Below are positions 1 through 64,000 of a stretch of DNA of 64,000 bases, piece by piece. The DNA lies in contig NC_058132.1 in NCBI RefSeq assembly GCF_016433145.1, positions 408,732,356 through 408,796,355 of the forward strand, read 5' to 3'. The position numbers were made by a program, and so were the translations under genes. Below the pieces are notes generated by a model, which worked only from the letters and a program-made list of their open reading frames with translations, did not search any database and was not told the origin of the DNA. Every line of letters begins with the position of its first letter. Position 1 is the first letter of the stretch. The stretch is from Gracilinanus agilis (lineage: Eukaryota).

Positions 1-1344
1 GGATTTGGGAAAATGAAATGTTAACATGGTACAAAGTAAAGAGAAGGAAACTGAAACATGAACTCTTATTCATCCAAACCATGTAGTAAATTAAGTTAGC
101 CCATAGGAAATCTTATGCTAGATTTGATAATATAGCTAAAGCTGTCCTGAAGGCCAGAGGAAATAAGCTTCCCTCTAAATCATCAGTGTTAAATAAAAAA
201 GAAGCAAATAATATAGACTCCCCAATCAACTAATGTATGCACTTCCTAGAATGTGCAACTTTCAACATACTACTGCAAAATCCCACCTTTTTGTGGAAAT
301 GACATTTAGAGTTTATTTTAAAGTGGTGAAGAATGCATGGATCTAAATTAATTCTAATATATTTTTAATATATTCATTATAATGCATTCGAAATGAATTT
401 CCATTTTTGCCCTCCTCTCAGTAATGTGACAATGTCCTGTCTGCAACTGCCCCTGGGTATAAACAATCATTGTGTCATTTAATTAGATATTCAAGATGCT
501 AGTGTGAGGGACATATGTCTATTCCCTGTAACAAATAGCAAGAGCCTGCCACATGCTTTCATGCTCCTACTATATTGAAGTGAAAACAGAACAAGTGCAA
601 GCTCTCCCAAGGACCTGTGGCCCTTGGACCGTTTGAATACAATCAGCCTGTATTCATGGATTGGTTACAGTTTATTAACAGCCTATGAACTTCTCATCTG
701 CTCCTGGGGACTTGTTAGGATTGTCACCTGCAACTGCTGGACCATAGTTCCATCGCTCTTCAAAAACAAATCTGTGTCAGAGCCTATTTGCACATACACA
801 CATTTGTATTTTTCCACCACAAAGAGCACCATATTTGGGAGACAACAAATGGTTGGTATGAAAAGCAGATCAACTTTTCAACAGATTGGGATGGATTTGG
901 CTCTCACTTTAACTCCCAGCATTGGGGCTGGGGGGTGACAGGGGCAGAGGTGGGTTAAGAGAAGAGAATAACATGTTGAAGTGAGCCAAACCAAATTCTG
1001 CTTATTTTAGCAGCTTCAGGTTTCCGTAAAAAACTTTTTTTCACTGTAAGCTGAGAAGGCAAGGTGAAAAATAAAATGGGGGGGGGGATGAAATTTTATT
1101 TTCATGTTTCATCTGGTATTTAGAAATGATTTTAAATGGGGAAAAATTTTAAACTTAATTTAACACCTGTAAGAAAGGGATACCCTATTGTCTACTTTCT
1201 GAACAAACTTTCAGTGATAAATAATGAAAAACCTTACAAGGCAATATACATTCCTCTTTGGAAAGTTATTATTAGGAAGTCCAAGATCTCCAGCTTACCA
1301 GAGTAACTCCTTTCTGATCAGCCAAAGTCATTAGTCTCTTTAAT

Positions 1345-1537
1345 TTTCACGTATTATAGAATTTAGAGCTAAAATGCACCTTAAAGATGATCTAGTCCAA
1401 CAGTCCAATTTTATGAGCAAGGCAACCAAGACCCAAAGAAAGGACATGATTTTCCCAAAATTATGTACATAGTAAATGATGGAGAACAGATTTGAACTCA
1501 GGTCTTCTGATTATAACTCAAATGATCTTACCACTAC
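1345..1537 (-). mobile_element. MIR-family SINE fragment
   Basis: tcatctagtccaac-like end and gatttgaactcaggtcttctga motif. Confidence 0.6.
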
Positions 1538-1885
1538 TTTTAGGACTGAAATCTAAATTCTTTCAGTTGAAATAGTCATGATAATTAATGTAGAACTCAC
1601 TTTAAAAAAACTATCACCATTTAAGGGATTAATACGACACCATTACATTTTATGAAACCACCATGTGGATGGCATATCATCACAGTTGTGTGCTGTGGAA
1701 GTTTCCAAATAATGAGAGCACTGGATTACCCACTTGTTATTGGTTTATTTCAGGTATATAAATTTAAATTTGAGGTCATTAAGTCAAATGTCAATAAAAG
1801 TCTCTTTTCCCTACACTAAAAAAAAAAAGTAGAGGTATCATGAAATCTTAGAACTAGGAAAAACCTCAAAGATCAGCAGCCTAAC

Positions 1886-2535
1886 TCTTTTTTTTAATAT
1901 TTATTTTTTAAACATTTATTAATATTCATTTTTATTGTGGTTACATTATTCATGCTCCTACTTTCCCCTTCACCCCCCTACACTCCCCCCACCCATGGCC
2001 GATGCACATTTCCACTGGTTTTTAACATGTGTCATTGATAAAGACCTATTTCCAAATTGTTGATAGTTGCATTGGTGTGGTAGGTTTCGAGTCTACATCC
2101 CCAATCATGTCTGCCTCAACCCATGCGTTCAAGCAATTGTTTTTCTTATATGTTTCCTCTCCTGTAGTCCTTCCTCAGAATGTGGGTAGTTTTCTTTACC
2201 ATTAATCCCTCAGAACTGTCCTGGGTCACTGCATTGCTGCTAGTACAGAAGTCCATTACATTCTATTTTACCACAGTATATCAGTCTCTGTGTACAATGT
2301 TCTTCTGGCTCTGCTCCTCTCACTCTGCATCAGTTCCTGGAGGTCTTTCCAGTTCACCTGGAATTCCTCCAGTTTATTATTCCTTTTAGCACAATAGTAT
2401 TCCATCACCCGCATATACCACAATTTGTTCAGCCTTTTTTGCCACCACAAAAATCACAGCAATAAATATTTTCATTCAAGTCTGTTTATTTATGATCTCT
2501 TTGGGGGTACAGACCCAACAATGGTATGGCTGGAT
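1886..2535 (-). mobile_element. L1 3' fragment
   Basis: Poly-T, 3' UTR and ORF2 C-terminus (EYYCAKRNNKLEEFQVNWKDLQELMQSE), same family as the other copies. Confidence 0.88.
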
Positions 2536-2880
2536 CAGGGTGGCCCATTTGTTAACCTGCTGGTTTGTTTAACATTCATAACATCTCCCAACTATGTCCT
2601 TCTCTTTCCTCTGATACCACCACTGCCATCCTGGCATTGGCCTTTATAACTTCACACCTGGATCACTGCAATAGCCTGTTATTTGGTTTCCCCACCTTTT
2701 CACTTACCACTCTAGTAGGGCAGCCCATTTGGTGACCCCTGCTTTTGTTGACTCATATATTTTCAGGATCATACACGTCCTGTGTTTTCTATAATTTCTT
2801 GGGCTGAGAGCACTATTGTTGGCAATTTGCCCTCATTGTGTATGGTACTTCTGTTTAACTCTGATACCTTAAAGTATACT

Positions 2881-3064
2881 TTTTTTTTAAACCCTTGTAC
2901 TTCGGTGTATTGTCTCATAGGTGGAAGATTGGTAAGGGTGGGCAATGGGGGTCAAGTGACTTGCCCAGGGTCACACAGCTGGGAAGTGGCTGAGGCCGGG
3001 TTTGAACCTAGGACCTCCTGTCTCTAGGCCTGACTCTCACTCCACTGAGCTACCCAGCTGCCCC
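2881..3064 (-). mobile_element. SINE1_Mdo-type SINE, young
   Basis: Full-length tRNA-like head, CORE and A-tail; TSD ttaaagtatactttt at 2869-2883 and 3065-3079. Confidence 0.93.
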
Positions 3065-4266
3065 TTAAAGTATACTTTTTGATTGAGTATAAACAGGACC
3101 TGTACAATCCTTTGAATCCATGAAAGCCATTGGGTGGGTCTCTCAGACCCTTAGTCATTTATTTGTATAAAGAGAAGAAACTATCTTAAGACTAGGGGAC
3201 AGAGATTCTTAGGTTCTGGATTCTAGAAGTGGGAAGAAGCATAGCAATTCCAGAACACCATTGAGGAGCAAAGGGAGGCCTGTGCTGTGGAAGAACTGAG
3301 AAAGATCTAGAAAGATGGATGCTCTCTAAGCATCTCAGAATAGAGGACTCATATATTTTCAGGATCATACATGTCCTATATTTTATGTAATTTCTTGGGC
3401 CCAGAGCACTATTGTTGGCAATTTGCCCTCATTATGGAAGTCTCAAGATAAGGTCAGCTCTTTCCCAACTACTTAGATACCTGTCTGTTATGCACACTAT
3501 AATAGAAGCTGCCATTTTGTTTCCCAAATGTTTTCAGTAAACTGAATTTTGCCTCGATCACAAAGAATTCACAGACTAACTAGAAAAAGATATAAATGTA
3601 AGGTTAAGTAGAGAGCCTGATTCCTAACCAGATGTTAGTTTTCCTAACTGAACTCTCAGAGCAATTATGTCTTAATTTAGAACTTTTCATCTGAAACAAA
3701 CTCCCCAAAACTGAAGAGGGGGCAACTAAATTGACCTTAGGGGAGTATCTTGCTGCCTCTTGGGCTAAAAATGAGCTAATTTTTATCATGGGAAGTTAAA
3801 AATTGGGACTCTTAGAACAATTCTGAGGGACTTATAAACAAAAATGCTATCCACCTCCAGAAAAAGAATTATTGGAGTTGGAATGCAGATCAAAGCATGC
3901 AATTTTTCACGTTATTTTATTTGGGATTTTGGTTTTATACGATTATTCTGCTACAAAATTTATCAATATGGAAATGTGTTTTGCATGCTAATACACATAT
4001 AACACAGGTTGAATTGCTTGCTAGCTCTAGGAGGGTGAAGAAAAGGGAAAGGGAAACAATTTGGATCATATAACTTCAGAAATTTTATTTATTTATGTAA
4101 TTGGTAAACTATCATTGTAATAAATAAATAATGTAAGAAAATAAAATTGTTTATTTTTTTTAAGTTGGGAATCTTGTCTGGGGTCCCCCAGCCAGTTAGA
4201 TGTGGGTGATGCTCTACCTTCAAACAAGAAGTCTAATCCACCTTAATTTTGGTGCCTTCCCTCTGA

Positions 4267-4273
4267 GACTTTT

Positions 4274-4332
<59 letters not shown>
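4267..4332. repeat. (TA)n microsatellite
   Basis: About 30 TA units with one interruption. Confidence 0.98.
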
Positions 4333-4333
<1 letters not shown>

Positions 4334-4792
4334 CCTGTTCATATGTAGTTGTTTGCAAGTTTTTTTCCCATTTAGATTGGAAACACCTTAAGATCAAAAG
4401 CTTTGGGCCTTTCTTTGTATCCCCAACATTCAGCACAGTACCTAGCTACCAACTTGCCACGTTGGAGATTTTAAGGAAAAGAACCAATCAGAATGTGTCT
4501 CTTCTTTTTAAGTCATGGGGTACTCTGCTCTCCTTCTACTCTTCTGGGGCAAAGTTCTGCCCAAAGCTTGTCACATCATTCCAAAGTGCCAAGTCATTCC
4601 AATGTTGAATCAACACATGGCAGGGGAGTTGGTCATTTCCGATATACCTAAATACTATCTAACATATGTGGTGTGCTGGAAGCAGGAAGGTCAGTTTTTC
4701 TCATATCCAGTTCAAACCCTAGTAATGCAAAAAATAGAAAGGAAAGAGGAGAAACTAAAAGCAGAGGACTCTTAAAAGCATACTGGGGGGAC

Positions 4793-4924
4793 GGGAGCAT
4801 CTAGGTGGCTCAGAGGATTGAGAGCCAGGACTGAAGATGAGAGATCCTGGCTTCAAATCTGGACTCAGACATTTCCTAGTTCCTAGTATTGATTCTAAGA
4901 CAGGAGGTAAGGGTTTTCTAAAAG
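4793..4924 (+). mobile_element. Older SINE1-type SINE, internally deleted
   Basis: Head ctaggtggctcag...ttcaaatctgg and tail gattctaagacaggaggtaagggtttt. Confidence 0.75.
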
Positions 4925-5656
4925 TCTTTTCTGATTATTCCATGTGAAGAGTGATGATACATTTAATTAGAGTGGCAGCCATGTAAAATGGAAGTTAAAA
5001 GAAGGATGGAAGAGATGCTTTGGAAGTAAACTAGCCAATATTTGGCAACTAATTGATTCTAGTAAGTAAGAAAAAAAGAACATTTAAGAATAATTCCAAG
5101 ATTATGAGCCTGGGTGATTGAAAGGATGTAGTGCCCTCAATAAAATTAGGAATATGTGGAAGAGGGGTTGGTTTAGGGGTCTGGCTATTTTGAACCTGAG
5201 ATGTTGATATAACATCCAGGTAGAAATATCCATATTGGTATTGGTACGGGCATTTTGGAATTCAGGAAAGAATTTTGTTGGATATATATGTAATAGGGAA
5301 CTGGCACTTGATTGATGCTACTCTCCAGATGAAAGGTGCTGACAACCCTATTCTGGGTAAAGCATAATGATGTGTAATGGAAATACACCATGTGTAAGCA
5401 TTCAGTAACAGGTTCTACAGCTGTGGAAATGGAAATTATGAGAACATAGCTGGTCTCTTTTCTTTCTCATGGTTGGATTTCTGCTCATGGTTTTGACACC
5501 TTCACTGATGGTATCCAGTGAAAGGCAATACTGTCACAAGAAAGGCCATGGGTCCTCTCCCTCCAAGGTTTACTTGGCCTCAACACGGGCCTCAATCTTC
5601 CATTCTTTGCCTGCCTCAGTGTTTGGGTTATTTGGGGTGTTTTTTTTCCCTTTTTA

Positions 5657-6075
5657 TGTGATGGAGATTAATTAAGAGACAACAACCTTTTGAGTTTCAA
5701 ATGATCAGGTGATTAAACCTCCAGGGCTCCAGAAGTCCTGGTACCCTTAAAGCTCAGAAGTCTGGAATTAATTTCTGTTTGGGTTTGCAGCCCTGTGGAA
5801 AGACTTTTGGGACCTAGTTCAAGGGGAACTAAGCTGAAGATTCATCTGGTACTAATGTCACATTTTGATATGAACTTTGTGGGAATTATGCTAAGTAAAA
5901 ACTGTGCCAAATTTAAGTCTACTCTCCCCAGAAAATGAGGTAATATAGTAGAAAATGTGTCCCAAAAGTGGTATTGGGAAATATTTGTACTTCTTTTCTT
6001 GCCATATCTTCCAAATAAAAGCTAATTAACATTCATTCATTAAATGAGACTGACAAGCTAGTCCCTCATTAATCA
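5657..6075 (+). mobile_element. Possible solo LTR
   Basis: Starts tgtgatggag, AATAAA near 6014, LTR-like 3' end; boundaries uncertain. Confidence 0.35.
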
Positions 6076-7425
6076 TATAACCCTAACTCATAACTTTGAA
6101 TGTGAATGGACTTTTTTCTCCCTAAAAAATACCATTTGTCATATGGATTGACTCTCAGGAAGGGGAAGAAGGAAGTATACTATGGTAATGTAAGAAATGA
6201 AGTATCAATAAAATATTTTTTAAAAACAATGGTGGGGAACACAGCTTGTGAAAGCTTGAAATGATCTCATAGAAATCCTATGGGAATAGAGGAGAACACT
6301 TAGAAAGGATATAAAGAAAAGATTATGGGGTCTATAATGGACACCCATTAGGTTTTGAGAGAGAGGCAATTGTCCAGAAAAGGTATTAATAAAGGCTGGA
6401 GGACTCTGCCAAGTAGAGGAATGAAGATAAAGCCTCATCCTAGGGGCCAAGGAAGGCAAGAAAATCTAGGAAAAGAAAGGAATGGTCAACAGTGTCAAAG
6501 GCTAGACCATGAAGGTCTTCTATGTGTATTTGTTCCAGTCCAACTATTCTTACTAATTTCACCACTTTCATAATATAATACATCATACCCTTGGAATATT
6601 TAGAGTTCACTTCAGGTTTACTGTAGTTTCATGTTCCCTTACATTGCCTTTTGCTTATTTTCCAAAGTATTACTATTCATAATTTTTCACCATCCTTCTG
6701 TGTAATGTTTTACAACTAGTTTGTACTGTAAACTGTTCTTTATTCTGTCCTATCTCTCTGCTTGGTAAGAGGACCTATGACATCATGAGTAATGTCTTGA
6801 TTGCCCACGAATTGGATTAAGTGAGGCACAGTTGCACAAAGTCTTCAGGCTCACTCTCTCTTCCAGAGTCATCAAAGTCCAGTGGCAAGATAAAAGTCAG
6901 GATGACTGGTGATGGCCCAGGATGCAATCTCTTATCAAGCTCTAAGTGTTTCACAATGTTTGCTTCAGCCACTTTCATGGCTATGGGACCAAATTGTTCT
7001 CATCTGCCTATTTTGTTGGGGAGAATCTTCATATGCTTGAGGTAGACACCCCCTTAACTCATCTCTGGGTTTCAGTCCTGTCATTTGCCTTCAGCCTTTT
7101 TAAGTCTATCTACCAAGATGATTTTACCAGACTGTAGCTGCTGTACATACTACAGCTTCTTGGAGCCAGGTGTAAAATAAGGGTAGCAACTAAAATAGTT
7201 TCTAGGCTCCTTTGGTTTATTCCTTGTGGCTATTACTATATATTGGTTAAATAAATACCATGGTAATAACCAGTCCTTTCTTATCTGTTAAGATGTTGTC
7301 AATTCATTGTGTATTTGTGATGTATTCAGTGTTTGCCACATCCACTTTGCTTTATTAGTTCTTGCTGTCTTGCAAGATCATTGGCTTCTACTTGCCCAAT
7401 TCTGGTCTTTAGAGATTGGTTTTCT

Positions 7426-9028
7426 TTTTTTTTAAACATTTATTAATATTTATTTTTTGAAAAGTTAACATGGTTATGTAATTCATGCTCTTACTTTCCC
7501 CTTCACCCCCTCTCGACTTCCCCCTCCCCCCCATGGCTGATGTGTATTTCCACTGGTTTTAACATGTGTCATTGATCAAGACTTATTTCCAAATTGTTGA
7601 TAGTTGCATTGGTGTGGTAGTTTTGAGTCTACATCCCCAATCATGTCCACCTCAACCCATGTGTTCAAGCAGTTGTTTTTCTTCTGTTTCCACTCATGTA
7701 GTTCTTCCTCTGAATGTGGGTAGCTCTCTTTTCCATAAATCCCTCAGAATTGTCCTGGGTCATAGCATTGCTACTAGTACAGAAGTCCATTACATTCTAT
7801 TTTACCACAGTGTATTGATCTCTATGTACAATGTTCTTCTGGCTCTGCTCCTTTCACTCTACATCAAGAATATCAAGGGAAATAATGAAAAAAAATGTGA
7901 AGGAAGGGGGCCTAGCAGTACCAGATATTAAACTGTACTATACTATAAAGCAGTGGTCATCAAAACAGTATGGTACTGGCTAAGAGACAGAAGGGAGGAT
8001 CAGTGGAATAGAATTGGGGTAAGTGACATCAGCAAGACAGTGTATGATAAACCCAAAAAGCCCAACTTTTGGGACAAAAATCCACTATTTGACAAAAACT
8101 GCTGGGAAATTTGGAAAACAATATGGGAGAAATTAGGTTTAGATCAACATCTCACACCCTACACCAAGATAAATTCAGAATGGGTGAATGACTTGAATAC
8201 AAAGAGGGAAACTATAAATAAGTTAAGTGAACATAGAGTAGTTTACTTGTCAGATCTCTGGGAAAGGAAAGATTTTAAAACCAAGCAAGAATTAGAGAAA
8301 ATTACAAAATGCAAAATAAATGATTCTGATTATATCAAACTAAAAAGCTTTTGTACAAACAAAAACAATGTAGCCAAAATCAGAAGGGAAACAACAAATT
8401 GGGAAAAAAATCTTTATAACGAAAAACTCTGACAGGGGTCTAATTACTCAAATATACAAGGAGTTAAACCAATTGTATAAAAAATCAAGCCATTCCCCAA
8501 TTGATAAATGGGCAAGAGACATGAATAGGCAATTTCTTCAGATAAAGAAATCAAAAGTATCAATAAGCACATGAGAAAGTGTTCTAAATCTCTAATAATT
8601 AGAGAAATGCAAATCAAAACAACTCTGAGGTATCACCTCACACCTAGCAGATTGTCTAAAATGAAAGAAGGGAGAGTAATGAATGCTGGAGGTGATGTGG
8701 CAAAACTGGACATTAATGCATTGCTGGTGGAGTTGTGAACTGATCCAACCATTTCTGGCTGGCAATTTGGAACTATGTTCAAAGGGCTATAAAAGAATGC
8801 CTGCCCTTTGATCCAGCCATACCATTGTTGAGTTTGTACCCCAAAGAGATCATAGATAAACAGACTTGTACAAAAATATTTATAGCTGTGCTTCTTGTGG
8901 TGGCAAAAAAACTGGAAAAAGAGGGTATGCCCTTCAATTGGGGAATGGCTTAAATTGTGGTATATGCTGGTGATGGAATACTATTGTGCTAAAAGGAATA
9001 ATAAACTGGAGGAATTCCATGTGAACTG
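7426..9028. mobile_element. L1, 5'-truncated and 5'-inverted (twin-primed)
   Basis: Poly-T plus antisense 3' end at 7426-7866, then sense ORF2 C-terminal segment at 7867-9028 (ORF 7953-8432, WYWLRDRREDQWNRI). 14-bp TSD gagattggttttct at 7412-7425 and 9029-9042. Confidence 0.92.
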
Positions 9029-9756
9029 GAGATTGGTTTTCTGCTATAATTTTTTGGTTTTCCTTTTCAATTTGGTCTATCATGTTTTTCATGGATTCCT
9101 GCTGTTTAATTTGGGTCTCCAATTTGCTTATCATTTCATTTGACTTTTGGACACCTTTCTCCATTGGGAATTTCTGTCTGTTTATTTCCTTTTGAGCTAT
9201 TTCCCACTTTTCTTGCCAAATCTATTCTGTCTTTCTCATGATCTCAGATTTGAACTCTTCAAGAGTTTGTGACCAATTTTCATTTTTGGGTAAAAGTTTG
9301 GATGTGTTTACTTATTTTCCTCCTCTGCTATCTGCTCTGTGGTCTGGATTTTTTCTGTGTAAAGGTTATTGAGTGTTGGTGCTTTTCTCTTGTTCTTTCT
9401 GGTGGTTAATTCTTGGGCATTGCTTGCCATTATTATGCTGGGTTTTCCTTCTCAGTCAGAAGTCTGAGTGAGGCAGGCAGGCTCTCTGTGTATAGAGCTG
9501 TGGATCAGTTTTTGCCTGAGGCTACTTTATGAGTCATAGTGCGGTGCCACCCTTCTCAGCTCTAGCCCCACACCCAAGGTCTATGCTCTTTAGGCTCCTG
9601 GGGTCTCAAGTCTAGCCATTCTCAGGGGCAAGCCCCTGGTGGTCCCAGTTAGCTGCCAAGAAGCTAGAGTTTGCCCCCCCCACTGGCTCTAACTCTGGTG
9701 GGCTACCTCTGACTCTGTCACTGTAGGTGGGGTGGAGGAGGGTTGATCAGCTTTAG

Positions 9757-9947
9757 GTTTTTTTTTTTGGTTTGTTTTGTTTTTTAAACCCTTACCTTCC
9801 ATCTTGAAGTCAATACTGTGTATTGGCTCCAAGGCAGAAGAGTGGTAAGGGTCACACAGCTGGGAAGTGTCTGAGGTCAGATTTGAACCTAGGACCTCCC
9901 GTCTCTAGGCCTGACTCTCAATCCAGTGAGCTACCCAGCTCCCCCCG
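9757..9947 (-). mobile_element. SINE1-type SINE with internal deletion
   Basis: Head and tail present; TSD cagctttag at 9748-9756 and 9948-9956. Confidence 0.85.
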
Positions 9948-10618
9948 CAGCTTTAGTTTTTTGATGGGAGCTCTTTCACCCCCTTATAGCTTGGAAATGA
10001 CTAAATCCCAAGTACCTTCAATGCTGCACCCTATTGTGGGGTCCCTTCATTTATCTGGATTTGGCTTTTTTTGTTTTTTTGAGGTATCATGTATGGGTCA
10101 GTGGTGAGGAGAGTTAAGCACTCTATTCTGCAGCCATCTTAACCTGGAAGTCCCTGTTTGCCACATCCAGCATCTTCCAACTCTTTTCTTGAAGATAAGA
10201 ATCATAATAACAAGTATGTGGTTTTTTAATAGACCACAAACCTCTGGTCTCTTTCATTTTTTGAACCTGAATCTTGTTTTCCAACATATTATTCACCATA
10301 TTTCCTTGAGCCCACTTTTATATGAGTCACTGACTATTCAATTTGACCAGATTTAGAGGATCTTTTCAAGTTCTTCATTTAATTTTTTCTATTTCTTTAT
10401 CCTCTTTAATAGATGTTGAGATAGCAAGTGTAATTATTTTCCTTGTAGTACTTTTGTTAGGGGAGGAGGCTGATCACAAGCACTCTAAACAAGATAGATG
10501 GTCAAGATTCTCATGAAATAAGGTTTCAGGAAAAAAAAAAGATAAATAATTTTATTTCAGAAAAGTGATCAAATGAAAGCATGGTGATAATTCAGTGTTC
10601 TTTACAAGTATGTTGGGA

Positions 10619-10808
10619 GAGACCAGTGAGATGGCTCAGTAGATTGAGAACCAGGTTTAGAGATGGGAGATCCTGGGTTCAAATTTGGCCTCAGACTATA
10701 TGACACTGGCCAAGTCACTTAACTCCCATTGCCCAGCCCTTACCATTCTTTTGACTTGAAACCAATACACAGTATTAATTTTAAGATTGAAGGTAAGGGT
10801 TTAAAAAA
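10619..10808 (+). mobile_element. Older SINE1-type SINE
   Basis: Head, CORE gtcacttaac and tail aaccaatacacagtattaatt...ggtaagggtttaaaa. Confidence 0.8.
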
Positions 10809-13638
10809 ACTACATTAAGTCCAAACTGTCCTGTAGATTCTATGTAATTGCAAAAAATTTAAGTACATTCCCAGGAACTAGGTTAATCAGGCAGTGATAA
10901 ATTCTTCAGCCATGACAACCTACCAAATAAATTCCGAATACCACACAACTTTCAGTTTTATATGATCCCTTACCATTATGATGGTGGCCAAGTAGTAGAA
11001 AGTAGGGCAGAAGATGCTAAGAATTATACTATTTTAAAATTATCTATCAAATTAATTTAATCATTGTAGCCTATATGTGAAATATGAATCCAATATCCAA
11101 TGATTTAATGGAAGAGTTGAGCCACATAATATTGATATATATTGATATTCTTGCTGTAAATTAAACCATAAGTCATAAAGGAGTCATAGCTAAATGGAAA
11201 GATGGCTCATAGGTTCTCTTTAGAGAAGCAAATAAAAGAGTTTCAAAATTGATTTTATGCTATACTCCCAAAGAAATAAGAAACATGATTTCATGTTACT
11301 CAGTTTCAGTAGCTCATTCTGCATATATTTTTGTGAATTTATATTAATTATCTTTTTCTATGCAAATAAACTCCCTAGGAAATATATTCTTGTGGTATGG
11401 AACATATGGCAGAAAAAGAAAAAGGTTAAGAGGGAGTGGATACTGGATGAAGCCAGAACACCAGGGTAGCTTGCTAGAGATGCCACAAATAGAATAGACC
11501 CAGGTTTTCAGACCCCTAGTGTCATGTGTTTTTCTGTCAAAATGTTTCATTTCCACCCTACTGCCTATAATAGAGAAGCTTACTAAAATTTATGTATATA
11601 CTTTGACATCATTTACCTTATTTCTAAGGAGCACTAGTGAAAAATAATTTTCTTTAATCAAGAGTTGTGGTCTTAGTGGAGAAAAACAATGCAAATGGGC
11701 ATCTCAACTGTAGTCTTATTTTGGGAGTGTATCTTTCCTTTGTCTCCCTACCCACTATGGTGTGATATCAAGAGCAAAGGGAACCACTCTCCTAATGATA
11801 TCTTCTCTGCTCTGGGCTTTACTGTTGCCTGAAATTCCACGATTAGAGTGAACTTCATTATTTTGTCTCTTGTCAAAATACAAATGCCTCTGGGATTGGA
11901 AACACATTACTATTTATTTACATCTTGGGAGATAGCTGTGGTATGATAGAAAGAGGGCTGAGTTTGAAATCAGAGAACCTATGTGAACCTGGGCTAGATA
12001 TCTAAGTTATCTGGAACTAGTTTCCTCACCTGTAAAATGAGAGGGTTGGATTAGAAGGTCTGTAAGGTCTTCTTTAGTTCTATGACACTATGATCCTTGA
12101 AGCCAATGAATTTCCCGAATTACAAATCCCTCACTGATGACTTTGCTTGTGTAATGAAAGTCATAGCACTTCTTAGCAAGAGAGAAAGCTTTAAGAACAG
12201 TCCTAGCCTTTGTGTCTGCCATCCTGGGAGTAGCCTTACTAGGTTTGGAAAAGTTCATCATCAGACTGTTGGCCATTAATTAAAAAAAAACAGCTCATTA
12301 AATCATCTACTGAGGCATGGAGGGGTTCCAATTTGTGCCAGTGGAGGGAATACCCACACCAGTGAAATAAAAAATCATTTGATATAAATAGAAGGAAACC
12401 AATTAATTTGCCATAGACTCATAGAGTTGGCAAGAGTCATTGAGCTTAAACTCTTCATTTTACCAATAATAAAATTTAGGTCCATATAGATGGCATGATT
12501 TGCCTAAGTTTGCACAGCTCATTAATTAGTGGCAGATTTAGGGCTGGAAGCCAGGACTGTAACTAAATAGCTACATATATGCACATTATAAAAGAAGTGA
12601 ATGGGGAAAGATCCAGAGTAATGAAAGTTTCAAGAAGGGAGAGGTCATTTATAACTGGGGATACAGGGATGACTTTATGATGTGCCAGTGACCTAGTACA
12701 GAAACTGAGGGGTACGTAACAAAAGAATAGGTTCCAAAGTCACAGACTAAAGAGGGAAAAACCCCTTAAATGCTTGATAGATGGTAAAAGGAACAAGTAG
12801 TTTGATTGGCAATGGAGGAGGAAGGAGTGTTGTTTAGGTTTTTTGTTTTTTAATGCTTAAGGATAGCCTAAGATGCATTGTTGTTGTTGTTGTTCCTGCT
12901 GTCATTTTATAACAACAAATATAAATATAATTCATTTTCCAATTTCTTTCTCCCCAAACTATGCTATCTCGGAAGGACTCAACCTAGCTTCTAAGATGCC
13001 TGGCGCCAACTGGGTTGCTATGCACCAGGCCTGTGCCTAAGTAGTCTATAGGTCTCTCTCTCCACTCCACAAGGCTGTGTCCTGGAGTCACTCCCTTGAC
13101 AGAACTTTATGACTCCAGATTTAAAGTCTATCCCCACAATCTCAACCCAACACAAAGTGATTTGAGGGGATCATTTCTGCTGCTTACCCCAGGCATCAGG
13201 GTTTCTAGTGTTGGCTCTACTGTAAACCCACAGACTTAGGAGTAACAAGCATCAGCTAGTAAATAAGAAAACAGACTGGTGATACATAGTCAATGTTGGG
13301 GGAAAAGGAGGCAATTAGAGAAAAAGTACTTGGATAACCTACAAAAATCTATGAAACCTATAAGCCCTAGGATAATCTAATTAACAGTATTGTGGATATA
13401 TTTGTTGATATATTCACATCTGGGAAAAAAACTGTATAAAGTACTTTGTATAGTACTGAACAAAAAGAATATACTTATATTGTTTGAGAACTTTTCTAGA
13501 ATTCCTGGCCTCTTTCAATTCTCAGCTTAAGAGTTACCTCCTACCCCAAACTCTTCCTCAATCATCTAGGAATCTCCCAGCAATCTCCCTTCCAATTACT
13601 TCGTATTTACTTTGTATGCCTTCTGTATCTACTTTTTA

Positions 13639-13742
13639 TAGGGTGTCCCAAAAAAACCTTTGTGCCATTTTTAGCTCTAATAATTTAATTAGCTTTAATC
13701 TTTAAAAGTGTAAAGCTCTACTGAGACTTTTGGGACATCCTG
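13639..13742. mobile_element. Tc1/mariner-type MITE (hairpin)
   Basis: TIRs tagggtgtcccaaaa (13639-13653) and ttttgggacatcctg (13728-13742), flanked by TA on both sides. Confidence 0.85.
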
Positions 13743-14174
13743 TACATGTGCATATTATTTCGCTCTATAGAAAGTATATTGTTTTGGTTTTGTGTCTTCA
13801 TCATCTAGCATAATGCCTGGCATGAACTAGGTGCTTAATAGATTTATTTTTTCCAAACTCCGACAGGTTCCAAGTTTAAGTTGACATCTGAGCATAGTAA
13901 CAACAAAGGCTACAGCAAACCATAAGCAGTAATGAATAAACCTCAATATAAGGAAGCCACATAAATGATCTCTGCTATTTTTCATTAGGTTCCTAGTCCA
14001 CTTTCCTCATTAAAGGAAAAGCAGGTCATGAGCAATCTTTCTCTTCTTTATTGCTTTTTACTTTGAAAGAAAAAAGTAAGGGAATTTCATAAAAATGCAT
14101 GAGGAATATTTATAGTTGGTTTATCAGTTTTAAACTTCCTTACTCTTACCAGAATTATAATGAGAATGGATAAT

Positions 14175-14405
14175 AGCAACAACAATGATAATAACAATAG
14201 CATTTATGTAGCCCTGAAAGGTTTGCAAAATATTTTATGAATTTTTTAAATCTCATAATAACCCTGGGAGATAGGTGCTATTATTATCCCCATTTTACAG
14301 ATGAGGACACTGAGGAAAGGTGATACAAACAGCTAGTAAGTGTCTAAGGTCAGTTTGAGATCAGATCTTTCTGACTTTTAGGTCCAGTCCTCTATCCACT
14401 GCAAT
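14175..14405 (-). mobile_element. MIR SINE
   Basis: tattattatccccattttacagatgaggacactgagg CORE. Confidence 0.75.
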
Positions 14406-14679
14406 TCAGGAATATAAATTGTAAGTCATTATTTAACATTTTGCAATCTGACTTCTGAAAGACTCTCTTCTCATTTCCAGAGCATTGGTTGCATGAAGGA
14501 GAATGGAAAGAGATTAGATTGGAAAGACAAGGCTTTGTAGAGGATCTTGCATATCAGATGAATTGGGAAAAAGCACTGGATTTGGATTCAAACACTCAGA
14601 AGTCCCTTCCTCTACAACTTATTACCTGAGTGAACAAGGGCATCAGTTTCTTCATCTATAAAATAAAGGGGTTGGACCA

Positions 14680-15370
14680 GATCAGGAGTTTCCAAACTTT
14701 TGGCCTTGGGATCTTTTAACATTGTTTAAAATTATCAAGGGCTCCAAAGAGCTCTTATTCACATAAGCTATATATCAATATCTACCATAATAGGAATTAA
14801 AAATAATACAATTTTAAAACCTGAATTAATTAATTAATTTTTAAACAATTATGAACTAATCACTTGTTAATATGAATAAATTTTTAAGTAACTATATTTT
14901 CCAAAACAAAAAAAAATTAGTGAGAAGAATGACATTGTTTTACATAATTCTAGAACTCTACTGTCTGGATTAATAGAAGGCAAAAGCTGGATTCTCCTAA
15001 TTGCTTCAGCATTTAATCTGTTGTCATATTTTTTTTAACCCTTACCTTCCATCTTAGAATCAATACTATATATTGGTTCTAAGGCAGAAGAGCAGAAAGG
15101 CTAGGCAATGGGGGTTAAGAATCTTCCCAGGGTCAGATAGCTAGGAAGTATCTAAGGCTGGATTTGAACTCCAGGCCTGGCTTTCAATCCACTGAGCTAC
15201 CGAGCTATCCCCAGAATTCTGTTTTGACTGAAATTTATGAAGAAACTTTGGCCTCACAGATATATAGTTAGAATAGGCAAATAATGTCTGTATTATGAAA
15301 ATAGTTTGACCTTGCAGACTCCCCTGAAAGGGTCTTGGGAAACCAAGGTTCCAAGGACCATATCACCCTA
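14680..15370. mobile_element. hAT-Charlie-like DNA transposon relic
   Basis: caggagtttccaaacttttggcc...aaagagctc...gtttgaccttgcagactcccctgaaagggtct resembles recalled Charlie derivatives; split by a SINE. Confidence 0.6.
15028..15212 (-). mobile_element. Older SINE1-type SINE inside a hAT element
   Basis: Poly-T, aacccttaccttccatcttagaatcaatac, CORE, head. Confidence 0.8.
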
Positions 15371-18193
15371 CTTTAAAATCTGTCACATTAGATGATCAAA
15401 GTCCCTTGAAATCTCTGACTGCTAGGCTAAGTGTGCCATTCTATATCATCATGATACCAATTTTAGACCTTCCACCAGGAATGTATTTTGACAGAAAAGA
15501 AGGGGGAGAGTATAAGAACCTAGAAACAAAGCAGGTAAAAATAGAGACTAGATACGGAAAGATGATCTTCTTTCATCTACTTTACAATTTTGTTCAGGCA
15601 TAGCCTCAGATATAAGTAGCTCCTGTATCTATTAAATTTTGGAATTCAAAAATATATGGTAACTTTAGTCCATAATCCCTGGCAGGATAACCAGAATCTT
15701 ACGTTCTTAAAAAAAAGATTTTGCATATATTTGGTTCCATAAAAGCAACCCACAACAAAGATCCTCGCCAGTGATAAAAGAAAAAAATTCTCTCTCCTCT
15801 TTATCATCTCATCCCCCCTTATTTGTCCCCCCCCATACACACACAGAGTTTTCTCAATCCCTTCTAGTTGAATATTTGAGTGCCCATAGTGTGCATAATT
15901 CTGGGTCTCATCTGGGCATGGGTTGTCAATTATCCACAGCTGTTCCAGATACCTTGTGAGTCTGGCTATATTCACCTGGGGAAACATGGTATGTGACATT
16001 GCTCCTTAGGGGGCTGTTTGTTTTCTGTGAGAATAATCTGCAGCAAAAGATCTCTAAAAAAGAGTCCCTGAGCCTTTCCAAAGAGCATTATTCAGTTCTC
16101 TTCTTCAAGGAACCACCAAATGCTCCAATGCTCCCATCCTTCACTTTGCCAATAGTCTCAGAGTTTGTTGGGATGGACAGCCCATCTCAGTGCCAATCCT
16201 ATTGAAGTAGTGATGTATGTCTATTTTGGAGGGAAGAGGTGGATTGATTGTTATGCTGGTATGAAGGGCTAGTCTCTCTTTCCTCTGACCCATCTCTAGT
16301 AAATGCTGACATTCTTTTCCAATCACTCTTTAAACTCCTCCTTGGGGGTAATGTTCTTTCTAGACACTCAGCTCCATCCCTCTGAAGGAATGGTTTTCTT
16401 TAAAACCACAGGAAAACAGCAGGAGAGAAAATGTCTGAGGTGCTACTACTTATACAAGTCACAGCCCCCTTTCAATAATTATTAAAATCATTGCTTAGGA
16501 AGATCCTGGCCTAAGTTTTTCTCCTTGTTGTGGGAAATTATAAAAATGAATCAATAATTCTCTCTTGTCCATCTCAAGCAGTCAGCCAGGATGTATTTAT
16601 TCTTTCTGTCTGTCTCTGTCTATTTCTTTGTCTTCTCTTTCTCTCTCATCTCTCTGTGTGCCTATTAGTCTTTATGTCTCTTTCATCCCACCCTTTCTGC
16701 CTTTCCTTTGCCTCAAACTAATAGGAAATGGAGACTGGGAAAGAGACACAGTTCTGCTGAGAGGGGAGTGTGGGAAAGAGAAAGGACAAAGAAGTAAGGA
16801 ATCACTAGCTCTGTTCTCAGCAGCATGAATGGTTCCCAGAAACTGTCTGTTTTGTGTAGTCCCTGCATAGCCCAGTCACATAGATATTGCCTTAGTATTC
16901 CAACATTTGCTCTTCCTAGCTCCTACTCTGGCATGACCGCAGGTCCTGGTGGTCAGCACCTCCCTTCATACTGTGCTGGTTTTATTCAGAAGGCTTGGAG
17001 GGGATGTGATTTCCAAGGAGATCATGCCCTCTCCCCACAGAAGGATTAACAGGGAATATGAACAAGAATCAAACATCAGAATAGTTTTGAGCTGTTTTAA
17101 CGGAAGTTCTCATCATTCTAATAGTTAGCATTTTATAGCACTTTAATCTTCCCAACAACCCTGTGACATAGATATTATTATTATCACCCCACTTTATAGA
17201 TGTGGATGTTGTGACTTAAAAAGTTTAAATGACTTCCCTAAGTGACTCTAGGGCAAGATTCAAACTCAGGATTTTCTGACTCCAAATCCAGTTGTTGAAA
17301 CGTTTCCATTTTGCTTAGCCAGTAAGCAATCACTACCTAGACACCTCACCAAAATACTGGAGTAGTTCACAATCTCCAAAGCTGTCTTCGAAGTATTGAA
17401 AATAGTTCAATTCAGCAAAAATATGCATGTCACTATCTATTAGAGATAAAGACCAAAATGAAACTAGTTCTGATCTTAAGTGTCTATATTATAGGAGAAA
17501 GGAAATTTTTAAAAATGTCCATAGATCAAAATCATAAAAGAAAATTGAGGTGGGGAGAGAGATGAGATAACACAGTCCAGGAATATTTAAAGGGAGAGAG
17601 AATATTAGTATTTCAAGGGATCAATGAAGGTTACACAAAGAACATGCCACCTGAACTAAACGTAAAAAGAAAATAAAACATTCTGAATGTGAAAGTGGGA
17701 ACTGAGGAGCTCATGGGTCCTAGGCATGGGGGAGGAGCTGTGCAAATGCCTGGAGGCACGAGGCAGCCCCCAATGGGAAGCCATCAAAGGGTTTTGAGTT
17801 AGGGTGCGGCGTAGTCAGACCTTTACCTAAGGACAATTATTTTAGCAACTATATGGAGTATAGATTAGATAAAGGAGATTAGGGAGACAGGAGCCCACCA
17901 TTAAAGTCTGGGCAAATGTTGTTAATTTCCTGAATTAGGCTAGTTGCCCTGTGATAATAGGAAAAACAGAGAAACGAGGACACTATGGAAATAGAATTAA
18001 TAGTACTTTATAATTGTAAATGTAAGATAAAGAGGAGAGATGAATCCCCAAGTACTTCAAAGTAGAGAACCTGGTCGACTAGAAGGATAATGGTGCTTCT
18101 TGACAGAATTAGGAAAGTAGTTTTAGGGGAAGTATGCATTTAGTGGGGAAGATATTTTAATGATATCCCATAACAGAAGAGTTAAGTCAGGCC

Positions 18194-18366
18194 NNNNNNN
18201 NNNNNNNNNNNNNNNNNNNNNNNNNNNNNNNNNNNNNNNNNNNNNNNNNNNNNNNNNNNNNNNNNNNNNNNNNNNNNNNNNNNNNNNNNNNNNNNNNNNN
18301 NNNNNNNNNNNNNNNNNNNNNNNNNNNNNNNNNNNNNNNNNNNNNNNNNNNNNNNNNNNNNNNNNN
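18194..18366. other. Assembly gap (N run)
   Basis: One of five gaps; the others are 27640-27768, 34049-34419, 45649-45780 and 51694-51847. Confidence 1.
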
Positions 18367-18760
18367 AAAAGCGATAGTCTTAAATCAACAATATCTTGGT
18401 TCAAGTAGCATGTACTACCCAGAACATGAGTTATTGGAACATTTCCATTCTGCTTAGCCAGTGAGCAATCAGAAGGGGGATGTAATCATGAATCATAGTC
18501 ACAATACTCAGTGAATATTAAAGAGAAAGGGAAATAAGGCCCTCCCTCTGTTCCATTCTATTAGAACTTCCATTTTGAATGGAGAGAAAACAAGGAGTCA
18601 GAGCAGATGATTGTACATAGAAAGCAATATTTATTGACTAGAATTAGACTGAATCCAAATTTCTCATTTGATGGATGATTTCAAGCTTTGGAGAAGAGGA
18701 TCAGGGTCCTATTGCAGACAATGATGACTCACAGTTTTTCATTTTCTAAAAATGGAAAAT
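18367..18760 (-). mobile_element. Very old L1-clade reverse transcriptase relic
   Basis: Frameshifted motifs LLQSL..EKFGF, FSPFKME, ALFPFLFNI, DLRLSL running into the gap. Confidence 0.4.
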
Positions 18761-21137
18761 TCATGGCCTGGGATATTGTCAATTCCTTGGAGACAGGATT
18801 GTTTTTTGCTTTTGTTTTGTTTTCACTTTTGTATTCCCTTTTTTAAATTTGGATTGAATTGTTGAAAAGCAACTGTCACTTTTGCAATTAAGTTTCATGC
18901 TTACTTTACATCAGCTTATATTTTGCATCATGAAATGGAGAATAAAGAGAAGGCAGGATGGGAAGAAATTTGGAAGTCCAAGCAAAATGATTATGGCAAA
19001 TTCAAAGTGGCCAGTAGGGGACAGTATGTCATACTACCCTTTGTGGATAGAGCTGCGTTTTTAGATTTCTGAGGTACCACCATATTAATACTACCTTATT
19101 GTCACATTTCCCATTCCTATAACTCTTAATACATCTGTGTTTTCTTATCTGTATTTTAAACCAAACAATTCTCATGTTAATGAACTTCCTTTGTTAAAGA
19201 GCTATGAATTCATCATTTGTTTATCAACTCTGAATTCAAATGGGGCCCAAAGGGTTATGGAGAATACAAGCAAATCACAACTATCCTCTAGTAAACAAAA
19301 CATTTGCTCCCCCAAACCCTATATACCTGAAATATTTGTTTTCTTTTTAAAGTCAAACTCATTATTAATAATAAATGTTATTTATATTATATTTATTACT
19401 TATTATCATGATTCCTTCCTCCTTCTCTTGGCAGCTGCTATGTTCTAATGAAGTTAAGGTCAGAGAGTGGAGAAAAAGAGCATGAAATCAGCCCTGACCT
19501 TAGCCTCTGTTTTAATGTGGGAAGCAGTGCCAGGTGTCACAGCTGCATCCCCTGCCCTCCTATTGGCAGGAAACTGATGGGAAACAAAACTTAACCCCGG
19601 GAAATCCTAGGATCATTTGGGTTTATAGAAGTCATTCGATAAAATGGGTCCTGACCTGGAAAGACAACTATTAACCAAGATGATCTTTCCTAAGGCTTCT
19701 AAAGGAAGTCCCTATCAAACTTCTCTTCCCTCATTCTGTGTTCCTCGTTCCTCATTCATCCATCACTTTTTCATTCATTTCAACAGAAGTGAAGATGAAT
19801 GATAAAGAAAAAAGGAAGTCATTCTTTCAGTAAATAGCCATGCATTTTATAGTTGGAAGGGACCTTCATGGTCAACTAGTTCCATCCTTCAATATGTAGA
19901 TAAAGATATCCTAGAGAAGAGATTCTCCCCAGACAGACAAGGGAAGTGATTTACACAATTGGTGAGAGGTTAAGTTGGACACATTTTGAGTCCTACTTCT
20001 GACCTGATGGATGTAGTATAGTTTAGAGGGGGGAAAACATTATATGTTGGATCCAAGAGTTTTGAGTTCTAGTTCTATCCCAGGCATTGACTTACTGTAT
20101 GACTTTAGAAAAGTCACTAAAGCTCTCTGATATTCAGTTTTCACATCTTAGAAATATGTGAGTCTAATGACTACTCCTACCTACTCACAAACCTGTTATC
20201 AGAATGTAATGAGATGATGAATGTGACAACTAATTTTGAAAAGATTAAAGCATTCCACACAAGTAAGGTTATATTGGTTTAGAATTCAGCATATATATAT
20301 ATATGTGCACATATATATATATATTTGACATATATATATATATTCAACATATATATGCCAAATCCAAAGACTGACCACAATTATGCCAAGTCATCCAACA
20401 TCTTCTTGAACAAAGTTTGCTGTGATACTCAAGCATATTAGGCAAGAGTATATTGAAAGGTTGCTAAAAAAAATTCTGAGTGATTAATAGAGAAGAGGAA
20501 GCAAACTAGATACTGTCACAATCTTTCTTAGTACTGTTTTTTAATAATGTCAGATATTTTAGATGCAACTCAATTGTCCAACAATTAGTAATTTTCTGAT
20601 GGGAAAGACACTGTTTGACAACCTTGTGGGTAGATTTCTACCACCTTGATTTATGATTGTGATTATAAACAAGGAATTGAAGAAACATTCACTACATATT
20701 TTACAATATTTTTCTCTTCCAAAATGCATTTTCTATAAATGACTTTTACCACTGTTCTTAGCTCTGAAATCAAATTAATCCTGACTTAATCTGTACTTAA
20801 TAATGTACAAGAACAGAACATTTCTTAGGACTCCTAGTATTTTACTTTGAGTAACAAAGAGTCAGAGAAAATGAACCATCCTCAGAGACACAACCTTGGG
20901 TAACTCTGCTTGATTCTTCTAGACAAAAATTCTTCATAAAAATGCTCTTCCAATTCAGAAAGGAAAAACCAATTCCACTTTTTGGGATGGATGTACAAAA
21001 CCTTAGGACACAGGAACTTTTCAGTCCAGCTAAATGAATATTCTCACTATCTCCCAAAACATTTTGTTTTCTATCCTTCAAGATTTGTTGAACAAGGTCG
21101 ATCTCTACCATTTGAAATTCTACTTCTTTTTGCTACT

Positions 21138-21280
21138 CTTTAAAAAAAAAATCTTTACTTTCTGCCTTAGAATCAATACTAAGTATTGGTTCCAAGGCAG
21201 AAGAGTGGTAAGAACTAGGCAATTGGAGTTAAATGACGTGCCCAAGGTCACACAACTAGGAAATGTGATTTGAACCTGTT
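21138..21280 (-). mobile_element. SINE1-type SINE, 5'-truncated
   Basis: ctttctgccttagaatcaatactaagtattggttccaaggcagaag, then CORE. Confidence 0.75.
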
Positions 21281-22610
21281 ATCTCCTCTTAAGAACATCT
21301 TGATCACTCCAGCTCCCAGAGGTGATCTCTGCAGCTAGCCATACCACTCAGGGTATAGTTGCAAGATTTTAGAGATGCACCTGACATACCACCAACTGCT
21401 CAATATTCACTTTTTTATCTATTTATTCTGTCTCCCAAAAGCAATTGTGAACTTCTTGAGGGCAGGGAACTGTGTTATACTTCTTTGTTTATTCCTCCTC
21501 CTCTCAGATCAGAGACTAGTTGAATGTTTTGCACATACTGTATGGAAGTACTCGGTCAATAGTTGTTGTTTGAGCATTACCTACTCCTCATCTTACAATG
21601 AAATCAACCTCGCCCCCAAATATTCCTTGTCATTCATACCCTGGGATCACAAGCTGCTGAGGTATCAGCCCCAGTTTTTTTCTTTTCACTAACTGATGAG
21701 GTTCATTTGTTTGTTTGTTTGTTTGTTGTTGTTGTTTTTATTCAAAGATATTTTATTTTCTCAATTGTGTGCAATGATAATTTTCCTCATATGTTTTCCA
21801 AAATGATCAAATCCAAATTGTCTCCCTCCCCCCCTTCCATTCCCTGATGAGGTTCATTTGATCACTAGTCCCTGGCTCAAGGAACAGTTTCCACCTGTCC
21901 TACTAGGTCTTTAGTGATTGATTATCTCGTTGGATCTGTGATTAGCTGCATCATCATTTGCTCCAGCTGTTCCTAATGGCTATCTTTATATGCATTTTTT
22001 CCCCTTCTCAGTTAAACTCTGAGGATACTGCTTATATGAAGTACTTCTACTTCCTTTCCTTTCTTTAATGATCAATTCTTCGTAGTTTGGCTTCTTTGGT
22101 AATCTTTCAAGAAAAATTGCTCTCTCCAAAGTTACCAATGATCTTTTCATTAGCAAATCTAATGGTCTTTCCTTCAACTCCACTCTTCTTGACTTCACTG
22201 CCTCTTTTGACATTGTTGACATTGTCAACCACCCTGTTTTTTCTTCAGATCAAAGTATACTTTGTAAAAATTTTCTTTATTTTTCTGTTTTCTCTTATAA
22301 CATGACCAATATGAAAATGTTTTATATGATTGCACATGAATAACCTATGTCATATTGCCTGCCTTCTCAATGAGGCGATAGGGAAAGAAGGGAGAGAATT
22401 TGGAACTCGAAACTTTTTTTAAAGAATGTTTAAAATTGTTCCTACATGTAATTTGAAAAATAAAATAATTTTTTTAATCTTCATGTAAAATTTATCAATC
22501 AGCTCTCTAGACCCTGTAGGAACTGGCTCCAGTGTACTGGCCATAGCACCAGGACTCCAGCAGCAGCCTCACAGGTGCCTACAAACAAGACAAAGCAGTG
22601 GCCTCATAGA

Positions 22611-22805
22611 CTTTTTTTTTAACTATTATCTTCTGTCTTAGAACTGATACTAAGTATTAGTTCCAAAGCAGAAGAGCTGTAAGAGCTAGGCAATTGGAGT
22701 TAAATGACTTACCCAGGATCACATAACTAGGAAGTGTCTGAGGTCAGATTTAAAACCAGGGCCTTGATCTCCAGACCTGGTGCTCTATTCATCTAGCTGC
22801 CATAA
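22611..22805 (-). mobile_element. Older SINE1-type SINE
   Basis: Same tail and CORE motifs as the other copies. Confidence 0.75.
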
Positions 22806-23200
22806 TTCTCAAAGACTTAAAAATTTTTTTCCAAGTGTTTTTGCAGTTATATGTAGAAACAATTTTTGACAATTGTTTTCTAACATTTTAGAGTTCAGAT
22901 TTTCTTTCTCCCTCCCTTCCTCTCCTCCTAAAGGCAGTAAATAGTCTGATATAGGTTATACTAGTATTTTGATGCAATACATATTACCACATTGCTAATG
23001 CTATGACAGAAGACACGTCGCACATATAATCAAGAACCCATGAAGGAAATAAAGTGAAAGATGTCATGCTTTGATCTGCAATCCAACCCCAACACTTCCT
23101 TCTTTGACTATGGATAACATTTTGCATCACAGGTCCCTTGTGGATATCTTGAGAACTTGTTTAGCTGATAATAATTTAGACCTCCACAGTTGATCATTTT

Positions 23201-26161
23201 TTTTACATTTATTAATATTTATTTTTTGAAAAGTTAACATGGTTATGTAATTCATGCTCTTACTTTCCCCTTCACCCCCTGACTTCCCCCTCCCCCCCCA
23301 TGGCTGATGTGTATTTCCACTGGTCTTAACATGTGTCATTGATCAAGACCTATTTCCAAATTGTTGATAGTTGCATTGGTGTGGTAGTTTCGAGTCTACA
23401 TCCCCAATCATGTCCACCTCAACCCATGCGTTCAAGCAATTGTTTTTCTTATATGTTTCCTCTCCTGCAGACCTTCCTCTGAATATAGGCAGCATTCTTT
23501 ACCATAAATCCCTCAGAATTGTCCTGGATCATTGCATTGCTACTAGTACAGAAGTCCATTGCATTTGATTTTACCACAGTATATCAGTCTCTGTGTACAA
23601 TGTTCTTCTGGCTCTGCTTCTTTCGCTCTGCATCAGTTCCTGGAGGTCTTTCCAGTTCACCTGGAATTCCTCCAGTTTATTATTCCTTTGAGCACAATAG
23701 TATTCCATCACCAGTATATACCACAATTTGTTCAGCCATTCCCCAATTGAAGGGCATACCCTCTTTTTCCAGTTTTTTGCCACCACAAGAAACGCAGCTA
23801 TAAATATTTTTGTACAAGTCTGTTTATCTATGATCTCTTTGGGGTACAAACCCAACAATGGTATGGCTGGATGAAAGGTCAGGCATTCTTTTATAGCCCT
23901 TTGAGCATAGTTCCAAATTGCCAGCCAGAATGGTTGGATCAGTTCACAATTCCACCAGCAATGCATTAATGTCCCAATTTTGCCACAACCCCTCCAGCAT
24001 TCATTACTCTCCCCTTCTTTCATTTTAGACAATCTGCTAGGTGTGAGGTGATACCTCAGAGTTGTTTTGATTTGCATTTCTCTAATTATTAGAGATTTGG
24101 AACACTTTCTCATGTGCTTATTGATACTTTTGATTTCTTTATCTGAAAAAAATTGCCTATTCATGTCTCTTGCCCATTTATCAATTAGGGAATGGCTTGA
24201 TTTTTTTATACAATTGATTTAACTCCTTGTATATTTGAGTAATTAGACCCCTGTCAGAGTTTTTTGTTATAAAGATTTTTTCCCAACTTGTTGTTTCCCT
24301 TCTGATTTTGACTACATTGTTTTTGTTTGTACAAAAGCTTTTTAGTTTGATATAATCAAAATCATTTATTTTACATTTTGTAATTTTCTCTAACTCTTGC
24401 TTGGTTTTAAAATCTTTCCTTTCCCAGAGATCTGACAAGTAAACTACTCTATGTTCACTTAACTTATTTATAATTTCCCCCTTTATATTCAAGTCATTCA
24501 CCCGTTCTGAATTTATCTTGGTGTAGGGTGTAAGATATTGATCTAATGAAGGGGAAATTAAGGCAATCATTAAAAACCATTTTGCCCAATTATATGGCAA
24601 TACATATAGCAATCTAGGAGATATGGATGAATATTTATAAAAATACAAATTGCCTAGATTAACAGCAGAAGAAATAGAATACCAAAATAATCCCATATCA
24701 GAAAAATAAATTGAACAAGCCATCAAAGAACTCCCTAAGAAAAAATCGCCAGGGCCTGATGGATTCACAAGTGAATTCTATCAGACATTCAAAGAACAAC
24801 TAATCCCAATACTATACAAATTATTTTATATAATAAGCAAAGAAAGAGTCCTACCAAATTCCTTTTATGACACAAACATGGTACTGATTCCAAAGCCAGG
24901 TAGAACAAAAACAGAGGAAAAAAACTATAGACCAATCTCCCTAATGAACATAGATGCAAAAATCTTAAATAGAATACTAGCAAAGAGACTCCAGCAAGTA
25001 ATTAAGAAGATCATCCACCATGATCAGGTGGGATTTATACCAGGAATGCAAGGATGGTTCAACATTAGGAAAACCATCCACATAATTGACCATATCAACA
25101 GTCTAACAAACAAAAATTCCATGATTATCTCAATAGATGCTGAAAAAGCCTTTGACAAAATACAGCATCCATTCCTATTGAAAACACTGAAAAGTATAGG
25201 AATAGAAGGAACTTTCCTAAAAATAATAAACAGTATATACCTAAAACCATCATCAAGCATCATATGCAATGGGGATAAATTAGAAGCCTTTCCAATAAGA
25301 TCAGGAGTGAAACAAGGATGCCCATTATCTCCTCTATTATTTAACATTGTACTAGAAACATTAGCAGTAGCAATTAGAGAAGAAAAAGAAATTGAAGGTA
25401 TCAAAATAGGCATGGAGGAGACTAAGCTATCACTCTTTGCAGATGACATGATGATCTACTTAAAAAACCCTAGAGAATCAACTAAGAAGCTTGTAGAAAT
25501 AATCAACAACTTTAGCAAAGTTGCAGGATACAAAATAAATGCACATAAATCATCAGCATTTCTATATATTTCCAACACATTAGAGTAGCAAGAGGTAGAA
25601 AGAGAAACACCATTTAAAACCACCCTAGACAATATAAAATACTTAGGCATCTATCTACCAAAACAAACACACCAATTATATGAAAACAACTACAAAACAC
25701 TTTCCAAACAATTAAAACTAGATCTAAACAATTGGAAAAATATTGATTGCTCATGGGTAGGATGAGCTAACATAATAAAAATGACCATTCTACCCAAATT
25801 AATTTACCTATTTAGTGCCATACCTATCAAACTACCAAAAAACTTTTTTACCGAATTAGGAAAAACTATAACAAAGTTCATCTGGAATAACAAAAGATCA
25901 AGAATATCAAGGGAAATAATGAAAAAAAAAATGTGAAGGAAGGGGGCCTAGTAGTACCAGATATTAAACTATACTATAAAGCAGCGGTCATCAAAACGGT
26001 ATGATACTGGCTAAGAGACAGAAGGGAGGATCAGTGGAATAGACTTGGGGTAAGTAACATCAACAAGACAGTGTATGATAAACCCAAAGAGCCCAACTTT
26101 TGGGACTGCTGGGAAATTTGGAAAACAATATGGGAAAGAATAGGTTTAGATCGATATCTTA
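23201..26161. mobile_element. L1, 5'-truncated and 5'-inverted (twin-primed), with RT domain
   Basis: Antisense 3' segment 23201-24545; sense ORF2 segment 24546-26161 containing RT (ORF 24878-25588, LFADDMM, premature TAG). 16-bp TSD cacagttgatcatttt at 23185-23200 and 26162-26177. Confidence 0.93.
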
Positions 26162-28400
26162 CACAGTTGATCATTTTGATTATCGTGATCAATATTATAT
26201 TTTTGTTATCATATATATTGTTTTCCTGGTTCTGCTCATTTCATTTTGCATCAGTTCATAGAAGTCTTTTCAGGTTTTCCTGCATTTAGAACAAACAGAA
26301 TAAGTTCATCATTTCTTATGGTGCAGTAGTATTTCATTATAACCATATACTTCAACTTGTTTATCCAGTCCCCAAATGATGAATAACTCCTCAGTTTTCA
26401 ATTATTTGCCATTACAAGGAAAGCTGCTAAAAATATTTTTGAACAAGTAGGTCCTTTTCCCTTATCTCTGATCTCTTTGGGATACAGGTAAATCTGGGTC
26501 AAAGGGAATACATAGTTCTATGGCCTTTGGAACCTGGGTCCATATTGTTCTCCAGTATGGTTGTATACTCACAGTTACACCAACAGTGTATTAGTGTCCC
26601 AATTTTCCTACACCTCTTCCAATATTTATCATTTTCCTTTTTAGTCACGTTACCCAGTATGATAGGTATGAGGTAGCATCTCAGAGTTGTTTTAATTTTC
26701 ATTTTTCTCATCAAAAATGGTTTGGAACAATTTTCCATGTAACTATACATAGTTTTAATTTCTTCTTTTGAGAATTGCCTGTTCATATACTTTGACAATT
26801 TTTCAACTGGGGAATGTTTTCTATTCTTACAAATTTGACTTTTTGTTCTTATAAATTTGACTCAGTTCTCTATATATTTGAGAACTAGAGGCCAATGTCA
26901 GAGATATTTGCTATAATTTTTTTTCTAAATTTGTTGTTTTCCTTCTTGATTGCATTGGTTTTGTTTGTGCAAAACCTTTTTACTTTAATATAATTAAATT
27001 TATAAAATTCATTTTTATAATATTCTCTGTGTCTTGTTTGGTCATAAAGTCTGTTATTCAGTTGTTCACTGTAAAGTATTCCTGTCACAATACACAATGT
27101 TCTCCTGGTTCCATTTATTTCCACTTGTCATTTCCTATAGTACAATAGTATTTAATTAAATTCATGTATTACAATTTATTCAGACATTCCCCAATTGATG
27201 GACATCAAATCTGTGCCCCCCTAAAAAAAGCTGCTCTAAATATTTTTGTACATATATGCCCTTCCCTTTTTTATCTCTTTATGATGCAAATCAAGTAATA
27301 GTATTGCTGGGTCAAAGAATATATACTATTTTATAGCCCTTTGGGCATAGATCAGGATTGCTCTCCTGAATGATTGCATCAGTTCATAAAGCTCCCAAAA
27401 ATGCATTTGTGTCCCAGATTTCTCATATTCCTTCCAAATTCTGTCATTTTCTTTTTCTATCATTATAGCTAATCTGATAAGTATAAGGTGTACTTCAGAG
27501 TTGTTTTGATTTGCATTTCTCTAAATAATATTGATTTAGATGATACATGTAACAACCCAATGGAATTGTGCATTGGCTACGGGGGGTTGGGGAGTTTGGG
27601 GGAGAGGGAAAGAACATAAAACATGTAACTATGGGAAAANNNNNNNNNNNNNNNNNNNNNNNNNNNNNNNNNNNNNNNNNNNNNNNNNNNNNNNNNNNNN
27701 NNNNNNNNNNNNNNNNNNNNNNNNNNNNNNNNNNNNNNNNNNNNNNNNNNNNNNNNNNNNNNNNNNNNTAGAACATTTTTTTTGCATGATTACCAAGAGC
27801 TTTAGTTATTCTGTTTGAGAACTGCCTATTCATATCCTCCGGGATATTGGAGAATGACTTTTACTCTTATATAATCAATTCATTTTTATTTATATTTGAG
27901 AAATGAGGCCATTATTAGAGACTTGTAAAAATATTTTGCACCATTATGATTGCTGTGTATTGCTTTCCTTCCTATTTACCCCTATTTAGTTTCTGACCTC
28001 CATATCCCCCAATTTACCCTCTTTTCTACCAGCCTTGCCCTGTTTCTCTTATCCCTTTCCCTTCCTATTTTCTGTAGAGTAAAATAGCTTTCTATACCTA
28101 ATTGATTGTGTGTGTGTTCCTCCCTCATTGAATCAATTCTTATGAGAGTAAGGATCACATGCTCTTCTCCCGACCTATTTTCCCCTCCATTGTGAAAATG
28201 CTCTTTCATGCCTCTTTTATGTGCAATAATTTACCCCATTCTATTTTTCCCTTCCAATGGATTCCTCTTTCTTATGCCTTAATTTAATTTAATTTTTTTA
28301 TATCATCCCATCATATTAAGCATGCACCTTTGTCCTCTCTGACTTCTAACTACCCTAATAATGACAAAATTCTTTGGTGTTACAAGAATCATCTCCCCAT

Positions 28401-29448
28401 AAAACATTTTTATAACAAAACTCTCTGACAAAGGTTTAATTTCCCAAACACATAAGGAACTAAGTCAAATTTACAAAAATTCAAGCCATTCGCCAACCAA
28501 CAAATGGTCAAGGGACATGAATAGGCAGCTTTTACATGAAGAAATCAAAACTATTAAAAAGGACATGAAAAAGTATTTTAAATTCCTCCTGATTAGAGAA
28601 ATGCAAATTAAAACAACATTGAGGTACCACCTCACACCTAGCAGACTGGCCAATATGGCAGCAAAGGAAAGTGATAAATGTTAGAGGGGATGTAGCAAAA
28701 TTGGAACACCAGTACACTGTTGGTAGAGTTGTAAATTGATGCAACTGTTCTCAAAGGCAATTTGAAACTATGCCCAAAGGGATTTAAAAGACTGCCCTTT
28801 GATCCAGCCATACCACTGCTGGGTTTGTATCCCAAAGAGATAATAAGGAAAAAAGACTTGTACAAAAATATCTATAGCCACACTCTTTGTTGTGGCAAAA
28901 AATTGGAAAATGGGGGGGGCGGTCCATCGATTGGGGAATGGCTGAACAAATTGTGGTATCTGATGGTGATGGAATACTATTGTGCTGAAAGGAATAATAA
29001 ACTGGAGGATTTCTATGTGAACTGGAAAGACCTTCAGGAATTGATACAGAGCTAAAGGAGCAGAACCAGGAGAACATTGTAGACAGAGACTGATACATTA
29101 TGAAACAATTGAATGTAATGGGATTCTCTACTAGCAGCAATGCAATGATCCAGGACAATCCAGAGGAACTTAGGAGAATGAACACTTTCCACAGATATAG
29201 AAACACAGAAGAAAAACATAGGATCAATCACGTGGTTCAGTGGGGATATGATTAAAGTTTTGATGTTAAAAGATCACTCAAATATGAATAACATGGAAAT
29301 GGGTTTTGAACAATTATATTTGTATAACCCAATGGAAATTGCTTGTCAGCTCTGGGAGAAAGGAGGTAAAAGGGATGGGAAAAATCATAAATCATGTAAC
29401 CATGGAAAAATATTCTAAATAAATTTAAAATATATTAGTCAGGAAAAA
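28401..29448 (+). mobile_element. L1 3' fragment, 5'-truncated
   Basis: ORF2 C-terminus (PFDPAIPLLGLYPKE), 3' UTR and A-tail. 17-bp TSD aagaatcatctccccat at 28384-28400 and 29449-29465. Confidence 0.9.
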
Positions 29449-30441
29449 AAGAATCATCTCCCCATGTAGGGATGTACACAATGTAACCCTATTGAATATC
29501 TTTTGATTCTCTTTCCTGTTTGACCTTTTAATGATTTGCTTGAATCTTGTATTTGAAAGTCAAATTTTCCATTCAGCTCGGGTCTTTTCTTTTTTTTTCC
29601 TTATCATGTAAAATACATTTCCATATTGGGCATTGTTATAAGAGCACATGCTCATACATTATCAGAATCTCAAAATAAAACCATAAATATCCTGATATGA
29701 AAAATAATATTCTTTGATCCACATCCTTCTGACTCCAGCAGTTCTTTCTCTGGTGGTGGATAGTATTCCTTATCATAAGCCTTTCAGGATTGTCAACTCT
29801 GGTCTTTTCATCAGGAATGTTTGAAAGCCTTCTATTTAATTGAATACCCATTTTTCCCACGAAGGATCATGCTCAGTTTTGCTGGGTAAGTGATTCTTGA
29901 TCGAAATCCTAGCTCCTTTGTCCTCTGGACTATTGTATCCCAGGCCCTTCTATCTTTTAATGTAGACACTGCTAAGTCTTATGTTATCCTGACTCTGTCT
30001 CCATGATATTTGAGTTGTTTCTTTTTTTCTGTTTGCAATATTTTCTCCTTGACCTGGGAAAATTTTAATTTGGCTATAATATTCCTGAGAGTTGTCTTTT
30101 GGGGATCTCTTCTAGGAGGTGATTGGTGGATTCTTTCAATTTCTATTTTATCCTCTGTTTTTAGAATATCAGGACAATTTTCTTTAATGATTTCCTGAAA
30201 GATGACATGTAAGCTTCTTTTTTTGATCGTGGCTTTCAGGTAGTTCAATTAATTCTTCTATTATCTTTCCTGGATTTTTTTCCCAGATTAGTTGTTTTTC
30301 CCATGTGATATCTCACATTTTCTTCAATTTTTTTCACTCTTTTGACTTTGATTGTTTCTTGATGTCTTATGGAGTTGTTAGCTTCTACTTGTCCAATTCT
30401 AATTCTTAAGGCATGAGAAGCATAGGGACCATCCAAGAATT

Positions 30442-32253
30442 TGTAATTGCAGGGCCTTATATAGTTACAGACCAACTGCCAATTGGCCCTTGGCATGGCG
30501 CATGCCATCGGCAAGATTCCATTCAGGGTAACTGACAGGATTGCCTAGGGTAATATTGCATGCAAAATCTCTACACTACAATATGCCCATTTATCTTTTG
30601 GAAATTTGCAACCTGCAACATTTCCAGGTCCCTAAGTTCCTAAGGAATTCTACACTTACTCTAAGACTAAACTAAACTATTCCCTTACTCCTTTCTAAGC
30701 ATTGCAAAACAACAAAAGTGGTCTTAGCTCCTATTTTTACTCTATTTCTATCCTAAGTTTAGCTAAGATGGATTATGGGAAGATAAAGGAAAGAAATGGG
30801 GATTAAAGTTTCACAAAATTTTGAACAGAAAGGAAAACAGGATTAAACACAAAACATCAGCAGAAGAGTCTTAAAGCAAAACATTAGCTAAAACAATCTA
30901 AGTAATAAACTCTAACCATGAAATTTTCTAACTTCAAGAACTAACAACAAAAGTAACAACTAAGAAAAATTTCTGGCAACTTTCTAAAACCTAATTCAAT
31001 CTTCCTAAGAGTTAGTATTTTATTATGTTAGTACACTTATGCCTACTTTAGAAAATATTAGTAGGGATAAGTAAACCTAACACTAGTTATAAGCCTTTTG
31101 GTTAAACCATAGACTTAAACTATGTACAGTATTTCACAAAGAAAATTCTGACCCTGTTCTAACTTACCAAAAACTAACTATTCCCTGTGTGTTAGTAAAA
31201 ATTATTACTAAGGAAGCTATTACTAAGAGTTAGTAAGTAAGCATTTAGATATTTACATTCTTTAAAAGGAAATGTCAGATGGTTTTGAGTAGAAGGTGTC
31301 TAGACCAAAGTAAGAGAAAAACTCCAAGCTAAGGCAGACAAACCCTTCTCTCCTAGCTGGCTCGCCAAATGTAATGGAAGATAATGTAATAGATAATATG
31401 ATGATGATGGTATATGTGAGTCACCAGGGGCCTGGGAGCCTGTAACTAAACTAGCAGGAGATTTTGGAGCTAGATGTTATCAATGATGAGTAGCCTCAGC
31501 TGTGGTGCCCAGTCAATCACCACTGCCAGCTATAGGCTCCTTTAAGGTGTTGAGTGTGTGGCCCCTCCCTTCTGAAGTAACTGCCTTCCTATTGGGTGAG
31601 AGCAGAACCCAGCAGGAAATGGGACTCTACTTCCTGAATACAATGGAGGCTTAGCTTCCACTTCATAGTAACCTCAACTTCTAAATATTCTCTCCTCTCC
31701 TTAGTCTCCCTAGCCTTGGTGATGTTGAAGGAATCACAGGAACTCACAGATTTAGACTAAGGGATTTATTTAAAACTGGAAAGGGAAAACTAAGGTAAGA
31801 GGGTTCAAGGTCTTATAAAGCTGTTGCTAGGGGCAACTGGCAAGTGTTGGTAATGGACCTAGAAGGTCAAGTCAGGCTGAGGGAACCAGCCCTCAGCCAG
31901 AGATAACTTGACACTGGCCTGACGTCATTTGATCCACCAGCTAAACAGATGAAGTTGTTGAGTTGTTCTAGGGATGTCCCTAACCACTAGGCTACTCTAA
32001 ACTAATTCCTGACTACATTCCACAACTCACCTCCCTTCAACCTCCCGGGGTCCCCAAGGGAAAGTGAGAGGTAGCTGGGTAGCTGGGTGAGGTCAAGGAA
32101 ATCAGAACTCCAAAGTTGGGTTTGCAGGGCCTTATATAGTCACAGACTAACTGCCAGTTGGCCCCTAGCATGGGGCATGCCATCAGCAAGATTCCATTCA
32201 GGGTAACTGACAGGATTGCCTAGGGTAATATTGCATGCAAAATCTCTGCACTA
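30442..32253 (-). mobile_element. Small non-coding ERV-type LTR element with tRNA-Arg PBS
   Basis: 5' LTR about 31370-32253 (TATA rc ctatataag near 32131-32139; polyA signal rc near 31765). PBS rc TGGCGAGCCAGCTAGGAG at 31350-31367. Internal region 30581-31349. PPT-like aaaagataaatgggcatat. Internally deleted 3' LTR 30442-30580 sharing 131 bp with the 5' LTR (8 mismatches). Confidence 0.8.
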
Positions 32254-33687
32254 TGGTTTTTGTCCTTGATTTCTCATTTGGCCATTCTACTTGGTAAAAA
32301 GTTCTTGTCTTCAGTGAATTCTTTTATCCTTTTTTCCAAAGGGCCAATTCTGATTTCTAAGAAGTTCTTCACTTTTTTGGATTTTTGTGCCTCTTTTAGC
32401 AATTGGCCTATTCTACTTTTTAGGATATTAATTTCTTCAGTATTTCTTATGCCTCTTTTACCAAGCTATTGATTCTCTTTTAATGATGTTCTTGTATCAC
32501 TTTCATTTATTTTTCTTCTACCTCTTTGATTTTAAAAATCTTTTTTGAGTTCTTGCATTTATTCTTTTGCGGTTTGAGAGCAATTACTATTTTTCTTGGA
32601 GGATTTGGATGCAGTAGTACTGCCTTTGTTGTCTTCTCTGAATATGAGTCTACCCTGTCATCAAAATAATTTTCTATGTTGTTTCTTATTGTTGTTGTTT
32701 GCTAGTTTTCCTGCCTTTTGCTTTTCATTTAGTTTAAAAAACTATTAAAATTGAACTCTGTAATTGTAGTAAAGGGAGCACTGTTCCAAGGTTCAGGTTC
32801 TTTGTGCAGTTGCCTTCAGAGCTGGCACTGGGAATCTATCTGCTTTCAGTTCTTCCAAGGTAGTATGATGTAAGGAGAGGTGTGTTTAATACTCTCCTGG
32901 CCTGCACTCTGGTCTGTGAGTAATCCAAAGAACACTTTTACCCCTTGGAAGTGTGTCCAGGGACCCCAGTCTCCTGTGGCTGAAGGTACTGGTATATGCT
33001 TGTGTTCCTCCCTACCCTGCGATTTGTGCCTAAGGATTGTGACCTGGTTCTGCATATGGGCAGAGGCAAGAGTCTTGTACCCAGAGCCAGCAAAGAGACC
33101 CTTGTAATTTCCTTCTGAAAAATTGTCCTACCTCCCACCCCTTACCACCTGGGGCAGAGAGTTCTGGAAATCTTGGTTTCTGCTTCAGTTTTGCCCAATG
33201 CCTATTGCCTTGGCGGGACTGTCCTGGTGTGCAGTCCTCTACCTCCACCCCAGAACATTAGATCCCTCCTTCTAAGTTGTTTTGGACTGAATTTCTGGTT
33301 TCTATTGATTTTGTTATTGATATGGTCATTTTCATTGATGTTTTTCCTAATATTGAACCATCCCTGCATTCCTGATATAAAACCCACCTGATCATGGTAT
33401 ATGATCCCATTCTTCTGAACACTAGTTTTTCATGACTCATCATTCTTCTAGTTCCTCTCCTACCTACCTGAATATTCCTCAGTTTCCTTTGCTGAATCTT
33501 TATCCAGGTTGCACCAAGAAACTCTAGGTGTTTTCCAAAGCTTTGTTCTGGGCCCTCTTCTTATTTCCTTCTATTTGGTCATGCTTGATTTTCCTACCAG
33601 TTGCCAAGGGTTCAATTATCATCTCTGCAGATATTTCCCTAATCTCTTTCCTAAGCTACAGTCATGAATCATTCCTATAGAGGTCCT

Positions 33688-33698
33688 ATAGGTATCTC

Positions 33699-33735
<37 letters not shown>

Positions 33736-33738
33736 TAT
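33688..33738. repeat. A-run plus (TA)n microsatellite
   Basis: Directly visible. Confidence 0.95.
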
Positions 33739-34719
33739 CCAAAAGAAAATGTTCCACTCTTCTCAATTTTCCTGTTAATTTTAAAAGTATTTCCATTCCT
33801 GAGCCAGACTCAGGACCTTGGTGGTATTCCCAACACCCCTCAGTTGGGTTTAACTGCAGCCAGTTCCCTGGTAACATAATTGATACTAGAATAAAACAAG
33901 ACACTTGTAAGTCAACTAAAATTTAAAAAATGATTTACTCAGGAATAGCAGAAGGAGATTCAAGGATATGCATTAAGATAACTGCAAACTGATTCAACTG
34001 GATGAAACTCCCTTGCCTGAGTTGTCCATCATCTTCCAATCATGCACTNNNNNNNNNNNNNNNNNNNNNNNNNNNNNNNNNNNNNNNNNNNNNNNNNNNN
34101 NNNNNNNNNNNNNNNNNNNNNNNNNNNNNNNNNNNNNNNNNNNNNNNNNNNNNNNNNNNNNNNNNNNNNNNNNNNNNNNNNNNNNNNNNNNNNNNNNNNN
34201 NNNNNNNNNNNNNNNNNNNNNNNNNNNNNNNNNNNNNNNNNNNNNNNNNNNNNNNNNNNNNNNNNNNNNNNNNNNNNNNNNNNNNNNNNNNNNNNNNNNN
34301 NNNNNNNNNNNNNNNNNNNNNNNNNNNNNNNNNNNNNNNNNNNNNNNNNNNNNNNNNNNNNNNNNNNNNNNNNNNNNNNNNNNNNNNNNNNNNNNNNNNN
34401 NNNNNNNNNNNNNNNNNNNATCTCTGATCAGAACCAGGGAGACAATGCTCTTATGGCCCCCACACAAAATCATATGTATACACAACACCACCACATGGAG
34501 CTAAGCTCTCTTGGAGTCTCTCTAGACTGTTTTTACTCAGGTTGCCAGGAAATGACATCAAAAGCCTGAATGTTTAGTCCTCTAAGCCACTCAACTAATA
34601 CCTTTTAAGGAAAAATAGGCTACCTTAATTTGGGAGAAGGCTTAGATTATTACTTACAAGATAGTGCTGAGGTCCTTAAGGTTTTCTACAGGACTTTCTA
34701 ATGTTTAAAAATGACTTGA

Positions 34720-34910
34720 GGGGCAGCTAGGTGGCTCAGGCCTGGAGACAGGAGGTCCTGAGTTCAAATATGGCCTCAGACACTTCCTAGCTGGGTAGCC
34801 CTGGGCAAGTCACTTAACCCCAGTTGCCTAGCCCTCACCACTCTTCTGCCTTGCAAATGGTACTTATTATCAATTCTAAGACAGAAGATAAGGAATCTTT
34901 TTTTTTAAAT
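34720..34910 (+). mobile_element. SINE1-type SINE
   Basis: ggggcagctaggtggctcag head with small deletion, CORE and tail. Confidence 0.8.
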
Positions 34911-36139
34911 TTATATTAATGACTTAAGGATTGTAACTGATCTACCCTGTCCTTGAATATTCAAGAAGTCTGAACAGAACATAGCAATACCAAAACAAAG
35001 CAAATAGTGTTACAGCTTTCTGAAGGAGTGCCTGACTATGGGAGAATAAAGACCAGATGTCCCAGGCTTCTAACTCTACTCTTTGAAAGACCAAGTCCCA
35101 AGACTAAACAACTATGTTTTAGACGATGCTAAATCTTTGCAATAGACAGTAGGTCAATCAATGTAAAAAGGGGTGCCCATAAACAGGATTAGTGCCAAGA
35201 AAATAAACACTAGAACAGAAGTGATGGTACTTCTGCATAATCATTGATCCTTGTCATGCATCAAGGAGAATTTCTACCCAGCATTCAGTGTGTAGAAATA
35301 TACCCAAAAGCCAAGATGATTTCTTCCCCTAGAAGCCCTTTAGTGGTGAGAAATATAGTCTTTACTCCATGAGAAGCCCTCCCTTCTTTTGTAGGGGATG
35401 GATTGATGCTTTGGCATCTACCTTATTTATAGAAACAAAACACTATCCATCAATACCACCCCTTGGTCCTCCAAGGCCTCTAGGGAGGAATTCTGCAGTG
35501 CCCACCGGGTATTGTAATGTAAGTAATGTGGAGAAGTCAATCATTTCTAAATAATAGTAAGCAATGGGTTACAACAGGTCTGCCTTTTACCACTGTCAGT
35601 GCCTACTCTTCTGCTGGTTTGCTACTGTCCCTAAGAGCCACACAAACAGCCAATCCATGTCTTTCCATATGTCTACTTCTGAAGCCAGATCTACTATACA
35701 CTGCCCTCTGTTCTGCGATCTGATCACTGCCCCTACCATACACATCTGTGCTTGTTGCTCACCAGCCACTGCTACTGGTACTCATGTTTCTATCTGATGA
35801 CCATCAGCCAGTGCCACTAGGACCTAGAGGTCTTCCTCACTTGGCCAAGGTCAGCATCTGTGCCAGAGCCTGAGTGCTGCTTCAAGTGCTACCATTGTTC
35901 TCTTGTTATGGGGCAGACAACTACCACTTCTGAGTCTTGAGCTTGCTTGCCCTGTGTTGGACCAAACTTCACCCTCCTATGCTGCTGCCTAACTCTTCCT
36001 TCCTATGCTATGACAGAACATTACCATGAACCTGAGCTCTATTGCACTGCTGTTGTTAGGATCTGACCCTACCCCTCCTATCCCAGGCTTGACTTTGTAC
36101 CCCTATGTTGGGGAAAGCATCAGCCCTATCCATTAGGGA

Positions 36140-36370
36140 CAGCTAGGTGGCATAGTAGATGAAGTACCTGGCCTAGTTTCCAACACTTACTAGCTGTGTG
36201 ACCCTGAGCCAATCATTGAACTCTGTCTGCCTCAGTTTTCTCATCTGTAAGATGGAGGCGATGATAATAGCACCTAATTCCCAGGATTGTTGTGAGGATG
36301 ATATGAGATCATAATTGCAAAATGCTTAGCACACAGTGCCTGAAACATAGTAAGCACTATATAAATATTA
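36140..36370 (+). mobile_element. MIR SINE
   Basis: ctagctgtgtgaccctg...cctcagttttctcatctgtaagatgg...gtgcctgaaacatagtaagcactatataaat. Confidence 0.8.
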
Positions 36371-37091
36371 TGTATCTATGTTGAAGCAAGTATTGTCCTG
36401 CCATGCTTATGCCAAACTCCATCTCCCTGTGCAGGGTATTACTGCCAGTCTGGAGTATATCTGATCTGTATTTGCTAGAGCGTTGCAGATGCTGCTAATT
36501 CTCTAGCCTGGTTCTTCACCCTCTTATTAGGACTGGGTCTGCAAGCCAGAGTATCACTGTCCATAGTGAGCCACTCTAGTTAGTGAGGACATGAACTGCC
36601 ACTTGGAATGGCTCAAGTAACTCCAAAAGGGGAGTAAGCATTTAGATCACACTTACTATACAGCAGGCACCATACTGAGCATGTTTCTGTTTGGTTTTAT
36701 TTTTATAAATATAGTCTAATTTGACCTTCCAACAATCCTGCAAGGTAGGTGCATAAAATTCTGGCTGGTAATGCCAGGGCTTGGGTTCCCTTCCCTGTTA
36801 ATGGTCATCCCCTCCAACTCAGAGAATTCCTCCTGCTATCAGCCATCCCCCACTGAGGGACTTGGCAGCTCCTCCTCTCTTAAAATCCCATCCCAAACGC
36901 TACCACCAAGATGAGGGAGGAACATCCAGCTTAAGATCACCCACCCATAATGTTAGCAAATTCTTAAAATATATTCCTAAATCTTCAAGATTTGGAAATG
37001 AGAAATCAGAATTCCTAGAAATTCTCAGAACTTCCTGAAATCATGTTATTTTTCATAACATTTTATCTACATTTGTAAAAATAATGTGACC

Positions 37092-37279
37092 GGGGGCAGC
37101 TGGGTAGCTCAGTGGAGTGAGAGTCAGGCCTAGAGACAGGAGTTCCTAGGTTCAAACCCGGCCTCAGCCACTTCCCAGCTGTGTGACCCTGGGCAAGTCA
37201 CTTGACCCCCATTGCCCACCCTTACCACTCTTCCACCTATGAGACAATACACCGAAGTACAAGGGTTTAAAAAAATAAT
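37092..37279 (+). mobile_element. SINE1_Mdo-type SINE, young
   Basis: Full length; TSD aataatgtgacc at 37080-37091 and 37280-37291; 2 mismatches to the copy at 2881-3064. Confidence 0.93.
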
Positions 37280-39532
37280 AATAATGTGACCATAATAATG
37301 TGGAGCAGTGAATCATTTTTTCTATGCTAGAGTTAAATTTTTTTAAATTTTAGTATAATTTTATTTATTTATTTTTTAAAATATTTTTTCCATGGATATA
37401 TGATTCATATTCTCTCCCTCTCCTCTTCCTTCCCCCCTCCTGGAGCTAACAGGCAATTCCACTAGGTTATACTTGTATTACCATGTTAGAGTTATTTTTA
37501 AATGTCATAATTTTATAAAAGTTTCTATAAAATATGATAATACATATATGATTTATTATTATTATGCACCAACATATTGTGAGCATTATTTAAAACTTAT
37601 CTGACAATAAGTTGACTGACATACTTTATTTTTTAAAAAAAATACAAAATTCTCCATACTGTTTATTCATTGTTATAGACCTAAAAAAATTAATAAATAA
37701 AAAATATTATATTTAGTAACATTTACAAAGAACTGTAGACCATAGTAAATATTCAGCCACTGGGAGATATGAACAGACATTATTGGGTAGTATTCAAACA
37801 GTAAACATTCAGATCACCTGAAAAGGTTAACAGTACTACCCAAAATTGTAGGCCAAAATTGCTAATTTATAAAATTATTTTTTGCTTTTCAAAATGTTAT
37901 TTCCTGAAGTACCTCTCACATATACTATGTATATAAACATTAACATTTATTTTTGTTTGTAAGAATGACTCACCATTAACGCAAACAGGACCACAAACAC
38001 AGCATATCATCCTGGCAACAGTTACAAGCAAGATTGTCTGATTAGATTGTGTCCACTTCTCTCCCACGTGCTTCAGTCCTAGGTTCCAAGAAATGTTAAC
38101 CTTAACCAATAGCAATAGATTCCCTCAAACCAGTAATATTGATTTTTAACATTTAATTCTCATAGGGAAAGTATAACTTTTCCCCAATTTGTCAAATAAT
38201 TTTTCTCAGGATTTGAAATTTGTTAAAAAAAGAAGATATAAATTTCCTAAGATATTCAAGAGGAATTAATTCTCAAATAGAATTACTGTTCACCTATACT
38301 CAAGGAAAGATGTAACAAAACAACAAATAAAATCCACAAAGCCAGATTCCTTAGACCAGTTGTTGTTCAGTCTTTTTTGGTTTTTCCCAGCTTTTTGTGA
38401 CCCCATTTTGGGATTTTCTCAACACATACTGAAGCGGTTTGCCATTCCTTTTCCAGTTCATTTTACAGGTGAGGAAACTGAGGCAAACAGAGCAAAGTGA
38501 CTTGCCCAGGATTACACAGCTAGTAATGGTCTGAGCCCAGATTTGAACTCAAGAAGATGAGTATTTGCTCTCTCTGCCAGGTGTGACTAGTAGCTATGTC
38601 TGCTAGAGTAGGAGAGGGTCCCTTGGGCTTAAGTTCAGTAGGACTGCCTCAGTGGAAGATCCAGAGAGACAGAGATAGAGAGAGACAGGGGAAAAGGAAA
38701 AGGGATGGAGGAGAAATGTATTTGGGAGTGAAAGGGGAAGCTTTTTGGCTGATTCAGAACTTCTATCTGTCCTCAACTCACTGTATTAATTTGGATATTA
38801 TTTGTTTGTTTATATCTCCAATTTTTTTTAAAGTCTCTAGACCCCAAGGGAAAATTAAATATGGTTCTTTCAAGTGCCTCCCTCAATGGCTTGCATTGAA
38901 GAATCACAACCAAGTCTGTATGGCACAATTCTGGTTTGTCCCTCAAATCACTTTTTAAAACTCTCAAATAACTCCTCCATTTTTAATTTTAAAACCCTCA
39001 AATAACTCCATCTGTTAGAAAATCTTAAAATTCCACGTATCTACCTTGGTTTGCATTCTTTCACTGCTAGAGTCCATGTCATATCTCAATAGGCTTGCCA
39101 TCTCCATATAGAGTTTCCTCATCTATGAAATGATCTAGAGAAGGGCATGGCAAACCATGCCCTATCTTTGCCAAGAAAGCCCCAAATGGGGTCATGGAGA
39201 GTCAGACAGGACAGAACAACAAGAAGTGCTAAATGACAAAGACTTCACAAAAGAGCACCTGGGAGAGAGACAGCTTCCATTGGGGCAGGAAGAATAGGTA
39301 CCTTATCATGAACACCAGTATGGCACATGCTTACCTGGACATTTAGGAATCAAGTTGAAGATTTGTTCCTAGATGAGTTGGTATTTGTATTGTTCAAAAA
39401 ACTAATGTCAATGAATAAAGATCGTGTGCATTGATGACTACAAATCTGCTTTATTATTTCTTGTCAGCATATATAACAATAAATCAGTTCCTCACACATC
39501 ATTTGTTATAGTCCTAAAAGACAATTGTGGGT

Positions 39533-39785
39533 TGGGGGCACACAGCTAGGAGGCACAGTGGATAGAGCACGGGACCTCAAGTAAGGAATGCCTGAGTTCA
39601 AAACTGGCCTCAGATACTAACTGTAGGACCCTGGACAAGTCACTTGATCCTGTTTGCTTCCGTTACATCATACATAAAATGAGCCAGAGAAGGAAATGCC
39701 AACCACTCCAGCATCTTTGTCAAAAAACCTCCAAACAGGGTCATAAAGAGTCAGACAGGATTGAAATAGTTACACAACAACAAAA
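39533..39785 (+). mobile_element. MAR1-type CORE-SINE with RTE-derived tail
   Basis: tRNA-like head, CORE, tail gaaggaaatgccaaccactccagcatctttg...agtcagacaggattgaa...caacaac. Confidence 0.8.
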
Positions 39786-40526
39786 GATAATTTACTGCAA
39801 TTATCTTCAAGTTATAGTTCATAAAGACATAGCCCATATTCACATCCGTCTCTCCTACATGAATAGCCACAGGCAGGTTTATTCTCTAATCTCTTAAAAG
39901 TGAACAGTACCTCACAGTAAGCAACCACCATATCTAGAGGGATCACCAAAAGCCTGAAGGTCAATCTGGGTTCAAATTGCTCTATAATACTCATCCCCCA
40001 CTTCAGCTAGATCATTCTGTTCTAATCCAGCCTGACTACAATGGTTCTGGACTGGATCTAATTCTGACCAGTCTTCTAATAGTTTGATATTAGAACAAAA
40101 TGAGATTCACGTAGGTTATTCAGCAGTTAACAAAAAAAGATTACTTGCTCATAGTAGGAAAGGACATTCAACAAGGATATGCATTTGTATGACTCTAGAC
40201 AAAGTCAGGATCCTGTTTGCCTCAGTTTCTCATCTCTGTCAAGTAAATCTAAAATGAGGCCACAAAGAGTGGGTCATGAATGACATGACTGAACAACATT
40301 TTGTAAGAAATTATTCCATAAGAGTCAGAGGAAGAAATGAATAATTGTGGATGCTTCTTCCCTGCTGAGCCCAACCAATAGTGCTACTTGATCTGTTAAC
40401 TGTCTTCCTTCACTTTGGGGAGTAACCTTATAGTTTTTGCCTAGTTTTCAGTATACAAAAGTCCTTCCAGTGGTATTCCAGTAAATGTTGAACGATTGAC
40501 TTCTAAAAAGAAAGAAAAAGGCAAGG

Positions 40527-40720
40527 CAGCAAGGCAGCTCAGTGAATTGAGAGCCAGGCCCAGAGACGGGTGGTCCTGGGTTCAAATCTGACCTCAGACA
40601 CTTCCTAGCTGTGTGACCCTGGGCAAGGCACTTAACCCCAATTGCCTAGCCCTTACAACTCTTCTGTCTTAGAACCAATACATAGTATTGATTCTAATAT
40701 GGAAGGTAAGCGTTTAAAAA
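40527..40720 (+). mobile_element. SINE1-type SINE
   Basis: Head, CORE and tail ggaaggtaagcgtttaaaa. Confidence 0.8.
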
Positions 40721-40973
40721 AAGAAGAAAAAAAAAGTATATCTGGCACTTGAAAAAAAAAAAACAAGCATATGCATTGAAGACACTAGAATTTGTTTAAT
40801 CAACTGAGTGTAATTCCCTTACTTGAGATGCCCCTTTCGGTCCACCAGCCAATCAGCAGAGCAAGCCAGGGGCTTCTTGAAGATGTTTTGTATGTAGATT
40901 ACTAGAAGTGATGTTCATAGTATGAGCCTTTAGTCGCCTGAGCCAATAAAGTATTGAAGATGATTTCAGAAAC

Positions 40974-41085
40974 TTTTTTTTAACCCTTACCTTTCATCTT
41001 GGAGTCAATACTGTGTATTGGCTCCAAGACAGAAGAGTGGTAAGGGCTAGGCAATGGGGGTTAAGTGACTTGCCCAGGGTCACAT
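40974..41085 (-). mobile_element. SINE1-type SINE, 3' half
   Basis: Poly-T, aacccttacctttcatcttggagtcaatactg, CORE. Confidence 0.8.
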
Positions 41086-41129
41086 TCAGATACTTTCTAA
41101 GGAAAAACTTGCCTAACCTCAAAGGTGAA

Positions 41130-43100
41130 AAGGATAGGATATTACTTCCATCACGGTACATACCCAATCTACTGCCAAAGCTTGTGGTTTCTACTTTTTC
41201 AAAATCCTTCTACAAAAACCACTCAGTTCAGGTCCTCATCACCTCTCACCTGGACTGTTACCATAAAGTTCTAATTCATCTCCATGCCGTTAGTCTTTCT
41301 CCACTTCAATCTATCAAAGTGGTGTTCCTAAAGTGTAGTTCTGACTGTATTGGTTCCCTACCCAATAAACTCCAAAGACTCCTACTTCCAGGATCAAATA
41401 TAAAATCCTTTGTTTAGTATTTAAAGCCCTTCACAGTCTGACTCCTTCCAATCTTTCTAGTTTTCTTATATATCACACCCTGCCATTTACTCTATGATGC
41501 TGCCACACTATGATGCACTCTTGTTCTTCATGACACTCCATCATCTGATGCTATGTTTTTGTCCTGGCATCTCCCAGCTTTTCCTTCTTACTTCCACCTC
41601 TTAGTTTCCTTAGACTACTCAAATCTCATCTTCTTTAGGAAGACTCCAGGGAGAGGCTGTACACCAGGGAATCGGAGATCTCAGACCCATGCAGGAATAT
41701 CCAGGAAACTGAATATTGAATGTTCATATCTTTGGACCATTTATCAATTGGAGAATAGCTCTTATTTCTATAAATCTGACTCAGTTTCCTATATGTTTTT
41801 GAGAAATGAGGACTTTATCAAAGAAAGTTCCTGTAAAATATTTTGATATTAGATTTTTTGACTGATGCATCTTACTGCTAACCCATAACAGGCTTATAAA
41901 ACCCACTAAACCTTTTCTAGGAGAAACACTGTCTTACCATGCCTCTTCCATTTTATACTTATGAAGTTGATTTCTTTGGACCTAACTGCAATACTTTCCA
42001 TCTATCCCTATTGAATTTCATCTTGTTAGATTCAGCCTAAATTGTTTGCCCCAGGTCTGAAGTTCAGAGAGGTTAAGGGATTTGACCCAGACCACACAAG
42101 CCATAAGCAGCAGAGAAAGGATCCAAGTCTTACACTCCAGTCATTGCTTTTGTCATTGTATTATTACACTTCCATATAATTGTTGAGGCAAACAGCATCC
42201 AATTTCAGTTGTCCCTGGAATCATCTTTGACTTTTTTCTTTCCTTCATTATTTATATCCATTTATCTGCTAGGTTTCATCTATTTCTGACTCCAATAAGG
42301 AGACACTCACATGGCTACCACTCTACTTCAAGCCCTCAGGACTTCTCACTGGGATCATAGAAATAGCTTCCTTATGGGGTCTACCTCTTTCTAATCTCTC
42401 CCTCCTACAATTCATCTTCTACATAGCAGCCAAAATAATCTTTCTAAAACATAGATCACATATTGCTCCCTTGCAAAAAAAAAATATCAGAGGTTTCCCA
42501 TTTAGTCTAAAATACAAACTTTTTAGCTTGGCACTGAAAGTTCTCTCCATTATGACTCAGAATAGAACAACTAGACCTACAATGTTCCAGGCACTATGAA
42601 CAAGCAACTTAGTCTTCACAACAAACCTATGAGCTATTATTATCTCCATTTTATAATTGAGGACACTGGGGAAACAGAGGTTAAGTGACTTGTCCAGAGT
42701 CACATAGTGTCTGAGGCTAAATTTGAACTGAGATCTTCCTTGACTTCAGGCCCAGCCCTCTATCCATTTTGACACCCACCCACTTTCCCTGCTTTATTTT
42801 CCAGCCAAATTGGCCTAATATATGTTCTCCACCCCTAACATTCTATCTGCCACCACCATGCTTTTGCAAAAGCTGTCCCTCTATACCTGAAACATATTCC
42901 TTCTTCACTTCTGTTTTATAGAATGTCTACTTTCCTTCAAGATTCTACTCAGAGCCCATCTTCTGAACAAAACTTTTCCTGACACCTTAGAATTCTCACT
43001 CTCCTCCAATTATCATATATTCACACATTTGTGGACATATTCCAACCCCCTCCTCACCAAATAGAAGTTCCTTAATGATAGGGACTGCTCTGTTTTTGTT
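41130..43100 (+). mobile_element. L2 LINE fragments (with interleaved MIR and CR1 pieces)
   Basis: LITSHLDCYHKVLIHL-type L2 RT remnant in ORF 41013-41417; similar motif near 42330. Confidence 0.65.
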
Positions 43101-43149
43101 TCATTTTCTCTAGACCCTGCTGTTGTATGACTGCAAGTTGTGAAACATC

Positions 43150-43500
43150 GCTGTCTTGGAAGAATTAAAATTGAAAATGATCTGAAGACCAAAGGAAAGA
43201 CATTGCAAGATCAAACAGGTTTTAACATATTAGAAACAAAGAAGAGATAAAGAAAGTCACTGAAGAAATACAAAAGCCAAAAATAAGGTGGTATGGTCAC
43301 ATGACAAAAGTGAGGACTAGACTGAAACTTCTCAAAATGAAGACAAAGTGAGGAAGCATGTTGGCTGAACCTTCTGTAGTGAATAAATAGGAAGGCATGA
43401 ACAGGTAGCATGAGATGGGCCAACATGCACGAGTTGTAATTTGCGTCATGTTCAACTTGATAATATCAACACTCCAGTTGATTGTGTATTTGAATATCTT
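43150..43500 (+). mobile_element. RTE LINE 3' fragment
   Basis: RTE C-terminal-like aaggtggtatggtcacatg and tail gggccaacatgcacgagttgtaatttgc. Confidence 0.5.
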
Positions 43501-46500
43501 CAGAATCCAGTACAGTCCCTTGCACATAGCAGGTAGTTGACAAGTGCTTGTTTAATTAAATTGAATCAAATTATGTGACTTGCTCTCAGCTGAAGTAAGT
43601 AAATAAAGAGAGTCAGGACTTTCAATCCATGCTTTTCTGATTCCTTGTCTAAAACTCTTGCTACTCCTAAATGGTTATCCAGATATTCTTGGAAGGGAGA
43701 ACACATTAATTAAATCCCTTCCTGAGAAGTGTTTTTTGTAAGAGAGGAGAGGGAGTATAACCACTGGATACCTGAGGGGTGGCAGGAATAAGAGGAATCA
43801 TGGTGGAAATGGGAGAGCAGAGAAAGGAAAGAAACAGTTGGCTAGGGATGAAGGGCAGAGTTTAATGGAAAGGATGTTCAACTTCATCAAGAGAAACCTG
43901 GGATCCAACACTCGATTGCTATGTGATCATCACTGAGCTGAATTTTCTCATCTGTAAATGAGAGAAAGGAAGGAATGGAAAAAGCATTAAATTCTGAGCC
44001 AAAGTATCAGAGTTTAAGCTTCAACTCTGCTATTCATTACTCATCTAAGTTTTCTTATCTGTCAAATGTTCAGATTGGATCTCCTTTCCAACTCTAAATT
44101 TATGATTTGATATTTGTTGTAGTCTTTTTGTATGACTATTTTAAGGATGTGATATGATGGTTCATATAAAATTGTTTTATGTCTCTTAAATCACTATATG
44201 TCAACTTTTATTTGGGTGGCCTAAGGAAAAAACTAAGTACATCATTTCTCTGTTTTCCTTTCCCTTCTTTCCCTTTCGGGTATAGAGAAAGGATAAGAGC
44301 TAATTCCCTTCAGGGTATAAAGAGCACAGTTATCACAGAATTTTAGAGTTGGAATGAACCTTGAACACTCCTCTCAGAACAAAAGAAAAATTTCGAGTGG
44401 GAAGTCAGTGAGGCATAATGAATAGACTTGGTCTTGGAATCATGTAGCCTTGGGCTTAAGTCAAGAGCCTGACACATAGTAGTTATATGACTCAGGGCAA
44501 AATTTTAATGTCTCGATACCCCTAAATGACTGTCTAAGGCTATAAGTTGCTGATCTACATTGTTCCTGGGAGTTCCTTGATGAGGTGTTCCCTACATTAA
44601 TGGAACCATAGATCTGGACCTACCCCAAGAGAAACAGAATTGAGACATATCTCTCTAACTCTTTCACTGGCTACTGAACCCTTCCTCTCCTTCCCCAGCA
44701 TTTAATTCAGTGGCAATTACTTATAAGAACTCAGTAACTGATGCTGCATTAAACCAACTTCATTTAATGGCAGTCTTCCTCAGGGTACTAAAGAAACCAC
44801 TCACCACCAGAGAAAGTATGTTGCTAAAATGTGTGCCATTAGTTCCCTGCTTTTCCCAGAGATCAAACCTCTCATCTCTGAGAAACAATCGGGACAAGGC
44901 ATGAGAGTAACACAGTGGATGAGCCCTGCAATATTCCAAGCTGATAACTCTTAATTATCTAAATTCTATTTCTCCAACAGTTCTCTTTCAGGAAGAAAGG
45001 GAAAGAGTTGGGAAACAATTCTTTCCTTAACTGCTCTCTGGAAAGTCTTCAGACTGCCTGTTTCTTTCCTCCTGGTGGTCTAATCTGGAGTCAGCTCCAG
45101 CCACGAACTATTAAAAATGGCTAAGAACTTCAAGCCAAAAGGGAAAACAACAGGTGAGATTATGAACAGTCCCCTTCTGTGTCTACAACAGGGTGTCTAA
45201 CTGGCCAAACGGAGGGGGTGCTTTGACTTAGAGAACCTCCTGCCTTTGCAGGTGTTTTAGGGACTTGGCCACAGTGCTTCAGTGACCCATATTTTATTAC
45301 CTTTCGGGTTTCTATAATTCATCATTCATTCCTTTCTGAAAACATAGAATGAAAGTTGAGCAGCTCAGTGCCCCTGTCTCTTTCCATTCTCTCCCCTAGT
45401 ACATTCGGCTTGTTTGTTCTCTTTCATTCCAGTTCTTCCTGTCGCATTTTGCCCATTCAATAGAGAAATAGTGAAACCGGATGGCTGGATTCAGTACAGG
45501 GAAATGACTTCAGAGCTACCTTTGTTTTGCCCCCTCATTTCTTTGAGCACACTTGGCTGTGGGTCTCTATGAAAGGGCTTGTTTAAACCATTTGGAACAT
45601 CCAGTAAGCAAAAGATGCATAAGCCAGACTCACTCACATCTTTTCAGGNNNNNNNNNNNNNNNNNNNNNNNNNNNNNNNNNNNNNNNNNNNNNNNNNNNN
45701 NNNNNNNNNNNNNNNNNNNNNNNNNNNNNNNNNNNNNNNNNNNNNNNNNNNNNNNNNNNNNNNNNNNNNNNNNNNNNNNNGCATTTGGCTTCAGCTACTA
45801 ACTTCAGGAAGGTTCAAAAAATATTTTTGTTCTGCAGAAAACCAGCTCTTGAGACATCAAGGGATATGCGCTAATTTTCATGATTTTTAAATGAATGGAA
45901 ACATTTTTCCTCACTGAAATACCTTTATTTCCCTTCTCTTTCTCCACATACCAATCTTGCATTTATTTTTGCCGTGAATTAAGTGATCTCCTATCTCCTT
46001 AGAAAATAAAGTCACATACTTCTCCCCTGAAAAAAAACTAATCTCAAAAATTATTTTGATGTTTTCTTTAAATAGTATGAACATAGAAATAGAGTCAACA
46101 AAGGACTATATTCAGAAACTAATTTTCATAAAAATATAATAATATTTATGAAGGTGATATGTAGCATTTTAGCTAGGAGTGTCTAGAAGAGGGACAAATA
46201 TAATCATTTTTGTTTTAATACCCCAAAAAAAAAGTCAGCCCATCTGCTGATCTTTACTCTGTCAGTGATCTTAAGTCAAACTCTTGTTTTAAACACATAC
46301 ATAATAATACAGATCTTGCTTAGTAACACAAAAACAACCACTATCTCTAGATTTTAGAATACAAGGAAGGGTCATATTCATGATGAAGTAGAAAAAATTC
46401 TGTCTTCAGGGTCATTGGGTCAAGTCTAACTGTGCCCACTTATGGTGTCACCTTGGACAAAACTCCCAGGGCCTCGGCTTCCAAAAAATGAGAGAGATGT

Positions 46501-48224
46501 GCCAGACAAACTTTAAGTTTGCTCTCATTCTAAATCTAGGATTCTATGATTGTCTGTCTTTTATCCAGGACTGGATGGAGAAAACTCTCTATTTTTCTCT
46601 TATACACTGTAGAAATAGACTTGCTTGTAGTTTTCAAATAACCCTTTAACTAATGTACATACTTCAACTGACCCTTTGGAAGGAATTGAAATTAGTAGAC
46701 TTTCCAATTTGCCCAACATAAATTTTCACTCTCTTTGGACCGTTTGCAAGTCTGATTTGTAATACGAAAAGGAACTCACACAACTGAAAACCAGTAACTG
46801 ACAAAATGCAGGGCTACTTAATTAAGAGTTCACTTCCATTCAAAGGTAGACCAAGAGTACTAAGAATCAAGGGCACTTTGCCATTCTCCCACTTTAAAAG
46901 ATGCTAAAATCTCATCAAGTTCTAAAATTTGATGGGTGAGTCTTCGCCCTTTAATGAAAACTTCTTTCAGTAAAATATCCACCTGTTTCTCTATGTCCTA
47001 TAGTTAAAGTTTCCATAGACAAAAAGCTAACCTAGCATCTAAATTATTAGGGAATTAAGAAATGTTATTTGAATAGACTTAGGGCAAACAATTTAAATAA
47101 AATATTTTACATTGTTTCTCCCATTCCAAGTGGTGTAATAATGTTTAATGTCTATTGGATAATTTAAGACTTCTAAAGAATTTTTACTTTCTTAGATGAA
47201 AGTAGAATTGTTTTAAAAATTAACAACATTCCATTACAATTTTGAATTTTGGCCAGACTAAGAAAGGCAATCTAAATGGTGGGGGAGAGTTAGGAAGGAA
47301 TAATATGGAGGGGAGATATTAGAGTTGCTTGGCCTTTTCAGAGACACAGTCCTTCCTTTTTTATTTGAAACCTAAGGTGGACAAGAACTATAACTAAGGC
47401 ACTAATACCACCAACCACGAACTACTACCCTCCCCACCCACCCCCAACACTACAAGTCTTCCATTCTCTTTAATCTTGGAAGTTCAAAGTTCCTTGGCCA
47501 AAGCTGGAGGGAGAGCGGAAAGAGGAAGTACTTTAACTTTCTTTGCAAGGAAAAAAAAAAAAAAGGAAAAACCGACAGGCCATCTCCTTTGAGGTGAAAA
47601 GTAGGCACACAACAGCATTTAGGCAAAAACAACAGTGGTTGTTATGGTGGATGTGAGGAACTGAGAAGCAATGCGTCTAGTACATGAGGGCCCAGCAGCT
47701 GCTTACAGCTACACAAGGCACATGGAGCATCTCTGTCAGTGGCCACAGACTGGTCTTTAACTCCTGTCAGCTGTCACACTGTATGTTCCCTGGAAGCACA
47801 GGGCATATACAGGAGAGACCTCCTGCCTCTCTTGTTCTCTCACCTTGGCTCAACTTTCCCATCCAGAAGTTGCTGCCATCTGGGTTATGCTCCACCCCAT
47901 CCCCTAAAAGAGTTTGTTTCAAACTTCCTCAGATGTACTCTCATTCAGTTCTCTCAGATAGTGAGTCCCCTCCCCTCACTCAATTCCTAGCTCAATTCAT
48001 CCAACCTTGGCCTCACCAGTACCCTGGACCCATTCCATCTTCTATTTCACATAAGCTGCCTCTGCCAAAGTTGTATCAATCGCATCAAATACTTCCTTTG
48101 CCCCTGTGTCTGCCTGTATAGCCAAGTTCTGTTGGAAAAGAAATTGAAGAGCCCTGTGCTCTAATGCTACAGCTTTTCTTTGATTTCTGGATGAGTATGT
48201 ACCAACTTCCAGGCATATAGTCTC

Positions 48225-49250
48225 TCAATCAATCATTCAACAAGCATTTATTGAGTGCCTATGTTCTATATTTATTGAGGCAATGTGCTAGACAATGGGA
48301 TACAAATGCAAAGAACAAAACAATCCTTATTCTCAAAAATATTACATCAGGAGAAATAAATAAGTATATAAATTATATATATGTATATATATATATATAT
48401 ATATGGTGAGCTGCATGGTGCAAAGGAAGAGAGACTATGAGGTAGAAGTGAGGAAGGAATGTATTCTGGGCCAATTCAAAAATAGAGAGAGCAGGGATGG
48501 AATGTATGTGAGAAAGAAAGACTAGTTAGGCTGGATTATAACTGTGGAAAGGGAGTAATATCTAAGGAGGCTGAAAAGGGAGCTAGGTTGTGAAGGGTTT
48601 CAGTTGAAGGTGTTATACTTTATCCTAGAGCTGTGGTGGCAAACCTATGGCACACATACTGGGGGGGAGGGGCACTCAGAGCCCTCTCTGTGGGTATGCT
48701 CACCATTCCCCCAGCACAGAGTTTTCCGGAGTTCCTTACTTGAAAGCCAGAGGGATGCCAGGCCAGGCTGCTCCCCTCTCCCTCTCCACACACACACACC
48801 TGAAGACATCACCCTCCCCTCTAAAAGATTCACCATCACTGTCCTAGAGGCAATGGGAAGCCACTGGAATTGATTGACTATTTACTAGGGACTCACATGA
48901 CCAAATCTCTGTTTAAGGAAAATTACTTTGGCAATAGTAGAATGGATGGTCTGGAGTAGTGAGAGAATTGAGAAAGACCAATTAAAAGCCCCTTACAATA
49001 ATCCAGGTGACCAGTGATGAAGACCTGAACTAAAATAATAGCTATATGAATAGAGAGAAGGGGTCTGGCACGAGAAAGGTTATGGAGTTAGAAATGATAA
49101 AATCTGGCAACTGACTGAATACCTGAGGTGAGGAAAAGTAGGGAGTTAAGGATAATGCCAAGGTTCTGGCATTCTAAATAATGGTGCCTCTGACAGGAAT
49201 AGTAAAGTTAAGAAAAGGGGAGGATTTGGGGAGAATGATAATGGATTCTT
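48225..49250 (-). mobile_element. L2 LINE 3' region
   Basis: rc L2 tail tcaatcaatcattcaacaagcatttattgagtgcc followed by purine-rich L2 body. Confidence 0.7.
48631..48841. mobile_element. Non-autonomous hAT transposon (MITE)
   Basis: TIRs ctgtggtggcaaacct and agattcaccatcactg; perfect 8-bp TSD tcctagag at 48623-48630 and 48842-48849; inserted in an L2. Confidence 0.9.
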
Positions 49251-50107
49251 TCCATTAGTTTTGACATAGAGAAGCCCAGAGAATGGATGGAGGGAAGGGT
49301 TCTAGCTCTGACTGGAGTGGGAAGGAGGAAAGCAGGGGGAAAGGTTCTGTTCCCCAAACTGAGATAATTAAGTAAAAGAATCTCAGTCAAGTTGATTAGC
49401 TTTTTAAAAATGAAAAAGCCTTAAGAGAGTTTATAGAGTTATCTAGTCCTGGACCCTAGATCATGTTATTTCCCCATAGCATTAACTCTTTATTATCCCT
49501 CCAGGGAACTTCAACCACAGAATTTTTATTATTTACCACTTTCTCAACCTTGGCTTTCCTGGAAAACTTAACTGCACACTCTGATTACCTTGGACTTTAC
49601 TGTCCTCAGAATCTATTAAGGTAGATTGGGCTCAGAAGGCTGCTGTGACAAAATCCTTACTCCTCATCTTCATGCCCAGTTTCAGCATTTATTTCTGTCT
49701 TTCACCTCTTATCCCAGCAACTATATACTCCTAAAGGCAACATTCCATTTTCTAGAATTTATTCAGAATTCAGTTCAACAAATATTTAAGTACCTACTCT
49801 GCAAAGCACCTCTTAGGAGCAGATGCCAAGAATCACACTACTTATTGCGTGTTTATTATGAAAAAGAGTTTGTTATAGTAGAACATAATGTCTATTTGCA
49901 GACTGTTTCACAATATGGTGTCTCCCATTCATACACCAAAATAATTCAAGATACTTTGAAATAAAGAATAGTAACTTTGTTTAATGGCTTCTGATCATAT
50001 ACGAATGAGGCATAAAACAAGATGTATGTCTGCTATTATGATGGACGAGATCCAGCACAGAGTCCAAGTTGAAGGGAGATTCCCTTTGACAGGAAGGTGC
50101 TCTAGAC

Positions 50108-50283
50108 TAGAGGTGTCAAACACATATTCCTAAATGTTGCCCAAACTAGATTAAAATATAATTGGGAAATATTTTAAATAAATGAAAATGCTAATGTTAA
50201 TATGAAGTTTTCTAAGTCAATATGCAGTCCAAAAAGGAACCTTATAGCTTTAAGACGATTTCTATTCGACTTTGACACCACTG
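50108..50283. mobile_element. Older hAT-Charlie-type MITE
   Basis: Ends tagaggtgtcaaac and tttgacaccactg; degenerate 8-bp flanks ctctagac and atctaaat. Confidence 0.7.
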
Positions 50284-50318
50284 ATCTAAATGTTCTTATT
50301 TGTGGATGATATGCCAAA

Positions 50319-51364
50319 TGTATTAAGCCACAGAACCTCCTAGCAGCGAATTATTATTATTCAAAGCAGTTTGGCTTAATCACCTATCTAAGAAGAAAGA
50401 CCAAGTAGATGGCATTTGTATGGACAAACTGCAGAGTTTATCCATCAGCACATATAAGTACTGTAAGAAGCAAAGCATTTTGGAACTGTGAGAGATGGAA
50501 CACAGGAGGAGACAAAAGTGACAGTTGGGCTGATGCGAAGACTTCTGGGAAAAGATCCAACTGAACACTTAAGCTTTGGAGTTTATGGCCCAGGAGGAAG
50601 GTGGGTTTGGGGGGGCTCTGGGACCCACAAAGTGAAATCTGGAGAGTTTCCTTAGACCTTCAGTGAAGATTGATCATATCCCTTGATCTCTATTGGTTCC
50701 TGATCACACTGGAAATATACAAGTTTCTTCAGTTTGGCCAGGGTCTCGGGGGCCAACCCCTGAGACCCACAAATATTGCCTTGGCCCTTCATTATCCTCT
50801 TTAGTTTAGTAACAATTCTAGCTATAGGAGTGTTATTTGGGGATTGGGTCAGAGAAGCTGTGGATTTGGGGAATGCAGAAGAACCTCTGCAGGTACCCTA
50901 CTGAAGGACTGAGAGGGGATTTAGGGAATACCTTGTACCCCTTTTCCTAAGAAACCCATCATATTTCCCTTGATTATTTTGTTCCTGTAATAAACCCTAA
51001 AAGTTTGATTTAGTCAGATCAGAGTGAACTCAATTGGTAGGAGGCAGTGTGGGTTGAGGGAGGAAGGAAAGCAGACCTCCATTTTTAAACCTGATTCCAG
51101 TGGGGTATTTCTGGGGGAGGCTTCAGTGTGCACTGCCTGGCATGAACATCTTACTGGGGGTCACACTTGTTTCCCCTGAAGGAGAAGACATTCATTTAAC
51201 TTCTCTACCCTGGCAGGAATGTCCAGGGATACCCAATTTTCCAAGAAACCCCATTTTTGTCTCCTAGTAAGAAGGGGGAGCTATGAGGGAGAAGAAGCCC
51301 TTAAACATCAACCTAAGGGGTTATCCACTACACCCCAATCTTCCTGATCACCCCTCTTCTTACA
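50319..51364 (+). mobile_element. Probable solo LTR
   Basis: TG...CA ends, AATAAA near 50989, LTR-like composition; no convincing TSD. Confidence 0.4.
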
Positions 51365-51395
51365 GTACATATGTGTGTGTTTATATATGTATGTA

Positions 51396-52184
51396 CAGGC
51401 ATACCTTGAAGATATTTCAGGTTTGGCTCCAGCCTACCACAACAATAGAAATATCTCAATAAAGTAAGACACACAAAATTTTTGGTTTCCCAGTGCATCT
51501 GAAAGTTGTGTTTATACTAGATTATAGTCTATTAAGTGTGCAACAGTATTGTGTCTGAAAAAATGTGCATACCTTAATTTAAAATACTGTATTGCAAAAA
51601 AAAAACAAAGTTTACATCATCTGAGCCATCAAGTCATAATCTTTCCTGGTGGAGGATCTTGCCTTGTTGCTGATGGCTGCTGACTTGTGGGTGNNNNNNN
51701 NNNNNNNNNNNNNNNNNNNNNNNNNNNNNNNNNNNNNNNNNNNNNNNNNNNNNNNNNNNNNNNNNNNNNNNNNNNNNNNNNNNNNNNNNNNNNNNNNNNN
51801 NNNNNNNNNNNNNNNNNNNNNNNNNNNNNNNNNNNNNNNNNNNNNNNCTGAGGAAAGTGAGTCAGAGGAGCAATCAGAACATACATAACATTCATTGATT
51901 AAGTTGGCTGTTTTATATGGGAGCAGTTTGTGGCACCCCAAAATAATTACAATAGTAATTATGATCACTGATCACAAATTATCATAACAGATGTAACAAT
52001 AACAAAAACATTTGAAATATCATGAGAATTACCAAAATGTCACCAAGAGACATGATATGAGCAAATGCTGTTTAGGAAAATGGTTCTAATAGATTCGTTC
52101 AGATAAGGGTTGTATCAAACCTTTGATTTATGATTTTTTAAAAAAAGCAATATCTGGAAAGATCAATAAAATGAGGTGTGTCAA
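51396..52184 (-). mobile_element. Tigger1-like Tc1/mariner transposon, internally deleted (spans a gap)
   Basis: TA then caggcataccttgaagatatttcaggtttggctccag at the left; gcaatatctggaaagatcaataaaatgaggtgtg at the right; both resemble recalled Tigger1 termini. Confidence 0.8.
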
Positions 52185-53010
52185 TATTTATGTATGTATG
52201 TTAAAAAGTACAGATGGAGGATTAAAAGTCAATTGGAAACTAAAAGAAAATACAGGATTGGGCAGAAGGAAGAGAGCTGGTCATATTTACCTTCAAGAAA
52301 TGACAAAGCTCTTTTAATGATTCCAAGTTTCCATGAAAACAAAGGTCCACATTTTTATACAAACTAGGTTAAAGGTTTTATACAATCTAGGTTAAAATGA
52401 AGTTTACTAAGGTGAGAGTATGCTTCAGAGGGCAAGAGATAGTACTTAGTTGGATTGCCATAAAATAGGAGAAGTCAAAGAGGAAAGTAGACAACAACTC
52501 TGAATACCAGGGGATGGGGGAGCTGGAGATTGAAGTTTGCCAGTAATTAGACTAGGGAAATAGTAATTGGTTATAATAATTGCTTTAACAGAATGGAGAA
52601 TGGAAAGGATGGTGGCAGCAATGGTCAAGAAGGCATAGTGGTATTCATATAAATATTGTGCCTCTTAAATTCTCACACTGGTAGGAAATTGCAGGTACCC
52701 TGGTATAGTGGAAAGAGTATACAGCTTAGAAAAACTTTGATTTGAATCCAAGTCTGAAACATGTTGGGCAAATTGCTTAACCTCTCTGAGTATTACATTC
52801 CTCATCTATAAAATGGAATAACAAAACTGTAGTACCTTCCCATAAGGGTTGTCATGAGCATTAAATGAGGTGAATAAAAATATGAAAAGGCATTGAGTAA
52901 GCAATTATCTTGTGCAAAGTATAGTACTAAGCACTGGGGATATAAATAGAAAAGCAATACCATCCCAGTTCTTATAGAATCACAAAATTATAGAAATTAA
53001 GAGTTTAAAG

Positions 53011-53202
53011 CAGTGATTCCCAAAGTGGGCACCACCGCCCCCTGGTGGGTGCTGTAGCTATTCAGGGAGCTGGTGATGGCCACAGGTGCATTGGGGGACA
53101 GTGAATAATTGTAAGGGGGAAGTGATAGTATGTGACAGGGGACGTTAAGTAATATTTTTTCTGGAAAGGGGGCGGTAGGCCAAAAAAGTTTGGTAACCAC
53201 TG
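53011..53202. mobile_element. Non-autonomous hAT transposon (MITE)
   Basis: TIRs cagtgattcccaaa and tttggtaaccactg; perfect 8-bp TSD gtttaaag at 53003-53010 and 53203-53210. Confidence 0.9.
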
Positions 53203-53219
53203 GTTTAAAGAGACCTCAT

Positions 53220-53690
53220 TAGAATCCACACCAACCCATATGCAAAAAGAATCTTCTCAATAACAAAAGTCTTGGCTCTATAACAAGAGATTGTCTGTTT
53301 GAAGACCTCCAAGGAGGGGGAACCCACCTTTTCTTTTGGCATATATATACCACTTTTGAACAGTTCAAGTTGTCAGAAAGTTGTTTGTTCCTGATATCAA
53401 ACCTAAAAGTGTCTCTTACAACTACCTTCCGGCTTTAAACAGAGCTAGCTTGTTCCTCCTCTACTTCAATTTTCAAATTCTTGAAGAAAGTTACTATGTC
53501 CCTCTTTGAGTTATCTTTCCTCCAAATTAAATATGCCAATTATTTCAGTCACTCTTTATATAACATAGATTCAAGGTCCTGCATCATCTTGGTTGTGCTC
53601 CTCTGAAAACTCTAGTTTATTCATATTTTCCTAAAACTATAGTGCCCAGAACCAAACACAATACTCCTGATGAGACCTTCCAAGGACAGT
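53220..53690 (-). mobile_element. CR1/L3 LINE fragment
   Basis: rc CR1 3' motifs ctcctctgaaaactctagttt...gtgcccagaaccaaacacaatactcc. Confidence 0.65.
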
Positions 53691-55299
53691 AGAGTGAAAC
53701 TATTACCTCTTTCTCCATTCCTAGAAGCTATGCACCTCCTAATGAGCTGACATAAAATAGGATGGTGAGATAACACATAAAGAAGGTTTCAAGTGCAATT
53801 CAGATGGAAAGGTCCAGTGGTCCTTGGGGTATAGTGGCAAAGCAGATATGTTATCTTTATGTCATTTCCATTAATAAAAACATGTTCATTTCTCATGTTG
53901 AACCCTTTGATGGCCCCAAGAACTTTGTCAAACTGTATTAGGAATTTGTTTTCCTATTCTTTGGTGGCTGCAGTTGCTGATGGTGGGGGTGAGTGGGAGG
54001 AGGGTCAGAAGGTGGGCTTCAGCCATGTGAAGAAGTTAACAGATCATATCTGGCCAAGAGTTGTTTCTTTAGACAGTAATTTCTGGGGGAGCTGAAATTG
54101 GGCAGGAAATCTGTCTGGGTATGAAGTCTGGGAGTTGCTATTTCCAGGAATCTTAGTCTTATTTGCCCATTGGTAAATGGTAGATGAAAAAAGGGTAGGT
54201 CTTCTCCTAAAGGGACAATGTATAAAAAAGTGTTTTGTAAACCTTAAAGTGCTGATTTTTTTAAGCATTTATAAGAATGCTTTGTATTCATTCTGAGCAA
54301 AGAAAAAAATAAAAGAAGAGAAAGGAAAAGGAAAGCCATATATTGAAATACACAAAGATTCCATCTCTGCAAAGTAAAGATTCAAAATAAAAACTTGGCA
54401 TAGTAAACTGAGGACCTTTGGTGAAATTCAAATTTTCAAGGAGATTCTGAGTATAGTTCCTGAAGTTGCAAGCCTTGTGTGACTTTTAATACCAGTATAC
54501 CCCTTTGCTACTCATCAAAGGTCTTTGAATGTCAGGCCTCACAGAACATAATTGTGAAGGAAATTTATCTTCCTTCTATTAACTTCTGCAGTCATAAGGA
54601 TACCTTGTATATGGCAGAAGAATCTGAACATTTTAAAAGGACTTTCTTTCCTTTATAACCTTCTACAGCAACAACATGATTCTCAAACATTGTAGTCAAG
54701 TATATTTCTATGAAAGAGGCTATAGTACTTTTAGACTGCAATCAAATGATGTAATGTTTAAAGGGCAAAGTGTTTATATTCCACACCAAGCACATCTTAC
54801 TAACCAGCTGGTTTTTGCAACTCCTAGTTACTGTTTTTTCTGTGTGTACACTGTAGAGTTGTTGTTGTTGTTTTTTAATCCTGTAAATGGACAAATTTGG
54901 AGAACACCCCAGCTTAGGTGTAACTAAGTAGTAAAGTTTAGTAACTAGAAGAAGAATATCCAAAACATTTTGACTGAGGAAACACAGATAATCTCCCCCA
55001 CTTTCCCTATTCTTGAAAATGATTTCAAAGAAAATAAAGCAGTTGGATGAGAGGAGCTGCAAGGCACCCTTCCATCTGTAAAATTCTACAATATAAGAAA
55101 GGAATGAAAGAGTAGACAGAAAAAAACCTAGATATCACATTAAATGCCAAGGACAGCACACCTTGTTGAGAAATGAGCCTTTTTCTGCCTCTTGGCAGGC
55201 AACGGGAGGAGGGAGAATGGAACTGGGTAGAAGCATTGGATTTCTAGTTGCAGCAAGGAAATCATCTCTAACACCCCAACTCCATCAGGAGGAAAAAAG

Positions 55300-55739
55300 G
55301 CTCTCTTCTTTCTCCTTCCTGGAGAATCGTATCGCGTGATAGCCTGAACCCCGGCGAGAGAATCACACAGTTTCTCAACAATAAACTATTTCAACAGTGC
55401 CAAAAATCACCTCTACACCCCCCAAGTTCCCCCTCCCAACTCGCAGCGACGTGTGCGCCCCAGCCAATGAGAGCCTGCCTCAGCCCAGGCTCTAGACCCA
55501 GTTGGTTCTTTTCTTTTCCCCAAGTTCAAGAGCTGGATTTAAAGGACCTCAAGTCACTAACTTCTTCGCTATATGCCCCTCTCCCAGCTTCCACAAGCAG
55601 CGGTTCCCGCAACCAGATAGATCTTGGGAGCAAGGAAGGTTCGCAAAACACTCTGCGCGCTCTTGAAGTGTGGACTCTTTGTCATCTTTGCCAGGAGCTT
55701 GGAAACCCACCCAACCCCCCCACGAACGAGAACGCGAAG

Positions 55740-55790
<51 letters not shown>

Positions 55791-55903
55791 TCACTCACTC
55801 ACTCACTCACTCACTCACTCGTTACCACGCTTCTCCTACTTTCCCTGCACACCCTTTTTACTATGAAGGTTTCTAAGCTCATTTGAAAGTAGCCGTGCCT
55901 AAG
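55300..55903 (+). promoter_or_regulatory. OLIG1: OLIG1 proximal promoter / 5' leader (CpG-enriched)
   Basis: CpG density rises abruptly from about 55325. NF-Y-type CCAAT box AGCCAATGA at 55462-55470, weak TATA-like CTATAT at 55569-55574. TSS cannot be determined from sequence. Confidence 0.6.
55743..55820. repeat. Compound microsatellite (AC)n(TCAC)n upstream of OLIG1 ATG
   Basis: About 22 AC units followed directly by about 8 TCAC units. Confidence 0.98.
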
Positions 55904-56632
55904 ATGTTGAGGCAACAACGACCGGGGGATGTGCAGCTCGGGGCTTCCCCGTATGAGTTGATGGGCTATAGGCAGCAGCTGTCTTCTTCCTCTGGCACTG
56001 CCACCTTCCTTCCTAAGCAAGTCCACGAGAAGCTGGAGCCACCTCTCGAGCAGCTCCAGCAAGGCGTGGGAAAAAATGCCAAGGGTGGCAGCGGCTGCGG
56101 CGAGAGCGGAAGCAGCAGCAGCAACAAGACAGAGCTGAAGGAAGAACAGCAGCAGCTGAGGAGAAAAATCAACAGCCGGGAGAGGAAAAGGATGCAAGAT
56201 CTCAACCTGGCCATGGACGCTCTAAGAGAGGTGATAATGCCCTATTCTGCCGCCCACTGCCAGAGTTCCCCCGGCAGGAAGCTCTCCAAGATCGCCACGC
56301 TGCTCCTTGCCAGAAACTACATCCTTCTTCTGGGCAGCTCCCTCCAGGAGCTGCGGCGGATCCTGGGCGAGATGAGCGGGCCAGGGCCGCGGCTGCTACT
56401 CGCCGGCTTGCCCCTGTTCGCCGCCCCGGGTTCGGTGCTGCTGGCCCCAGGGGGCGTGAACCACCCGGAGACTCTACACTCCAGCAAGTACCTGTCGCTG
56501 GAGGAGCCGCCGTGTGGCCAGTTCCCTCTACCCGGCAGCCCTGGTCTGTGTACCTGTGCTATCTGCAAGTTCCCGCATTTAATTCCCTCAGGCCTCGGGC
56601 TCGCTGCGGTACAGACACAGTTCTCCAAGTGA
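55904..56632 (+). CDS. OLIG1: Oligodendrocyte transcription factor 1 (bHLH), single exon, 242 aa
   Basis: [27 protein letters not shown]...[68 protein letters not shown]...[11 protein letters not shown]...AAVQTQFSK. The bHLH with the AAHCQ loop and the QFSK C-terminus are diagnostic of OLIG1 rather than OLIG2/3. The track start at 55883 is TTG; the first in-frame ATG is 55904 (A at -3), with an in-frame TAA at 55874-55876. Confidence 0.97.
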
Positions 56633-58125
56633 AGAGACTGGGCAGACCCCGTTGCACCCCTCTTCCCTTTTCCTTCCCGAGCTTGCCACCCCGTCACCAC
56701 TGCCTCCTTGATATGACTGCCACCCTCGCCCCTTTGCCAGTCCCAGCTCCCCGGAGCCATCTGCAGCACAGAAAGATCGCGGGGGTCGAGAGAGGTGTGA
56801 GACTACCGAAAGAAAGAGATGGAGGCTCTTTAAGGGAGGGTTGGAGACTTCCTCCAAGTACATTTGCAGTTATGGGGACGTGATGAGTGAAGAAACAGTG
56901 TAAGATATTCGTTTTGGAGTTCTGAGGGCGATCTTTCCGGGTAGATTTCCTGCTTGCTAGCGGGGTAGCTTAAAATAAAGAGTGGAGCCAGATCTCTCCT
57001 ATCCATCCCTCTTCTCTCCTGACCCCTCCCCGCTCCACCCCTCCCTGCCCCGAAGGATGTAGATCTAGCTAACTTTTTCTTGTCCTTCCCTCCATCACTA
57101 AATGTTTGTTCATATCTCTTCTTTTGCTTGCAAGAAAGCAACCCTTTCCTCGGCTCCAGTAAGCCATCCTCGGGTGTTTATGTTATGAGAAGTGGGTGTC
57201 AGGGGGGTGGGGTTCTTTTCCCTCCAGAAAGAGAGAATAGCAGCCTTTGTGTCTACTTTTCACTAGCTTCGGACGGACTCTTCGAGGGGAATGTGCTTCG
57301 AGGATTGGAACGAGGAATCCTTCGGGTTTCTGGAAGACTTCTTAATAGGGACAGAATCACAGACTGCTACGTGTGAACTTTCGCCCAACGAGTTGGTTAG
57401 GCGGCGGGTGGGCTGAGTCTCTGCAAAGGGCTGAGGGTGAGCAAGCTTGATAACTGCCTTCACGAATTCAAATCTTGTTGGAAATGCTGGTCTCGGACGA
57501 TGTTTACTTTCTTTTGAAACCAGCTCATTATTTTTCAGGGAACCTCACAGGTTTTTAGGTGTAATCTCTATTTTGTTTAATGTTTGTTTGTTTGTTTTTC
57601 CCCCTGGCCGTTGCTATTCATTCTTTTAGGAAAGGAAACGAAGAGCTGTCCACTTTCGCCAGTTTTTCAGGTTAGCCTAACCAGCATTTGACTTTAGTAT
57701 ACATTCGTATAATGCCCTTCCTTCAAGCAACAGTTTTCTTAGATTACTGAAAATAAGTACAGTCCTCTCATACTCTGATTTAAAGGGGGGGAAAGAATTC
57801 GATTAACTTGTATTTCATTAAGAAAGACAAAAGCGATCAGTGCAGTTTTCTTGTAGGTCCATTCTGGGAAATGGATTCTAACAGAAGTTTTAATAAAATC
57901 ACAGCCATGTTTCTTCCATTTACTCCATATTAGAGTACATAGATTTCAGGTCTTGATTTGTAATGGGCATTAAGTATTCTTTTTTTTTTAATGTCAGGAT
58001 ATGACTTTGGATTTTTATTGTTGGGAATTTTGTTGTTAAAAGCCCATTTTAAAACTAACCTTCTTTCCTTCTTGTATTGTTGAATCATCACAATAAATAA
58101 ATAAAAACATAAACAACTACTTGAC
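56633..58125 (+). other. OLIG1: OLIG1 3' UTR (inferred)
   Basis: Repeat-free sequence after the stop codon, ending at overlapping AATAAA hexamers with a downstream GT/T-rich tract. Confidence 0.6.
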
Positions 58126-58137
58126 TTGTCTGTATTT
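58092..58137 (+). terminator. Polyadenylation signal cluster
   Basis: AATAAATAAATAAA at 58092-58105 (three overlapping AATAAA), then cttgacttgtctgtattt; a further AATAAA at 57892-57897. Confidence 0.6.
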
Positions 58138-59399
58138 AAAGATTTCTTCTGGACATGATTCTAAATCTATGAAGGAATACTAGACGATAAAATGACTGAC
58201 TTTGCATTTAAAAAGACAGAACATCACACACAGAGAGGTTTGTTGTTGTTGTTTTTTTTTTTCTTTTTAGTTTGGATAGATAAAGTATCAGGTGAGAAAT
58301 TGGCAACAAGATGGAAGTGGAGGGCCAAGAAATTCTAATCCCCACAGTTCTATTAAATCATTGCCCAAGTTCAGCAGGCAACCATCTCCCAAATGTTTTT
58401 CACCTGGAATATAGGTTGTAAGATAAACTTATTTTCAACTCATTTTGGGTGCCAATATCTGCTTTATCTAAGTAGACAGTAATTATCTTGAAGAGCTAAT
58501 CTATGATTTCTTTTCTATGACTTTTATAACCAGCTTTGGCTGATATATCAGTAAATTAAGACATTTGTTTTTCATTAATACTTTTAAAGGGAAAGAGAAA
58601 TTTCTGTCTCAAAAACCAGTTAATAATGTGACTTGGCATATGTTACAGTTCACATTTTATTGTCAACTCCCAAACGTACAGAACACTGAAATATAATGAA
58701 GTGACTTAGGATCACATAGCAGATTATTCATGTTGATATTACCAGGTCATGCTACTAAGTGATTATTCTTTCTAAAGTTATTTCTCAGTGGGCCAATTAT
58801 AAAGGGCAATCTGAGCTTTATAGATTGTAAAGGGTTAAGAGTGGGGGAAAAGGTATCAGATTATTTTCCCTTCATGCTAACCAAGAACCACCTTCCTGAC
58901 TAAATGAGAAAAAGAGAAATGGGACAGAGGTTGCTAAACCACTCCATCTCATAATCTTGATTATCTTTTTCCTCAGACTTTGGTACTTCTAGTCACCCTG
59001 TAACTAGAAATTACTAGCTTTTAAAATATAATTCTATCTCTTCTACACCTTCAAAAATTAACATTAAAAATAACCCAGTATAGGAATCAAATAGAGAAAT
59101 TGAGCACAATAACTGAAAACAATCAAACTGGAATGAAATTTCTAAAAAATTGAATTCACATGAGCTCTCTCCTACAGCTCCAATAGACATTTATTAAATT
59201 CTTAAATAATTGAATTGGAAACAAGATGTTGGGCAATGGAGAAACAAAAAATAATTAAGATATGGTCTCTACTTGAACTGATAAGCTGATGGATATTGTA
59301 TGGCATGACATCATACCTTCAAGGACTGACTTGATCTTCATAAAGGAAAAGGAGGTTAGGGGAGAAGAATGAACTGGTGTTCTCTTTGCCCCTAATTAC

Positions 59400-60250
59400 C
59401 TCAAAAGCAAAGAATGCACTATTGCCTCTCTTATGGGAGCTTTGGTACTATATTTACAACCTTATTGGCCAGGAGAACACAAATCTCATTGCACTTAAGA
59501 CGGTCAAAGACTATTTTAGACAGAGGTAGGTAGGTTAAATTTAAGCACAACAAAATAGTTTTAAGGATCATTTGAAGGAATTGGACATATTCAGCCCAGA
59601 GAAAAAGAATCACATGGAAGGTGGTGGCTGGGCATGACTGCAATATTTAAATATTTGGAACTCCGTCATGTGAAAGAGACCTTGGATTTGTTTGGCCTCT
59701 GTAGCAGACCATGTCTGATTCAGACTGGTCTGGTAGCTCGAGTTCAAGACTGAAATGAAGTTAAGACTGTCAGAGAGACTGCTAAGTGGCTCAATGAAGT
59801 AAAAGCCAGGCCTAGATATGGGAGGTCCTGGTCAAATCTGATCTCAGACACTGAGCCCATCCACTCTACTGCCTTGGATAGAAGGTAAGGGTTTTAAACA
59901 AACAAAAAGTCATAAAATATCTGATACTTAATAAAAGGTTTACTTAGCCCTAGCAAGAGACATTTGGCAAAGAAATAGTAGTGATTTAGCTGGGCATACT
60001 TTGCCTGCCTCTTTATTGCCCACTGTGGTCCCTGAACCAGAAAGGTAGGTGATTCCTTCTGCACTAGATTTTTTTGTACTTGGGTCCTAAGAAAGGGATT
60101 TAGACTTCAATGGCCAAATTTCAGTCCCAGAGGAGCCCTGGAAGGTTGAATTAGAAGCAATGAGTAGAAGTTGCATTTAGGCTACTTGAAGCCTGATGCA
60201 AGGAAATAGCTTCTATGTCAAAGTGCAATAGACTGCCTGGAGATGTAGGT
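59400..60250 (+). mobile_element. CR1/L3 LINE fragments, interrupted by a SINE at about 59775-59910
   Basis: aaggaattggacatattcagcccagagaaaaag...gcaatatttaaatatttg and atagactgcctggagatgt motifs. Confidence 0.6.
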
Positions 60251-60269
60251 GGTAACCCATCATTTTTCA

Positions 60270-60460
60270 GTTGTGTCCCAACTTTCTGTGACTCTCTTTG
60301 GGGTCTTCTTGGCAAAGATACTGGAGTACTTTGCCATTGCTTCTCCATCTCATTTTACAAGAAGAAGAAACTGAGGCAAGCAAAGTTAAGTGACTTGCCC
60401 AGAGTCACACAGGTATTAAGTGTCTGAGGCCAGATTTGAACTCAGGAAGAGTTTTAGAAT
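60270..60460 (-). mobile_element. MAR1-type CORE-SINE
   Basis: rc tail tcttggcaaagatactggagtactttgccattgcttctcc followed by CORE. Confidence 0.75.
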
Positions 60461-60744
60461 AAAGACAAGTAGTATGGTGAATAGGACCCTGAACCTATAA
60501 TCAGGAAGACCTGAGTTCAAATTCTGTCCTTAAATACTTACTAACTTACGGCATCCCATGCAAATCATTGTCTATGCCTAAGTTTCTTCATCTATAAACT
60601 AATGGAGTTGGACTTGTTGGTCTCTAAGGTCTCTTCCAGCTTTAAATCTATGATCCTTTGACTATTATTCTATTGGAAGAAATAATTACTGAAAATATAG
60701 TAAGGGAAAGAACACAAACTGTTGCAAAGTAAACATAATTAGAA

Positions 60745-60990
60745 CTTTTGTAGTTGTTCAGTTTTTTCCTTTGTGTCCAACTCTCTGTGACTCTGTTTGG
60801 AGTTTTCTTGGCAAAGATACCCAAGTGGTTTGCTGTTTCCTTCTCCATCTCATTTTACAGATGAGAAAACAGAGGCAAACAGGGCGAAGCAGCTTACTCA
60901 AAGTTTCACAATTGCTAAATGTTGGATTGATCTCAGGAAATGAGTCTTCCTGACTTCAGGCTCAGCACTCTATCCATGGTGCCATCTAGC
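60745..60990 (-). mobile_element. MAR1-type CORE-SINE
   Basis: rc tail ttttcttggcaaagatacc...tttgctgtttccttctcc, CORE and head. Confidence 0.75.
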
Positions 60991-62584
60991 CTCAGCAAAC
61001 AACAAATATGACCATTACTCCTATAAACCTAAGAAATAGATGGGGTGGCATGAGGTTGGAGATTGACCCTGCCATAATTATAATAATCATCATTATGCCC
61101 AAGTCGTCAAGTGTTTTGCTACTGTAGTGTAAGGCAAGATTTGGAAAAACAAATTGGAAAAACCAATCCCCCTCAAATACTTTAGTATAAAAGGTGGTGA
61201 CCATTAAAGCATGTGCACTAAGGTGTTTTATGAAAGTATATGCCATGGACTGAAGCTATGAATGTTTTTATTATGCACCAGTATTGTGTCAAGCTTAACC
61301 TGAAAGCACTGAAAATCTAAATTTAATAGAAATTCCAAAAATGTTACCTAATAATGAAACATAATTGGTCTCTATTTGGAATCATTAGTGTCCTCATCTT
61401 TTGATGTCTTCTTTTAAGAACTATGGGATCAGATATGGCTTACATCAGAGAGGGAGCTGGCAAAATGCTTTCATAAACATTCATGTGTCACTGGAAAACT
61501 ATGTCTTGACTAAAAAGCATTTGAGCCAATAAATATGAATTTTCTTTAGACATGTAGCTTTCTAGTTTTGGAAAGAAATTAGACTTTGTCAACATTCTGT
61601 TCATCATATTAACAGTATATGAGATTTCTGTTTCTCATTTGATTGCATCTGTCTTCTTCTGACCAGATAAACAACTAGAAAATTTTAATTTCCTCATTCT
61701 TTGGGTATCGAAATTGAACTATCCATTTTCTTATTTCCATTGATTTGGCTCCTTATTACACTGAAACCTCTTAAACTTTTGCCTTTAATTATTGATTAAT
61801 TGTATGAAGACTCTGATATATTTTATATATTTTTATTCCATTCTACATCTCTTTTTATTTGTCCTTAAGCGATATGATGCTTAAGCTTTCTAATGAGAAT
61901 AACAGCTAGATATTGCTATTATCTTCCAGTGTCTTGCTATGGGTCTTCAAGATGGTATCTGACATTTGCATTGTGGAACATTCCTAGAGAGCATCACCTT
62001 TCTCTCTATGGTTCTTACATAGCCATTGGCCATAGAATATATCCTTTGGTGCATGTGCTGAGGTATTTTTATATTCTCTGTCAAATGTTGTAGGAGGATG
62101 CATGCTGGATATAGCAGATATCAGCTTTCATGAATCACATGGAAATTACATGCAGATATCACTCAGATCTGTGCATATCCAGAGAACACAACAAGGGAGT
62201 AAGGCAAACTAGCAATATATTATTAGGCTTATAAAACAACAGAATACACCAAGGCACTAATATATATGAAAATACAGAAACAGTACAACTCATAATTATA
62301 ATACTTGTACAACACTAATGTACTATTTACCACATATCGCAAAATAATGACAGCAAGTCATGAAGAAATTATGGCACATCAATAAACACAAAATTGAATA
62401 CAAGGCACACATTGCATGGATAAACATTTGTATTGTCATCTGATTTCATGTGTAACAACTTCTGGTTAATCTGGATATAGTCATGTAGGGTCTAGTTTTA
62501 TTATGACTTGCTAATCTCTCTGCCCCTATACTTGAACCAGTTGATGGCACACACTAATAAAAATCCTCATCAAAATGATAGTCT

Positions 62585-62750
62585 TGCATTCAATCAATCA
62601 ACATTTATTAAGTACCTACTAAATACCAGGTACTCTGCTAATCAATGGGGATAGAAAAAGAAGTAAAAGTCATTTCCTGCCCTCAAGAAGCTTACAGCCT
62701 AATAAGAGAGATAAAACACAAATAAACATATACAAATATATTCCTAAATC
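62585..62750 (-). mobile_element. L2 3' end fragment
   Basis: attcaatcaatcaacatttattaagtacctact...ctgccctcaagaagcttacag. Confidence 0.75.
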
Positions 62751-63039
62751 TAAACTTATAGAGTGTGTAGGCTGATTATTTGTATTACTAGATGCCATTA
62801 AGTGCCCCTCTGTGGATAAAGTTCTAACCAGGAAAGGTACTACCTCTCTCCTTGCTGGAATTGGTCTGCTGGATTACAGTACTCACTGTCTTCTTTACTA
62901 CAAATGTTATTCCCTAGGCCACTGTGTGGTTCGGAAAGTCTTTGTACTGATAGCTTTTGTTTTTAGAGTTTACTGCAATAAATGCCCATCACTTGTCTCT
63001 TCCTGCCATATAATAAGGGAGTCCACCTATCTCTTCTAT

Positions 63040-64000
63040 GAACAATAAGTGGTCGCAATAAGCTGTCTTTAATCAGTCCCCTCCAGGCTCTGGGGTCATT
63101 ATATATAAACAGGCAAACTGTCCAGGCTCCACAACTAAACATGGAGTAGCTTTCTGTCTGTCTGCTATTTTGGATATACCTTGAATACCCAGTCTCTCAG
63201 CACTCCATCTATTTGTTGGAGGTCTTGATAATGAGCTTGAATATCATGCCATTGCTTGTTTCAGGCAGAGTTCTTCTAAACTAAAGACAAGGCTAACTGC
63301 AAGGCATTTTTCAGTTTACTTCTATGCTGAAATGTTCTGTTGTGAGAATTTGCATTCTCCATCCTCTGAAACTCAAGAAACACAAGTCAAAGTGTACACA
63401 GGATTCTCACTCGAACATGAGCAAGTATAATGTAAAACCTGTAATCATTAATGATGAAGTTCTACACTTGTACTACAAATGGCACATGTTGACTCCACTG
63501 AGGTCTTTGTTCTGGTCTCAATGCTCCTAATATGTTCGACAAGCACACAGGCTGGGGCCACTTTTGTAGATCATAATATAAACTTCATGCTTGCAACATC
63601 AATCATGTCCTTGGGTAAGTTTGCTCTCAAAGTTTCTATCTTGGTCAGAATGTATCTTGACCAAAAATCCATACCCTGAGAAATAATCCCACAATAATTT
63701 TGCAATCTGAATGCTTTCTGGCCCTGATTATGCATATTTGATGAAATAAACAACTACTTCTAAAATATTACTTATGTTGCTACAATCTCCTTCCCGGAAA
63801 AATGTTAAAGATCAGTTCTAAAGATTTGATAGTATTTACATTCTCTAGATTCTTTGCTTGAGTTGTTAGCACCTTTCTTTGAACAAAGTGAACTCAGATG
63901 TCTCCCTTCTTTGTGACATCTGCTGCTATCTAGGACCAGTAAAATCCGCTTCTTATTAGCTCCAAAGTTCTCTTGGCCTTTTTGTTCAAAATCAATAATG
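63040..64000 (-). mobile_element. Fossil Ty3/Gypsy LTR retrotransposon pol, integrase region (runs off window end)
   Basis: Minus-strand translation across frameshifts gives collinear integrase motifs: RTLELIRSGFYWS*IAADV; LENVNTIKSLELIF; NILEVVVYFIKYA; QIAKLLWDYFSGYGFLVKIHSDQDRNFESKL (IHSDQ..KL at 63655-63617); LGALRPEQRPQWSQHVPFVV (63530-63471); TGFTLYLLMFE*E; LGIQGISKIADRQKATPCLVV (63192-63130); DHLL (63054-63043). Confidence 0.9.

What the first reader, a model, noticed from the sequence alone, without database searches (positions are those of the whole stretch)
63040..64000. Fossil Ty3/Gypsy integrase about 5 kb downstream of OLIG1, hidden from the ORF track
Seen: about 320 codons on the minus strand that, read across frameshifts, give in order RTLELIRSGFYWS*IAADV (zinc-finger region), SLELIFNIF (first catalytic Asp position, apparently lost), NILEVVVYFIKYA, IAKLLWDYFSGYGFLVKIHSDQDRNFESKL (second Asp kept), YDLQKWPQPVCLSNILGALRPEQRPQWSQHVPFVV (the ERFNRT segment carrying the catalytic Glu looks deleted), TGFTLYLLMFE*E (GPY/F-like), then LGIQGISKIADRQKATPCLVV and DHLL. 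Established: mammals have no active Ty3/Gypsy elements, only old relics (MamGyp families) and domesticated genes such as PEG10, RTL1, GIN1 and NYNRIN. Inference: the motif wording is closest to fish/amphibian-type Gypsy integrases as I recall them, so this may be a marsupial Gypsy lineage missing from standard repeat libraries, either an ancient therian relic or a later invasion.
Basis: partly seen in the sequence, partly recalled or inferred. Interest (0 to 1): 0.8.

Follow-up and report, generated by a model that had tools for sequence, protein, structure and literature searches.

The report
Dead Ty3/Gypsy integrase relic near OLIG1
The last kilobase of this marsupial window is a heavily decayed, non-functional integrase gene from an ancient Ty3/Gypsy retrotransposon; this kind of relic is already known in mammals, so the finding is real but ordinary.

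Summary
On the minus strand, 63016-63977 and on to the window edge at 64000, lies a broken integrase.

- **Match:** Natural fish Ty3/Gypsy Pol proteins align in three collinear blocks: zinc-binding H2C2 region, rve catalytic core and C-terminal module. The tblastn sum E is 1.4e-18. A frameshift-aware alignment scores 323, against 41±5 for shuffled proteins.
- **Damage:** There are 10-11 in-frame stops and 8-10 frameshifts. The first catalytic Asp is lost, the second is kept in an HSDQ motif, and the segment carrying the Glu is missing.
- **Host:** The window's OLIG1 clusters only with marsupial OLIG1 proteins.
- **Family:** The nearest relatives are a fish Gypsy family, some of whose members carry a PNMA-type Gag. 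By inference this is the Gypsy12_DR / MamGyp-int lineage, whose remnants are already reported in eutherians and marsupials.
- **Age:** The decay implies roughly 0.2-0.45 substitutions per site. That points to a Mesozoic insertion, not a recent invasion.
- **Not testable here:** RT and RNase H beyond base 64000, LTRs, copy number, orthology in other mammals, and any match to Dfam or Repbase.

First readers of this scan noted two other Gypsy-type fossils elsewhere in this genome; neither has been checked.

Verdict: a real but ordinary fossil, a new member of a known kind.

The parts
63016..64000 (-). Whole visible integrase fossil. It is cut by the window edge at 64000, so the RT and RNase H side would lie beyond the window.
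   Evidence: Frameshift-aware alignment to P0177 residues 937-1270 covers 63977-63016: 318 codons, 38.7% identity, 10 frameshifts and 10 stops. Score 323 against a null of 41±5. tblastn sum E 1.4e-18.
63870..64000 (-). Remnant of the N-terminal H2C2 zinc-binding domain (PF17921 type). Zinc ligands are not retained: the second His position reads Asn, the first Cys codon is now a stop (63896-63894), and the second Cys position reads Phe in the straight frame.
   Evidence: It maps to the Pfam Integrase_H2C2 span 917-972 of P0177. The tblastn HSP has 45% identity over 56 aa. This part alone gives z=22.5. Residues were read.
63553..63830 (-). Remnant of the rve (DDE) catalytic core. The first Asp is lost, the second Asp is kept at 63646-63644 within HSDQ, and the ERFNR stretch with the catalytic Glu is absent.
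   Evidence: It maps to the Pfam rve span 986-1083 of P0177. The tblastn HSP has 41% identity over 66 aa. Residue map. This part alone gives z=27.6. The 42-aa core piece hit Gypsy Pol proteins in a search of 1.84 billion representatives, at E 5.7e-5 and 1.6e-4.
63016..63552 (-). Remnant of the integrase C-terminal module (TGF..Y.LMF motif, then the region ending in a ..DHLL motif).
   Evidence: tblastn HSP of P0177 residues 1095-1253 to 63542-63078. This part alone gives z=13.3. There is no similarity to the Pol tail beyond it (z=-0.9).
55904..56632 (+). OLIG1 coding sequence (context only). The fossil lies 6.4 kb downstream of it, on the opposite strand.
   Evidence: ORF with an OLIG-type bHLH. 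The exact 242-aa product sits in a 90%-identity cluster made only of marsupial OLIG1 proteins.
62590..62800 (-). SINE-like insertion just below the fossil (context only; limits are approximate).
   Evidence: Direct reading. The core motif was found twice in the window against 0.01 expected.

Best explanation
This is the decayed 3' part of the pol gene, the integrase, of an ancient Ty3/Gypsy (Metaviridae-type) LTR retrotransposon. It inserted antisense, 6.4 kb downstream of OLIG1, in an ancestor of this marsupial.

When the element was alive, this protein would have bound the ends of the reverse-transcribed element DNA and joined them to chromosomal DNA. It would have done so with its H2C2 zinc domain, its DDE core and its C-terminal module.

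The copy is now dead and does nothing as a protein. It has 10-11 stops and 8-10 frameshifts, has lost its zinc ligands and its first Asp, and lacks the segment that carried the catalytic Glu.

By similarity it belongs with a vertebrate Gypsy lineage whose living fish members carry a PNMA-type Gag. That is the Gypsy12_DR-like / MamGyp-int lineage, which also gave rise to the mammalian PNMA genes.

Shown here: homology, domain order, the damage, and the marsupial host. Inferred: LTR-retrotransposon origin of this particular copy, lineage assignment, great age, and neutrality.
For: - **Homology:** Three collinear tblastn HSPs to natural Gypsy Pol proteins give sum E 1.4e-18, and nothing else in the window matches. 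The frameshift-aware score is 323 against a null of 41±5. Each domain part is significant alone.
- **Unbiased search:** The 42-aa core piece, searched against 1.84 billion representative proteins, gave only Gypsy-type Pol or rve proteins as true hits (P0002, P0004, P0006). No retroviral integrase appeared. The ESM Atlas neighbours are rve clusters.
- **Architecture of the matches:** The best-matching proteins have PR-RT-RNase H-H2C2-rve order.
- **Family ranking:** The 119 proteins of the P0049-like family score 246-336. The second fish/amphibian Gypsy family scores 113-186, and an arthropod element scores 116.
- **PNMA link:** Members of the best family carry Pfam PNMA Gag. P0237 matches at E 8e-20, and PF14893 is listed for 8 proteins.
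- **Age:** The stop count and the retained amino-acid identity fit about 0.2-0.45 substitutions per site.
- **Host:** The host is a marsupial.
- **Presence in relatives:** Related organisms A and B hold about the same small share of 31-mers for the fossil (0.05-0.07) as for a flank 5 kb away (0.04-0.07). That fits single-copy DNA inherited with its surroundings and no extra conservation.
Against: - RT, RNase H, gag and LTRs of this copy were not seen. The window ends inside the zinc domain, and nothing recognisable follows the integrase.
- No target-site duplication could be sought.
- Single stop-free pieces give no Pfam hit and no PDB hit.
- The lineage assignment rests on the Gag of fish relatives, not on this copy.
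- Dfam and Repbase consensus sequences (MamGyp-int, Gypsy12-I_DR) could not be compared.
- The age range is wide, and it depends on an assumed original identity to the fish relatives and an assumed neutral rate.
Confidence: 0.85

Rival explanations
1. It is a fossil transposase of a Ginger/GIN-type DNA transposon. These carry a Gypsy-like H2C2 + rve + GPY/F integrase but no reverse transcriptase.
For: The domain content visible in the window (H2C2, rve, C-terminal module) is shared by Ginger/GIN elements (PMC5753468, PMC3424704). The RT side that would settle the matter lies outside the window.
Against: All the strong matches, at 39-45% identity in the conserved blocks, are Pol proteins with RT and RNase H upstream of the integrase. 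No Ginger or GIN sequence was available for a direct comparison.
Confidence: 0.04
2. It is a pseudogene copy of a host gene that was itself derived from a Gypsy integrase, of the NYNRIN, KRBA2 or GIN1/GIN2 kind.
For: Such genes exist in therians and marsupials (PMC9447858, PMC3424704).
Against: GIN2 sits between OGFOD2 and ABCB9 and has eight coding exons (PMC3424704), whereas this stretch is collinear without introns and lies next to OLIG1. The similarity to active fish elements runs through all three integrase modules up to the window edge, as expected for a pol gene.
Confidence: 0.05
3. It is an endogenous-retrovirus integrase fossil, not a Gypsy one.
For: ERVs are by far the commonest source of integrase relics in mammals. 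First readers noted several ERV-like features elsewhere in this genome (unchecked).
Against: The search of all representative proteins returned no retroviral integrase at E<0.001. The N-terminal part matches the PF17921-type H2C2 domain of Gypsy Pol with z=22.5.
Confidence: 0.02
4. The Gypsy origin is right, but the relic has been exapted as a regulatory or other conserved non-coding element of the OLIG1/OLIG2 locus.
For: Ancient TE protein fossils are often found conserved near developmental genes (PMC9004415), and OLIG1 is such a gene.
Against: Related organisms keep no more 31-mers of the fossil than of a nearby intergenic flank. The damage fits free decay. Neither OLIG1 nor OLIG2 appears in the one held supplement of PMC9004415; that file also held no occurrence of 'Gypsy', so it probably does not list the fossils at all. 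This is weak evidence only.
Confidence: 0.08

Closest known systems
Fish Ty3/Gypsy elements of the P0049/P0177-like family. They are annotated 'Gypsy retrotransposon integrase-like protein 1' or 'Pol polyprotein' in Astyanax, Oreochromis, Dallia and others. Some members have a PNMA-type Gag.
   Same: The order H2C2 - rve - C-terminal module is the same. Identity is 38.7% over 318 aligned codons, and 41-45% in the two N-terminal blocks. Shared local motifs include RTL.L.R..F.W, MAADV/IAADV, HSDQ, and TG..PY.LMF/TGFTLYLLMF.
   Different: The fish proteins are intact and part of full PR-RT-RNase H-IN polyproteins. The window copy is broken by 10-11 stops and 8-10 frameshifts and lacks the Glu segment. 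Its upstream domains are out of view.
MamGyp-int / MamGypLTR relics and the Gypsy12_DR-related remnants and PNMA genes of mammals (PMC5753468, PMC9934673, PMC3789554).
   Same: These are also ancient, dead Ty3/Gypsy material in a mammalian genome. The link runs through the PNMA-type Gag of the nearest living relatives. Remnants of this lineage have already been reported in tammar wallaby and opossum.
   Different: Those reports concern Gag, whereas this is an integrase remnant.
Pre-amniote Gypsy protein fossils of the human genome (Frith 2022, PMC9004415).
   Same: It is the same kind of object: a frameshifted, stop-ridden Gypsy Pol fragment that is found only by protein-level comparison.
   Different: Those fossils were dated by orthology across vertebrates, and many are under constraint. 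Here the age is only estimated from decay, and there is no sign of constraint.

Membership tests
Ty3/Gypsy (Metaviridae-type) LTR retrotransposon integrase | N-terminal H2C2 zinc-binding domain (PF17921 type) directly upstream of the catalytic core | tested here: met
   Homology to the H2C2 span of P0177 is clear: 45% identity, z=22.5. The zinc ligands themselves are mutated.
Ty3/Gypsy (Metaviridae-type) LTR retrotransposon integrase | rve-type DDE catalytic core | tested here: met
   Homology to the rve span is clear: 41% identity, z=27.6. Only the second Asp survives; the first Asp and the Glu segment are lost. It is therefore a member by descent, not by activity.
Ty3/Gypsy (Metaviridae-type) LTR retrotransposon integrase | C-terminal GPY/F-type module after the core | tested here: met
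   There is a collinear third HSP, and this part alone gives z=13.3. Identity is low, at 26-30%.
Ty3/Gypsy (Metaviridae-type) LTR retrotransposon integrase | Integrase placed after RT and RNase H in one pol gene (order PR-RT-RH-IN) | not testable with these tools
   The window ends at 64000 inside the zinc domain. Three look-ups for contigs that extend it found nothing.
Ty3/Gypsy (Metaviridae-type) LTR retrotransposon integrase | Flanking LTRs and a target-site duplication | tested here: inconclusive
   No direct repeat of LTR kind lies within 56000-64000. The 5' LTR would lie outside the window, and an LTR this old would not be recognisable alone.
Ty3/Gypsy (Metaviridae-type) LTR retrotransposon integrase | Closer to Gypsy integrases than to retroviral or other DDE integrases | tested here: met
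   The search of 1.84 billion representatives returned only Gypsy-type or rve hits plus three chance hits to repeat proteins. Ginger/GIN proteins were not compared directly.
Gypsy12_DR-like / MamGyp-int lineage (source of the PNMA genes) | PNMA-type Gag in the same element | not testable with these tools
   The Gag of this copy is out of view. The nearest family has PNMA Gag in several members, while none of the 120 listed proteins of the more distant family does.
Gypsy12_DR-like / MamGyp-int lineage (source of the PNMA genes) | Direct sequence match to the catalogued MamGyp-int or Gypsy12-I_DR entries | not testable with these tools
Domesticated integrase-derived host gene | Open reading frame kept intact | tested here: not met
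   There are 10-11 stops and 8-10 frameshifts in about 320 codons.

The most novel reading that the evidence does not exclude
The relic may belong to a burst of Gypsy12_DR-like retrotransposition in the marsupial stem lineage, after the split from eutherians. That would be the same wave proposed to have produced PNMA-MS1. It would then represent autonomous pol-bearing copies that are not in current repeat libraries. The Gag and Pol fossils that first readers noted elsewhere in this genome could allow that wave to be dated.
Probability: 0.25. Interest if true: 0.35.

Novelty: new member of a known kind. Interest (0 to 1): 0.2.

Why it matters
The finding matters little on its own. It is one more dead copy of a class of ancient Gypsy relics that is already known in mammals.

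Its modest value is that it preserves integrase sequence rather than Gag. The marsupial literature on this lineage has looked only at Gag. Dated together with other copies, it could help to say when autonomous Gypsy12_DR-like elements were last active in the marsupial line. That would bear on whether the marsupial and eutherian PNMA genes arose from separate waves.

It also shows that the scan's ORF track misses such fossils.

Tried and rejected
- **Pfam on pieces:** Pfam scans of ten stop-free pieces gave nothing relevant; the pieces are too short.
- **PDB:** A phmmer search with the core piece gave only chance hits to SF3B4.
- **Chance hits in the representative search:** Three of the six hits (P0001, P0003, P0005) are chance matches to internally repeated or ankyrin proteins, whose score is summed over repeats. 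I rejected them after Pfam and direct reading.
- **Extending past 64000:** Three look-ups of window ORFs in public assemblies found no record. The contig of P0006 was uninformative.
- **Read laying:** So no read-level check of organisms A and B was possible.
- **MAFFT with pieces:** Aligning the short pieces with natural integrases misplaced some pieces, so I did not use that alignment.
- **Other scans:** Rfam and tandem-repeat scans of the surroundings found nothing.
- **Human fossil list:** The one held supplement of Frith 2022 mentions neither OLIG1 nor OLIG2. It also holds no occurrence of 'Gypsy', so it probably does not list the fossils.
- **Artefact in my alignment:** Two of the ten frameshifts, at 63894 and 63884, look like a detour around the stop at 63896-63894. 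I therefore give ranges for the counts.
- **Unused search:** I did not use the third large protein search, because its answer would not have changed the verdict.

Full report
**Observation.** I read 62400-64000 on the minus strand and translated all three frames. The ORF list shows nothing longer than 78 aa in 62000-64000, so the feature is indeed invisible to an ORF track. Stop-free pieces are at most 42 aa on the relevant path.

**Is it more than chance?** Single pieces were too short for Pfam and for a PDB sequence search. I searched the 42-aa core piece (63602-63727, minus) against 1.84 billion representative proteins. It gave six hits at E<0.001.
- Three are Gypsy-type or rve proteins. 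One is P0002, whose close relatives are fish Gypsy Pol proteins, at E 5.7e-5. One is P0004, a pseudoscorpion Pol, at E 1.6e-4. One is P0006, a short rve fragment. In P0004 the match falls inside the Pfam rve span.
- The other three are internally repeated or ankyrin proteins whose score is summed over repeats. On inspection they are chance hits.
- No retroviral integrase appeared.
- The ESM Atlas placed the piece among rve clusters.

**Reaching closer relatives.** I collected natural relatives in two steps and ran them against the window with tblastn. The best, P0177, gives three collinear HSPs.
- Residues 937-992 map to 63977-63810.
- Residues 1000-1065 map to 63793-63611.
- Residues 1095-1253 map to 63542-63078.

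The sum E is 1.4e-18, and no protein hit anything else in the 64 kb at E<0.01.

**Frameshift-aware alignment.** I wrote a protein-to-DNA alignment that allows frameshifts, and compared P0177 residues 900-1300 with the raw DNA without building any joined peptide.
- It covers 63977-63016, with 318 codons at 38.7% identity, 10 frameshifts and 10 in-frame stops.
- It scores 323. Twelve shuffled proteins give 41±5, the reversed protein 37 and the other strand 37.
- The zinc-domain part, the core and the C-terminal part are each significant alone, with z of 22.5, 27.6 and 13.3. The Pol tail beyond the integrase finds nothing.

**Anatomy and damage.** Pfam places H2C2 at 917-972 and rve at 986-1083 of P0177, after protease, RT and RNase H. 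Mapped to the window, this gives three parts.
- **H2C2 remnant:** about 63870-64000.
- **Core:** about 63553-63830.
- **C-terminal module:** 63016-63552.

The window edge cuts the zinc domain: the first His position would lie just past 64000.

In the straight reading the second His position is Asn. The first Cys codon is now a stop (63896-63894) and the second Cys position is Phe. The first catalytic Asp is not kept. It reads Asn in the straight frame and Thr on the path my alignment chose. The second Asp is kept in HSDQ at 63646-63644. The five residues ERFNR that carry the catalytic Glu are a gap.

Two of the ten frameshifts in my alignment, at 63894 and 63884, look like a detour around a stop. 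The honest counts are therefore 8-10 frameshifts and 10-11 stops. The protein cannot be made, and it would be inactive if it were.

**Which family?** The best-matching proteins are full Gypsy-type Pol proteins named as such by their sources. I ranked 231 natural proteins by the frameshift-aware score.

| Group | Proteins | Score range |
|---|---|---|
| P0049-like fish family | 119 | 246-336 (median 285) |
| P0002-like fish/amphibian family | 106 | 113-186 (median 144) |
| Pseudoscorpion element (P0004) | 1 | 116 |

Several members of the better family carry the Pfam PNMA Gag domain. P0237 has it at residues 114-257 with E 8e-20, and PF14893 is listed for eight proteins. One of these, P0218, is among the top scorers. 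None of the 120 listed members of the other family has it.

The literature ties the PNMA Gag to Gypsy12_DR-like elements (PMC3789554). It ties the PNMA2 ORF to the Gag of the catalogued MamGyp-int relic (PMC9934673), and MamGyp-int and its LTRs are listed among human repeats (PMC5753468). I therefore infer that the fossil comes from that lineage. This step is an inference from relatives, because the Gag of this copy is not in view.

**Host and setting.** The ORF at 55904-56632 (plus strand) is OLIG1. Its exact 242-aa product lies in a 90%-identity cluster made only of marsupial OLIG1 proteins: glider, devil, dunnart, wombat, koala, opossum, antechinus and possum. The fossil lies 6.4 kb past the stop codon, on the opposite strand. 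A SINE-like insertion sits just below it, at about 62590-62800. No LTR-like repeat, tandem repeat or Rfam family is nearby.

**Age.** I ran a simple simulation of neutral substitution on random sense codons.
- Ten stops in about 320 codons correspond to roughly 0.35-0.45 substitutions per site, with wide Poisson error.
- The retained identity gives 0.2-0.3, if the element was 60-75% identical to its fish relatives when it inserted.

With mammalian neutral rates of about 1.5-2.5e-9 per site per year (my own knowledge, not tested here), this means very roughly 100-200 million years. That favours an old relic over a recent invasion.

Public runs of two related, coded organisms hold a small share of the fossil's 31-mers (0.05-0.07). 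They hold the same share of a flank 5 kb away (0.04-0.07). This fits single-copy DNA inherited with its surroundings and gives no sign of extra conservation.

**What it is and how it works.** The most likely account is that a Gypsy12_DR-like LTR retrotransposon inserted here in the Mesozoic and has decayed freely since. Only the integrase end is visible in this window. It has no present protein function.

The rivals are a Ginger/GIN DNA transposon, a pseudogene of a host integrase-derived gene, an ERV, and exaptation as a regulatory element. Each is addressed under rival explanations. None is favoured, but the first two could not be excluded by direct comparison.

**Novelty.** Ancient Gypsy fossils are documented in mammals (PMC9004415, PMC5753468). 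Gag remnants of this lineage have been reported in tammar wallaby and opossum (PMC3789554). This is a new copy of a known kind. Whether it matches a catalogued family could not be tested here.

First readers of this scan noted a Pol fossil in a DOCK3 intron and a PNMA-like Gag fossil elsewhere in the same genome. I did not check them.

Noticed in passing
window 62590-62800 (-) and about 21447 (+): A SINE-like element with the core GTAAGCTTCTTGAGGGCAGG lies just below the fossil. A second, more diverged copy of the core is at 21447. That makes two matches against 0.01 expected.
   Followed up: partly
window 55467-55886 (+), upstream of OLIG1: A (CA)n-type microsatellite reads as a run of TH repeats in an upstream ORF translation.
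   Followed up: no
window 60278-60334 and 60777-60833: Two 57-nt direct repeats, 84% alike, lie 499 bases apart. They are probably two copies of an interspersed repeat.
   Followed up: no
P0049, P0002 and P0004 (database proteins): These predicted Pol proteins each contain a duplicated integrase or RT segment. They look like models run across nested or tandem element copies.
   Followed up: no
window 18194-18366, 27640-27768, 34049-34419, 45649-45780, 51694-51847: There are five runs of N, 959 bases in all.
   Followed up: no
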